The notes below the pieces were generated by a model. That model did no database searches. It saw only the letters and a list, made by a program, of their open reading frames with translations, and was not told the origin of the DNA. The position numbers and the translations under genes are program-made. 64,000 bases of DNA from Neodothiora populina (lineage: Eukaryota), in contig NW_027191414.1 in assembly GCF_041146345.1 (NCBI RefSeq), positions 124,001 to 188,000 on the forward strand, given 5' to 3'. Shown piece after piece: positions 1 through 64,000 of the stretch. Every line of letters begins with the position of its first letter. Positions within the stretch are counted from its first letter, which is position 1.

Positions 1-379
1 ACCGAGTCCGTGTCGCTCGTTCTAGACGCAGCGAAGAATGACAAGATCAAAATGGTGACTAAACAGAAGGAAAGAGAAAGGACAAGACGAAGGGGCCGCA
101 TCTTGCGCGGCCGCCTGGTCTCGTGAGTGTGACGATGATGTTGAGATGGAGCGGATTCTAATGGAAAAGAGGACGATAAGCCACGCGACATGAGAGACAG
201 GACTGAAAAGGCTGGAAGGCGGATGGAAAAGAATCTATCTAAATATCACTCATGGTATGACAAGACAGTCACTGCTTGCAAATTGGCGGAGACAGCGAAT
301 GATGTTCACGAACGGAACAAGGCACAAGACACAGACAGATTAGATCAGGTGCTCATGAAATCATCCACACACGTCTTTG

Positions 380-409
380 GCTGTGCTGTGCTGTGCTGTG
401 CTGTGCTGT
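380..409. repeat. (GCTGT)6 microsatellite
   Basis: Six direct GCTGT units; a degenerate run of the same unit occurs at ~47143-47175. Confidence 0.9.
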
Positions 410-1563
410 TACTCCAAGGTACTGTAAGGTATCCATGAATTGAGGGGGAGACAAGACAAGAAAGAGAGCACAGACGGCGCTTGCGGAGACTGGGGGAGTA
501 AAGTCCGACAAAACAATCAGATATCTGTTTCTATCGTCACGCATCACGTATCGACGACGACGACGACAACTAAACGTATGAGGCCGAGTGTATGTCTAGT
601 CCCCTCGTCGAAGAGAAGTGCGGTCTGCCTTACCTTACCGAGACATGAACTTCGTCGTTCGACCTGCAGCATCTCTACATCCTTCGAACACCAGATTATC
701 TTATAACACAACAGCAAACTTCCTGTGCCTGATTACCCAGGATAGACACAAGAGATAAGAAAACCCCTGATATCTAGACCGTATCCGCAATCAACAGATG
801 GCCAAGCTACAGTAGCGTAGAGCGCCTTAAGGTAAGATATCCTTTCGACGAGTCATCACAAGAGACGATTTTGGCCTGATCCATCGTGAGATATGGTCAT
901 GGCAACCTGACGATAACGCGATAAGAATGTCCAGATGAGTCAGGTCGACGAATGGTAGCAACATAAGGTACCTTACCTTAAGGTAGGCTCACTGGCCCAA
1001 CGTTCACCCCGCAAGATCCAATTCTCAAGTTTAAAATGATTGATTTATACTTGCCCAATCAGGTGAGATGTCTCATGATTCGAGATTCGCATACATGGCT
1101 CTCTGGGCATCTTCATACTGAGCCAGTGACTCTACAGGATGCGAATATGCGCATACGAGTTACGTATGCCAAGCTCTTGTCATCCCACAAGAGGTCGACC
1201 TTCCTACTCCAGGACTGATCGAGGCACGCTGCCACCATAGCCCCCGTCTCATGACGATGTACCCAGGTCAAGCTGTAATCCCGACGACTCGAAAGCGACA
1301 CTGTACATGTAGCAATATGTAAAGGCTTTCCGGAGTGCAATGCCGTGCTTAAGATTAATCCCAGCGACATGTTGTTACTTGCCGTCTTCCGTGGTATAAC
1401 AAGGGGTGTACAGTAAGGTACAGTGAGTCTATGCATAAAGTCTCTGTGAACGGCAGACAGGTAATTGACTGAGGCTAGCAGCCGTGCCACGACTATTCTG
1501 GTCCTTCTGTGCCTTCGCACCCGGACACCCTGCAGAGCTTGAACAAGTAGCAATGTATCTGAC

Positions 1564-2330
1564 TCAAATAACAGTGTACTGAGAAGCCATTTCAGTTCCA
1601 CTGAGAGCACTCTCATCAATGCCGACTTCCCAATGCTGTCGATACATGATGTTGTGGTTTCGGCGATCGTTTCGATGATAGCGAGATGAATCGTTGCGGC
1701 TCACTGTCCAATACACGAAATCGTATTGAGGCTCTTGAGAGCGACGACTAAAACCGCTTTCCGCTTGTTGAAGCCACAAGAAGATCCTTGCTCCGAGCTT
1801 CGAGTCTACCGCTTCGTCCGTGCTGAGCAGCGTACTCGGGTAGATCTCCATGACGTACGCTCCCGGCTGATCACGATCGTGCATGATTCCATTGTGTCGA
1901 TGGTTTCTGATGATACTGACATGTTGAGCCATAACGAAAGCATAAGAGAAAAATCGAGGACGGACGCGTTACAAGTCGAGCTTCTGCGCGTCGACTCTGT
2001 CTTCGGGCCCTGATGCGGTGTAAAGAAGGTAGATACAGTACTCATGGCATATGGCTCTCCTACAAGTATGAGAACCTCAACTACCTTGCCTTACCTCAAT
2101 CTACCCCAGATATGATCATGTGAAACAACACGAGTTGCACGAGACAATACCAACGGGTACCTCAGCTGTTCTCTTGTAACAAAGTACCTTTGGCTACAGT
2201 ACAAGGGATGGTGCAAGGAGGCGCATGGCGTATCCTCGAACAGTGTGCGAGGGAAAAGAAGGTGGGGTGCAGGTGGACATGGTCTTTTGCGGAGAGCATG
2301 CGTCAGAGGCGACGGTAAACACGGTTGCAT
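1564..2330 (-). CDS. Possible orphan gene, 3 exons (2330-2095, 2059-1973, 1915-1564; ~224 aa)
   Basis: ORFs 2091..2330 and 1564..1932 join in frame through an 87-nt middle exon using GTAAGG..TAG (35 nt) and GTAACG..CAG (57 nt). No recognisable domain; intron 1 is short and branch sites are weak. Confidence 0.3.
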
Positions 2331-2794
2331 CTCTGTCCTGGAGAGCTTGGAGACAGAGATAGATACGCGTTAGTGGCAGATCAATACCCAAACCCTAGCC
2401 GTCTTGCACAATTGTCCTGTCTCATCATTACCTCTCTGTACTTTTTCCTTTGCCATACTGCCGGTCCCCCTACAAGTACAGTGCAAGCACGAGCCCTGCC
2501 GCGTGTGTCTTAAAAATACGAACGGTACGGTATTATTGGATTGCTCCTTCCTGCTGCTCGTCATATGAAAGCGTAGTCCTTTCCACGCCGTGTCGTATTT
2601 GTTCCCGGCACTACGCCACTTCATTCTTCCATCCATAACCTCTGGCCTGGGTCCGATAATCTCTATCCATATCTTTACTTCCTGTGCGGATTCATCTTGG
2701 CTGTATCTCTGTCCACGATATTCGAGAACATCCTCTGAGTTGTATTCTCTTCACCTCCGCTCAACATCTATTTTTATCAATCATACCCCAAGAG

Positions 2795-4165
2795 ATGAAT
2801 ATCGATCAGCCAGGCAGAGGCCTGAGTTTGCCTTTCATCAAGCGAAAACTAGACCCATCGGCAGTGCCCACACACGAAAAGAGATTGCCTGGGTTCGAAT
2901 GGCTACCAAATAGAATCCGCAATCATTTCGTCGCCATGGTGGGCGAGTTTGTCGGGACTTTCTTGTTTCTCTTCTTCGCCTTCTCTGCAACGCAAGTCGC
3001 CAATGCAGCCACCTCAGACGCTGGTTCAGGAGGCGATGGTTCATTGACGCAAGCACCAAACACTTCTGCCTTGCTTTACATTAGTTTGGCATTCGGGTTC
3101 TCGCTGGCTGTCAACGCATGGGTGTTCTTCCGCATCACAGGAGGGCTCTTCAATCCTGCAGTCACGTTTGGCATGTGCTTGATTGGAGCAGTCAAGTGGT
3201 TGAGAGGCGGTTTGATTCTGATTTCGCAACTCCTTGGCTCCATGGCTGCCTCTGGCGTTGTTTCGGCTCTTTTTCCTGGACCTATGAATGTATCTACCAC
3301 GCTTGGTGGTGGTACATCGATCGTCCGAGGTCTTTTCATTGAGATGTTTCTCACTGCAATGCTTGTCTTTACCATTTTTATGCTGGCTGCCGAAAAGCAC
3401 AAGGGAACGTTCATCGCGCCCATTGGAATTGGTTTGGCTCTTTTCATTGCCGAATTGACAGGTAGCATGTGTCCGTCCAACTCAGAAGTTCTCCATACTG
3501 ACAGTGTCCAGGTGTCTACTTCACTGGCGGATCTCTGAATCCCGCTCGCTCCTTCGGTCCCTGCGTTGTACTACACATCTTCCCGGGCTATCACTGGATC
3601 TACTGTGAGTTATCATTCAGAAGCGTCTTCGAGCAATCCACTGACATAATCCATAGGGCTCGGTCCCCTCCTTGGTGCCGTTGTCGCAGTAGGTTTCTAC
3701 AAACTGATCAAAACCCTCGAGTACGAGACGGCAAACCCTGGCCAGGACTTCAACGACAAGGAAGCGGAGGTGTTCAATGTGGATGAAGATACCGCTGCAA
3801 CTGCTCAGGATGTTGCCAGACCCAACGTCGCAATAGGACGTAGCGAGTACATTGCAGATGAGGATGGCATCCACCGGTCAGAGGACGTGCGAAGAGCAGC
3901 GGGCCGCGCCCCCAAGCCGCCGGCCAATTATGGCAACGAATTGGCGGTCGCTGAGCCTCCAGGCCTTCCCAACCCATACGTCTCTCGAGGGGGTCGGTAT
4001 GACGGCACTGATGCCGAGAAGCGCGAACACCGTCGATCATCCAGCGGCACACACGCAGAGGAAGTGCAAAACGACGACATGTATCTACGGACCGAGGTTT
4101 ACAAGTCCAGCTCTGATGCTGAACGAGGAGAGCTTGGTGGTAAGTACCGGGTCTCGGGACTTTGA
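2795..4165 (+). CDS. AQY1: Aquaporin (MIP family, orthodox AQY1-like); exons 2795-3461, 3512-3604, 3657-4165
   Basis: [23 protein letters not shown] and (after splicing) [12 protein letters not shown] give both NPA motifs; HWIYWLGP; two canonical introns with CTGAC branch sites. Confidence 0.93.
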
Positions 4166-4611
4166 GTGTCCTTCTCGACAGCACGTGCGTATAATCTGAA
4201 TCTGGCATAGCGCGTTTGATAGCGAAGCATGGCGTTTTGGGCTGCTCGAGGAGCGTGTATACCTTTTGATGTTCAAGATGGCGGAGTCGACATTCTGCAA
4301 GTTTCACCTACGACTGTATCACTAGTACCTCAATCAACCTTCCGGCTCATGGAAGGCGATCTAACCCTGACCATTTTTGTTTTCGTGTCCATTTCCTAAG
4401 GTCCATTTGACTCCAATGGAACACGCCCGGCAATATCTGTGCTGGATTTCTGATGAATCTACGTGCCGCCGGTGTTCCTGATTCACATCACCTTTTTACG
4501 GCGATGATTAACTTCCGCCAAAGAGGAGATTAGAGTAAATGTGTTCAACAATTGCCGTGACACAGTTTGCAGATAGATAGTGACAGAGACCGCCACAAAA
4601 ATGAGAAATAT

Positions 4612-4703
4612 TTCCCATGCGGGGAATCGAACCCCGGCCTTGTCGGTTCTCCAGCACAACTGTGCTTGAAAGCGACAAATCCTAGCCGCTAGACCACATG
4701 GGA
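4612..4703 (-). tRNA. tRNA-Glu (anticodon TTC) with 20-nt intron (4647-4666)
   Basis: Reverse complement TCCCATG..CATGGGA acceptor stem, D arm TGGTCTAGCGGCTAGG, anticodon arm TGTCG-CT TTC A[intron]C-CGACA, T arm GGTTCGATTCC; 72 nt after intron removal. Confidence 0.96.
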
Positions 4704-5166
4704 TACAACATGAAATGTGCTGTATATAGATCGACTATATAGCTCCAAATCGTAGGATCCGGCTTTGCGTTTGCTCGATGTCAGCATTCTTCGGATGAAG
4801 GTCGTGGTCTACGTGCACAGTGTTACAGACAGTTTCCACAAGAGTGAGCATAATTTCTTCTCAACAAACACACTATGTACGAACAGATCAACACCTCATG
4901 ATATGTCACGCAAGACGCCTCGAAAAGTACTCCAAGACCGATCACTAAGATGAGCAAGGAAGGTAGGTGGCTGACCTGTGCTACAATCACAAGCGCCTGC
5001 CTTATCGCCACTGTCAATTGGGTAGAATAATATTCTGGTCCTATATCACAAACGAAGTCTTCAATTGCCTGGTCGCCTGATATATATCCCGTCGACGCAA
5101 ATCATCGCCTGACGATCCAGTCACGCAAAAGAGGCTTGCTGTGTTTGGTGTCTTGTTCTCTGGACC

Positions 5167-5502
5167 TTAAGCGCCGTGCAGGTAGGTGGAGACATAGCCT
5201 CGTTCTTTCTCTCTTACACATACTAGGAAAGAAAAGACATTCCGACCGATGCAATATCTCGTTGCCTTGATCATCCGGGTGAAATCGTGTTATGGTCTCC
5301 GATCACCAACAAACTCTCAAAATGCCTGATTTGTCTTCCTCATCACCGTACGTTCACTGTACGTTTTAAGATCCGCGCATATCATGGCCGGAAGATCGAG
5401 TCGGGCAAAGGAGGCTATGCTCAATATCTCGTCCTCAGAACATTAAGCGCCGCAGAGATAGATGGATGCTAACAACATAGCCTCGTTCTCTCTCTCATAC
5501 AC
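5167..5502 (+). repeat. Degenerate ~55-60 bp direct repeat pair (5167-5220 and 5443-5502)
   Basis: Both copies read TTAAGCGCCG...G(G/A)TGGA...ACATAGCCTCGTTCT(T/C)TCTCTC(T/A)TACAC. Confidence 0.75.
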
Positions 5503-5889
5503 GCGAGGAGAGCGGGGGATGGAATATCCACCAATACGCAAGATCGGTGCCGCTCTGTCAGGCGACGAGGCCGCTCTCGAGGGAGGGGGCTGTGTCGATC
5601 GTTTTTGTTGGCACTTCTTGTTTGGAGGTGTGTCTGCTATTGGCCGGCATTGCTTGAGAGCGATGTGAGGAGAACGTCGAAAGCTGCATAGTTTGGACAC
5701 TGCCCATGTTGGCAACCACTTCACCGGTGTCTGATGGGGCGTTGAAGAGTTTATATATACGACTGCTCTTTCTATCCCATCATGAAGTTTAACATCATTT
5801 AGCTACTACTCCTCAGGACTTGGATACCTTACATCAAAGTTCATATCTCATTACTGTCGCTTCTGAACATCTCTATCGAATACTTCAGT

Positions 5890-7392
5890 ATGATTGCAAA
5901 GGATCAGACCGATATTACACTGTCCACGAGAGACACCGAATTAGCCAAAGCACGGCAGTTCCTGCCAGTGGCAATCGTCCTTGCTTGGAACACTACAAAT
6001 GCGTTCGTCGCTTGCCCTTTCAAGTCTTGTGGTGGAGTACACGAGCACCCCTATGAGTCTCCACGCCCAGGTCTAGCCGTCAAGCAGATGTCAAGATGTT
6101 GGTTAGGGCGGCAACAATATTACCAACTCATTTTCCCTTTCGAGGACCATCCTCGTGTCAGCCATCTCACCATCGAAGCCGACAGGGAGAAATGCCGTTG
6201 GAAAACAATCGGACCAGGTCTCCCTGAGGTTGATTCCAATCCAGTGGAGACAGGCTCGACATCCAGTGTAGACCTGAGCGGTCCCCTACAAGCTATCTCC
6301 ATCACTAGTGAAGTCGAGGACGAAGAGTGGGATCGATTCATCTTGGTATGTACTGCAGGCGAGGACCAGCGATGTGCAGAGATATTGAGGAAGTCGGTAA
6401 TTCCAAGAGAACTCGTCAAGAAGTACGAATTGTCGAGTGGGCAAACTGCTCTTGCGAAGGCATGTATACATGGTTGTCTGAGTGTTGTGAAGCTCCTTCT
6501 TAGGAAGAGCGCAGATGTCAATGCTACAGATAACGAAAAGAAGACTTGCTTGATGCATGCTCTGGAGCATGGTCATACATACCTTATGGAATTTCTCAGC
6601 AACGCAGGCGCAGATCTTTTCACGAAAGATGTACATGAACGTTCCGTGTTTGACTATGCTCATGACTCTCTCCGTCGTATGGAGTCTGAGGAATGGTCCA
6701 TTGCATCTTCGGGGCATGACACTAAGGAGAAGCATCGGAAGCGTCAAATGAGAAAAAATGCCATCGAACGACTCCTTGATAAGTACGAAGCTAGCTTGGG
6801 GGACATCCGAGCAGCAAAGAGGGCTGATGCAACTGAGTCGTCAGGACTTAGATCGCAGCAACCTATGATCAAGTTCGAGCAGAATGTTACTGATCGCAAC
6901 ATTATGTCCGTGGTGTTCACGCAGCGCCATGACGTGAGGCTTCAGAACGAGACGAAAGTTTTAGCTTTTCTGTACAGAGGCCCATCATACCAAGACATCT
7001 TTGCTGTCAGCGGTTGGAGCCATGGATGGTACGGCGGTCACGATGGCTGTCTTGATCGTGAAGAGTACACGGAGAAGGTCTTTCGACTCAGCGATGCCGT
7101 CGAGCATAAACTTGCTGAACATCGTCATGATCCGAAAAGAGAGCCCGGAAAACACAAAGCCTGCCATGCCGAGAAACAATTAATGGCTTTCTTCCTCTGG
7201 ACGCACACCTCGCTCGCCATGAACGATCCAAATTCGGAATTGGAGACCTGCAACCCTCTCGTCACTAAGATGAATCCCATCATATACATCAGTAAACACC
7301 CTTGTGATGATTGTCTCAATTTCAGGCGACTCGTACAAGAAAATTGTGGTGTAAACTTCAGCTTCATCTTCAAAGGACAAAAGTATTTCTAA
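5890..7392 (+). CDS. Ankyrin-repeat protein with C-terminal Zn-dependent deaminase domain (SsdA/DYW-like), 500 aa, intronless
   Basis: Ankyrin repeats GQTALAKACIHGCLSVVKLLLRKSADVN / KKTCLMHALEHGHTYLMEFLSNAGADL (6439-6660); SGW (7009-7017), CHAEKQL (HAE 7165-7173), PCDDC (7300-7314); N-terminal CPFKSCGGVHEH. Confidence 0.88.
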   Translation: MIAKDQTDITLSTRDTELAKARQFLPVAIVLAWNTTNAFVACPFKSCGGVHEHPYESPRPGLAVKQMSRCWLGRQQYYQLIFPFEDHPRVSHLTIEADREKCRWKTIGPGLPEVDSNPVETGSTSSVDLSGPLQAISITSEVEDEEWDRFILVCTAGEDQRCAEILRKSVIPRELVKKYELSSGQTALAKACIHGCLSVVKLLLRKSADVNATDNEKKTCLMHALEHGHTYLMEFLSNAGADLFTKDVHERSVFDYAHDSLRRMESEEWSIASSGHDTKEKHRKRQMRKNAIERLLDKYEASLGDIRAAKRADATESSGLRSQQPMIKFEQNVTDRNIMSVVFTQRHDVRLQNETKVLAFLYRGPSYQDIFAVSGWSHGWYGGHDGCLDREEYTEKVFRLSDAVEHKLAEHRHDPKREPGKHKACHAEKQLMAFFLWTHTSLAMNDPNSELETCNPLVTKMNPIIYISKHPCDDCLNFRRLVQENCGVNFSFIFKGQKYF

Positions 7393-8645
7393 CGGGCAGA
7401 GCCGAGAGCGCGTCGCTACGTTAGGACCTATCGATCTTCCTCAGAGTCGTAGTAATGCGTGATTGAGCATACAAGAACAGGAATGATACATTGTCCAACG
7501 ATCTTCTTTTTTCCATCTCTTGGATCGAATTTTGGGTTTCAGCTCTTAGTACATAATGTAATGGGATGAGATATTGATGGAAACAAGCAATAGAATGAAA
7601 CGTGTTTTATCTGTCAAAGTGCCATCCCTCAGGTTTCAATTCGTCCTCGATTCAATCGCAGAAGTCTCATTCGCTGAAGCAGGCACGAAATTGATAGGAG
7701 ATTCCGGATCTGTTGCTCAAGGGCACCGATCCGGGCTCTACGGTCTCTTTCATAAGGAAGGGGCTCGTGTAGGCGGATGATATGACACTGAATCAGGGCA
7801 GAAGCTCTAGGTAACGATCATAGTACTTGGTGCGACGGTGCTTGATGAGCTGTAGGTTTTTGTGGCGTCGGCGATCACTAGTATCTCGGCGTTTTCATAT
7901 ATGGCAATATCTGAACACAACTTTATGGAAAGCTTCAAGGACTACTGCTTCTTCGTTAGACAGATATCTCAGGCTCTTAGCATCAAGCCATCTTGAAAAG
8001 TTGAGTGAAGTATTGAGAGGTGTGGACTATAGCCTGTAAAGCAAGTGCTGCGATTGACAGCACTGCTACAGTCCATCAGGGTCTCCCCATCCATTGAGTG
8101 CAAACATTTGGCGCCTTCGCTGCGATAGTCATATATCGTCATATGTAGTGTTGCTGGCCTGAAACCTCGTCCAAGGCATCGCAGATCATGGTATCCAGCT
8201 GGTAAGATCGCCACGCGAGTTACCGGCTTCATGGTCTGCTCTTTGCTGCTTCGACCTCTTGACCTCAACATTCTCGCCAGGAATGACGCACATCATGGGG
8301 TCATGTGAAGATTAGTCACCGCAGATAGCAGACGATGGGTCGCTTGCTGAGCGAAACAGCTCTCTATTGTTTTGACAGAGATGGCGAGAGGCATGTCCCA
8401 GTCTTCATTCGTTTGCTTTGCTGTTCGCTTTGACGAGCCGAAGTGTCTTATGAGCCCTGGTGCTGTAGGCATGGGTGCATGCCACCGATATGTGCGGTGA
8501 GATGAGAGCAGAGCCAAGTAGTCTGTAGCAGCCTTCAGCGTGGCTAGTATGTCTGTCGGCTGCGTCTGGCATTCAGACGTTGTGGTCGACGAGTCAGTTG
8601 TCCTTGCTAGGGACATTTTGGAAGCAGGGGGTGCGAAGGCGCCCT

Positions 8646-9386
8646 TCATAAGCTGCTCTCCTCAGTCAGCTCCTCGTCGCCTGGCCTGGCTCGTCCCTCG
8701 AGATCCAGTCCAAATTTCTGCTCCAAGGCCTTGACGTTTGCGGCCCACTTGCTAAGGACAGGGTGCGCAGCGGCGACTTCGCGAAAAGTGACTTCGCCAC
8801 CCTCTTCCCTCTCGCCCTCGACTTCGAAAGTCCAAACACCATCAGGACCAAACCATCGTCGTCCGAACAACTCAGTCAAGCCCATTTCTCCCCTGGCACG
8901 AACGAACTCCTCTCGGACAGAACCCTTGACTTCATCACTTGCAGAAGCATCTGAATTGACCGCTCGCACAACACCTTCAAGAGCACCAAGTAGGTATCCT
9001 GATCTGAGTCCAATAACCGCGCCTAGCGAAAAGCCTTCGTCGAAGCCAGACTGGACATGCACGGTTTTACTGCTCGCCACGCCATCACGATAGCCGGCCG
9101 TCACGTGCTGGCTGCGCAGACGGGGCACGTCCGAGTGCTCGCCGATGGCATTTCTCGTCTGTGGCGCGGCGGCAAGCGTCGCATCTAAAGAGTCAAAATC
9201 GGCAGAGTCTATATCCTCGTTTTCGAAATTGCCGATATGAACTGCGGCGGACGCCAAAGGTGAGTTGGGCGCTGAACCGAAGACATCGTCTAGTGCATCT
9301 GTCGTTGGTTCGAAATGGGCTTCTTCTTCTTGGTCGCCTGAGGAGGTCATTGTGTGTGGAGAGTAGCCTGGTACCTCGCGGAGCAT
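8646..9386 (-). CDS. YAE1: Yae1 family protein (CIA adaptor for Rli1 Fe-S maturation)
   Basis: Deca-GX3 motif GYRDGVASSKTVHVQSGFDEGFSLGAVIGLRSGYLLGALEG; first ATG at 9386. Confidence 0.88.
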   Translation of the reverse strand: MLREVPGYSPHTMTSSGDQEEEAHFEPTTDALDDVFGSAPNSPLASAAVHIGNFENEDIDSADFDSLDATLAAAPQTRNAIGEHSDVPRLRSQHVTAGYRDGVASSKTVHVQSGFDEGFSLGAVIGLRSGYLLGALEGVVRAVNSDASASDEVKGSVREEFVRARGEMGLTELFGRRWFGPDGVWTFEVEGEREEGGEVTFREVAAAHPVLSKWAANVKALEQKFGLDLEGRARPGDEELTEESSL

Positions 9387-9865
9387 AGCTGGAGTTTCAC
9401 ACAGATGCTGCTGAATCACAATTTGTGTTCTAACATTAATTCGCCTGTCATAAAGGACAGTATACGTTTTGTTATAGTCAACAATTCAAGACGTTCAAGA
9501 AATTTGACGGTCGGGCTTGAAAAGTCTTGGCTTAGTCAGCTTTGCTTGCAACCAACTTCATCAATTCACTGTCTCAATCATACAGCAGCATGTCACAAAG
9601 ATGGGTCAATGACTATAATGACTCGAGACTAGGAGGCGCGTAATTACCGAGTAAAGTTTCTCGTTAACTATAAGAGCTATCTGAGGACACACTTAATGAA
9701 CGCAAAGTGCATTGCTTCACATATCCCTAGCTCCACAATATCTCGGCAATCTCACCATAGCTTTAGTGCGGTCCCGACGATCCGCAACTCCATTGTGCAT
9801 ATTGCTAATACCAAGGCACGGCGGCCTACTTCCCATCCAGCTCTTAGGCTAGCTTTGTCGTTCGC

Positions 9866-11911
9866 CTAGATAGCGTCACGCCCGTTGTGGACAAGTGAAA
9901 CGCCGACGGCATCTGGGATGCCGGCCCAGGTGAAGAGCTGCTGCTGGTTGATGAGGAATTTGTCGACAAAGGCCCTGGAGCGAGCAGCTCCATAAGTCAG
10001 TGTACGTCTCTCAGTGCGCAGATGTTCCATCAGTACGGAGACGAACCCGGTGTCACCGCCGTAACAGTCAGCAGCATCATCTGCCAGCTTCCTAACGTAG
10101 ACGTTTCGGACCAGAGACCAATCAGTAATCTCCGGACGCAGACCTTCGATGTACTTGCGTAAGGTAGACACCAACAGGTAGAAAGCCTTGACCCAGTCTG
10201 TGCCCGTACGGCCTCCGTAGGCGGCTGGGAAAGAGACGAAACAGAGCTTCAGTAGCATCTTGAGAGCGTATTCATCATCGAAGTCTTGATTGACTGAAGC
10301 AATGAAAGTTCTGATGTCAATCATTGGCTGCAAGTGCTCAGGCCAGCGGTCGCCTGGCAACAAGTCACAGGGAAGGTCGGCAACACGCAGAGCATGAATG
10401 ACGATGGATCTCATGGTGTCCTCGGTCTCCTCTGGCGAGCCACTCAGTGCAATGTCGCTGATGCTACTGGCGAGTTCCTCCTGGATCTCGAGATACACCT
10501 TCTTGACAAGGGCGCTGTACCCTGGAGTGCCATTTTGAACATTCTTCTCGCGCTCACAGCGAGGACAGCCACAGAGGAAGTTGTACGTGCCATGGAGGTC
10601 ACGGGCGCGCCAATTGACTTCGTAAGTGGGCTCGCTGTAAGCGATGAAGAGTTCTTCCCCATTTGCAATGGCCCTGGTGGTTCTGAAGCGAGCTTGAGAT
10701 CCTTCGAAGAAGAACATGATATTCGGATCACAAGAATGGTTGATCATGGACACAAAGGGGTCGACACTAATTCCCGAACCAGGGGAGATTGGGTGGCGTA
10801 TGGTGATTGCGTTGATTTCGATCTGGACATATTAGCACCTGGCCAACTGGACTGTCGGGAATCATGATATACCTTTGCGTAAAGCTCGAACATTTCCATC
10901 ACACTCATGTCGGGAAGTTCTCCCATACCGCCCGTCATGGCCCTGGTGTCCCAAAAGGTATGGTTGGTGTCAATCAAGCCTCCTACAAGCGAGCGCTTGT
11001 GGTGCGAGATCAGGTTACCCAGAGCCTTGCGCTCTTCGTCGGTGAAGGTGCCTTGCGCAAGCTTATGGAGAATGCGGGAGAAGATCATATCTACGGCAAG
11101 TTCACCGCCCCTGAGCTTCATACCGCCTCTCTTGCGGGCTCGGTCAATGTGTTTACACTCTTGGCTATGGTGGTCAGCCCATGCAGCGATTTGACATTCC
11201 TATGCGTCAGGTTAGTGCACGAAACTAAATCAGGAGGTGAAGCAAGAAGTGACAAACCTTGCTGCAATACTTGACACACTGGCAGCGCGCGCAGCGGTGC
11301 AGAACAGGTGGTGGATCAGGGGCCATACCGGCTGGACGAATATCAAGGTCTGGTGCCAGAAAGCAGTTGTCGCACACCATGTCAGGGTCCGACGCCGCTG
11401 TGACCAATGGTTTGATGACGCGAAAGACTTCAAAACCAGGTGGCAGTTCTTTGAGCGTGAATACACCGAAGCCAGCATTCTCGATTGGTGAAAGACGAAT
11501 GTCAAGTGGGAAGGGGCTATCAACAGTGGTCAAGAGATATGTGTGCAGGCTGCCACACATGTTAGGTGAGTCTCTGATCTTGAAGTGAGTACTCTCATGC
11601 GATGGTTCGTCAGCGATTGCTGCATCATTAGTCTGCTCATGCTCGTCTGTAGCTTCGTCGTCCTCATCATCTTCATCGTCTTCCTCATCGACCGACACTT
11701 GGCTTTCTGAACCTGCATCATAAGCTTCATCGTCTGCTGGTGGTGTCGAAAGGCCAGCAGGACTGTCCAACGACGATGACGATCCGACCAGGGTCGCGTC
11801 ATCCGCATAAGCTATGTAATTAGCTACATTGGGGTCAATGTCGTAGATGACCCTCGCGAAAGCGGTGTTGAAGTAGTCGTCGCCATTGACGGCCTCACCT
11901 TCTGACTCCAT
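9866..11911 (-). CDS. SET and MYND domain (SMYD-type) lysine methyltransferase; exons 11911-11258, 11199-10873, 10822-9866
   Basis: SET-N AGFGVFT, MYND CDNC..CARCQCVKYCSK|ECQIAAWADHHSQEC, SET MINHSCDPN, GEELFIAY, post-SET FLCGCPRC; acidic N-terminus. An upstream in-frame ATG at 12178 gives an implausible extension. Confidence 0.9.
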
Positions 11912-12604
11912 AATGTCGCAAGGTAGATCACAAAGACACGCAAATGAAGAAGGAGCGTGTGTCGCTGAGGGGGGCGACAACGTCAAGAAGAAGAATGCTG
12001 GAATGCAAAAGCAGCACACGAAGTGTTTGAAAGACACACGAGAAGAGAGATCCCTTAACAACAGAAAAAGTGTGAAGGAACAGATCAAGTAAATGCAAAG
12101 GAGTAAGTGTGGGAAATCGATAATTCCGATTATGTGTGCGCCGTGAAGTGGACCACAGCGCCCCTTCCTTTTCAGCATTCACTTCAGGACCATCCCAGAG
12201 GTTCAAGCGATCCCAAAGAAGCTCCTCTCTGTGCCTACCTCCGACGCTAGCGCCATACCTAAGAAGGCTCGTCTGGAACCTCACGTTGGCCTACAGCTAT
12301 CCATCCAGTGCCGGAGATCTTATGGCATCAGTCTATACTACACTGACTGTCCATGATCGTGCCACCTCGTGACAGACCTCCTAGAGGTATCGAAGGAGTC
12401 GTGATGAGTTCGGAGGGGCGTGCACCGACCATCGATGACGTCCGTGCCCTTCGTACCTACACTTGAGGTGTAGAGAAGGGAAAGCGCGTCAGGCAGCAAG
12501 GCAGCAGCGCATTGCTCTTTGGTGGCAGCGCATGCTTTGAGGTCATGATAGACCTGAGGTATAATCCGTCGCGAAAATGGTGGGATCTTGTCATGCGACA
12601 TATC

Positions 12605-13678
12605 TCAGTAGTCGCTGAAAAGTCTTGTCGCCAGTCCGGGTCGGTTTGCTCCGTCGTCTGTTCTTCCAATTCCACGCACCTCCCTGCCTTCTTTTGCAAT
12701 CCACACACCAGCACTTGTGCCGAGTCTGCTCGCTCCGGCCCGAAGCATCTCTTGAGCATCTTCCAGAGTCCGGATTCCTCCACTGGCTTTGACTCTCATT
12801 CGTTTGCCACCTCTTTTCTCTAGTCTTTCACAGACGGCCTTCATCAGACGTACATTGTCGATTGTTGCACCAGCACCCATGAATCCGGTACTTGTCTGGA
12901 CATAATCGAATCGAGCATAGTCCGCTATCACGCAGGCGGCGATGATATCTTGTCGTGAAAGCTGCGAGATCTCCAGAATCAAGCTTAGGATGGGCGCTTC
13001 TGGCGCGGCTGCTGCACGAATTGTGGCCAGTTCATTGTAGACGGCATCATATTGGCCTTGCTGCAATCGAGGCCAATTGAGAGCTATGTTCAACTCCTGG
13101 GCGCCTGCTATCAGGACACGGCGAGTTTCTCTACATGCATTGGACATGTCAGAGATGCGGGTCCCAGCAGATATGTCTCTCCTTTAAGTCCACAAACATA
13201 TGCTATGTTACATACCGCACCTTGTCCGTTATCTCATGCGTGCCTTCGGGGAAGCCTACCACGCCCGTGACGTGTATCCCACTGCCCTTGAGGTCGGCAG
13301 CTGCCTGCGCCACATGACATGGTCGAACACAGACTGTCTACAAGAGCAACACCAGAACAAATCAGCATTGGCCGAAAATTACAGCAACGCTTGCATGCAG
13401 TGCAGTTCCGACAGCATTTATTTCCGAAGCGTCGTCCCCAGCTTCCAACGGGCAGATAAAATCAGGCTTACCGCGAAACCCAAAACCCTTGCTTCAGCGC
13501 ACAGCGCATCCACCTGCTGCGACGTCGCATCGAGTTTGAGAAGAGTATGATCAATCGCAGCAGCGAGGGCTGCACTACCAGCGAGAGGACTCGACCGCGG
13601 CCGTTCGGTGATGGAGACCTCGGCCGCGAATCCGGCTATGATGGACGACCACTCTTCGTCGGTGTAGCGAGTCGTCAT
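12605..13678 (-). CDS. deoC: Deoxyribose-phosphate aldolase (DeoC/DERA) homologue with substituted catalytic residues; exons 13678-13472, 13337-13216, 13130-12605
   Basis: IDHTLLK, TVCVRP, VVGFPEG, TSTGF, VKASGGIRT, GASRLGTSAG; both introns canonical and frame-preserving. Confidence 0.92.
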
Positions 13679-14716
13679 GGCTCTGCTCTTCTTCCTCTTT
13701 CACCTCGTGATGAAGGCGCACTGGAGTCTGCGGAGTGTTGTATGGGTCGCATTCTTCGGTCTTTCACGCCGAGAAGAGCCGCGCGACATGGGAGAGAGAT
13801 ATCGTGTGCCTGGAGCCCAGCACCGCCGCCGCCGCCGTCGTCTACTAGCGGGGGAAGCACGGGGAGTTGGAACCTGCTCCTCATTGTGGAGATGCTGCTA
13901 TCTACAGACACGGCAAAGTGGCTCCGTGCAGGATTGTCTAGTGGTAAATCGCCGATAAGACGTGATTTGTCGACTGATTTGGGCTCGTCGAAATATATTT
14001 TCTCGGGTGTCAGTCATGATTAAGGTAAGGGCTGGAAACAATCGGCGCAGTCATGAATGTCTACAGTGTAGAGGGGTATGTAAAATGGATATTTTCTTCC
14101 TGCAGCTACGAGTCACAATCCGAACGCATGCACAGCAAAGGTCACAGTGTCACGGAGTCCCAGGTCCACAAGAGCACCATTGAGATTTTATGAGATCGAT
14201 TCAACAGCTATAAGGAGAGCAAGCAAGGGTAGGCTTCCTCAATAGCAATCATAAGATCCTCACTCCTCAATGTATCATGCATCAGAAGCTCGCTTTGATA
14301 TGCCATCTCTCCTGCACCAGTGCATTTGTACACAAACAGCAAGCAGACAAGAAACTCCGAAAAGGAGAAAAACAGATGTGCAAGATAAAAGGAAATAAGA
14401 AAGTAGCGGCCAGATTTTGATCGTGGCGGATATCCGGAACTCCCTTATTTTTGGATCGATGTCGTGATATTGCTGCATAGACTTTTTTGGTTGGCGAGGG
14501 GGAGTTCCCTCTTCTATCCATCCACATGGCATGACTATCCGATCGGAATAGATCAAACCCGAGCTCCTCTGCTGCGCTTGAAAATATCGTATGCCATGAC
14601 TTTGAGCGACGCATCCCCTCCGCCGCCGCCGTGACGGGGAGACACGCCACCATCTTTCCCCCGAGTAACCATCCCAATACGAAATCCGAATTGACTTGAT
14701 TTTACTCGCGTAACAT

Positions 14717-15287
14717 CTACTTTCTCCTGAAAGAGCAGCCCTCAGTAAGACGGGCCTTGCCACCGGTGGGCTGGCAGAGGACCTGAGAGCAGCCGGCGCA
14801 GACGACGACGGTTTGTGCGTGGGAGAAGACGGTGGTGATGGTGAAGCATCCGGGGCACTTGACGTCCATGAAGAAAGAGCGGGGGCCGGGGACAAGGGTC
14901 TGTATTTGGTTTTTCATTAATTCAACTGATTCTAGAGGTCGCATGGCGACTGCTTCCCCACGGAAAGGAAGCAAAGAGAGAAACAGATAAACGCACCTTA
15001 AGCTTGTGCTTGCGGGCCTCAGCGGCGGGGCTGGGGTTGAGGAGGTCGACTGCGAGAACCTGCACATGATCACGTCAGTCATGTTTCCAATTTTTGACAT
15101 GATAACGGCAGCCCTGGATGCGCTGGAGATGGTGGCAGAGCGAATTGTCGCTGACGGATGAAATTGCCGTCGTTGTCGATGTCGTGTGCCTCCTCTTCCT
15201 CGTCGTGTCCGACAAGTTTTCGCCACCTCGAAGCCTTCATCTTCAGCGCATCGCCAGGACCACGCATTTCGGCAAAAATCGTACCAT
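14717..15287 (-). CDS. RPS27: 40S ribosomal protein eS27; exons 15287-15285 (ATG only), 15059-14997, 14899-14717
   Basis: Spliced product [40 protein letters not shown]...CAGC...[12 protein letters not shown]. Confidence 0.97.
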
Positions 15288-18200
15288 CTTGTCGGTTTGA
15301 CTGTTGTCTGTGTTTGAATTGTTTTACTTGTCGGGATTGGATTGATGGTTGGAAGATGGTGCTGTTAATGAGCTTTGCCGGTCGACGATTTCTTCAAAGA
15401 GAGGAGCGGACGAGGTGCAAAGCTCGAAAAGAACCTCTCTGTGGGTGTCTGTGCTGAACGCCAAGCCCCCGCTAGTCTTGCTTTTAGCGATTGCTTTTTT
15501 GTGTCGTCTGCTACTCGCCACTTCTGACTTGTCTATACAGCCAGCACGTTCCAACAAGATCTTTTCTTTTCTTCTATTGTCATTCTGACGTGCAGCAGCA
15601 TGAGGCACTTGAAATGCGCCCTGGCGTGGCGATGATTATTATCCAGTAGTGGACTCCCAGATAGGATAGTGTCAAGACTCTGCGCAGACATGTTCATAAT
15701 AGCACGACCCCGCTTGTCTTGGCACTGGTCTCATCACTGTTGACTGACTTCCTAAGACGTTGGATGTCTGTTCTTTCTTCATTCCATGAGCATATGATGA
15801 TGCACACGATTCGATAACAATAGGTCATACTGTAATGCAATTTGCTTGTTGTTTATACAAGGCCCTATTCGTATCACTGCCTGTAATCATGGTGATATGA
15901 GACCTGTTCAGCTGGCTCGATTCTCCTTCATCTCATGGCTATACACAAATACGATCTGACATGACGAGCACAAGAGTCAAGGAAGTCTGTATCAGCCAAA
16001 TGATAAATATGAGCTTCCCTTATATCGATACCTCTTTCTACCCTTTGCTTATGGGGCTATTGTGCAGGAAGAAGATTATAAGCTGTCTGATAATCCGCTG
16101 CCTTATCTGATTGATCCAGTAAAGCGGTATCAGTATCTACACGTATCAGTATTGGAATGTTACCTACTTATAATCGTCTTCCAAAATCGGTCCAAATTTC
16201 ATTTATGTGACAGGGACATCAACTATATCGCGCAGCCTTGCTATGCTACTACACCCGTGGTTCAGTCTCCAGTATTACTCAATGATCATGCGATATGTAG
16301 AAGTGCTACTGTGTCACACACGCAGCTCTCAATCAAACCCTTCTTTGTGCATAATGATTCAATTGACGCCGCACTGAAGTATGCTACCTTAATACTTCTT
16401 GGATGCATGACACTGCGATCTGGACAATATGAATATGACTCACGTCGTGAACACAGCAGACCTGGTATATGCTAGCCAGAGTACCCTAGTCTTGTATCGT
16501 TGCTTCCAAGACTCATAATCCCTCATTAAGCCTATCTGATTACGTGCACCCGCAGGACTTGGATTTCTTGCGACGACAAGAAAATGATGCTCTTCGTTTT
16601 CGAGATCAATAACCACTACATGCTTCTTCTCAGTAGTGTAGACACAGATTATATTATCTTGCAGGACATGATCCCGCTCTTGACTATTTCATGGAAGAGC
16701 TGAAGGTGGGCCAGGGTCTCCCCCTGTAGGATAGAGCTTGGCAGCGAACCACTTCCTCGTCTATGATTCGGAAGCTTACCGATCTCTGAACCTATACCAT
16801 AGCATGGCCCCTCTATCTCGATAATGGTATGACGTCCCGTGGGCAACACCTGTAGCGTGGTATCCACTTCACGAAAAGACCGGGTGGTCAGCACCAAGTC
16901 AGGACGCGCCATTGCCGCGCACCTCCCCTTGGATATGCTTGGGTGGCCTTATTGAGTGGTTCTAAACTGACCCAATAGAACACGTGAGGATTGTTTCCCC
17001 TGCCCTGCAGCTCCTATATTCCCTGTGATCTGCAAAGCTTCCATCTATCTCACACCGACCATGAACAGATATCCGGACCCGGGGGATAGGCCCGCTGCTT
17101 GCTTCGTGTGTATTCGTTTATTGTTTCTTATCTTTCTTCTGCACCTGGTATCGTGAATCTGTATCGCTTTCCCGCATGCATTCCAATTAGATGAACATAA
17201 TCAACGAGATCGCCGATTGCTGCGCATTGGGGTCTTCGAGGTACATGAAGGTCTAGAAGGTTGCGTGCAAGGTTTGTTCCTTGCTTGGGAACAAGCGTTT
17301 CATGATCTGCTCGACGTGAACAAAGTCTGCATCCACTGGAAGGAAAAAGAGAAACCGCTTTTCGTCAATGTTTGACCGCAATAGCAGCTGCACTTATGCC
17401 AAAATCCTGAATAAACAATGGCGCATGTCGACGCTGGCACAACACACGTACAGCCGGCACCGGAAAGGTAGAAATAAGCGAGCTTATTTGACTCCTGTCA
17501 CTTCTTGGGACCAATAACTCGTTTTTGCAAAAAATGATCGCCGTACCTCATTCGCTGGCTTGATGGACCGCGACAGATATGGCAGGACTACTATGTTTTG
17601 GGTGTGGGATTACATTGACAATTCATTTCAACGTCCTCCACCCACAATGGCAAGAGCCGTGAGGACTAGGTTCGGCAGTTGATTCTTCGGTTGACTCGAC
17701 CAGATGGACACTGAGCATTATTCTCCTGACATGGTATCAGACTCGACTGATCCTCGATCACTCCTTCTGCGGCATATGGAAACAAAGAACGAGCTCACGA
17801 GCGGATGCAAGCAACGTGTTGTAGCACAACATTGAGATCCACATTAGCAACGCCACATGGCAAAGTACGGACTCCTGTCGTCTCGAAATCCCCATGTCCC
17901 ATCATTCATTAGATGGCGAACAAGAGGTGCAGCTTCCGCGAGATCTACCTTTTCCCCCCCAAGAGACACCTCGAACACATACATTGGATCAAATCACATA
18001 TGGGCGACAACAGAAACCCCGACGAATGATCCGTTTCTGCGCGAATTTTGCTGATTCCCTGAGACGGACCCGCGCCAAACGGTCCGCATTGTCCGTTCGG
18101 CAGACATCGTTACGTGGCTGCCATGCGGAGTCACGGTGTGCCCACGTCTTTCACGGGAGTGTACGAGACGTCTGGCGCAACCTCATGGCATCGGTATCAG

Positions 18201-20049
18201 TCGACCATCTGGCTATCCTTGGCCCTGGCCTTGACACATAATTCTCTCTGCCTATTCGGAACATTACAATGGGTTTTATAGGCCACGATTCAAGCACAGC
18301 GCACGACACGGACGCATGCTTGTCTCTGGAACGAGGCTCGGCGGGCCGCGCATCCCAATACTCTCTTTCAATATACAGCCGGCAGATGGAGCAGCTCGTG
18401 GCGACTCGCGACTGAGCAGGCTGGAAAAGGTACGTGTTGAGATCAAACCCACGAGAGCAGATGAATAGATAGCAAGAGTGTGGGGGGAGATCAGGGACAG
18501 ACGATTCATTGCAAGCTTCACAGGCCATGAGCAGCATGCAAACCTGGCAGAAAAAAAACCTAACGACATTCACCGAAAGAATAGTCAGTATTTTCGTCTT
18601 GACTTGTCTCAATGCCATGCCCTCAATACTCAGGCTGATGTTGGCGCGAAGCACTCCCTTCACTCGGCTTGTGGCCTTGCATGGATAATGGCATCGTAAA
18701 ATCCTGCTATGCATATACACTCTCAGCCGGCACTGCGGCGTGATGTGTTCAATGATACTGTGAAGCGTTAGTCGGCTATATATACATGATCATACAAAAC
18801 ACATGCAGCACAGTGAAAGAGATCTCGCGCCATAGGCTTGATGAAAGTCTTCGAGTACGATATAGTGCGTTTAATGAGTGACTATAGGGGGGACTGCTAC
18901 CTCGATTTAATTAGTTCGATATTTCCCATTTCCCATTTCCCCTCCTTCTTCCGAACCTCTCGTCTTCCCAGAAAGAAATCTTCTGCCCCCCTCTGATTAA
19001 TGAAATTGATTCAGCATAGCAGATAAACACCTGTTCCACCTATTTCCCCATTTCCGCCTTTCCGCCCTTTTGGTCCTATATTCGCTCCGTTTACCACCCT
19101 TCCAGTGAACCGTCGCCTCCATTTTCGCCAATAAAGAAGGCCGATGAAGCAGCGAAGAGAAGGGTGAAACAAAGACGAAAGACAGACCTAGAGTGATGAA
19201 AAGAAATAATAATGCTTTCCGCGAAACTTGTCCCAAATTGAAACTTGACTCAACAAAAACAACACAACGCCAAGTAGGAAACGCCAGCCAGCCATAGCGC
19301 GCAAGAAGGTGCAGAAACAAAAGTTCACCAGGGGGAACTCGGGCAATCGAAAGTTCTCATGCCTTCCCTTGGACTGCTAGTGGGTAGTAAAGTTTTGGGG
19401 CAACCGTGAGGTCTGAAAGTGTAGCGTAGGAAAGTCCTTAGGAACCGAAAGCAAAATAGACAAGATGTCGTTCTCTGGATAGGAAAACGTTCCGGATCGA
19501 TCATCGGTAAGCATACAATGTACTAAGCCTGTTGTTGCCAGGCTTCCATCCGGTCACGCGCATGTAGCATCCTAAGAAAACAAGGATGACATAGACGTCG
19601 GCAAAACGGATAGCTCCGAAGAATCAAGAGCATTAGCATGATAATAGCGGTGAAGGCGAATGGTAATCGGTGATTCGGAGCAAGCGTCGAGTAGGTCGCA
19701 GCTAGAGCGGTCTTTCTTTTTTCTGTGAATTTTGATCATTTTGTTCCATGTTTTTTTGCGAATTTTCTTTTCCGAATACGACTTCTCAATAATTATATTT
19801 CATATTGTATATTGACTCTTCGTCATTAGTAGGAAAGGTGTAAAAGGTTGTAGCTCGGATAGCTTTGCCACTGCATGACGTTAGAATATGCAATAGTTGT
19901 GCGAAAAGCGGCAGAGCATGTCGTGGAACAGTCGTGCAAAAGTTCCGTGCGGTGCTGACCTTGATGTTACATGCGCCTAGCAACCATAGGTCTTACGGCT
20001 AATCTATTACGAACCCAGGCATGCACGAATAGTGCTGTACACTATGCTT

Positions 20050-22138
20050 CTAGCCGCTTGGCTTGTGCTTGCTACGGTTGTTGGGCGTGATGTAGTCATT
20101 CTCCGGGCTCCACTCATCGGGGTGGAAGTCCGGGTTTAGGAAATGCGCCGTGTTGAAATGCGAGCTTCACAGAGCAATTAGTGTTCCCTTCGATTGAGCA
20201 ACAAGGTGCGAAACTGTGCGATTTCGTCACTCACTTTCTGAATTGAGAGGTCTGGAAGTCAATATTGCGGCCCGAGGACGCCAGCGCACTCTGCGAAGAC
20301 ATGTATTGACTGGGACGGAAGTTCGTACCACGAGCCATATTGCTGTGTGCGAAAAGTAATCCGTGATGCGTTGCTGTCTCGGTTGGCGAGACGTTGGATC
20401 CGTAGAAGTCCTGGGATGGTGAAGGTGTGGCCGGAGTAGCCGTCGCGACAGAAGGGGGGACACTGTAAGCCGGTGCAACAGAGGCAGTAGGTGGAGGTGC
20501 GTGGTGTTGTACTGGTAATGGAGGAGGTGCAGAGTATGTCGATTCCGTCGAAGGGTAGAAAGGATTTGCCATCCAATTGGTCTGGTTCGGGACCATTGAC
20601 ATGCCCGGCATCATCGCAAGAAAGTCCGGCACACCTACGTCCATTATGGGCTCTTCGTCATAAGTACCGTATTGCAGATACGTCGGTGCAGCAACACCCT
20701 GCGGAGGAGGTTGCGGCTGTGCACTTGTCTCTCGTTTATACAGAATATCGTAATGTCCACTATTGCAATGTTAGCATCTACGGACATGGTACACATCCAG
20801 AGCGGTATCTCACGGTCTGTAAAGCAGGTTGATCGTGGCAGAAGCATCCGTTCCGGCCGCAAATTGATGAGTGGTGGCTTCGTCGCCATGACTGAGATCC
20901 AGATAGATGACGTCCAAAGCTATACCAGCAGGCTTGAGAAGGATGTCGGTAATAGCATTGATTCCTGGATGGTCGATCTCGGTTCCGTGAGGCATGATGG
21001 CCGCCTCGACATAGCCATCAACAGTCTGGGGAAGGATGAAGGGAGCATATTCGTCAGGTCGCGTTTTCATCCATGCAGCAGCAAGGACCTGGGGCTCGTT
21101 AGCATCAGGGGGTAGGTAGTGCTACCAAAGCTGTCACTAACTTTGAAATGCGTGATGATGTAGTTCTGCAGTTCCTCGTCGTTGAAGTCTGCCACAAGAG
21201 ACGCTTCCACATCAGGGTCGTCGACGGTGCCCATGTATTTTCGTAATAGACCATAGGTCTCGTCGGCAAAGTCTTCATAGGACCATTTGTCAAAGCCTGC
21301 AATGTTCATGAGGTTGGTAAGGGATTTGAGTCGGGTCTCTTCCTCGAGAAACTTTGACTTGCTGCCCATTCGGAGCAAGCTCTCGAAGTAGGCGAAAGCG
21401 ATAGCTATATCGTATAAGCATTTTGCGTCTACATGTACAAATCACAGTCAAATAAATTGTTACCTCTCCATCCGCAGCGTCCATCGCCTCTACACGTGCG
21501 ATAATGCGAGTAAGATTCGGGTAGTTTCTTGATCAAAATGTGAGTTTCGACGACGTGAGACAACCACCAAAGCCATGCTACTTACTGCAGTTTTCGTTCG
21601 ATAAATAGGATCTGCAGCGGCGTACTCGGTGGCAAGAGCAGCACTCGATTGACGTTCACCAACAAGAGGGCCCTGTGTAGCGGGTAAGGCGATTAGAGGA
21701 ATCTCAGCCGAGAAAGCACGGTTGACAGGGTTTCGTCATTTAATGTTTACTTACCGTCGCTTCGGGCTCGTACTTGTTCGAGAGCTCCTGGAACTCGGCA
21801 AGGTCTTCATCGGTCTGCCAATTTGACATGTTCTGTTGGAGATGCTGTGGTTGGGCGCGGTTAGGTTGTTGGTGATGTTGATGGACGACTTGTTGTTGAT
21901 GTCGGTGAGTGGTGTGGAGTAGTCGTTGCTGCTGATTGACGTGATGCGGCGGCAGTGGTTGGTGTTGGTGATGAAGCTCGGGAAGGCCAAGCTCCGTCGT
22001 CGGCCGTAGAGGCAAGTGAGTGGTGGGTGCAGCTGGTCGATATGCGAACTGCGCTACACCAAAATGGTCATAGCCATAATCCCCTCGATTACTGGGATAA
22101 TATTCAGGTATGGTTGCGTGCTGTTGGTTCATCATCAT
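20050..22138 (-). CDS. Otubain-like deubiquitinase (peptidase C65); exons 22138-21755, 21672-21586, 21527-21464, 21404-21142, 21088-20814, 20759-20235, 20164-20050
   Basis: YRTCRGDGRCGWRAIAF (catalytic D/C) and LLYRPGHYDILYK (catalytic H) appear after splicing; Q/H-rich N-terminus; last exon NSHFNTAHFLNPDFHPDEWSP. Confidence 0.9.
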
Positions 22139-23911
22139 TCTCTCGTAGTCACCAGAGTCGATCGATGTAGATAGACAACCCTCTCCAGAGTCTTGCTAGA
22201 CTTGACGTTCGATGTAGAGAGATCACCTGGACGATTTGAAGGGACATGGGCTGTGTCCTGACTAAGACTTCTGGTCAAAAGGGCGTATGTATGATGTAGG
22301 CAAAAATGGCTCAAAAGGAACAGACAATTTATCAGGTGGAATGGAACAAGAGAGCAAGGCGGCCGCAGAGGACGTGATCAACAAACGGGTTGTCAATGAT
22401 GAGCGAAGGGATAGGTAGGTACAGAAGACCGAGGCTAAAAGGGCCTGGTGATGTGGGCTCTGCGAGCAGCTATGAAGAAAAGAAACCTCTTTTTCCTCTC
22501 TTCTCTCCCCCTGTGGTTGCAGAAGCCAAAACGCGGGAGAAAAGATGGGTCGCGAGAGCAATGTGCAAGTCAAAAGGAATCGGAGATCCGTCAATCTGGG
22601 AAAGAGCAAGCCCTTGCTGTGGTATAACCTCAGCATGTACAGGGGTTCACAAGTTATATGGCGGAGGGGGGTCAGGTAAGAGGGAAACAATAGCCCAGGT
22701 CACGCACGGCTCCATCTGGTGGAAAACACACATACATAACACACCACACACACCCACATATTCAGCACCGAGCACCAGGTGCATACGCTTGACGGAACTG
22801 TAACAGAAGGTAGACGTGCGATCGGAAATACGAATAGTGGTACCTCGAAATCGACTGGCAATACTCGACGCTCGGCCCCGTCTGGCGAAGCACTAGAGCA
22901 GCGCCTCCTACAACCACTGTGAAACAGAGGGTGATCATGAGTGCGACAACTGGGTACACCGTGGACTTGATCTCGTAGCGGGTAAGACGGGGGCTTGTGA
23001 ACAAGATCCACACCATTGTTGCTTGGCGAGATGTGCAGCAAGCCGGCTCGATATTGATGCAATCGAATGGGGGAGAGTGTGAATGATATATATTATGTGC
23101 ATGACTAGCGCCGAAGACAAACGCAAGCAGCTGAGTGAAGCGACAGGTCATTTCCAGGGAGCGAGTGTCGAGTCGAGGAGAGCGGAGCCCGGTGTGGGGC
23201 CCGACCGACTGGCACTACCAGGTTGATAGCTGCACGCTTCACACATGTTGGGCAAATCATTCAGGAAATTCCGTCAGTAAGGGAGCAGATCATGGCGCAA
23301 CAATGGTCGGGCGGGGATGCACATCCCCTCGAGACGCGCGACGCTAATCTGCGACTTGTCGCTCGCTCGGGAAGGGTTACGAGATAACAAACATATTAGA
23401 TTACTCACGCTACGTCCTTGCTAAATATGCTACACTTGCGACACACTCTCTGCCCGCCAGGCCTTAGAAACGGACGTTTGGTGTAACGTAAGATGGAGAG
23501 AAAGAGTAATGTGTACTGGGAGGGCCGAAGATGTCCGGCGATGCACAATCTCTTCCCGACCCTGTGCAGCACAGGCGCGCGTCGCTTGTGCTGTCTTGTC
23601 ACCTTTCTGGCCGAGCTTCGATTCTACCGCTGACGGTACGAGGGCAGGGTCAAAAAACGAGTGAGCTGGAAGGCAGGGAGGGCAAAGTGAGTGTACAACA
23701 GCAAGCTTGTTACGGTCGCGCTACAGACTACAGCTGTACTCTGTAGCCAGTGGGCATGAGTCTGCAACTGCTGGCATCTATTCCTTCTAAGAACGTGCTG
23801 GCCGGTGCCAGGCACAAAGCTCACTGCATGTGGTGGCGATACATAGACGCACACATGTGGAGAAACTGCAGGGGGATGATTGGCTGTCAGTCAGGATGCA
23901 TGTGGGCTATA

Positions 23912-25666
23912 TCAACCGGGCAGCCGGGTCGGCCTCCGTTTACCGCCGGCAGCGTTGGCGCGATGCGAGGGTGTAAACAACGCTTCCGGCGTAGAGAGAG
24001 ACTGTGACGCATCGTCCGACTTAAAACCTTCGCCTTCAGTCAACACGAAGGCAGCCAGCGAACGAAGTGCCGAGGTCCAGTTGGTAAGGGCACGCATCCG
24101 ATCCATATCCCCCTTTTCTCCAATCTCTACAGTTCCAGCTTCCTGATTAATCTTGCCATCGAGCTTCTTGTCCATGATCAAGAAGCCCACGATATCCTGG
24201 ACCTCTGGAATAGAAATGTCGAGTTGCTTGGCAATGAAAGAGAGTCGGAAACGGGTATAGGGCGCGACCAACTTGACAACAGCCTTGGTGCGCATGTTGC
24301 GGGTGACTTCGTCGATGTTCTCGGCGATGAAAGGGTCGGCTAGCAGATCCTTGTTCTTGTGCAGAATGGACTCGTATCTGTGAATGTCATCTCTCTGATA
24401 TGCGTCGACAAGTTCCGTCATGGCAGCGATTCTCGGATCGTTCTTGTAAGGCTTAGTTTCTTGGGAATCGAAAGGGTTGATGTCAGAGCCCATGAGCATC
24501 GTCGTCAAGACAAGATACTTGAGAACCTGTATCCGCTGCAAGGACCCGGCCTCGTCATAGTTGCGGAAAGACTCGAAAAAATCACTCTGGGCTTGCTCCC
24601 AATTTTCTGCAAGTCATGTCAGTTCTGGCCATGGAGGCGTGATGTGGCGTTGAGCAAACCTTCGCTCATGTGCATTTTCCCCCCGCATTCGCGGATGATG
24701 CCCATGATCTTGGGATGCGGCACAGCAGATCTAACCTTGAGCGCACGTTGATAGAGTGCCTGTCAGTGCATGTCAGCAGATGCTGGGCAAGGGGGAAGAG
24801 GGCAAAGCAGATCAGATGGAGTGATCAGATGGAGTTGATCACGTACCTTTAGTCTCTTGTTGTTTCTTGTTTCGGCATACATGAGGATCTCGAGGGCATA
24901 GATCTCGAGCAAGTACGTGCCCTTGGTGGCATCATCGGACCCGTCATCGGTCTGACAGGCCTTGTGAAGTTCACGGAGTTTGTCGGTGAGGCGTCGATAA
25001 TCTTTTTGATCGAGCCATAGCCTGGCAAGCTTTGTGTTTGTCTTAAGCCACAATCGCTCGTTGTTTGTATTTTGGAATGATTCGAGGGTTTTGGAGTAGA
25101 ACTTCTCCATGCACTTGTTGGCATCATGGTCTTCGGCATTCTTCTCGATGAAATCTAGCATGTTGTTGATGGACTTTTCCGAATAGTTCCTCGTGACGGC
25201 GGATTTGACGTAAGTGAGCAATTCCTGATAATGCTCGACTGCTCGATCATAGCGTGACATTTTGAACTCTAGCTTTATTGCTTGCTTTAGTGCTTTGAAA
25301 CCCCTGGAGGGCGAAGAGGCAAATGTCAGCCACGATGATGCAGATGAGAAAGCAGGTGCGCAGCGCCCGCACGGCGTGAGTGATGCAGGGCATGAACATA
25401 CCAATCGCCCTTTTCTTCCTCCAGAGCAGGGACACCCAGGAACTCATCGATGGCCTCATCGGGGTTTTCGATCTTCATTTGTTTTGCATTATAGTACTTG
25501 TTTTCAATGTCGACATCTCCGTCCTGCTCTTCGTCCTCATCTTCGTACTCAAAGTCGTAGCTGTAGAACAGTCAATGATTGATGATCAATGAAGAACAAG
25601 CTACGTATGGGCGATGACATACTCTTCCTGCTCGGAATCCTGCATGAAATCATCATCGTCGGACAT
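23912..25666 (-). CDS. CSN2: COP9 signalosome subunit 2 (PCI domain); exons 25666-25623, 25560-25402, 25303-24847, 24759-24660, 24606-23912
   Basis: [63 protein letters not shown]; four canonical introns. Confidence 0.96.
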
Positions 25667-26274
25667 GTCGACGATGTCTCAACAGACAAGTAGAGTACTA
25701 CCGGAGCAGTGAGGTTTACAAGTGAGTATCAGTACGGCGTTATGTATGTGTTCGAAGGGCCCCCAAAGAAGCAGATGACTCGGACTCAAGGCTCTAAGAC
25801 ACGAGGCGTATATCAGAGCGAACTAATTTCACTGTGAGCCGCGGATCAATAAAGAAATGGTTGCATCCAAGTAATGAAATGGCTTGATGTGTTGTGGAAG
25901 AGGCAGCTTTCCCCAATACACCTCACTCACGGCGATGATGCCACCGCCACGACGGAAGCAGCAACTGCCTAGTTCTCCGTTATCGATAAGACTTTGAGGC
26001 CAGCTTGGGCCATGTGTACTTGTATCCCAGTGATAGTCTTGGCATTTCCGCGGCGAACTTCCTTGCGACACGACAACTGCCTGACTTACAAGTCTTCATC
26101 GCCATCACTTGCTGATTATTCAACCACACAGCAAAGAAGTCGGAACACTGTTCCTGCAGTCGACAGAGGATTCAGATCCACAACCAGCTGGTCTTCCTTC
26201 CCATTTCGGACTCATAACACCACTTCCACTGCCTGGGCGGCACCCCCTCCAGCCACAAGGCCAACACATCCAAG

Positions 26275-27600
26275 ATGGGTGGCGATCTCAACCTGAAGAA
26301 GTCATGGCATCCCGTGCTCATGTCCAACCAAAAGCGCGTGTGGGAGGAAGAGAAGAAAGCGCTGGATGAACGCAAAAAGATCGACCAAGTCCTCAAGGAG
26401 CGCGCCGAAGAGCGTCAGATCCAGGAACTCCAGCAGATGCAGGAGGCCGCTGGAGGCAAGAAGCGCATCGACCGTGTCGACTGGATGTATGGCGGCCCGT
26501 CCGATGGTCAGAAAGGCACAACGGAAGAGATGGAAGGTTATCTGCTGGGCAAGAGGAGACTGGATGGTCTTGTCAAAAGGGATCCGACTGAGGCTTTGAA
26601 GAAAGATGCTGGACAAGAGGGTTTCATGGCGTTGCAGAGCGCCAATACAGCACGTGATATCGCAGCCAAAATCAAGGCCGATCCGATGTTGGCAATCAAA
26701 CAGCAGGAGCAGGCTGCCTTGGAGGCTATGATGAGCGACCCCACCAAGAGACGACATCTTCTGAAGGCTGCAGGCCACGATGTCGACGAGGAGGTCAAAA
26801 GCGAAAAGGACAGAAGTCACAGACACAAGCACAGACACAGGCACAGAGACGATGACGACGACAGAGATGGGCACAGGAGCAAGCGACGACGACAGAGCGA
26901 CGAGTATGATGATGACAGACACTCACATAGACGGAGCCATGATCATCGATCTCGACGCCATCATTCCACAGAAGCACGCTCTACTTCACGAGAGAGACGG
27001 CGACGCGACAGTCGACGTGAGCGCGACAGCTATGACAGACGAAGTGAACGTGACCGTGATGGCCGCGACAGACGCGATGGAGATCGCAGCGACCGGAAAG
27101 GAAGGAGTGATAGGAGACCATATCCCAGCCCTCGCAGGTCTGACTCAAGGTCCGATTCGCGCTCTAGGTCACCCGACACTCGTCACATCAGAAGCGGAGG
27201 AGACAGAAATGGCGGTTATAACAGCAGGCGACGCGAGCCGCCATCCGGTGAACGAAGACCTTCTCCCCGTCGAGACGATCGAACGCGACCCATCCGGAGA
27301 GCGTCACCTTCGTACGAGCCTTACCGTCCTGACCGAGCGAGCACGCGGAGAGACCAGGACCACACCGAGGAACGCGCAAGGAAGCTGGCCGAGATGCAGG
27401 GCAACGCCGATGCTCTCGAGGACGAACGGCGGGCTAGGCTGGCCGAGATTGCAGAGAAGGAGAGAATACAGCGAGATGAAGATGATAAGAAGCGCTCTGA
27501 AAAAGGACGTTTCGTCGTTGGCGTGCGCAAGGCTGCCGAGGATACAGATCTTGCTTCTCGTCTGGCTGGTAGGGGAGGCATGCCGAAGATGGACGAGTAG
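26275..27600 (+). CDS. CWC25: Pre-mRNA splicing factor Cwc25
   Basis: [14 protein letters not shown]-terminus, [18 protein letters not shown]-rich tail; intronless. Confidence 0.96.
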
Positions 27601-29206
27601 ATGTGAATTTCGTTTCAATGGCCTATACTACAGCAGTCAAAGGCTTGTGTCTTCACCTGACAAGTTTTTCTATCTTTATCATATCATACTCGTATATGCC
27701 GCATTAGGTTGTGACACTAAGGTATAGTACGAAGGGGCTGACTGAGCTAGCACAGTAGCTCTATATACTTTATGTCATTGTTTGTCTTCTAAGCCTTGCC
27801 GTACTTGTCATGAATGCGGCTTCGCTTCTGCAGCCACGATTCAATATCCAGACGACACTCGAATGTGGGTCCTGCTCTTCATCATTGACTGCGACGCTAC
27901 TGTCTTGACACGGCATTCATGTCTCTTGGCGTTGCAGCTCTTCATGTCATTGTTGTTGTTCTTACTTCAACATACCTTAGGTATGCAGCGCCTAGATCTC
28001 ACATGAACAGCACCTCTAGCGACTTGTGTGATGAATCCACATCTGAGGTTCAGACACGACGTCTCCGTACAAGTACAAGCATATCGCCATTTTTTTCACT
28101 ACTCGATGATCAATCAGTGACAGCAGTACTTTGTAGTGGGTACTGGGGGAGCCGCCGCTTGCGTAGTCGAGATGACGACCACGTGCCAGGACCCAGATCG
28201 GGCGACGGCAGAGGACACAGCCCGGCAAGCACGGATCGACTCGCGAATCATGGACAGCGCCCGGGTTCCATCAGGCAATTTTGATTTCCATGGCAGAAGC
28301 CAAATCGGGCATTTGGCTCTGGATATTCTGGGCTTTTGATGGAATTGCAGGGTTACAATAGCCGTCGTTTAGGTGGTAAAGGACCACAAGATGGGTAGAG
28401 ACAAGGGTCACGGGTGACGACTTCCATCTGCGTGGACGGGGACTTTTGTATGATGATTGTTCGGTGGTCCGAGGCCAAGCACATGCGATCGAGGAGTAGG
28501 AGAACTAGCAGCATAGCAGGAGGTAGAGGGATGAGGAAGAGGAGGAGGTCATCGGTCTTTCGGAGATGTGATAATTGTCCGTAGCTCTTACTGTTCAATT
28601 CAATCCAGTCCAGCCCAGTCCAGTCCAGCATTTGAATCCACCCCATCTTTCGCCGTCGCTTGCCCGGAGTGTACAGGAAACGATAGCAGTCCAATCATCA
28701 ATTGCTCCATCTCGCATCAAATCCTACCGCCTAGACTTGTGTAACCGTCGTCAACGTCCAAGCCAAACCACAACGTTCCGCACTGCATTGCAACCAACAA
28801 GCGTTGTTTTCCGCATCTCGTCCTCCCAGCAGAAAGAAATCATCCGCTCATCATCATCGTCGTCGTCCTTTTATCTACTATTTTTTCCATCAATCTCCCC
28901 ATCCACCACTGCCGTACCAAGAACGACGCCGCATCTAGACTCGGAGTTTAGAGCTTGTCTACCGCAATCCAGCCCGACCCACCCTCGCGATAACATACTC
29001 TACTGTACTGTACTGCAGCCGAGGTTGCCGCGTCTGCCTCTCTTGTCAACTACACCTGGAACCCGGACGAAACTGGGATATAGGGAGACCTGACTCCTTT
29101 GATTTCACCCGCCCGGCATTTTATCTCTCCACGCGACTTGATTCCCGAATAACCGACCGCGGTCTGCCTTGCGAACAATCGTTGCTGCGAAACGATAAGC
29201 CCCAAA

Positions 29207-30358
29207 ATGCCGCTTTGTGGAGGATCCAAAACAGTGCAGCGCAAGCTTGTGCTTCTGTATGTTTGATCTCGTCAATGCCAAATCGTCCGCTCCTGGGGCT
29301 TGCGCAGTAATTGAAACCGCGCATCCAAGCCAGGAGATGCAGTGGAGCACTGATCGCTAACGTTGTCTGTCACCACATAGCGGAGATGGTGCTTGCGGTA
29401 AGACGAGTTTGCTGAATGTCTTCACCAGAGGGTATGTTACACATCGGAAACAACGCACTATCATGGCGCAAACAATGGTTTACTGATTGTCTGTGTATAG
29501 TTATTTCCCTACCGTATAGTATGTGGTCCCTATGACTCTGTAGCTTTCCCTCGTCCGGTTCGTGTACTGACTGCGATTCGGGTATTCAGTGAGCCTACTG
29601 TATTCGGTATGCAGTCTTTAGTCATTTTGTGCTTACCGTCTTTTACTGACATTGATCTGATAGAAAACTACGTCCATGGTATGAACACAATGCACGCGCT
29701 ACGCTTTGTACACCACCTAGCTCATCAATTTCATTGCAGACATCTTCATCGACAATGTTCACGTCGAGCTCTCGTTATGGGACACCGCAGGTCAAGAAGA
29801 ATTCGACCGACTACGGTCCCTTTCATACGACGACACCCACGCGATAATGCTTTGCTTCAGCGTATGTCCTTTTGCTCTGATCGCAAGAACTGGAGTCTTC
29901 AATGGCAAGGCCAATCTGACACGATGGTGAATACAGGTCGACTCGCCCGACTCCCTCGAGAACGTGGAATCAAAATGGGTCGGTGAAATAGCCGAAAACT
30001 GCCCCGGAGTGCGACTTGTTCTGGTTGCGCTCAAGTGCGATCTGCGAGAGCAGCAGGCCGATGACGAAGACCCCGCCAACCACGAGCCCAAGAGACCGAT
30101 GATCGATTACAAGCAAGGACTGGCTGTGGCAGAGAAGATCAAGGCATTGCGATACCTAGGTTTGTCACACAACCCCTACAAGAGACATGCGTCCAATATC
30201 GAGAGAGACAACGAGTGTGACTTGCTGACACGATCATCATAGAATGCTCAGCCATGAAGAACCGCGGCGTCAACGAAGCCTTCACCGAAGCCGCCCGCGT
30301 CGCGCTGCAAGTCAAGAATGCGAAAGGCGACAAACAGAGCAGTTGCACAGTGATGTGA
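29207..30358 (+). CDS. RHO3: Rho3 GTPase; 8 exons (29207-29256, 29381-29431, 29501-29518, 29590-29606, 29664-29678, 29740-29861, 29937-30159, 30243-30358)
   Basis: Spliced [53 protein letters not shown]...[18 protein letters not shown]...LKCDLR...ECSAM...CTVM (CaaX). Confidence 0.96.
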
Positions 30359-33300
30359 GGTAGACCTGTCTCAGATACTGTCTCTCTCACCCGCTTGGTT
30401 GTACAGCTCTACTTCGTCCGTTTTGTTCGTCTGTTCTGCGACTTTTGCGCCGCTCGCAGGTGCCCCACATCGACCGCCCCTGTCCTCGATTGCCCATGGT
30501 TTCACGACACCACACCTTTTCTCTTAGATTTTGTCCTGCCTTTCGCGATCTTTTTTTTTCCATCCCCCCAGTATACCCGGTTCTTTTCCTGCGTCAGATG
30601 GACGATTCTTTTCCTTTTCTTTTTCTTCTTCACCCTTCCTTTTTGCTCTCAACAACAACTCGCTCGATGTTCGCACGGGAAATATCCGCCGACTCGAATT
30701 TGTCGGTTCTGCATACATGCGGGAGGGCGGATGGTGTATGTGTGGTGTTGGGGGCTCCATTTAAAAAAGTGGTCAGAGTTCTCTTTTGAGCCAAAAGGTG
30801 TTGTGGATTGTGGATTCTTTTCTCCTTTCCTGTCCGTTTGTTGGCGTTCTGAGTATTGGTATCTTTCTTCTTGTCTTCCTCTTCTCGACTATTACAATCT
30901 CTGCAAGTTGCGATATGCAAGCACTGCACTGTATCGGTTCGAGACGAGAGAAAGAGAAAGAAATGGGATTCTAGATTCCTATCTGTGAACAACTTTTCAA
31001 CCAAACTCTCTGCTGACTTGTGTCCTGTGATCCGACTATTCATGGCCCCTGTTCTACGCCCGGCTTCAAGGGAACATATCCGAGAAATGTGAGTCGGATT
31101 AGGATCGAGCGGTCAGTACACAACATCTGATACTGAACGCCCCCAAGAAAAGAGATAGGAGAGCCAGTGCCTCAAGGTCCTGCAAGACTGCTCGTGGCGA
31201 TCCATCAGACTGTTCCTTTCTCTGTTCACTCTCTCCAGTACCTCCTTGCTATTCTTTCCGCTGAATAGTGTATATGTACAACTCTAGCAGGACTCTTTGA
31301 GGGATTGTACACTGCGAGTCAGCCTGGGCCGGCGGCGTTTCTTCTGATTTCTTCTGAAAGAACGGAGCTCCGCTTTCTATTCTCTTCGCCGGGAGGAAGA
31401 TCGCTTATCTATGCACCGAAGACAACATTGCGGGAGTTGGTGTATACATGAACAGGCTTTCCTTACTTGCCTACTAAGCCAAGGATACCGATCTCGCTTA
31501 TGTTTCAAGTGTCTCTCTGGCTTTAATAGTGGGCCTGGGCGTTTTTGCGCTGTATACAGAATTGAGATGAGAAGGACCTCGGGTCACTTCTCGTATGGTG
31601 CCTCGAAAAGCATCGATCCCAATGATGGGTGAGGAGTAATTCGTCTTCGAGGAGGCAGGTAGCCGTGTAAGCAGCGCTATCACATAGCTGTGAGTGCAGG
31701 TTGCTTTGTATATCCTTCTACGTAGCCGTAAGAGGTGCTGCTTTGGGTTCTCGTGCTGGGAAAATGCTGTACTGCTGTTGAGGATCTACCCACGTTCTTC
31801 ATATAAGTGAAAGCACGATAGATTGCGGGTTTGTTCGATCCTTCGATAGACGAGGGGAGCCGAGCAAGTGGCAGTCCACAGCTCAGGACTGGTGAAAGAT
31901 GCAGACATCGCTGGCTGATATGTGCTCCAATTATTGCGCATGGAGTCTGTGAACGGCTATAGCGGTGAAACTACATGTCCATCGTGAATCCCTCGATGGG
32001 ATGCAATGGAACAGGAACAACCACATTCGAGCCCACTTTGCACATGGGACAGCAAGACGGCATCCAATGGAAGTCCCGAACGACCAACCCCTTTCAACAT
32101 CACATTGCCAGGAACAGATCGGCGTGGTAATACACACGTGGCAGAAGACGACGTGTCCGAGGACATTATCTGACTGCGAAAAGGGTCGTTGCATTTCAAG
32201 ATTTCGACCTCGGAGTCTTTGCAGCACCCCAACATTACCTCCCGCGGCATATATCACACGCAAGTGCCACGAGCTCCCCTCCTCTCAACGCCGCAAGATG
32301 TACCGAGAAGAGGACAGCTACAGATGACCGCCTTTCTACAGAGCGATATGATACATTGTGCCGCACAGGTATCGTGCTCTGTGTGCCGATGTAATATGTG
32401 AACAAGATAGATACCGGAGCCAAGACTACAGACACACCCTGTCTGCCTTTCCGCTGCTGCCTTATGTAGTGATGTCTACAGTACCATCAGCAGGTGAGAG
32501 CAATGGTGATCGGCGCTTTGGGATCTATCCAGATCCAGCCAGAGAACGTGGCAAGGTAATGCAGAGATAGAAAAAGTATCACCCCTGGGAGGCCTGAACG
32601 CTATCGGATGTTGGCACAAAACGTTTGTGTGCAACCCGCGAAAGGCTGATGAATCTGTACCAGTCGACGGTACATACAGACCTTGGGCAAGGAAAGGTAA
32701 TGTGATGCTACCTGTACTTGAATACGTAATGTGCGGACAGTGCGCCGACGGCGAAGTGTCAATAATGGTACGTCGATACAGTTAGCTGTTCTGACTACCT
32801 ACCTTACCTACTGTACTTTAGGACTGCGGGTCACTGCAGACTGTGTCACTTGAATCTAGATATCAGACGGTTTGTAACATCAGCCTACTTCGCCCCTCGA
32901 GGACATTACACAGCTTCTTGACTCGTGAAAAGACTTGCCTTCAAACATCACAATCCACATTCCTGAGGTATAACAAGCACTGCCGTTTCCACTCCATGAC
33001 GGACGAGTGGGTAGACCGAGGAAAGCTTGCTCAACCGACCTTTACGCCACTCCGCGCTCACGAATGAACAAGCCTTGAAGTCTTGTCATGCCACACCAAT
33101 TGAAAGCACTAAAAGCAACCAAACGTCCGTTCTGGGGAGGGAGAGGAGTAAGAAGATACTTTGATACCTGCCGCCCCCCATCCACCTTGCTTAACAGGTG
33201 AGAAGACAAGGTTTGGGCCCTTTCTTACTCGGTGCCTCGGCAGATTTCCTGAATCTACTCCAAGACTCTCGCCCCCCAAGACTATACCCCGCAATTGTCA

Positions 33301-34026
33301 GGACTATGGTTCTCGGATTTTGTTTCGTGGGTGTTTGAGTGGGCTTGCTTGCGTGCATACTACACGGAACGGGATATCGCGTCGCCGGCGAATGCCTTGA
33401 TGATCAGACTTGTATTTCCACGGCGGGATGTGACGAGGATGGTGAATTCAAAACCTCTCAGACAACACCTCACGAGGACAATGACAGCTTTGGGACCGAA
33501 AGCATCAAAGTTCGTGAAGACTCTCAGCGATGGCAAATTGAGAGCGATCCCCCACCAATCTTGCTTTCTACAGATTGCGCCAAACACGCTACCAATCATC
33601 GTCCCTCTGCAGGAGACAAGTGTGCTAACACTGCATGGGGCGATAGATCGCCAACAGATGATCCACTTTTCTCCGCATATTGATCAGTAGCGTTCCTATC
33701 GTTCATACCGAGGATGCGGGGCCCCATGATATCTCGCGGTTTACTCTTTATTACCCCATGGGCTGGCGGCGGCTCAACCCAAATCGAGGTCTGGCGCTAG
33801 TCGTGTACCTGTCTAGTACACTATTGACGTTTTGGTGTGTGTTGATCTCCCTAACTGTCTTTGCGTCGAGGGAATGACTTGTATAAATACTACTCAGGAG
33901 TCTTCTCTGGATCCGGAATCGTTTTAGATCGACAACTATTTCTGGATATTATTTATACATAAGCCTTGAGATTATCCGAGTTATACTGAACCGTCAAACT
34001 TGAATAGCACAATTACTACGACAAAG

Positions 34027-35026
34027 ATGACTGAGACAACCGAGAAGATCGATCACCATATGGTGGAGAACCGCGACACTGCTGATGGCGCACCACTGGG
34101 CCGCACAGTCACCGTCACTTTGAGTCCCGAGCAGTATGAAAAGACCTTTTTCCAGCCCTCGGCGCCCCGGCGTGGAGATCTTGCAAAGCGATTTGGTGAG
34201 TTGAAAGCAGTATACTCAATTTGGGTGAACATGTATACTTATACCATCTTACAGCGAATCCCACTCTGCTAGGATTGATGGGTTTCCTGATTCCCTATAC
34301 TTCGACAGTTTTGTGTCTGCTTGGACTCCGAGGGGCTGTAGCTCCTTACAGTCTGGCTGGTCTCAGCGGCGACTATTACTTTCTTGGTTCTATTGCCATG
34401 GTTCTCGCTGGCGTAATGGAATTTATTCTGGGAAACAGTACGTTTCTCCCCTTGATGTTTATCATGTACGCAAAAGCTAACGTTTGTCCAACAGCTTTCC
34501 CATTCACCGTCTTTATCATCTACGGCTGCCATTGGGGTAGCTTGGCCTACACGCAAGACCCGATCCATCAGGTGACTGCTGCTTTCGAGTCAGTCGGCGG
34601 CGCTGAGGGCGCTGCGTACAACGCATCCCAGGGATTCCACAACGTGACGATGTAAGTAATCATGCTTTAGCTTGGAAGAAGACCATGACTAATGCTATAT
34701 CTACCAGGGTACTCGTCAGCTTCACGTTCCTCATTTGCACGTTCCGCGTCAACGCTCTCTTCACGCTGACGTTCTTCGGTCTCGTCATGCTTTTCTCCTT
34801 CATCGCCGCCGCGGACTTCTCGGTCGCCTCTGCAACGACCGCAGCCGACCTCGAACACATCTCCACACTTCTTCGATTTGCAGGAGGGTTCGGAATGATA
34901 GGCGCCGTCTGTGGCTGGTATCTCTGTATCGTCACCGGATGCGCGGCTGTGGGTATCCCGTGCCCGTTGCCGGTGTTTGATCTTTCCAGCAAGATCTTCC
35001 CTTCGAAGACCGACAAGGGCGTCTAG
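34027..35026 (+). CDS. GPR1/FUN34/YaaH (acetate/ammonia transporter, Ady2/Ato-like); exons 34027-34195, 34255-34437, 34495-34651, 34708-35026
   Basis: TLSPEQYEK, FANPTLLGLMGF, MEFILGNTFPFTVFIIYGCHW, C-terminal LPVFDLS; six hydrophobic segments; three canonical introns. Confidence 0.9.
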
Positions 35027-35338
35027 GCGTTTTCGCTTCTGTAAATAGCAGCTGTGTCTGTATGCTAGTGGCCACAAGATATCGGATGACTGGACGAGTC
35101 TGGATCGCAACGGAACATGCTCTCGATCAAGTCCATGAAGCGAATCTGCCAAATATAAGATTAATGTACAATGAATCATGATTTCCATCATTGCTGCTGC
35201 AAGAGTAAATGAACGATCAAACTCGTCGAGGTCTATACTTGATGTCATGTGCGTCTCGTGCATACAGGAGTTTGAACTACTATCATGGGAATTGCCAGCA
35301 AGATATCCCGTGCCTCTGACAACGTCGATACACGCAAC

Positions 35339-35638
35339 GCGCAGGTAATTACAGTCCAGTGCAGGTAGAACTAGAGCTAGGTGCAGGTAGCCAAAAGTTC
35401 AGTGCAGGTAGGACTCAGTGCAGGTAGGACTCAGTGCGGGCAGTACTCAGTGCGGGCAGTACTCAGTGCTGGCGGCGGGCTCAATGCAGGTAGGACCAGA
35501 GCTCAGTGCAGGTAGCTAAGAGCTCAGTGCAGGTAGAGACTCGAAAGCTAGGTGGTAGTAGAAGAAAGAAAGGTTTTGGTGGGGGGCTTCTACCTGCACC
35601 GAGTCCCTGCTCTACTTTCGGCGTCTACCCGCACTGAG
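35339..35638. repeat. Minisatellite of ~11 (CTCA)GTGCAGGTAG units (16-22 bp period, 35339-35538) plus two inverted copies (35589-35638)
   Basis: Direct reading: ctcagtgcaggtagga / ctcagtgcgggcagta units, then tctacctgcaccgag and tctacccgcactgag (reverse complements). Confidence 0.85.
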
Positions 35639-35762
35639 ATGTTAGTGACTCACGTATGCTCTTTGCCAATACCATTCTTTGGTGGACAGATACATTCAGT
35701 AAAGTTTGAGGACGGTGTATGATGACACAAATGAAAATCTCCATAGACCGCGCACCATCTCA

Positions 35763-36344
35763 ATGGCTTCGAGTCCATCCATTGCTGTCTCTCTATCATT
35801 ACGCCCACCATCATATAGCTTAAAGGATGCCCAAGTCCCCAACCTAGAAATATCAGTTACTCTCCACGCAGAACACGCCATCGTCATCTTGACATGGGGT
35901 ACGATCTTCAACGCCAAGCTCGCCCTCAAGCGACGAAACTTCGAACTACACGACACGGCATGCGAGCCTCCCCGTATGATCAGTCTGGAGACGAGCAAAG
36001 GTCCGAAACGATCTGGAGTCCAGAGACGTCGAGGACACCCTGACGAGCAATACTACCTGACGCTGCGACCAGGCCATGCAGTTGTGCTTACACATGCGTT
36101 TTCTGTCCTGAGACGGAGACATAGCGTGATGCATGGGAGATTGGAGGACATGGTGTTTCCGTTACCTGGCCATGAATATCGTCTGGGTATCGCTGCTGAT
36201 GAGGTTGTCGGTAAATGGTGGTGGGGCACGGTCGATGATGTTCTTAATGATGAGACTGGTCCGATTAAGGATCTGGACAGAGTGCGAGGCGAGCGGGCGA
36301 TTGGTATTCGTGCTGATCCTGTTGGGTTCACTGTGTATGAATGA
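35763..36344 (+). CDS. Hypothetical protein (~193 aa, probably beta-rich)
   Basis: Uninterrupted ORF from the first ATG, with globular composition (LEISVTLH, LTWGTIFN, YYLTLRPG, GHEYRLGI, KWWWGT); no family recognised. Confidence 0.7.
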   Translation: MASSPSIAVSLSLRPPSYSLKDAQVPNLEISVTLHAEHAIVILTWGTIFNAKLALKRRNFELHDTACEPPRMISLETSKGPKRSGVQRRRGHPDEQYYLTLRPGHAVVLTHAFSVLRRRHSVMHGRLEDMVFPLPGHEYRLGIAADEVVGKWWWGTVDDVLNDETGPIKDLDRVRGERAIGIRADPVGFTVYE

Positions 36345-37431
36345 ACGTATAGTAGTGTCGTCGCATGGACTTCGCTTTGCTTCCAATTCTGATTAGAGCA
36401 TGTAGTAGGCTGTTGAGTGGTATACAGCGTCATTGGAGGTGACCGAGTGTCCCGCAGTGTAACAAGAGCCAACAGACGAGCGTCATGCAGCCAAGGATGA
36501 GACGAAGCCGGAGCGTCTTTCGGATGTCGTTCCTTTGATCCTTTATATTGTGACATGAAGCCAGAGCGTCATGCGTCTTGTTTTCTCTGCTATGATCTGC
36601 AGCCAGAGCATAACATGAGCCAGGGTCAGAAGTTGAGACTCGAGTCCTTCCTCTGTCGAATGACATTTATATCGATTTTTCAGCGATCCTTGCCGGATAA
36701 ATTATCCAGCAGAAAACGAGCCCCTTCTTCGGTTGTTACTAAAGGATATCATCTCAACAATATCATGTATCAACTAGCGAACCAGCATTGTGAAAACAGA
36801 CCTTATTAGTAGCACAGCGTCAGGAACAAGAAGAACAAGAAGTGAATGTCAATGCGCAGAATATCAAGCAGTGGGTTGCATTGTGCTGAGGAGAATGCGG
36901 AGGATTTTCGTCACCCAGGTGGTCAAGTGTGTGGAGGAGAAGAATCCTTCGTGTTGAAGGCGTTGAAGATGGTCAGTGTACGGTCGGGTAGGTCTAGATG
37001 AATACCTTACCTCTAGCTAGAACAGCTGCAGTTATAGTCGTGGTCCACAATCTTTCTTATCATTGCCCTTCGTGAATAGAACACATATTGCAGAGAGAGA
37101 AAACCCAGAGCTCCTTCCCTTTCTGATTAGGAATAGCTAGCATCGCTACCTTGCCTACCGACTTTGGAGCGTGGAGGAAATCCCCTTGGAGAATGAAAAG
37201 AAAAATGAATAAAAGATCTGCAGATTTTGGGTCATCTATCATACCAACTAACCTTCATTGTACTTTCCCTCTACTTTACCCTTCCTCTTCTTTCTATCCT
37301 TCATCGTCTATTGATCTCCTGTTCCGAACACGAACTTGGATAGAGAAAAGGAAAAAAAAAACAAGACGTGTCTATTTCTTTTTGATTATGCTTTTGCATG
37401 CATGTAATACCATACGACAAGAAGAAAGAGC

Positions 37432-39129
37432 TTAAGCACCGTTCTGAGCGGGCTTGAGCTCGCCTCTTACACCTCCCTTGCCACCGACCTCGCGCACGAC
37501 GAGCGTGACGCCGAGCTCGGCAGAGACGTTGATCTGCACCTCGACCTTGCCGCCCTTCTTGACGCCCTTTACAGCGGCCTCGGCGAGCGGGCTGCCGGCC
37601 TTCCATATCCTCTCTCTGATCTCCTCGTCCTCGTCCTCGTCGTCCTCGCTGTCGTCATCCTCGTCGCTGTCCTCCTCGGTCTTCTCGGCCTTGGGCTTGG
37701 GCTCGGGCTTGGTCACCTTGATCTCGCGCTCGCCCTCGCAGAGCCTGACGAGCACATGACCCGCAGCGGCGATCTGGGCAGTCTTTCGCACGGGCACGGC
37801 GGTCTGGGCGGCGACAATGGGGGTGAAGACGTCGTCGCCGGAAGCGTTCTTGACAATGACGCCGATGGCCTTGGTGGTGTGGGGTGCATTGGTGATGGCG
37901 GCGTGGGTGGATTGCTCAATGTCCTCCTTCTCGAACTCGGCGACGAGCGAGGCCTGGATGGCGGCACCGCGGGCGGCGAGCTCGCTGGGGTTCAGAGATG
38001 TGCTGTTGGTGGCGGGGGCCATGACGGTGGTGCTCTCGGGGAAAGCAGACTCGAGGTTGCGGGCGATCTTGGGAGTGTGCGAAGTGCCGCCGGCAAGGAT
38101 AATCTCGTCAATGTCGAGCACGTCGAGGTCGGCCTTTTGCACGGCGGTCTGGATGAGCTGGGTGAATTGGGCAAAGACCTTGTTGGCGAGGAGCTCGTAG
38201 CGAGTGCGGTTCACAGACAGAGAGAAATCAATTCCGTCGGCGAGAGACTCAATGCCAAAGATGGCAGAGGCTCCGAGAGACAGCGACTTCTTGACAGCCT
38301 CGGCCTCGAGCTTCAGCTTGGCCAGAGAGCGGGCGTTGGCCTTGGGATCGGTCTTGTTCTTCTTCTGGAAGTCCTTGGCGGCGTAGTCGATCAGGACGTC
38401 GTCGAGGTTGGAACCGCCGAGCTCGTAGTCGTGGGCGGTGGCGAGGATGGTGTACATGCCGCCGCGCGAGGCGATGACGGCGACATCAGAGCGAGTGCCA
38501 CCGAGGTCGGCGACCACGACAATCTTGTCCTGGGGCGCCGAGTCGGTGGTGCGGGCGTCGTAGGCGAGCAGGGCAGCGACGGGCTCGTGGATGAACTGCA
38601 GAACCTGAAGCCCGGCGTCCGAGGCGGCCTTGTCGAGAGCGGCCTTCTGGGCGTCGGTGAAGTCGGTGGGCACGGTCATGACGGCGGCAGTGACGCTGTT
38701 TCCGAGGTAGTCGCCGGCAGACTTTGCGAGACGGCGCAGGTGACGGGTGACAATCTCGTCGCAAGCCACGGCATTGGCCTCGGGCGTCTCCTTGTCCTTG
38801 ATGGAGAAGACGACGGAGTCTGCCTCCTCAATGGGATGGGCCGAGGCGTGCGAGGGAGTAGGGTCTATCGACTTGAACGACTTGCCCAGGTAGTCTCTGA
38901 AGTAGGCGACGGTGTTGGTCGGGTTGCGCACGAGTTGAGCCTTGGCCTGGGTGCCCTGGAACTCCTCGCCCTCGACATAGGAAAGAACGGTGGGGATCTG
39001 GCGGTCTCCTTCCTCATTTGCAATGACGCTGGCCTTGCCTTCGCTCGACGTCCATGCGATGCTGCTGTATGAGTTTCCGAAAGAGATACCGATGGCCACC
39101 TTGGGCGAAGTTTCCGTCTCTTCGCTCAT
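37432..39129 (-). CDS. SSZ1: Ssz1, atypical Hsp70 of the ribosome-associated complex
   Basis: AIGISFGNSYSSIA, IANEEGDRQIPT, ADLGGTRSD, ATAHDYELGG; truncated C-terminus lacking the lid; strong GC3 bias. Confidence 0.95.
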   Translation of the reverse strand: MSEETETSPKVAIGISFGNSYSSIAWTSSEGKASVIANEEGDRQIPTVLSYVEGEEFQGTQAKAQLVRNPTNTVAYFRDYLGKSFKSIDPTPSHASAHPIEEADSVVFSIKDKETPEANAVACDEIVTRHLRRLAKSAGDYLGNSVTAAVMTVPTDFTDAQKAALDKAASDAGLQVLQFIHEPVAALLAYDARTTDSAPQDKIVVVADLGGTRSDVAVIASRGGMYTILATAHDYELGGSNLDDVLIDYAAKDFQKKNKTDPKANARSLAKLKLEAEAVKKSLSLGASAIFGIESLADGIDFSLSVNRTRYELLANKVFAQFTQLIQTAVQKADLDVLDIDEIILAGGTSHTPKIARNLESAFPESTTVMAPATNSTSLNPSELAARGAAIQASLVAEFEKEDIEQSTHAAITNAPHTTKAIGVIVKNASGDDVFTPIVAAQTAVPVRKTAQIAAAGHVLVRLCEGEREIKVTKPEPKPKAEKTEEDSDEDDDSEDDEDEDEEIRERIWKAGSPLAEAAVKGVKKGGKVEVQINVSAELGVTLVVREVGGKGGVRGELKPAQNGA

Positions 39130-39414
39130 TTTGTTTTGGGGGTTTTGTATGTTGTTGATGCAAGGATAGAGAATAAATGCGAGTGGGAAAGAAAAAGAAA
39201 ATCACAAGTCTGGTTGGTGCAAACGCTGTTCGTTCGATGGCTTCAGGAAAAAAGTCCAATCCATCTCGACTTTTCGGTTGATGTTCGGCGGTCATCCTTG
39301 GCGGGGAAAGGCGATCTTATCTCATCCCATCTCATCCCATCTCATCTTGATCCTCGATCTTCATACCATATCCTGGGTGATATAACTTATACGGCTCAAC
39401 TTCAAGCATGTAGC

Positions 39415-39533
39415 ACGTACGGCCACAGGCAGCTGAATACTGGGCATCCCGTCCGCTCTGCCATACATAAGCAGTTGACCGGCAGATTAGTACTACGGTG
39501 GGTGACCACGTGGGAATCCCTGCTGCCGTACGT
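39415..39533 (+). rRNA. Dispersed 5S rRNA gene
   Basis: ACGTACGGC..GCCGTACGT helix I, CATCCCGTCCGCTCTGCC, TTAGTACTACGGTGGGTGACCACG..GAATCC; TATA-like TATAACTTAT at 39381-39390; T-run after the 3' end. Confidence 0.96.
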
Positions 39534-39801
39534 TTTGATCTGGTTTTTTGCCTTTCTTTGTTGCACCTATATCTTTCGGCTATCCTGATACGCATCTCCT
39601 TGTCTATATTGTTCGTACCTACAGTTGTTCGAGTGGGTATATGCCTTGGTCTTTTACTGAACATACAAGAGAGGCTTTACATACAAGAGAAGAAGATGAA
39701 ATGGTTGGAATAGGAAAGAAAAGGTATATATCATGAGTAGCATCTTACCTACCAAGATACCCCCGAGCGGATGCAGCAGATGAATCAAATGGAAAAGTAC
39801 T

Positions 39802-41969
39802 CTATCCCTCGAAAATGCCATGGTTGAGCTCGATACCCATGTCGCCCGCCATGCTCTTCATCTGCTTCTCCAGATCCGCGTCCATGCCCTCGCCGACTCC
39901 CCAGAACTGCTTGATGCGTGACCACCACCAGAAGAAGTCGGTGCCGACAAGCACAACGCGGAATAGCAAATGACTGCCGTAGTTCCTCCATTTCTCCGTG
40001 ATGCCCAGGTTCTCGTGCTCCGTCAGTGCTCTGCTCGCCCACATCGAAGTGATCTTGATGCGGTTGACGGGAGATCCCAAGAATTGATTGTTTCCTTGCA
40101 CGATGCGCAGGTTGCGTCCGATGAAGATCAGCTCTTGGGGGAATTGGGCCTCGTCGCCCAGGATCTGCTTGATGCCTTTTCGCATCTGCATTTGCATCTC
40201 GTAGGCGCGCTCGCGTTTCTCCTTCTCTGTCAGCCCTTTGATGCCTCTGCTCGTGCTGCCGTCTCCACCCGTGTACGGTCTCATGAGCGTTGCTGATGCA
40301 AAGAGATCGGGCGAGCGGATGCCCCAGCCTGAAGATATCTTCTTGATCGTGGCGTTGTCGAAGGTCATAAGTGATTTCCAGAAAAGAGCGTAGTCGTGAC
40401 GAAACTCGGGAGACATGTGAATGTACAGGCCATGATCGATGAGAACCAGCTCGGGCTTGCCATTGGGTAGACGTCGAATAAAGATGTTGCCTGGATGGGG
40501 ATCGCAGTGGACAATTCCCCAGAGAAACATTTGAGCAGAAAAGAGAGAGACCATGGTTTCCATGACGCTCTTGAGGCTCAGCCCGAGTCCGCCGTCGCCA
40601 CGAGACCCCTTCCAAGAATCACGAGCGGGCTTGAGTTTTTCGTTGTCGGGGTCCTTGTGAGAGATGGACTCGAAAGTGGTTTCGTCAGGAGGTGGCAGAG
40701 GTCGACCACCTGCACCGGGACTGCCCTTCCGCCAACCACCTCTCCAGGGTCGAGTGATTCCATCCTTATCCCAGAGACGAACGCCTTCGATCCATTCTGC
40801 AGTCATGACACGTCTGGAAGATAGCTCAGGATAGACTTTTGGAATGTAGACCTTGCCATTCAGGCGAGGCTCGTTGAGGACGAGTCGTCGCATGTCGTCT
40901 GCATTTTTGGCTTCGTTCTGGAAGTCGGTCTCGAGCATGAGCCGCTCAGAAATATACGGCACAAGGCTGTAGAGAGGGATGTCGAACCAGTAGGTGTAGA
41001 TGCGTGTGACGACTCTTTGGGGTTTGTTAGTACGGCATACAGAGTGTAGAAACGAGCCAGGAAAGAAACATACTTGAAAGCCCACAGATCCCAGCCGACC
41101 TGTCTCTCAATCTCTCTCTTCTGGATCTTGATGGCTACTTCTCTGCCATCTGCCAACCTCGCCCAATGCACCTGAGCCACGCTGGCGCTGGCCCTGGCGC
41201 TTCTCTCCATGACTCCCTTGCCATGCTGCACAGGCAGGTCGTCGAAACTCACACCAAACACCTCCTCGACCTCCTTTCCGAAATCCTCGCGCACGACTCT
41301 TTGCACATCCCTCCAAGAGTTCTGCGGCGCGTCGTCGAACATGCTCGCGAACATCTTCTGGAATTCCGGCGGCAGGATGGCGCTCTGCATGGCGATTGCC
41401 TGGCCGATCTTGAGATACAGGCCGCCGTTCTCACGCAACAGATGAAACAAACGCTCGGCATTTCTGTGATGCACCTCTGCCAGACTCTTTGCGAAGGGCG
41501 GGTTGGGCCTGAAGTTAATCTTGTAGTCAAGCGCGGCGATGAGGCCGACGGTGAATGTACGGGTGCAGCGAGTAAGGACAGCGTCAAAGGCATACTGATC
41601 TACGACATGCACTGCGCCTACCAACAATGCAAGCTGTATCAAGCGACGCAATACTTTGCGCGTTCGACGGTATTCTTTTGCTGGCCGCGGTTTGCCCAGA
41701 GACTCGGGCGAGGGAGGCGTCAGTGGTTGGAAGCCTTGAACTCTGCGGCTAGAATGCGACAAGAAACGCTTAGAAGGAAGAGACAAAAGAGACAACGGCG
41801 ACGAGGGACTACTGCCGTCATAACGGCCGGTCCTGCTGAGATGCGCTCTGGGATTGATCGCACTCGTACTCAGTGTGTGCTGATGGCTTCCTCGTTGCAG
41901 CACTAACCGTCGGCGCATCAAACCGTGATATGCATCTGATGGGCGGCATAATCGCCATGGAGTGAGCAT
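39802..41969 (-). CDS. ABC1/UbiB atypical kinase (ADCK1/Mcp2-like, probably mitochondrial); exons 41969-41074, 41014-39802
   Basis: NGGLYLKIGQ, ASASVAQVHWA, VAIKIQ, ETDFQNEAKN, VHCDPHPGNI, LIDHGLY; Arg/Ser-rich presequence-like N-terminus. Confidence 0.93.
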
Positions 41970-42972
41970 CGCTCGTGCTCGACCCTAGCAGAATTCAACA
42001 AGAGGAAAATCGCGCGAGGTGTGCGACAGGTAGGTAATATTCATATTAGAAATAGAAATGCAAATGCATGTGATGGTGGAAATCTACCTTGACTTTACCA
42101 GAACTATCATGACGTCGACACTAGACCCGATGCGAGTCATGGATCAAGGTACCTGGACAGAGTCTCCGCATCTAATCTAATCTACGACAATTTCTAGACT
42201 AACATAACACCACCCAGAAGACGAGGACCGCGTGAGAAGAGAAGAAAATTAATGATTATTCGTGATTATAATAATGAAAAGTATAGGAAAGACGAATGCT
42301 CGTCATCATCACCAATCCTCCCGATAAGACTTTTACCCTTTGCTCATTTTCATAGAACATTTCCCTCTCTCTCATCCCTCAGCGCGCATTGCGCTTCCGG
42401 CCAAGGAAAAGCAAGCCGCAGGACCGTCGTCCTTGGATGTCCGTGTCAGCTCGACCTACCACTTCTTCCTCGACCTCTGATCTAGTTCCCGAAGACTGTG
42501 TCTGAAACAGAGCTTCGTCATCCCATGCTTGGCCGCTCGTCCTGCGCGGTCTTCGTTCTCTTCTGTCTGTGGACAAGCCACTCGCCTCGATAGCATTCCC
42601 GCGCTCGCGTCTCAGGACGACAATGTTGGCCTCCTCGATGATGACTCCGGACTCGGATGAAGCAGTTGGTCTCGTCTTTTTGTCGAGACTGTTATAGCCC
42701 TGGCCACCACCTATGTATCCCTGCAAGCTATCACTGGTGATATGCGATTGCCTGGCACCTTCGAGTAGCCGCGGCAGATGGTGCACAATCTCGACTCGTC
42801 CATGGTCCTGGTGATCAGACTGAGCCCCTTGGTTTGCTTCTCCATGACGCTCTAAGATATCATGTAGATGATGGTGGTACATGGTATGCGCTTTCTCCTC
42901 GCCATCTCCAAGTCGTGCAAGTTGGACATGTCGTTCAGCCATCATCTTGTGCTCAACATCCTCGGGAGAAAC

Positions 42973-45825
42973 CTATTCCGCCGTCGTCCTGCTTCGTTCG
43001 TCCTCTTCCAAGACGTCGGACAAACGAGTGGGATGGTGATGTCTGCTACTGACCCAACCCTCATATCCACCACCTTCGTAATCGGCTGGCTCGGCAAAAG
43101 TGCCTGCCTGAGCAGACGCCATGGCTTGCGCACTCGTTGGCGGTAGGGAAGGCTCGTCTGCGAGCTGCTGGGGCGGCGAGGGGGCACGCAGACCATACTG
43201 GGCAGCCAACTCTCGCTCTCTTGCAATATCTGCGGGATCCGCAGCAGTCGAGGGATCGTCGCTTATCTCGCTCCTGGCGCTTGTCGAAGAGCTCAATCCT
43301 GCTGCCCTGTGACCTCTACTTACCGTCACCGTGGGTGGGAGACCAGACTGCTGTGGCGCGATAGGGACTTGTCTCTGTGACGAGTCCCGAACGATCGGCT
43401 TGCCATGATCATCGAGTCGAACGCTGCCGTATGGATCCAGCTCGTATTCCGTGTCATTACTGGCGTGACTCGAAACAAACGAAGGCTGGTCTCTCAACTC
43501 GTGTTGCTGCGGGCCCTGCGATACGAACGTCGGCTGTTGCGTAGGGTGAGCTGTGGATGTCGATGAATGCGGCGAATGAAGAAAGGTTTGAGCCGGCTGA
43601 TGACGATAGAACGATTCTGGTGAGTCTTCGGCGCCACCTGTTTGCGGGGCAGTAAGAGTTCTGCCAGGCTGGACAGGCGTATCTTGTGGGGTTGACGAGA
43701 CAGCAATATTCGCCGGCCTCGTGTTCGGCGACACTTCATGTTGTCGTTGTTGTGGAGAAATTACAGTTGGTGCTGTTGACCCTGAAGTAGCAGGTGTGTT
43801 GCCTAGCGGATATGGTTGATAGGTACCGGCCGCAAGTGAAGACCCGCCCTGTTCGGCATGGGATGCTTGTTGTCGTGTCCGACTTGCCTCTGTGAACGGA
43901 TCTGTGTCAGTAGGCGACGGCGGCTCGTCTTGATAGTTGTGCCCGAGCGAAGCCTCTCTTTGACTTTGATGTGCTTGTGCATATTCCTCGCTCGTCGTCG
44001 GTCGTCGTTCGCTGTCTCCACGGCTGACTCCGGCGCTGAATTGGGTGGGCACCACCTGGACGCCGCCGATTGTGGTAGGTGCGCCTTCCCTAAGGCGAGT
44101 CGTTAACTCCCGTTCCTCGTGCTCCTTTCTACCGAGCTCCTCCCACGCGCGTCTGGCTTCGTCCTTGCTGATGAGTAGTTCCCTTCTGATCTCACTGACC
44201 ATCTTGTCGGCGTTCCTCTTGTCTTGTTCAGCCTGGTTGGCACGAGCATAGGCGTCAGCCCTTGCAGCACGCTCGTTTTGGAGAGCATTCTCGAGTTTGG
44301 CACGGTCTTCTTGAGCATGCTCTTGTTCACTGCGTGTCTCGAAGAACCACCGTTGAAATTTACGCTCCGAACTGGCTCTGAGTCGCTGCAGCTCGACGAC
44401 AGCATGGAAAAGATTCGCGCCTGCCGCTGAGAGATCGTTTATCTGCCTTGAAAGGGCAGTAGCAGAGGGCACGTTCCTGCCAATCTCTTCTGTATTCATT
44501 TCGAGCTTGTGCAGCCAGTATGAAGTGAGTCCTTCCCAATGCGAAGACAATTGTTCCCACCTCTCAAAGGCATGAGGGAATGATGAAGCGGTGCCTTTGG
44601 TTTCTTGCGATTCCGGCTCTTGGACCGGTGGTGCTGAAGCTGCGGGCGCCGATGATTGCCGCAAGCCTGGTTGTGCAGGTTGTGCAGGTTGTGTACCCCG
44701 ACGAGCTGAGGATGGGGCAGCCTGGCTAGGTGTGGCGGCCGCTCTTCCCACTCCTGTCGCCGTAGGTTCTTGTGTTGTCATGCCTGCTCTGTACCGTGAA
44801 GTTGGCATATTTGTATCTTCTCCTCGCCCGAAGCCTGGTGCTTGCATACGGCCAGCCGACGTGGTCGGCCGTTCACTCGGGCTCGGCCCCCCTGCCTCGG
44901 CATAGCGCTCTTTCTCACCACCGCGGATGTCAGGCTTTTGTTCAACGACGCCGGGAATGGCAGAAGTTGTCAGACTCCTTCGATGACCCGCATACCCTCC
45001 ACTCTCTCTCTGTGTATCCGCAACGCCAGCAGCAGTCCTCTTGTCCGCGGCCCGTCTCTTGAACTCTTCTTCCTCGGCTGCTCTGACGGCTTGCTCCGCC
45101 TGTGCTCTCTCCGCCTCGGCGCGACGTCTGGCTTCTCGTGCATTCCGCTCGTTCATTATGTCCCGTGGGGTGCGGAGTCCTGAGCTGGACGCTTTCGAGA
45201 CAGGAACATCGCTACCACCACCCATTGGACGAGAGGAAGCTGGAGCGCCATGTCCATTGTGGGGGCCTCCTCGGACCAGATCTGACATCTGCGCTTCCTC
45301 CTCCACCAGGTCTGGGGAGAACGGGTACGGTGTCCGTATCGCTTCCTCGAGCGCGTATAGAATCGCAGAGTGGGTGCGTCGCGAGATTCTGAGAGCGGGA
45401 TGAGGAGTGTACCCTTGTGGATGCACCGAAGTTGCCCTTCGCGGTGGGCTCGAAGAGGAAACACCGATGGCACTGGCTTGTCGGTCACGAGAGCCCGAGT
45501 CGAGTGAGCGCGACCGCTGGCGACGTGGAGGTATCGACGGCGGCGAGGCACGGTCGTCGGGGTAGTCTCGCTGGTCAAACCGAGGAGTGCGACGTAGGAT
45601 GTGGGAGTTGGCTAGACTGCCCGAGGAGCTAGAGGCGGGCGATAGGTAGAGGTTTTCTTTGTGGGATCGAAGATAGGCTTGCGCCTGCTGCTGGCGTTGC
45701 TGAAGTGATGTCGTGTACTTGTCGTCAATGTCGTGTTTCTCGTCAATGGTGTCGTATTTATCGTCAATTGGTTTGCGACGCGCACGCGACAACCTGTCAG
45801 ACGGTGGTGGATTGCGCCTCGACAG
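42973..45825 (-). CDS. Large, mostly disordered protein with central coiled coil; start uncertain (CUG 45825 or first AUG 45288)
   Basis: Stop-free frame from ~45834 to 42973; structured islands SAILYALEEAIR, SSFPHAFERWEQLSSHWEGLTSYW, LQRLRASSERKFQRWF and C-terminal RHHHPTRLSDVLEEDE. Confidence 0.85.
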   Translation of the reverse strand: MSRRNPPPSDRLSRARRKPIDDKYDTIDEKHDIDDKYTTSLQQRQQQAQAYLRSHKENLYLSPASSSSGSLANSHILRRTPRFDQRDYPDDRASPPSIPPRRQRSRSLDSGSRDRQASAIGVSSSSPPRRATSVHPQGYTPHPALRISRRTHSAILYALEEAIRTPYPFSPDLVEEEAQMSDLVRGGPHNGHGAPASSRPMGGGSDVPVSKASSSGLRTPRDIMNERNAREARRRAEAERAQAEQAVRAAEEEEFKRRAADKRTAAGVADTQRESGGYAGHRRSLTTSAIPGVVEQKPDIRGGEKERYAEAGGPSPSERPTTSAGRMQAPGFGRGEDTNMPTSRYRAGMTTQEPTATGVGRAAATPSQAAPSSARRGTQPAQPAQPGLRQSSAPAASAPPVQEPESQETKGTASSFPHAFERWEQLSSHWEGLTSYWLHKLEMNTEEIGRNVPSATALSRQINDLSAAGANLFHAVVELQRLRASSERKFQRWFFETRSEQEHAQEDRAKLENALQNERAARADAYARANQAEQDKRNADKMVSEIRRELLISKDEARRAWEELGRKEHEERELTTRLREGAPTTIGGVQVVPTQFSAGVSRGDSERRPTTSEEYAQAHQSQREASLGHNYQDEPPSPTDTDPFTEASRTRQQASHAEQGGSSLAAGTYQPYPLGNTPATSGSTAPTVISPQQRQHEVSPNTRPANIAVSSTPQDTPVQPGRTLTAPQTGGAEDSPESFYRHQPAQTFLHSPHSSTSTAHPTQQPTFVSQGPQQHELRDQPSFVSSHASNDTEYELDPYGSVRLDDHGKPIVRDSSQRQVPIAPQQSGLPPTVTVSRGHRAAGLSSSTSARSEISDDPSTAADPADIARERELAAQYGLRAPSPPQQLADEPSLPPTSAQAMASAQAGTFAEPADYEGGGYEGWVSSRHHHPTRLSDVLEEDERSRTTAE

Positions 45826-46762
45826 TTTGCCTGTTTAAACGTCGTTTCAACGGAGATGCAGAAGCGACGAATGATGCCGGAGAATACTCCACGTCTTTTT
45901 GAAGAAACAATCTGCTTCGCAGGCAATGGATGGCACCGGAAATGCAATTCCTGACCCGCAATTTCTATTCTCGTTTCTTGTCAGTGGGAGCATGTATGCA
46001 AGATTGGGTGACGATAATTAAAGCGGGGCTCAACCGCGGTATAGGCGACGACGAGGTGTAACAATATTCCAAAAGCGTTACCAGAGCCAAACCCATTCTG
46101 ATCTGCCATGAACCAGGACCACAAAGCAACAAAGTGACAATGGGGAATCGACGAGGTTTTCATCGTGGTGGCTGGTCTGCTTCGTCCTCTTCGCCAACTC
46201 TGAAACCGCGGGCTGGGGAGAGGCTGGACGAAATCAAGGACCATGCGCCAAAATAAAATAAAAAATGACAAACGCACCTCCCGTACCTTATTATGTCGAC
46301 TGCTATTAATGCCGAGTGATTGTAAAAGATGCCCAGTAGGACGATGCTTTTCTCTGATCCTGTGCAGCGGCTAATGCAGCAATTGCGTCGCTGAGGTCAA
46401 TCTGCGGCGTGCAATTGGATCAAATGAAATGCGCAAAGTGGTTGATTATTGTCGAGAAATCCGGCTTCGAGTGTTCGCCTTCTCTCGCTGTGGCCTTCAC
46501 CCACCTCCGACTGCCGCCTCTCTCACCACGATGATGGAAGGTGCAACTCGAGCGATTGACAGCTGTCTGCAAGTTGGCAGTTCGAGTGCTACCCAATTGG
46601 TGGTGACACCGTGTCGCGCCAATGTCAGCTCCACCGAGGATCAAATACAAGAGAGACAATTGGTTGGGTGCTCGTCTCATGGTAACAACTACCGGAGATC
46701 CAAGTGACCGGGTCGGTGGATTCTGTCACACACACACGCGGTACGCTTCACTGCTGTTTGTC

Positions 46763-46764
<2 letters not shown>

Positions 46765-46794
<30 letters not shown>
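46765..46794. repeat. (GAC)10 microsatellite
   Basis: Ten perfect GAC units, intergenic. Confidence 0.92.
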
Positions 46795-48093
46795 AGCTAC
46801 TGCTGCTTTTCGCTGTTACTCGAACACCACAGTCGTTGTATGCGCGCACGACTTATGCCTGCAAATGCAGTGTATGTATGCTTTCGTGCGAATTGGACCT
46901 CACCGACTTCTGTCGAGTCTCAACGAGCAAATGCGAATATCCCCAAGTGAATTCGAGTTCCCCAATTCGTATATGTCGTCAGTGAGGTGATAAGTCACGG
47001 TCAGTGATGCCTTGTGAATGGTCAGAGGGAAGCAAGTTCCCTTGCCCGCACTCTGCTTGCATTCGCCTGCCTGGGCAAGCTTGCTTCTGCCAGCGCATCG
47101 ATCCATTCGCTTCGGGAGGAAGGGGTAGGGTAGGGTAGGATGCTGTGCTGTGCGTGCTGTGCTGTGCTGCGCTGCGTGTTTCCCCAGCCACGCACAAGCT
47201 CTCATCGAGGCATGGCCGCCCGTATGATCTGTTGTCCCGGACCACTTCATGGCTGCGCAAGCGCCTGACGCTATCATGCGCGTATCAAGGGAAGGGATCA
47301 GGCACAGCAACTACACAAGAATGCATCAAGACGGCATAGATCTGGGCTTCAGCGTGAACAGGTTAAGAGACGCTTTGGACTCTGCAAAGTGAAGATTATG
47401 CTAATCCGACAAGCGGCAAGGGGAGAGAGATGAAGTTCACACTTTCAGGCACGGCTTCTGGCATGTGGTCACTGATCCTTTCTATCCTGCTCCAATTCCA
47501 CTTTAAACCCCTCCTCGTCATATTCCACCTACGGCTTTCAGCAGTACCTGGCCTGGTGACCGTTGAGGGTTGTAAGGACCTGGCCAATCGCTGTTGGTAG
47601 CTTGCTTCTTGGCGGGGAGCTGCATGGCGCTTCTGCAACTTCGTCCGGCATTTCTACTCGTACTATACAAGCACAACCCTGCCATTGCTATCGATATACC
47701 GAGACTTGTTGCATACGCCTGTAGGAAATGGAAGCGGTGGTATACTGGCGTTGATAATGCTGGAAAAGTGGATATTGTCTTCTACACGACCACCTTGATG
47801 CCGTCTTAACTGGTAGCTCACCTGGATCCTGCTACTATTTGTATCGACATCCTTGTCAGGCAGCAACGTTCACAACTTAGGCATATCACGTCCACAGTGT
47901 GAAGACCGGCACGACTACAGATGTGAGTGTGATGCATTGATAAGGTTGATCTTTGATTCATCGTATGACCACATATTCTTCAGAGCTCATACATCGTTGC
48001 TATTACCGGCATACTACATTGCCATCTGTTCCAATTACATTACTCTCGTGAGGGAAATCCACAAGATATCTCCAGGCCTCGGCAAATGCTCAA

Positions 48094-50545
48094 TTAACAA
48101 GAGTTTGCTGGGCATGCAATCGAGGTGCCGTAAGGATCAGGTCCAGCAATGCCCGCAACCTGGAAAATGGCGTTGATCACACCGCCGATACCCTCACCAG
48201 CAATCATACCAGCAGCTACAGCATAGCCGTAGATGTCGAAGTTGGCGGGATACTTCTTGGCCCAGAAGTATGCGGGCACTGCTCCGATAACCATCGCAGT
48301 TCCGTACACGGTCTGAGGAAGAACAAAGGCAAGACCGATACACTTCACAGTATGTTAGTAAAAGTTGCATGACTGTTCAATTTCTTCAAGGGACTCACCA
48401 TCATGTTGGGGTGGTATGCTCTGTACTTCTCCCACTTGCCAGTGTAGCCGTATTGGCGGAAGATGACCATAGCAGCACCAAAAATGGAGAAAACAATAGC
48501 AAAGATACCAGAGCTGGTTGGCACAGGGAACGTCTCGTCGGTCATGGCGACAGTGACTGCACGCCATGCAGAGACGGAAGGTGCGGAGAAGGGGCAGGTC
48601 TCGGCTTCGAGATCGATGATGCAAGGGTAGGCCTTGCAGAAGAGCACAAACATGGCAGGTGCCAAGAAGACGGCGACGATCGTGCCCAATCCTTGTGCGT
48701 ACCATTCTATCAATGTGTTAGTGGACAAGACGATACAATGTTCTCAATGGCAACTTACGTTGAATAGGCGAGGTGCGGAGCAAGAAACCAACGCGGAAAT
48801 CACCAGTCAAATCCGAGGCTTGGTTGGCGCCCATAGATGCCAGGGAACCGCCAAGCAAGTTGAGACGCTGAGCATGAGTGGGTGCCCAGTGCTCGCCCTT
48901 CGTGGCACCACCAAGAATGATCTGAGAGGCCTTGGAAGCAGCAGTGAGAGGAGTGATGTCGGTGACACCAGCGCATTGAACAGCGAGGAAAGTGAAGAAG
49001 AACGCGAGGAAAACAGAGAGCAGAGACATGCCGACAGGCATGTCGAACTGGACACCGAGCACAACGCAGATGGCAATGATGGTGATGAGAAGGAGAGGAG
49101 CCCACATCCAAACTTTAACAAGCTCGTGTTCCTCGGCGGGGTCCTCGACCATCTCATCATCCTCCATGTGGGCCTTGTTCTCGAGAGCGGCAGAGGACTT
49201 GCCCATGGTCTTCAGGAGCGCGTTCAATCCCTTGGAGCTGCCACGGACAACGGCTTTGCTGACGTGGAAGATGACCTTGTACTGGAGGAAAAGTTCGGTG
49301 AAAGAGACGACAATCATGAGAAGGACACCAGGCCAGAGCAGCCAATAGCGAGGGCTGGGTGTGTCCTTTGAAGATGCGGCGCCACTAAGAGAAGCGAAGG
49401 TTACGAGACCTTCCCATCTAGGGTCATCTCCTCCTGCGGCCTTGCCGAAAGCTGCTCCATTGTGCACTAGCGCTGGTCCGATGATACCCCAGGCGAGAAC
49501 ACTACCTCCAAAGAAAGACAGCGAGGTGTTGAGGCCGACAAGGATACCGGAGCCGATGAAAGCGGGGGTCCACTCAATCATCCATCCCCAGTTCTCGACA
49601 GCAAGGGCCTGGTTGTTGTAGCCACCCCAGATGAAGAACCAGGTGAAGATGTGCCAATCCCAGAGGATACCAATGGCATACTGAGAGACAACGCGCAGCA
49701 AGAGAGCAGCAGAGAAAGCGTAGCTGAGGGCTCGCATCTTCAGCTTTGCAACAGCTTCACCAGTTGCAGCGTCGTGCATGGAACGAATGGTCATGGCACA
49801 AGCGGTTGGGGTAGGGAAGATCAACTTCAACTCGCGTGCAACGTAGATGATGAAGAACTTCCTAAGCGGAGTGCTGCATGCGAGGCCGAAGTAACCACCG
49901 ACAACAGTCAGGGAAATAAGGCGACCGAAATCCTTCTCGGGGGTATCGAGAAGACCGAGCTGGTAGAGGGCTGGGATACCAGAAACGAAGACACTGGACA
50001 GACCACCAGCGGCAGTGGCGGCAGTCTGCACGATGTTGTTTTCGCGAGGTCCGAAGCTACCGCCGAAGATGGGGAAGCCCTCGGGCAATGCTCTTGACAG
50101 ACCTTTCAGGACGGAGAAACCAACGATGGCGCCGAACAGATTGGCACCAAAGGTCCATCCAGTTTTCAGACCGAGATAGACGTTGGACGCGTTAACCAAA
50201 GCACCGCAAATGCAGCCTACAAACAAGGCGCGGATGGTCAAGATCCTCTTGTTCTCTTCGGGTAGATCATCGTATGGAACGAAGGGATCGATTTCGAGCT
50301 CCTCCTCGCTCTCCTCTACCTCGCCCACGAAGGTGGCGCCCTTCTTCTCCTCTGCGCTGTGGGACGAGAGGGCATCATCACGACTGTCTGGGTTAAGAGA
50401 GTTCCTCTTCTCTGAAAGGGGATAGACATTGGGGTTGATTTGACCCATAAGCTGGATGATCTTAGTTACACTAGTCTATAGTGGGGGAGGAGAGACATAA
50501 ACTTACCTCGACCGGGTGGTCAGCTACTTCTGTAACACCAGACAT
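48094..50545 (-). CDS. OPT superfamily transporter (YSL-like clade); exons 50545-50507, 50451-48759, 48706-48399, 48342-48094
   Basis: NVYLGLKTGWTFGANLFG, FGPRENNIVQTAATA, LIFPTPTA, DLTGDFRVGFLL, AVAAGMIAGEGIGG; many TM segments. Confidence 0.93.
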
Positions 50546-53500
50546 GATTGTATACTCTAGTGAAACTTATAGCAGGGGCTGCCAGTGGATGAATCACGCC
50601 GCTGTGGCCAGTCGAGGTGGGTTGCTCCATACTTATATGCACTCTCGCACAGCGTCCAACGCCACTATCTCAGCATGTCTCCTCATTTCCTGTCGCGCAC
50701 TATTCGAACTACTGTATCTCTACCCGACTGATAGGGTTCGCAGCGAGATGGTATACGAACCGCGGCTGAAAAGGCTATGACAAGAATCATTTGCTTTTCG
50801 AATGCTTGACTCCTTCCTCATAGAGAAGCAATTGTCTCTTGCCAAGCTTGAGCAATGCAACATCGAAACGGCCACGATGCTGGCTTGAAGCTTGTAGTCC
50901 TCGCTTCGGCGCCATTACACGAGCGGCGCGCTTGCCAAGCTCGTTATCGACCGCCGTCAGATAAGGCCAGACTTGACATGTGCAACCGGAAGTGCATTTC
51001 TCGTACGTCGGGGGATGCGCATATCTCTGGGCACACAGCCTAATTCGACCATTAGATTGGGAAAAAGTAACAATGCTATCACTGTACCACGAGGCGAGGA
51101 GAGTCACATCTGTTGGCAAAGGATCGAGCGTCAATCGATCATTTAGGAGAGAGTGCTTGTGCCGCGGTATCCATGAACTTTGTTTGTACTATTGTTCGGC
51201 TATACCTTAGATATCATCGTTCTTTGCCCAATGGCGGTGACAACTGAATACCTACCCTATTGAGTGTAACTTTACTCCCCCTCATGGTTGAGCCCGACAC
51301 AGTGGGAACGGTCTCGCAATTGAGGCGTACCTCCAAGCAGATCGGCTAGATGACCCGTCATGTGCTCCTCATGCATAGAGCTCAAAATCAGGACGAGTGG
51401 AATGTCTCTGTACATGGCTGAAATGGTGTGGTCATTTTCCGAGACGAACACTCAAGCAGATAACGCAGCGGCCCGACGCCCGGAAGAATGCGATGAAGTC
51501 GGCTTTGATAGACTGGATGTCGGTTGCACTAACCTCGGAAAGGCAGGGGTCTTACATGTCTGCGAACCCTATCTCGCGAGCTTTCGCACAACCTCTCTCC
51601 GAGACCTTGGCCTTCTGGAACTTTTACAAGTGGCAGCACAGTACAGTATACAGTGTATCTTATCTAAGTATAGCAGGTGCATTCTTTGTGTAACTTTCGA
51701 TACAAAGAGCCGCATGTGACATGAATCCTCACAGCCTGAGGATGGCCGATCATTTGTTTTACCTTCGCAGACGGTGTCACTTAATTATCAATCCTCCGAG
51801 GGTCTATCCAGGTGCTAACAGAAATCCCACATTCCAGCCCCTGCTCGCTTAACACGACCCCTACGATCTTCCAATTCCTACCCCCACACTCTTATTGAGA
51901 CCACACCTGGAAAGCGAAGGGTCGCGGCCGTGCTTTCCTGCAATCTTGCACATAGCAAAATGTACGGGACCCTGAAACATTGCTCGGTTGATTTCCTCAC
52001 ATCACGCAGAATGTCTCGTTAAACCACCGCACGAGCATCAAGGGTACCAGATTCGCGGATATGGTGAGTCAGGGTGCGAGAGGTTGGTAAAAGCTTGCCC
52101 CCAGACGTGAAAGATAGCAATCACGTTATGGAAACCCATCGCAACGAATCATTGGAGGAGAGGGGGGCCCGGCGGACAGATGTCGAAATACAATCATGGT
52201 ATTGCGCGCCTGTCACATTACGAGATACAAATTAAATTCGAATGTTCCGGACTCGTTTCGCCGGCATATCGCGGTAGATCAGTGCATGAACAGGATCTCG
52301 CCGAAAGTGTCCTGGAAACTGTTATACCCACGGGCCTTCGGCTGCAGTATTCGAATCATTACAGCGCATGCCAGCCACAAGGCCGAGCATCTGCTTTACA
52401 TTTCAGTATATTTTAGTCCACCGAATATTGAGCCGTGGGGTTGTTCTCCAACACCAGCGCTGATCCGATCTGGTGTTCTTCTGGCCCCCAAATCGAACAC
52501 CCCGCCATGATCGTCAGCATACTGCCTTGAAATGGTCATCAGACATTGGCTTGTCCGTCCGGGATGCATCCTTCCAGAGTAAAGGTGATGTTGACGGACG
52601 TTTACCAACAGCCCACAAAGCTCTCTCGTCACGCCATCCAATATGAGCATGCACAGTCACGGTGCATTCACCGCTGCAGGCCAAGGAGGGAGTCGATGAT
52701 CTGCCAGCGTCAGCAGATGTATTGTTGACTCACCTATGATTACCGACTTGTTCCTGGTTCGTTGTCGATATGGACTCACTTGCAGAATGTAGCAATTCCT
52801 TATCGAGGCGATAATCTTTTCTGTGTTCGTGCGTGCCTGGATCAGACAGACTCACCGAACAAGGTGTTGTCTGATCGAGCTGCTTAAAGGCCCGAATGAG
52901 CAGTCCATGTGTGTGTCGTATCGTAAATTGCCTTGAAGCCTTGCGCTGCCACACCTCTTCTTACATGCTATTTCATACTCAAGAGTGTTCGCCCATATCT
53001 GTCATCTTCGTGATAGGAAGCACAACGTCCCGGTCACCATGCTATACGAGGAGGAGCGTTGCATACGGCCGAACGAGCTTAGATTTCGCTCATGGTCCCC
53101 GCGAAGCTTCTCCACGCAACATGTGGCAGCCCGGGCGCGGAGATGTGCCTAGGTGTGAGAGCAATATGCACATGGACGTCCTCGGGCTTAACGCACCATG
53201 ACTCGAACGTTTGGCGCACGTAGCAGCGTGTGAGTTTCGGTCGATCTTATCTGGACCTCTTCTTACTGGTTCTCGCCCATGCCTCGTAGGGCTTTTCTGC
53301 AAGAGCTCCGAGTTGCTCGTATCGCATGGGGTTCCGCTTCCCCTCCGACGCGCTGATGGCATCGTCGCGCCCGACATAGTTCCTACCATGTGAATATAAA
53401 ACCGTCGTTGCTCTTCTGCATAAAACACAAGAAATCATGGAGATGTGCAATGGACAAGCAAGACTTTGCCGGGCATTGCCGGACCACCATTGTAATGAGA

Positions 53501-53640
53501 GCATGAAAACAAGAGCTTTGGGTGTGTATCATTTCAATTGTATCTATACATAATTTTTTCTAAAGACAAATGCCTTGGAGGGCTGTATTGTATAACCCAT
53601 ATCGTACACGACATGCTATGCGAATGTCTTCTCCGTCCAC

Positions 53641-54699
53641 TCACTCTTTGTCGATCTTTCCTCTCCAGTCGGCGATATGATCGTTGATGACCTTGGCCGC
53701 CTGGTCGACAGTGAAGTTGCGACCGATGGCCTCGACGAAGTCGCCCTCAGGGTCTAGTTCGCAAAAGTCAGCCTGATTGATCAACAACGCATCTCAACAG
53801 CATAAGCGCGCAACTCACCCATCAAGTAAAAGTAAATGGAGTGATCCACAAGGTAATCCTGCCCGGGCTTGACATCAGGCGGAGTAGAGAAGTAAACACG
53901 GTACTGCTTGCACGCATTCTTGACCTCGTCCCACGTTCCCGTCAAGCCAATCATATCCGGGTGAAACTCAAGCAAATACTCCTTGACGACCTCGGGGGTA
54001 TCCCTCGCGGGATCACAAGTGATGAAGATAGGCTTGAGCACATTGCCGTGCCTCTCCTTGACCTGGTCGATCATGCCAGCCATCTTGTCGAGCTCCTCGG
54101 GGCAAATGTCCGGACAGTGCGTGAAGCCAAAGTACACGAGCGAATATTTGCCCTTGAGGCTGGCGTCTGTGAACGGCTTGTTGTCGTGGTCGATTAGAGA
54201 GAACGGTCCCCCCACTAGTGGTCGCCCGACGCCTTTGCTGTGCTGCGCTACGCGCTGCCGCGCCATGCGGTCTTTCTCGTGGCGGAAGTACATGGTCAGG
54301 CCTGCGCCTGCGAGGAGGAAGAGGAGTCCAGCTTGCCATGAGAAGGGCTGGGTGGTGGAAAGAGTGTGTTAGTATTTTCTTCTTTCTATGGACGTTGATT
54401 CTTACGCCCCCAAAGAGAGCAACGGCCAAAGGAAAGCTGCCTACCCCTAATCTGTATTTCGACTTTGCCTCCTCGACGGATTTATATGACTGGCGAGACG
54501 TCGAAGAGAAGAAGCGCGAAGAAGCATTGCATCCTTGCGCCAGGCGCTGCTGCTGCTGCTGCGGTCGAAAGTGAATCCTCGGGCTCGCTCGGCTGGTCTG
54601 TGTGTATTGATGCAGACATCTCGTGGATGATCGTGATGCGGCGCTTCGCAGCATGCGCTGTAGGGCTTTTTGTGGTGCTGTTGTTGCTGCTGCTGCCAT
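53641..54699 (-). CDS. SCO1: Sco1/SenC mitochondrial copper chaperone; exons 54699-54445, 54347-53819, 53753-53641
   Basis: GGPFSLIDH, YFGFTHCPDICPEELDKM (CxxxC), DYLVDHSIYFYLMDPEG; presequence plus a single TM segment. Confidence 0.96.
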
Positions 54700-55299
54700 G
54701 GTTGATGACTGTGTCGCGAATCGAATAGTTATTGCTTGCGCCGAGGTTTGGGGCTTTCGCCGCATCATTGTCGAATAAGTCGCTTGGAAGCACGGGCCAC
54801 ACAGGGTCTTGTATGGTGGAGTCACTGTGTGCCAAGCTCAATGACGCTCATCCATCTTTGTATACAGATCTCCTAGAAATACACTCGGTGCTATCTGTAG
54901 AAATCCAGTGCGGTGTTCAGAATAGAAGATCAAGGACACAAGGAGGTTGATGTTATGTGTGATATGTGAATTTATGTTTTCAGTGCTACCATACATCAAG
55001 TAGGTGCATCTCGACTATCTACATGGCTATATATTGCTAACATCTCCTTCCTTCAACTCCCACCAACAAATCCTCCGTCCTTCGCCTATACAACAGTAAA
55101 TATCCTTCAAGGAGGGAAAAAAAAAAGAGTACCAGCGTCGTGTGCTGTATCAAGAAACATAAGAAAAGGGGGTTATATCGCGAAAATAAGATGACGAAGA
55201 AATGACCAAAGAAAAGTGGGTATATCGCTAGTCCAGTAGAATCCTGCCCATGTTGTGTTCAAGTCTTGCTTTTTTTCAATGTCCTGCTGCAATCTTGGC

Positions 55300-57687
55300 T
55301 CAGATGAAGAAAATGGCGCCAAGGGCAATCGCTGCCGCACCAATGCTGAATTCCAGCCTGCTCGCAGCGCCAGTATAGAACGCCATACCGCTATGGGTAG
55401 GGACGTACTGGTAGGCTGTCGTTGAGCTCGCGACGCCAGGAACAGTGGCGGCAGAAGAGACATTGTGTGCCGCGTAGACTTGCACTTGCACAGGAGCAAT
55501 GGTAGCAGTGACGACCTGGACATAGACAGAGCTCGATGTGAGAGGTGCAGGAACAGCGGTGGGGTAGATCATGCTGCTCGAGTTGGATGCAGCATAGAGA
55601 GCACCGTAGTTCACAACTGGTGTTGGGACAGCCGAAAGCGTCGTTGTCGTGACAGTGGACACAACGCTCGACACAGGGGTGCTCGACATGGGAAAGTTCG
55701 ACGCAGGAGTGTTTGACACAGTCGTCGTCGAATTGACGCTGGAGATGGAGCTGGAGATGGAGCTGGAGCTGGAACTGTTCAAAGACACAGAAGAGAGACT
55801 CTGGATCCTTAGAGCGGCAACAGGACTACTGCTCGATACAACAGTGCTGTATGCGGTCGATGTGGTGTGTACTGTAGTCGTCGTCGTCGAAGTAGCCTCA
55901 TCAGAACTGGCAGAGCTGGTAGAGCCGGACTCGGTGGCAGTGACTGGGCAGACAGTAGTATAAGACGTGACATCTTCCGTCACGTAGACTGTTGCCTCTC
56001 CGATCTCATTCATTGTCGAGACGGTGTTGGTCACAGTGCCGTACACAGTCGAGGTAGTGTAGAAGAGGTTGGCATCGGCTGTCACGGCACTGAGGGCTGC
56101 AGACGAAGTGGCAGAGGCCTCGCCAGCAGTCACCGGGCAGACTGTGGTGTACGACGTGACGACATCGGTCACATAGACTGTGGCTTCGCCGGCCGCGTTG
56201 GTGGTGCTCACAGTCTGTGCAGCGGTAGCGAAGACGATGGATGTGGTCATGAGAGGACCGTTGGTCGATGCGCCTGTGGCAAGAACGGCGCCAGCAGCAC
56301 TCTCGGAGATAGTCGAGTTGGATGTAACGGCAGCCGTCGAATTAGCCGCAGTAGTGATAGGGCCTGAAGAGGAAGCTGTGGCACTCGAGGTCGCGTTTGT
56401 TGTTCCTGTCACACCAACGAACTCATTTCCGCAATTGCCACCGATAGTGTCGCAAGTTGCTAAGGCGCAATACTCGGAAGTATCGCCACAGTAGCCATAG
56501 ATGGAGCAACACGATCCAAAGATAGATCCGGCACAAGTGTATCCGTTGTAGGTACCGCAAGTTCCATCAGGGGAGATGGTTTGCGCGGGGCAAGGGTTGA
56601 TCTCAGTGTCGATGGTGGAGCCGGCGGCCCTGGCAGTGAGGATTTGCTTCATCCATGTAGCGTAATCCCTGCCGCAGATGACATTGTCATCGGCAGCAGA
56701 AACCTGCCAAAGCATGATACCGCCAAAGTTCCCGGTGCCAAAGATCTCACCAACTAGAGTATCAACTCCAGCAGGGTCGATATAGTATGAGGCATCGCTT
56801 GCAGTATCAGTGCTGGCAGCAAGGCCCATGTAGATCTTGACATTGGGGTTCAGCGAGCTTGCACCTGACCAGTTGTCATAGCCAGTGAAGCCGGTCTGCC
56901 TCTTCCTGGAAAGGAGCGCGGAGCGTGCAGAGCATTGGGCGGTGTTGTAGTACTGAACGAAGATGAAGTCGAACCAAGCATTGGCAATAACAGTTGAGAG
57001 ATGCTCATCAGGCACGACGCATTGAGGTGCCGCAGAAAGATAGTAGCTCTTGCTACCGTCCTTGGGGAAAAGTTCGCTCTTGAATGTATTGGCCATTGTC
57101 GCCCAGCCTCGAGTCTTGTAGTCGGTGATGGTGCTTCCGTTTGATACCGGTGCTGAGTTTAGGGTGCTTTCGATATCGAAGTCGAAACCGTCAACAACTG
57201 CGTCTTTAAAGGGTCGCGGGCCGTCAGCCTGCGTCCATTCGTCTAGAGAAGGACCGAAGGCACCCCAGAGAAAGCGCGCAAAGTTGGCTCCGCTCTCATC
57301 GTTGTTGTTGAAGCCATCTGCGTCAGCACCACCAATGCTTAGAAGGATCTTGGTGCCATAGATTTCCTGGCATAGAACGATATCAGGGCCGATATCAGGG
57401 CAGTTTGAGAGCAGCTGCGTTGAGATGTTGTTGTAGGTGTACGTCTCGGTTCCGCAAGCATCTCCGAAGTTGGTTCCAGGCCAGCCAGCGTTGCCTTGGT
57501 CGGGAAACACATTGACGAAACCAATGTTGATTACATCTATATTAGGATTTTGGCAGTAACTTAGAAGTGATCCTTGATTATTGCCCTGACCCCAGTACGC
57601 CACAACATTGGTCTTCGAAGACGCGTCGAAGGCTGACGCGAGACCGGCTAGGGTGGCAGCAGTAGCTGCAAAGTGAGTGGCACGCAT
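55300..57687 (-). CDS. GH18 class III (group B) chitinase with hevein/CBM18 module, S/T-rich stalk and probable GPI signal
   Basis: Signal peptide MRATHFAATAATLAGLASA; YWGQ, KILLSIGG, VDGFDFDIE (intact DxxDxDxE), LSAAPQC, FVQYYN, FGGIMLW; CBM18 GTCG..CCSIYGYCG..YC; hydrophobic C-terminus. Confidence 0.94.
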   Translation of the reverse strand: MRATHFAATAATLAGLASAFDASSKTNVVAYWGQGNNQGSLLSYCQNPNIDVINIGFVNVFPDQGNAGWPGTNFGDACGTETYTYNNISTQLLSNCPDIGPDIVLCQEIYGTKILLSIGGADADGFNNNDESGANFARFLWGAFGPSLDEWTQADGPRPFKDAVVDGFDFDIESTLNSAPVSNGSTITDYKTRGWATMANTFKSELFPKDGSKSYYLSAAPQCVVPDEHLSTVIANAWFDFIFVQYYNTAQCSARSALLSRKRQTGFTGYDNWSGASSLNPNVKIYMGLAASTDTASDASYYIDPAGVDTLVGEIFGTGNFGGIMLWQVSAADDNVICGRDYATWMKQILTARAAGSTIDTEINPCPAQTISPDGTCGTYNGYTCAGSIFGSCCSIYGYCGDTSEYCALATCDTIGGNCGNEFVGVTGTTNATSSATASSSGPITTAANSTAAVTSNSTISESAAGAVLATGASTNGPLMTTSIVFATAAQTVSTTNAAGEATVYVTDVVTSYTTVCPVTAGEASATSSAALSAVTADANLFYTTSTVYGTVTNTVSTMNEIGEATVYVTEDVTSYTTVCPVTATESGSTSSASSDEATSTTTTTVHTTSTAYSTVVSSSSPVAALRIQSLSSVSLNSSSSSSISSSISSVNSTTTVSNTPASNFPMSSTPVSSVVSTVTTTTLSAVPTPVVNYGALYAASNSSSMIYPTAVPAPLTSSSVYVQVVTATIAPVQVQVYAAHNVSSAATVPGVASSTTAYQYVPTHSGMAFYTGAASRLEFSIGAAAIALGAIFFI

Positions 57688-60192
57688 AATGAACGTAGAT
57701 AAATTGCTAGTAGAGAGTGGACGGCCTAGGCCAAAATGAAAGGACGCAAACAAGTGTTTGCACAGGTATAAAGATAGAACAGTAAAGATTGTGAGCGGTC
57801 AGATGAAGATGGCTGGACGAAAGAAAATGAGAGACTGGGAGTGGGAAACGGTATAATAAAGAATGGCTTCACAGGCATACTGACGTTTTTCACGGTATAC
57901 TAACGTCCCTCATCTCCCAGACAGGTGCGCCGATGCATACTATACCAACTAGGCCCACGAGGCCTCGTGCTCAGAGTAAGCCATACCTGTAAACGGCTAA
58001 CCGCGCCGGAGCCACAACAGAGCTGCTCGCGCTATCGACGGCGATTGTCGAGTCTGTCAAGGTGAGAGATGGAGGAGGCTCCCTAATTGCCGTTCAGGTG
58101 AATGCCCCCTTAAGTGCACGGACGGTCCAAGGGAAGATTTCATTGGTCAGCTTCTACATTTTGCGGAGTCAAGCTTTCACCTCATTTTGGGAGAGCCACC
58201 ATTCTGTTGTACCTACACATCGAAAAACTTCCTATTCGGTTAATACATCATCCAGAGGAGCCAGGAAGACTTCGCACAGGCTGTATCACCGGATACAGCC
58301 TGTGCGAAGATCTGCTGGACTCATGAGCACGACTTGGCTACCCACAGTGTCGTGGTTCTGTCGTTGACCGTATTGGACCGTTATTTAGGGAGGCAGGGCA
58401 ACATGGCCGTTGCAAGAAATTCTCCTGGTTTTCCCATAACTACGGTCCTCATATGGTTATCACGCCAAGACGTTGTCGGTCAAGAAACGGCGACCTCCTG
58501 CCTCCTGAAAGCAACGGCTGAACAGGGTGACGTCCTGCTTCCATGCTATTGTGGAAAGTGAGAATTCATGCTTCGGAGAATAACCACGGTTAACTCGATC
58601 ATCCTTGTTATGCTCGACACATGATATCTCCGGGTAATGGCAAGTCAGCTCTGCTGTAATAGTATCAATGGATAGGCGCAAGTCGGTTTTTGTCAAGACC
58701 TTGAGCGCTCCAAGAGCTTAGGCATGAGCATATGTAGTGAGCTGGTGTATAGCAATACACGAGAGTCTATTGGTAGAATGATCGTCCAATTCCTCACAAA
58801 GAGTGTCAATAAAGTGAATCTTCTTGGTTGTGAGCTTGCCGACGCAGTTCTGTTATACTCCATGACGAAGCACACGAGGTGGCTGTAGCAACGTCCTGTC
58901 CCATTGAGCGTTGCTGGGTAGAAACGGTCAATCGACTGGCTCAGCATGGTCATCACCAGGGCAGGGTCTGGTATAAGTAGGTCTATTATACGTATTAGGC
59001 GAATGGCTCTCCCGACGCAGTTGTTCCTGGAAGCACGGATGGTCTGTTCTGGTCAGGCTGTGCTATAGTCTGTTACACTGCACAGGTCGTGCAGGCCAAC
59101 CTCAGTCGAGCAGATCATTTGCGTGAAGCAAGATCGGTGTGACCAATCTTCTTCTCAACGTGTTTAGCATCTTGGCCTCTCATATGAGAGCACGCACAGC
59201 CATCGTCAAAGGGGTGAGGGCAAAGATGATTTGCAAGGAGCCTCTGCTCGGGATATCACTTCTAGTAGTATAGCAGCCAATTATTCAGCGAACTTACGGT
59301 GGGAATTGGACGAAGTCGAAATACAGTATGTTCTGCTTCGAGAACACGCCAAGGATCTTCTCAAAGTGAAACAAGTTCAGCACGCACGAGTGGTTTGGCC
59401 ACTACAAGCACCTGGCTGCCAGGTTCAGCGCTGTTTGCCGTGAACCGTTCATCGGAGGATGGAGCGAGCATAAGACCGAGACGCCGTGACCGGTCCTGAA
59501 CAGGCCCCGCAGCGCGACTCTTAATGAACTTCCACCTCGTCATCCTAGGCCTGATGCAGAAGGTAACTTGACTTCAGGCAATAGAAGAAGGTAAGGTAAG
59601 GTACAGTACCTTACTGACCTCGGTCACAACAAAAGACGCTGTGAATCATGACGTAGTGGAAGGTAACTAAAGGCACCTCGTTACCCTACTTTGAGTCATG
59701 GCAAATGCAGAGGCCGCCGGTTAAACACCAGCTTCGAGCTTTCACAGTGCTAGCGACTAACATATCAATCAATGAACAATTGCCACACGCCCATCGTAAA
59801 GGGTGACGAATATATGACCTGAGCCGCCCCATCAGGATGCGGGAGCCATTATGCTAGTTCATGTTCTAGTCGGGCAGCCACGCAGATGCCGTGTGGACAG
59901 TGTACGCTTCTTGCACGAGAAGGCACTTGCATCCTTACAAACGAAAAAGCTTGTGTTCGGGGTTCACGGACTTTAAGGCTTATTTTGCCCAAAACACTTA
60001 AAAAGACTGTGCCGATAGCCGGGTGTCTCTCAGCTGCCACCTTATGTTTCGTTGAATGGAAGAAGTCATAGGAAGGACGGCCTTTAGCAGGCCGATCCTA
60101 TCGATATATAGATTGCATCGGAGAGAGTAAGTCCCGAATGGTCAGTGAATATATACTTATAGAACGGCTCGCCCAATGTAATCGCCACATAA

Positions 60193-62034
60193 ATGTCTTT
60201 TCACCCATCAACGAAAATGGAAGGAGGGACCAGGACTGAGCCCATACGGACTGGCAGGCCTCAGAAACAGTCGAGGCAAAAGAGCAGCGATGGTAACAGT
60301 GTCAAATCAAGGTCGCACTCTCGACCAAGTCGACCAAGTAGTCCTGTTATACAAAGAATATACTCGAATCACTTCATCGACGACCATAATGTTTATCATC
60401 ATGAACACGCAGCCGGGGAATCTAGTGCCGAAGAAGAGGAAGAAGAGCGCACTCTAAGAATATCCGCACAAAGTTCTGAACCGGAAGGTGGTGCACTTTC
60501 GGAAAAGGACAAGGAATGGCAGCAAGAGCCAGAAGAGATCCCCGAGGGACCATTTGGCATGATCGCTGATGTGGAGGATAATGCCGACCGCGAGTCTCTC
60601 AAGAGGAAACTATCAGAAAAGCCAGTCAAAGATCCTAACCTAGTCACTTGGGATGGTCCAGATGACCCCAACAATCCCAAAAATTGGCCTTTGAAACGGA
60701 AATGGATAGCCACTATTGTTGTGTCTTCATTCACCTTCATCTCTCCCGTCTCCTCTTCGATGGTAGCACCTGCGATAGGTGCGATCTCAAAGGACTTTAA
60801 CATTACTGGTTCAGCCGAACAGGAGCTTGTGCTCTCGATTTTTGTTCTAGCTTACGCAATTGGACCGCTTTTCCTTGGCCCACTGTCTGAGTTGTACGGA
60901 CGTGTAAGAGTGCTTCAATTAGCGAATCTCTTCTATCTCATTTGGAATTTGGTATGCGGTTTCTCACAGAACACGGGAGAGCTGATGGCTTTTCGATTTC
61001 TTTCTGGTATTGGAGGATCGGCGCCACTCGCCATCGGTGGCGGACTTCTTAGCGACTTATGGAGGCCAGAGGAGAGAGGTAAAGCGATTTCCATCTATTC
61101 TCTAGCGCCGTTGCTGGGCCCTGCTGTTGGTCCTATCGCTGGAGGTTTCATCACAGAGAACACGACTTGGCGATGGTGTTTCTGGTCCACTTCAATCGCA
61201 TGTGCCTTGATCCAGATATCCGGTGTTTTCTTTTTGCAAGAGACTTATGCGCCTGAACTACTGAAGCGGAAGAAGCTGCGCTTGATGAAGGAGACGGGCA
61301 ACCAGGACCTTCGTACAGAACACGACGACCCGAACAGAACGTTTTCGGTCCACTTGAGGACAGCTATGGTCCGACCATTCATCTTGATATCTACCCAACC
61401 GATCGTCCAAGTCTTGGCTGTCTACATGGCTTACGTATATGGTCTCATGTACCTCGTCCTGGCGACGTTTCCGTCACTATGGACAGGAGTCTACGGCGAA
61501 AGCGTCGGCATCGGTGGACTGAACTACATCTCCCTGGGCCTCGGTTTCTTCCTCGGCACCCAGATCGGAGCTCCGATGATAGACGGAGTGTACCGCCGAC
61601 TGAAGAAGAAGAATGGCGGTGTAGGCCGAAGCGAGTTCCGAGTCCCCCTCATGATCCCAGGATCCATTCTCATGCCCGTCGGTCTATTCATCTATGGCTG
61701 GACAGCCGAGTACAAAACTCACTGGATCGCGCCCAACATTGGCACTGCGCTGTTCGCCATGGGCTGCATCATGATCTTCCAGGCTTCTCAGACCTACGTC
61801 GTGGACTCGTACAGCAGGTTCGCGGCGTCCGCTGTGGCCAGTACGACTGTGCTTCGAAGTCTGGCGGGATTCGGGTTTCCGTTGTTTGCAAGGTCGTTAT
61901 ATGGCGCTTTGGGCTATGGATGGGGTAACAGTCTGCTTGGGTTCGTTGCTATCGCGTTTGGTATACCTGCGCCTATTCTGTTGTGGTTCTATGGCGAGAC
62001 GCTACGGAAGAAGAGTCGTTTCGCAGCTGGTTGA
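60193..62034 (+). CDS. MFS drug:H+ antiporter (DHA1 family), intronless
   Basis: VTWDGPDDPNNPKNWP, GPLSELYGRVRV, RFLSGIGGS, PLLGPAVGPIAGG, QETYAP, EFRVP, LGYGWGNSLLG. Confidence 0.94.
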   Translation: MSFHPSTKMEGGTRTEPIRTGRPQKQSRQKSSDGNSVKSRSHSRPSRPSSPVIQRIYSNHFIDDHNVYHHEHAAGESSAEEEEEERTLRISAQSSEPEGGALSEKDKEWQQEPEEIPEGPFGMIADVEDNADRESLKRKLSEKPVKDPNLVTWDGPDDPNNPKNWPLKRKWIATIVVSSFTFISPVSSSMVAPAIGAISKDFNITGSAEQELVLSIFVLAYAIGPLFLGPLSELYGRVRVLQLANLFYLIWNLVCGFSQNTGELMAFRFLSGIGGSAPLAIGGGLLSDLWRPEERGKAISIYSLAPLLGPAVGPIAGGFITENTTWRWCFWSTSIACALIQISGVFFLQETYAPELLKRKKLRLMKETGNQDLRTEHDDPNRTFSVHLRTAMVRPFILISTQPIVQVLAVYMAYVYGLMYLVLATFPSLWTGVYGESVGIGGLNYISLGLGFFLGTQIGAPMIDGVYRRLKKKNGGVGRSEFRVPLMIPGSILMPVGLFIYGWTAEYKTHWIAPNIGTALFAMGCIMIFQASQTYVVDSYSRFAASAVASTTVLRSLAGFGFPLFARSLYGALGYGWGNSLLGFVAIAFGIPAPILLWFYGETLRKKSRFAAG

Positions 62035-63544
62035 AGAGGATGAACATGATGCATGAGTTGTCTTTACGCTTTACATTGCATTTTCTGGAGCGGTCACACG
62101 GTAGTCTATAGCGAGCGAATCAAATACCTAATCATCACGAGACCATGTATTATTTATATTGCTACAACCCATAATCTCGAGCAGCTCACGAGCAGATGAT
62201 CGTACTCAGAGCAAGGCCACAAGCGATCGATTACCAGTCGCTCTTTTCATCTCGAGTATGACCAAAGCCCACCATCTCTGCGTTGACAACCCGAAGAGGT
62301 CCACGAGCAGAACGAGTGTATGAGCGTCAATCCAGGCCGGGCTATAGTGTATTGTACTCAACAGCCAAGGCCACTCACGCGCATACCGGCAGCCTTCGAG
62401 CCTCATAGTCTACCTAAATGTAAAACTACACCAAACAAAACCACACCGATATAATAACGATGACATATCCACACTGCGAACTAACCTCCCATTATTGCCG
62501 AGCCATCCAACAACTACTGTACTAGCCCAGCAACACGCGGACAAGACCAAGCCATATCTACCTTAGGTAGCCAAACCGACTTCCGGTGCCATCCGGAACA
62601 TCAGATAGGGATGCTACAAAAGGGACAGGGTCGCCCTCTCGACCACACAAAAGCCGACCGACCCTCGAGCTCATTCCGCGGACGAAGAAGAGAGAGAGGG
62701 AGCGAGAGAATAAATCATGCTCCGCTTGGGTGGCATGTCAGATACGGAAGGGCAGATGACCTAACGCGCGGATAAATAGGTGTGTGAGTGTGGGTGGAAA
62801 GGTGGATGTCAAAGATATGTCGAGGGACTACCATGACTATTGACCCACACACTTACCGTGCCCCCCAGTGCCTGAAGTAGTTAATCGTTTCTCCCCCACT
62901 CGACCCCGGCAGCTAACAAGTATCCAAGGTACGTATCAGCTATCCCTAAGGATCCACTGGTGTTTGTGCCACACTTTCATTTGACTTGCTGTGTAGTGCT
63001 TGGTTGTTTATCGTGATACTGCAACTACCTCATGTCCAGGTATTTCGTACACTAGGGCATACGAGGCCAGTCACAATACACAAAAAACAAGAGACGTCAG
63101 ATAATTGCTACAGTATTGATATCTCAATTGATATAGTACAAAAAAATAGCAGTGAGATTATTAAGAAATGAAAAAGAGAAGATAAAAAAGACATTAGGGG
63201 TTATGCGTACACCGTCGTCACCAGTAAAGCAAGGCCCCTCAGATACATCCACGATTGTGGCTCCCTCCCATACCTCAGGCGGGGCTCTTGGTCCTCGACC
63301 CATTGGTTATTTGATTTTCCTCGGTCTTTCAACAGCACTAACGACATTAATTTGAACATAGATGAATCTGTAAAGGGGCCCCTCCAATACCAAAACCCAA
63401 CCCAACCCTTTCGGTTGTTGATCCGCCTGTCAAGTCATGGTATCATTGCTATGTGTTCCGTGGGATGTGAGAGGAAAAGGAAATAAGAAAAATGTTTGGG
63501 TCCTGTTCGTCGACCTGTGTTTGCACTTTGTTCTGCGGGCAAGT

Positions 63545-64000
63545 CTACTCGTACTCGTCCTTGACGCGGCGCTGGCTCTCCGAGTCAATGAAGCTGCCAC
63601 GGGAGCGAGTGCTGCGCTTGCGGCTGAACATGGACTTCTTGGCAGTGCGATCGGTCTTGTTCTTGCCAACGGAGCCGCCGACACAGTAAAGGACGGTGCA
63701 GACAAGGTAGGCAGCGAAAGCTCCCCAAGTCCAGCCAAAGGCGTAACGTCCGTAGCGAGCGCTCTCGCCGTTGCGCTGGAAGGCATCTCTGCCCTGAACG
63801 TAGCATGCACTAGGAGCTGGTCAGTATTGTTTGAAGGACGAAACACCGTTATCGACGAGACTCACGTCATGAGAGAAGCAGTAATGGCTTGGAAGAAAAG
63901 CGCGACAGAGCAAGTTGCGCCAGTCAGGTAGGAGCCAAGTCTGGAGCACATGGCCAGACAACCAGTCAAAAGCGCAATGCAAGCGAAGAAGAGGGCGATC
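63545..64000 (-). CDS. 3' part of SUR7/PalI-family tetraspan membrane protein (runs off window); intron 63865-63810
   Basis: Spliced ...IALFFACIALLTGCLAMCSRLGSYL...ASLMT|ACYVQGRDAF...GRYAFGWTWGA...RSRGSFIDSESQRRVKDEYE*. Confidence 0.85.

Follow-up and report, generated by a model that had tools for sequence, protein, structure and literature searches.

The closest described systems to the locus analysed here are the active deoxyribose-phosphate aldolases (DERA; EC 4.1.2.4). In the E. coli enzyme (DeoC), the review PMC8403123 describes Lys167 as forming the Schiff base and Asp102 and Lys201 as moving protons, with Cys47 not essential and the phosphate bound by G171, G205, G236 and S238. The same three catalytic residues are named in PMC11585597, and the K167L replacement in E. 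coli DERA is reported in PMC8576802 to abolish Lys167-dependent activity, as shown for Michael addition.

A single fungal gene was compared with these enzymes within a stretch of 64,000 nucleotides, referred to below as the window. The gene, AAFC00_005696 in the NCBI annotation, belongs to Neodothiora populina, a fungus with a role in aspen canker, and occupies positions 13678-12605 of the minus strand with three exons and two GT-AG introns. Its joined exons (855 nt) translate exactly to the 284-aa protein P0004, in agreement with the intact frame and two introns proposed by a previous sequence-only reading of this DNA. The features of the gene are collected in Table 1.

Table 1. Features of AAFC00_005696 and its immediate upstream region, in window coordinates.
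Feature	Position	Strand	Remarks
Exon 1	13472..13678	-	69 codons, MTTRYTDEEW start; D43 = E. coli D16 kept
Intron 1	13338..13471	-	134 nt, GTAAGC..TAG; exactly absent from X2 contig (joint 13337/13472)
Exon 2	13216..13337	-	C72 = E. coli C47 kept; GFP motif
Intron 2	13131..13215	-	85 nt, GTATGT..TAG; absent from one X2 contig (29-letter side), present in another
Exon 3, through stop codon	12605..13130	-	All altered pocket residues lie here
Asn124 replacing catalytic Asp102	13088..13090	-	Codon AAC; alignment to E. coli DeoC
Ala126 replacing Val104	13082..13084	-	V in 424/426 other homologues covering the column
Ser159 replacing Lys137	12983..12985	-	Codon AGC; at least 2 base changes required
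Ile164 replacing Thr142	12968..12970	-	Alignment to E. coli DeoC
Gln188 replacing Schiff-base Lys167	12896..12898	-	Codon CAG
KASGGIR, kept	12770..12790	-	Lys224 = K201; phosphate loop G227/G228/R230 = G204/G205/R207
RLGTS phosphate-binding motif, kept	12713..12727	-	Matched to R234/G236/S238 by motif
C-terminal tail RPGLATRLFSDY	12608..12643	-	Low pLDDT; 11/12 residues match the consensus of 26 peers (exception T282>S)
Upstream ORF, out of frame, 25 codons	13675..13752	-	Its TGA overlaps the start ATG of AAFC00_005696

P0004 is named deoxyribose-phosphate aldolase in UniRef and scores above the cut-offs of both TIGR00126 (194.4 versus 117.3 bits) and PF01791 (40.9 versus 23.8 bits). An AlphaFold2 model, generated from a 40-sequence alignment, reached a mean pLDDT of 92.4, with low values over the last ~20 residues. 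When this model was searched with Foldseek, the best match was the DERA of Coccidioides immitis (3oa3; TM 0.84-0.85, 47% identity), and the rows listed were all DERAs. P0004 is predicted on this basis to retain a DERA-type (beta/alpha)8 barrel.

Residues of P0004 were placed on E. coli DeoC (reference taken from NC_000913.3) by profile alignment, except that the profile left RLGTS unaligned and this segment was assigned by motif. P0004 shares with the active family D16, T18, C47, K201, G204/G205/R207 and the RLGTS motif, and its phosphate site is intact, G192, G228, G247 and S249 corresponding to E. coli G171, G205, G236 and S238. The position of E. coli K172 is occupied by F193, as in at least 95% of homologues. 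Unlike the active family, P0004 carries the five pocket replacements of Table 1 and has no Schiff-base lysine at the canonical position. The K>Q, D>N and K>S exchanges claimed from the sequence alone were confirmed by the codons and by the alignment, which likewise upheld the claimed conservation of Cys47 and Lys201, that of RLGTS resting on the motif; the exchanges V104>A126 and T142>I164 come in addition to that trio. Lys137, which we take to be an active-site residue beside Asp102, is not among the catalytic residues cited from the literature.

The altered columns were inspected in 459 other homologues, a set in which some cluster members are redundant and many proteins are prokaryotic. The K167 column holds K in 451 (C 3, E 2, D 1, A 1, gap 1), the D102 column D in 416 (S 2, H 1, E 1, gap 39) and the K137 column K in 440 (R 4, G 1, T 1, gap 13). 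Asn, Ser and Gln, at the D102, K137 and K167 columns respectively, were found in none of the 459. Because both the Lys167 nucleophile and the Asp102 proton relay are replaced, Schiff-base aldolase catalysis would be lost in P0004. P0004 thus has the predicted fold, family score, Lys201 and phosphate site expected of EC 4.1.2.4 and lacks its Lys167 and Asp102, so that in joining an enzyme fold to replaced catalytic residues it resembles a pseudoenzyme of the DERA family.

The accuracy of these letters was assessed with four listed runs (X1 to X4). An X1 contig covers the entire stretch and an X2 contig covers exon 3, each with 0 other letters relative to the assembly, X1 being possibly the source of that assembly and X2 deriving from the X1 sample. 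Both introns are exactly skipped in X2 contigs, one contig retains intron 2, and none lies inside most of intron 1. Since the genome shows one locus and X1 lacks the joint, X2, which is not on record as RNA, seems to be RNA-derived. A piece from X4, which represents another sample and another study, equals 12885-13010 with 0 differences and covers the codons of S159, I164 and Q188; it lends weak support, as only I164 has 31 letters on either side and, from a CCGG site onwards, the piece no longer resembles the locus. The X3 and X4 pieces (12636-12739, 12770-12888 and 12885-13010) start or stop at CCGG sites, beyond which the sequence is a different one, as happens with restriction-ligation libraries; being short and continued in this manner, they indicate neither habitat nor strain. 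The letter-for-letter agreement of the X1 and X2 contigs at the altered codons is in keeping with the previous view that a single sequencing error is not involved. No stops, frameshifts or broken splice sites were detected in AAFC00_005696, either in the gene model or in the X1 and X2 contigs.

Genome searches with five protein queries (exon 3, the Aureobasidium DERA, a bacterial DERA, the second fungal subtype P0373 and E. coli DeoC) returned only this locus at E<1, the search scoring best candidates only and the completeness of the assembly not being given. C17 was rejected as a second DERA, its match being weak (E 1.5) and without a DeoC match, and a PF01791 family search of the same genome was uninformative, as its 0 matches missed even AAFC00_005696. 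The canonical paralogue whose existence had been left to be checked was thus not found by any of the five queries, and this genome likely holds no active DERA copy. Pseudoenzymes commonly, although not necessarily, arise by duplication while an active copy persists; there is no sign of that origin for P0004, for which the five queries found only one locus.

RPS27 lies upstream of AAFC00_005696, and a SET/MYND-domain gene (9866-12178, minus strand) and a Yae1 gene (8646-9485, minus strand) lie downstream, the latter two with no link to the DERA finding seen. A metagenome scan yielded 3 loci from 112 candidate stretches, none of them close. In one of these, L002, RPS27 is likewise upstream of DERA on the same strand, and this shared arrangement indicates that AAFC00_005696 stands at an old position. 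Between RPS27 and the DERA gene, the segment 14200-14610 has near-identical DNA blocks in common with L002 (~530-1030), outside known coding frames and including the complementary pair GGGAACTCCC / GGGAGTTCC. These blocks look like a conserved non-coding RNA or element, and an Rfam search of 11000-16000 gave 0 matches at E up to 1. In addition to the out-of-frame upstream ORF of Table 1, a second upstream ATG (13789-13700, minus strand) is in frame with AAFC00_005696 and stopped 7 codons before its start, whereas the ATG lying 72 nt upstream of the L002 DERA is in frame and open. An origin of the upstream ATGs in a broken N-terminal extension was considered and rejected, since the extensions of relatives are unlike each other and unlike this region. 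The upstream ATG may lower translation of AAFC00_005696.

P0004 falls in a clade of live Dothideomycete orthologues (support 92/94). The orthologues of Aureobasidium pullulans (P0126; 53% identity to P0004) and P0005, P0007 and P0195 have the same ends, MTTRYT... and ...TRLFTDY; unlike P0004, they keep D102, K137 and K167. Fungal DERAs without the Schiff-base lysine nevertheless exist elsewhere, known here from gene models: five proteins of the Candelaria/Candelina/Pycnora group and two of Trypethelium and Bathelium. K167 is replaced by C, together with K137R, in Candelaria pacifica, Candelina submexicana and C. mexicana, by A in P0359, by D in Pycnora praestabilis and by E, together with D102S, in Trypethelium subeluteriae and Bathelium mastoideum. 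Like P0004, all have open frames, the MTTRYT start and the ASG and RLGT motifs; unlike P0004, they carry other replacement residues and a more eroded phosphate loop. The loops being partly eroded there and intact here, P0004 looks like the youngest case. The Asn/Ser/Gln combination itself is known from one species, with no relative found to carry it. The proteins of the Candelaria/Candelina/Pycnora lichen-fungus clade (P0220, P0357, P0358, P0359 and P0150) also have a new conserved C-terminal extension, EEGGWLETPSP...RQYF. The Trypethelium and Bathelium proteins (P0367 and P0369) contain long insertions and stand beside a live DERA of another subtype (P0373 and P0368), whereas in the Neodothiora populina genome no live second DERA was found. 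These two lysine-less proteins are 77% identical (313/404), compared with 70% (205/292) for the live pair of the same two species, which suggests that a fungal DERA lacking the lysine can be as strongly conserved as a working enzyme.

On a tree of 37 rows, hand-picked from about 460, loss of K167 required three changes of state. A single origin of the seven lysine-less rows tested was rejected (AU p 0.0025), but a joint origin of P0004 with the Trypethelium/Bathelium pair was not (AU p 0.19), the groups having been set from residues and the test made after the tree was known. K201 is lost in Pycnora and kept in six of the seven lysine-less fungal proteins counted with P0004; conversely, P0185/P0338/P0339 and P0059/P0196 retain K167 and have K201 replaced by N or L.

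We consider P0004 to be a DERA that has lost catalysis but has been retained for binding, at a probability of about 0.6. The distribution of its changes bears on this reading, although all clustering tests were post hoc, on a finding selected for exactly that pattern. Among 43 columns conserved at >=95% in 192 other sequences, P0004 differs at three, namely D102, K137 and K167, and the hypergeometric chance of this trio hitting catalytic positions is 3.2e-4 for 4 positions and 8.1e-4 for 5; against a broad 19-residue pocket set the same clustering is not significant (p 0.08). When P0004 was compared with 29 full-length Dothideomycete peers, 8 of 90 conserved columns were changed, the most of the set (peers 0-5), and three of these eight fall on 4 or 5 catalytic positions (p 0.0018-0.0044). 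The other five are T41A, A93T, H99P, V126A and P155A; H99P reverts to the residue carried by 187/265 homologues, and the excess of non-catalytic changes over Aureobasidium (5/85 versus 1/85) is not significant (p 0.21). Catalytic positions were changed in 3/5 cases and phosphate-site positions in 0/8 (Fisher p 0.035). A second Fisher test (3/5 versus 0/17, p 0.0065) was dropped, as its 17 positions omitted the changed tail column T282, which is T in 26/26 peers and S in P0004.

The main competitor of retention is early decay of a dispensable gene, in which selection has relaxed, the frame is not yet broken and only misfolding changes are purged while the protein is expressed, so that buried charged catalytic residues would drift first. 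The 8/90 count, the highest among 30 Dothideomycete sequences, would fit such a course, as would the restriction of Asn/Ser/Gln to a single species and the upstream ORF overlapping the start of the gene. Against it, the five pocket codons accumulated at least 6 base changes with frame and splice sites undamaged, and in a neutral-decay model that assumes ancestral codons and ignores indels, the joint chance of an open frame, no change in the remaining 38 columns and changes in 3 or more of 5 catalytic codons did not exceed about 1e-4 under full neutrality, whichever divergence was tried. The phosphate site and the disordered tail are also kept, though folding does not need them. Furthermore, measured from the fork that P0004 shares with three live sisters, its terminal branch is 0.40 and theirs are 0.40-0.52, in a tree with eight pocket columns dropped and with a quick tree in agreement; by branch length there is no accelerated divergence, only the mild excess of changes at conserved columns. 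RIP was rejected as the cause, since TpA/ApT is 0.50 and the substrate index 1.41 (window 0.65 and 1.25) and most changes are not C-to-T, and a dN/dS comparison with exons 1-2 of L002 was discarded owing to saturated synonymous sites (pS 0.82, pN 0.24), as was its RPS27 control, whose alignment was shifted by one codon. Retention of P0004 under selection is thereby supported indirectly, and decay appears unlikely while being the rival to be taken most seriously. The preference for retention over decay expressed in the sequence-only reading therefore holds in part: changes concentrate on catalytic positions, the frame, the splicing, the phosphate site and the tail have all been preserved, the branch is not long and lysine-less DERAs endure in several genera of other fungi, but five non-catalytic conserved positions also changed. 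The sugar-phosphate sensing, scaffolding or different chemistry suggested there would be candidate roles.

A somewhat less probable alternative is that the pocket was rebuilt for new chemistry, with Lys224 acting as a relocated Schiff-base lysine or with a non-covalent isomerase, epimerase or dehydratase reaction on a phosphorylated substrate. Lys224, Asp43 and Cys72 are still present in a pocket from which the D102-K137 pair and K167 have been removed, the D>N, K>Q and K>S exchanges are polar and modest and cluster with V104A and T142I on neighbouring strands, and K201 persists in most of the lysine-less fungal proteins counted above. The DERA barrel is moreover easily redirected in the laboratory, though still via Lys167 (PMC8576802). 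Nevertheless, the residue at K167 differs by lineage (Q, C, A, D, E), a diversity more easily reconciled with loss than with a single new mechanism, K201 is gone in Pycnora, P0185/P0338/P0339 and P0059/P0196, and there is no substrate lead. That P0004 is still a working DERA of weak activity, or that its changes are an assembly or strain artefact, seems hardly credible. Databases do call it deoxyribose-phosphate aldolase, TIGR00126 was passed and its gene is the only DERA copy found; yet the nucleophile whose replacement in K167L removes Lys167-dependent Michael addition by E. coli DERA (PMC8576802) is missing, and an artefact is contradicted by the identical X1 and X2 contigs and, weakly, by the X4 piece.

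Under the retained-pseudoenzyme reading, the single DERA orthologue, at its ancestral place beside RPS27, would have turned into a pseudoenzyme. Since Gln takes the place of the Schiff-base lysine, Asn that of the relay aspartate and Ser that of the lysine next to it, the protein should be unable to cleave deoxyribose 5-phosphate by class I aldol chemistry, by analogy with E. coli DERA. What selection would still maintain extends from the helix MTTRYTDEEW at the N-terminus through the barrel, Lys201 and the entire phosphate site to the flexible tail RPGLATRLFSDY at the C-terminus. The protein, if produced, would most likely bind a phosphorylated sugar (DR5P or glyceraldehyde 3-phosphate) without turnover, a partner protein through its conserved ends, or both. 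Given an intact, spliced gene with replaced catalytic residues and the separate losses of this lysine in other fungal lineages, P0004 probably also serves a purpose other than catalysis, and this role would predate the loss in this fungal DERA subtype, becoming the sole role once cleavage was dispensable. The highest number of conserved-column changes among the peers, the T282S exchange and the upstream ATG count against this reading, and the eroded phosphate loops of the other lysine-less copies argue against one common sugar-phosphate ligand, which is accordingly not assured.

A role of DERA beyond nucleoside breakdown has a precedent, as the human protein is reported to have a part in the response to stress (Salleron et al. 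2014). Human DERA is an active enzyme of another subtype than P0004; it is located in stress granules, and we draw no stress-granule link for the fungal protein. More tentatively, and with the odds somewhat against it, the MTTRYT...TRLFTDY fungal DERA subtype as a whole may have an undescribed second function, as a sugar-phosphate or aldehyde sensor or as an adaptor acting through its conserved ends, that outweighs aldol cleavage and that separate losses of the Schiff-base lysine have uncovered on at least two and probably three occasions, here without any active copy.

Neither AAFC00_005696 nor any inactive fungal DERA was found to be described in open-licence PMC and bioRxiv main texts. Pseudoenzymes are already known as a class; a single-copy housekeeping enzyme such as DERA turned pseudoenzyme in place, without an active paralogue, would separate a hidden non-catalytic role from catalysis. 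The finding also flags database entries that are labelled active DERA despite a missing nucleophile. Finally, the repeated losses in fungi would provide natural catalysis-free versions with live sisters, making the other roles of DERA testable.
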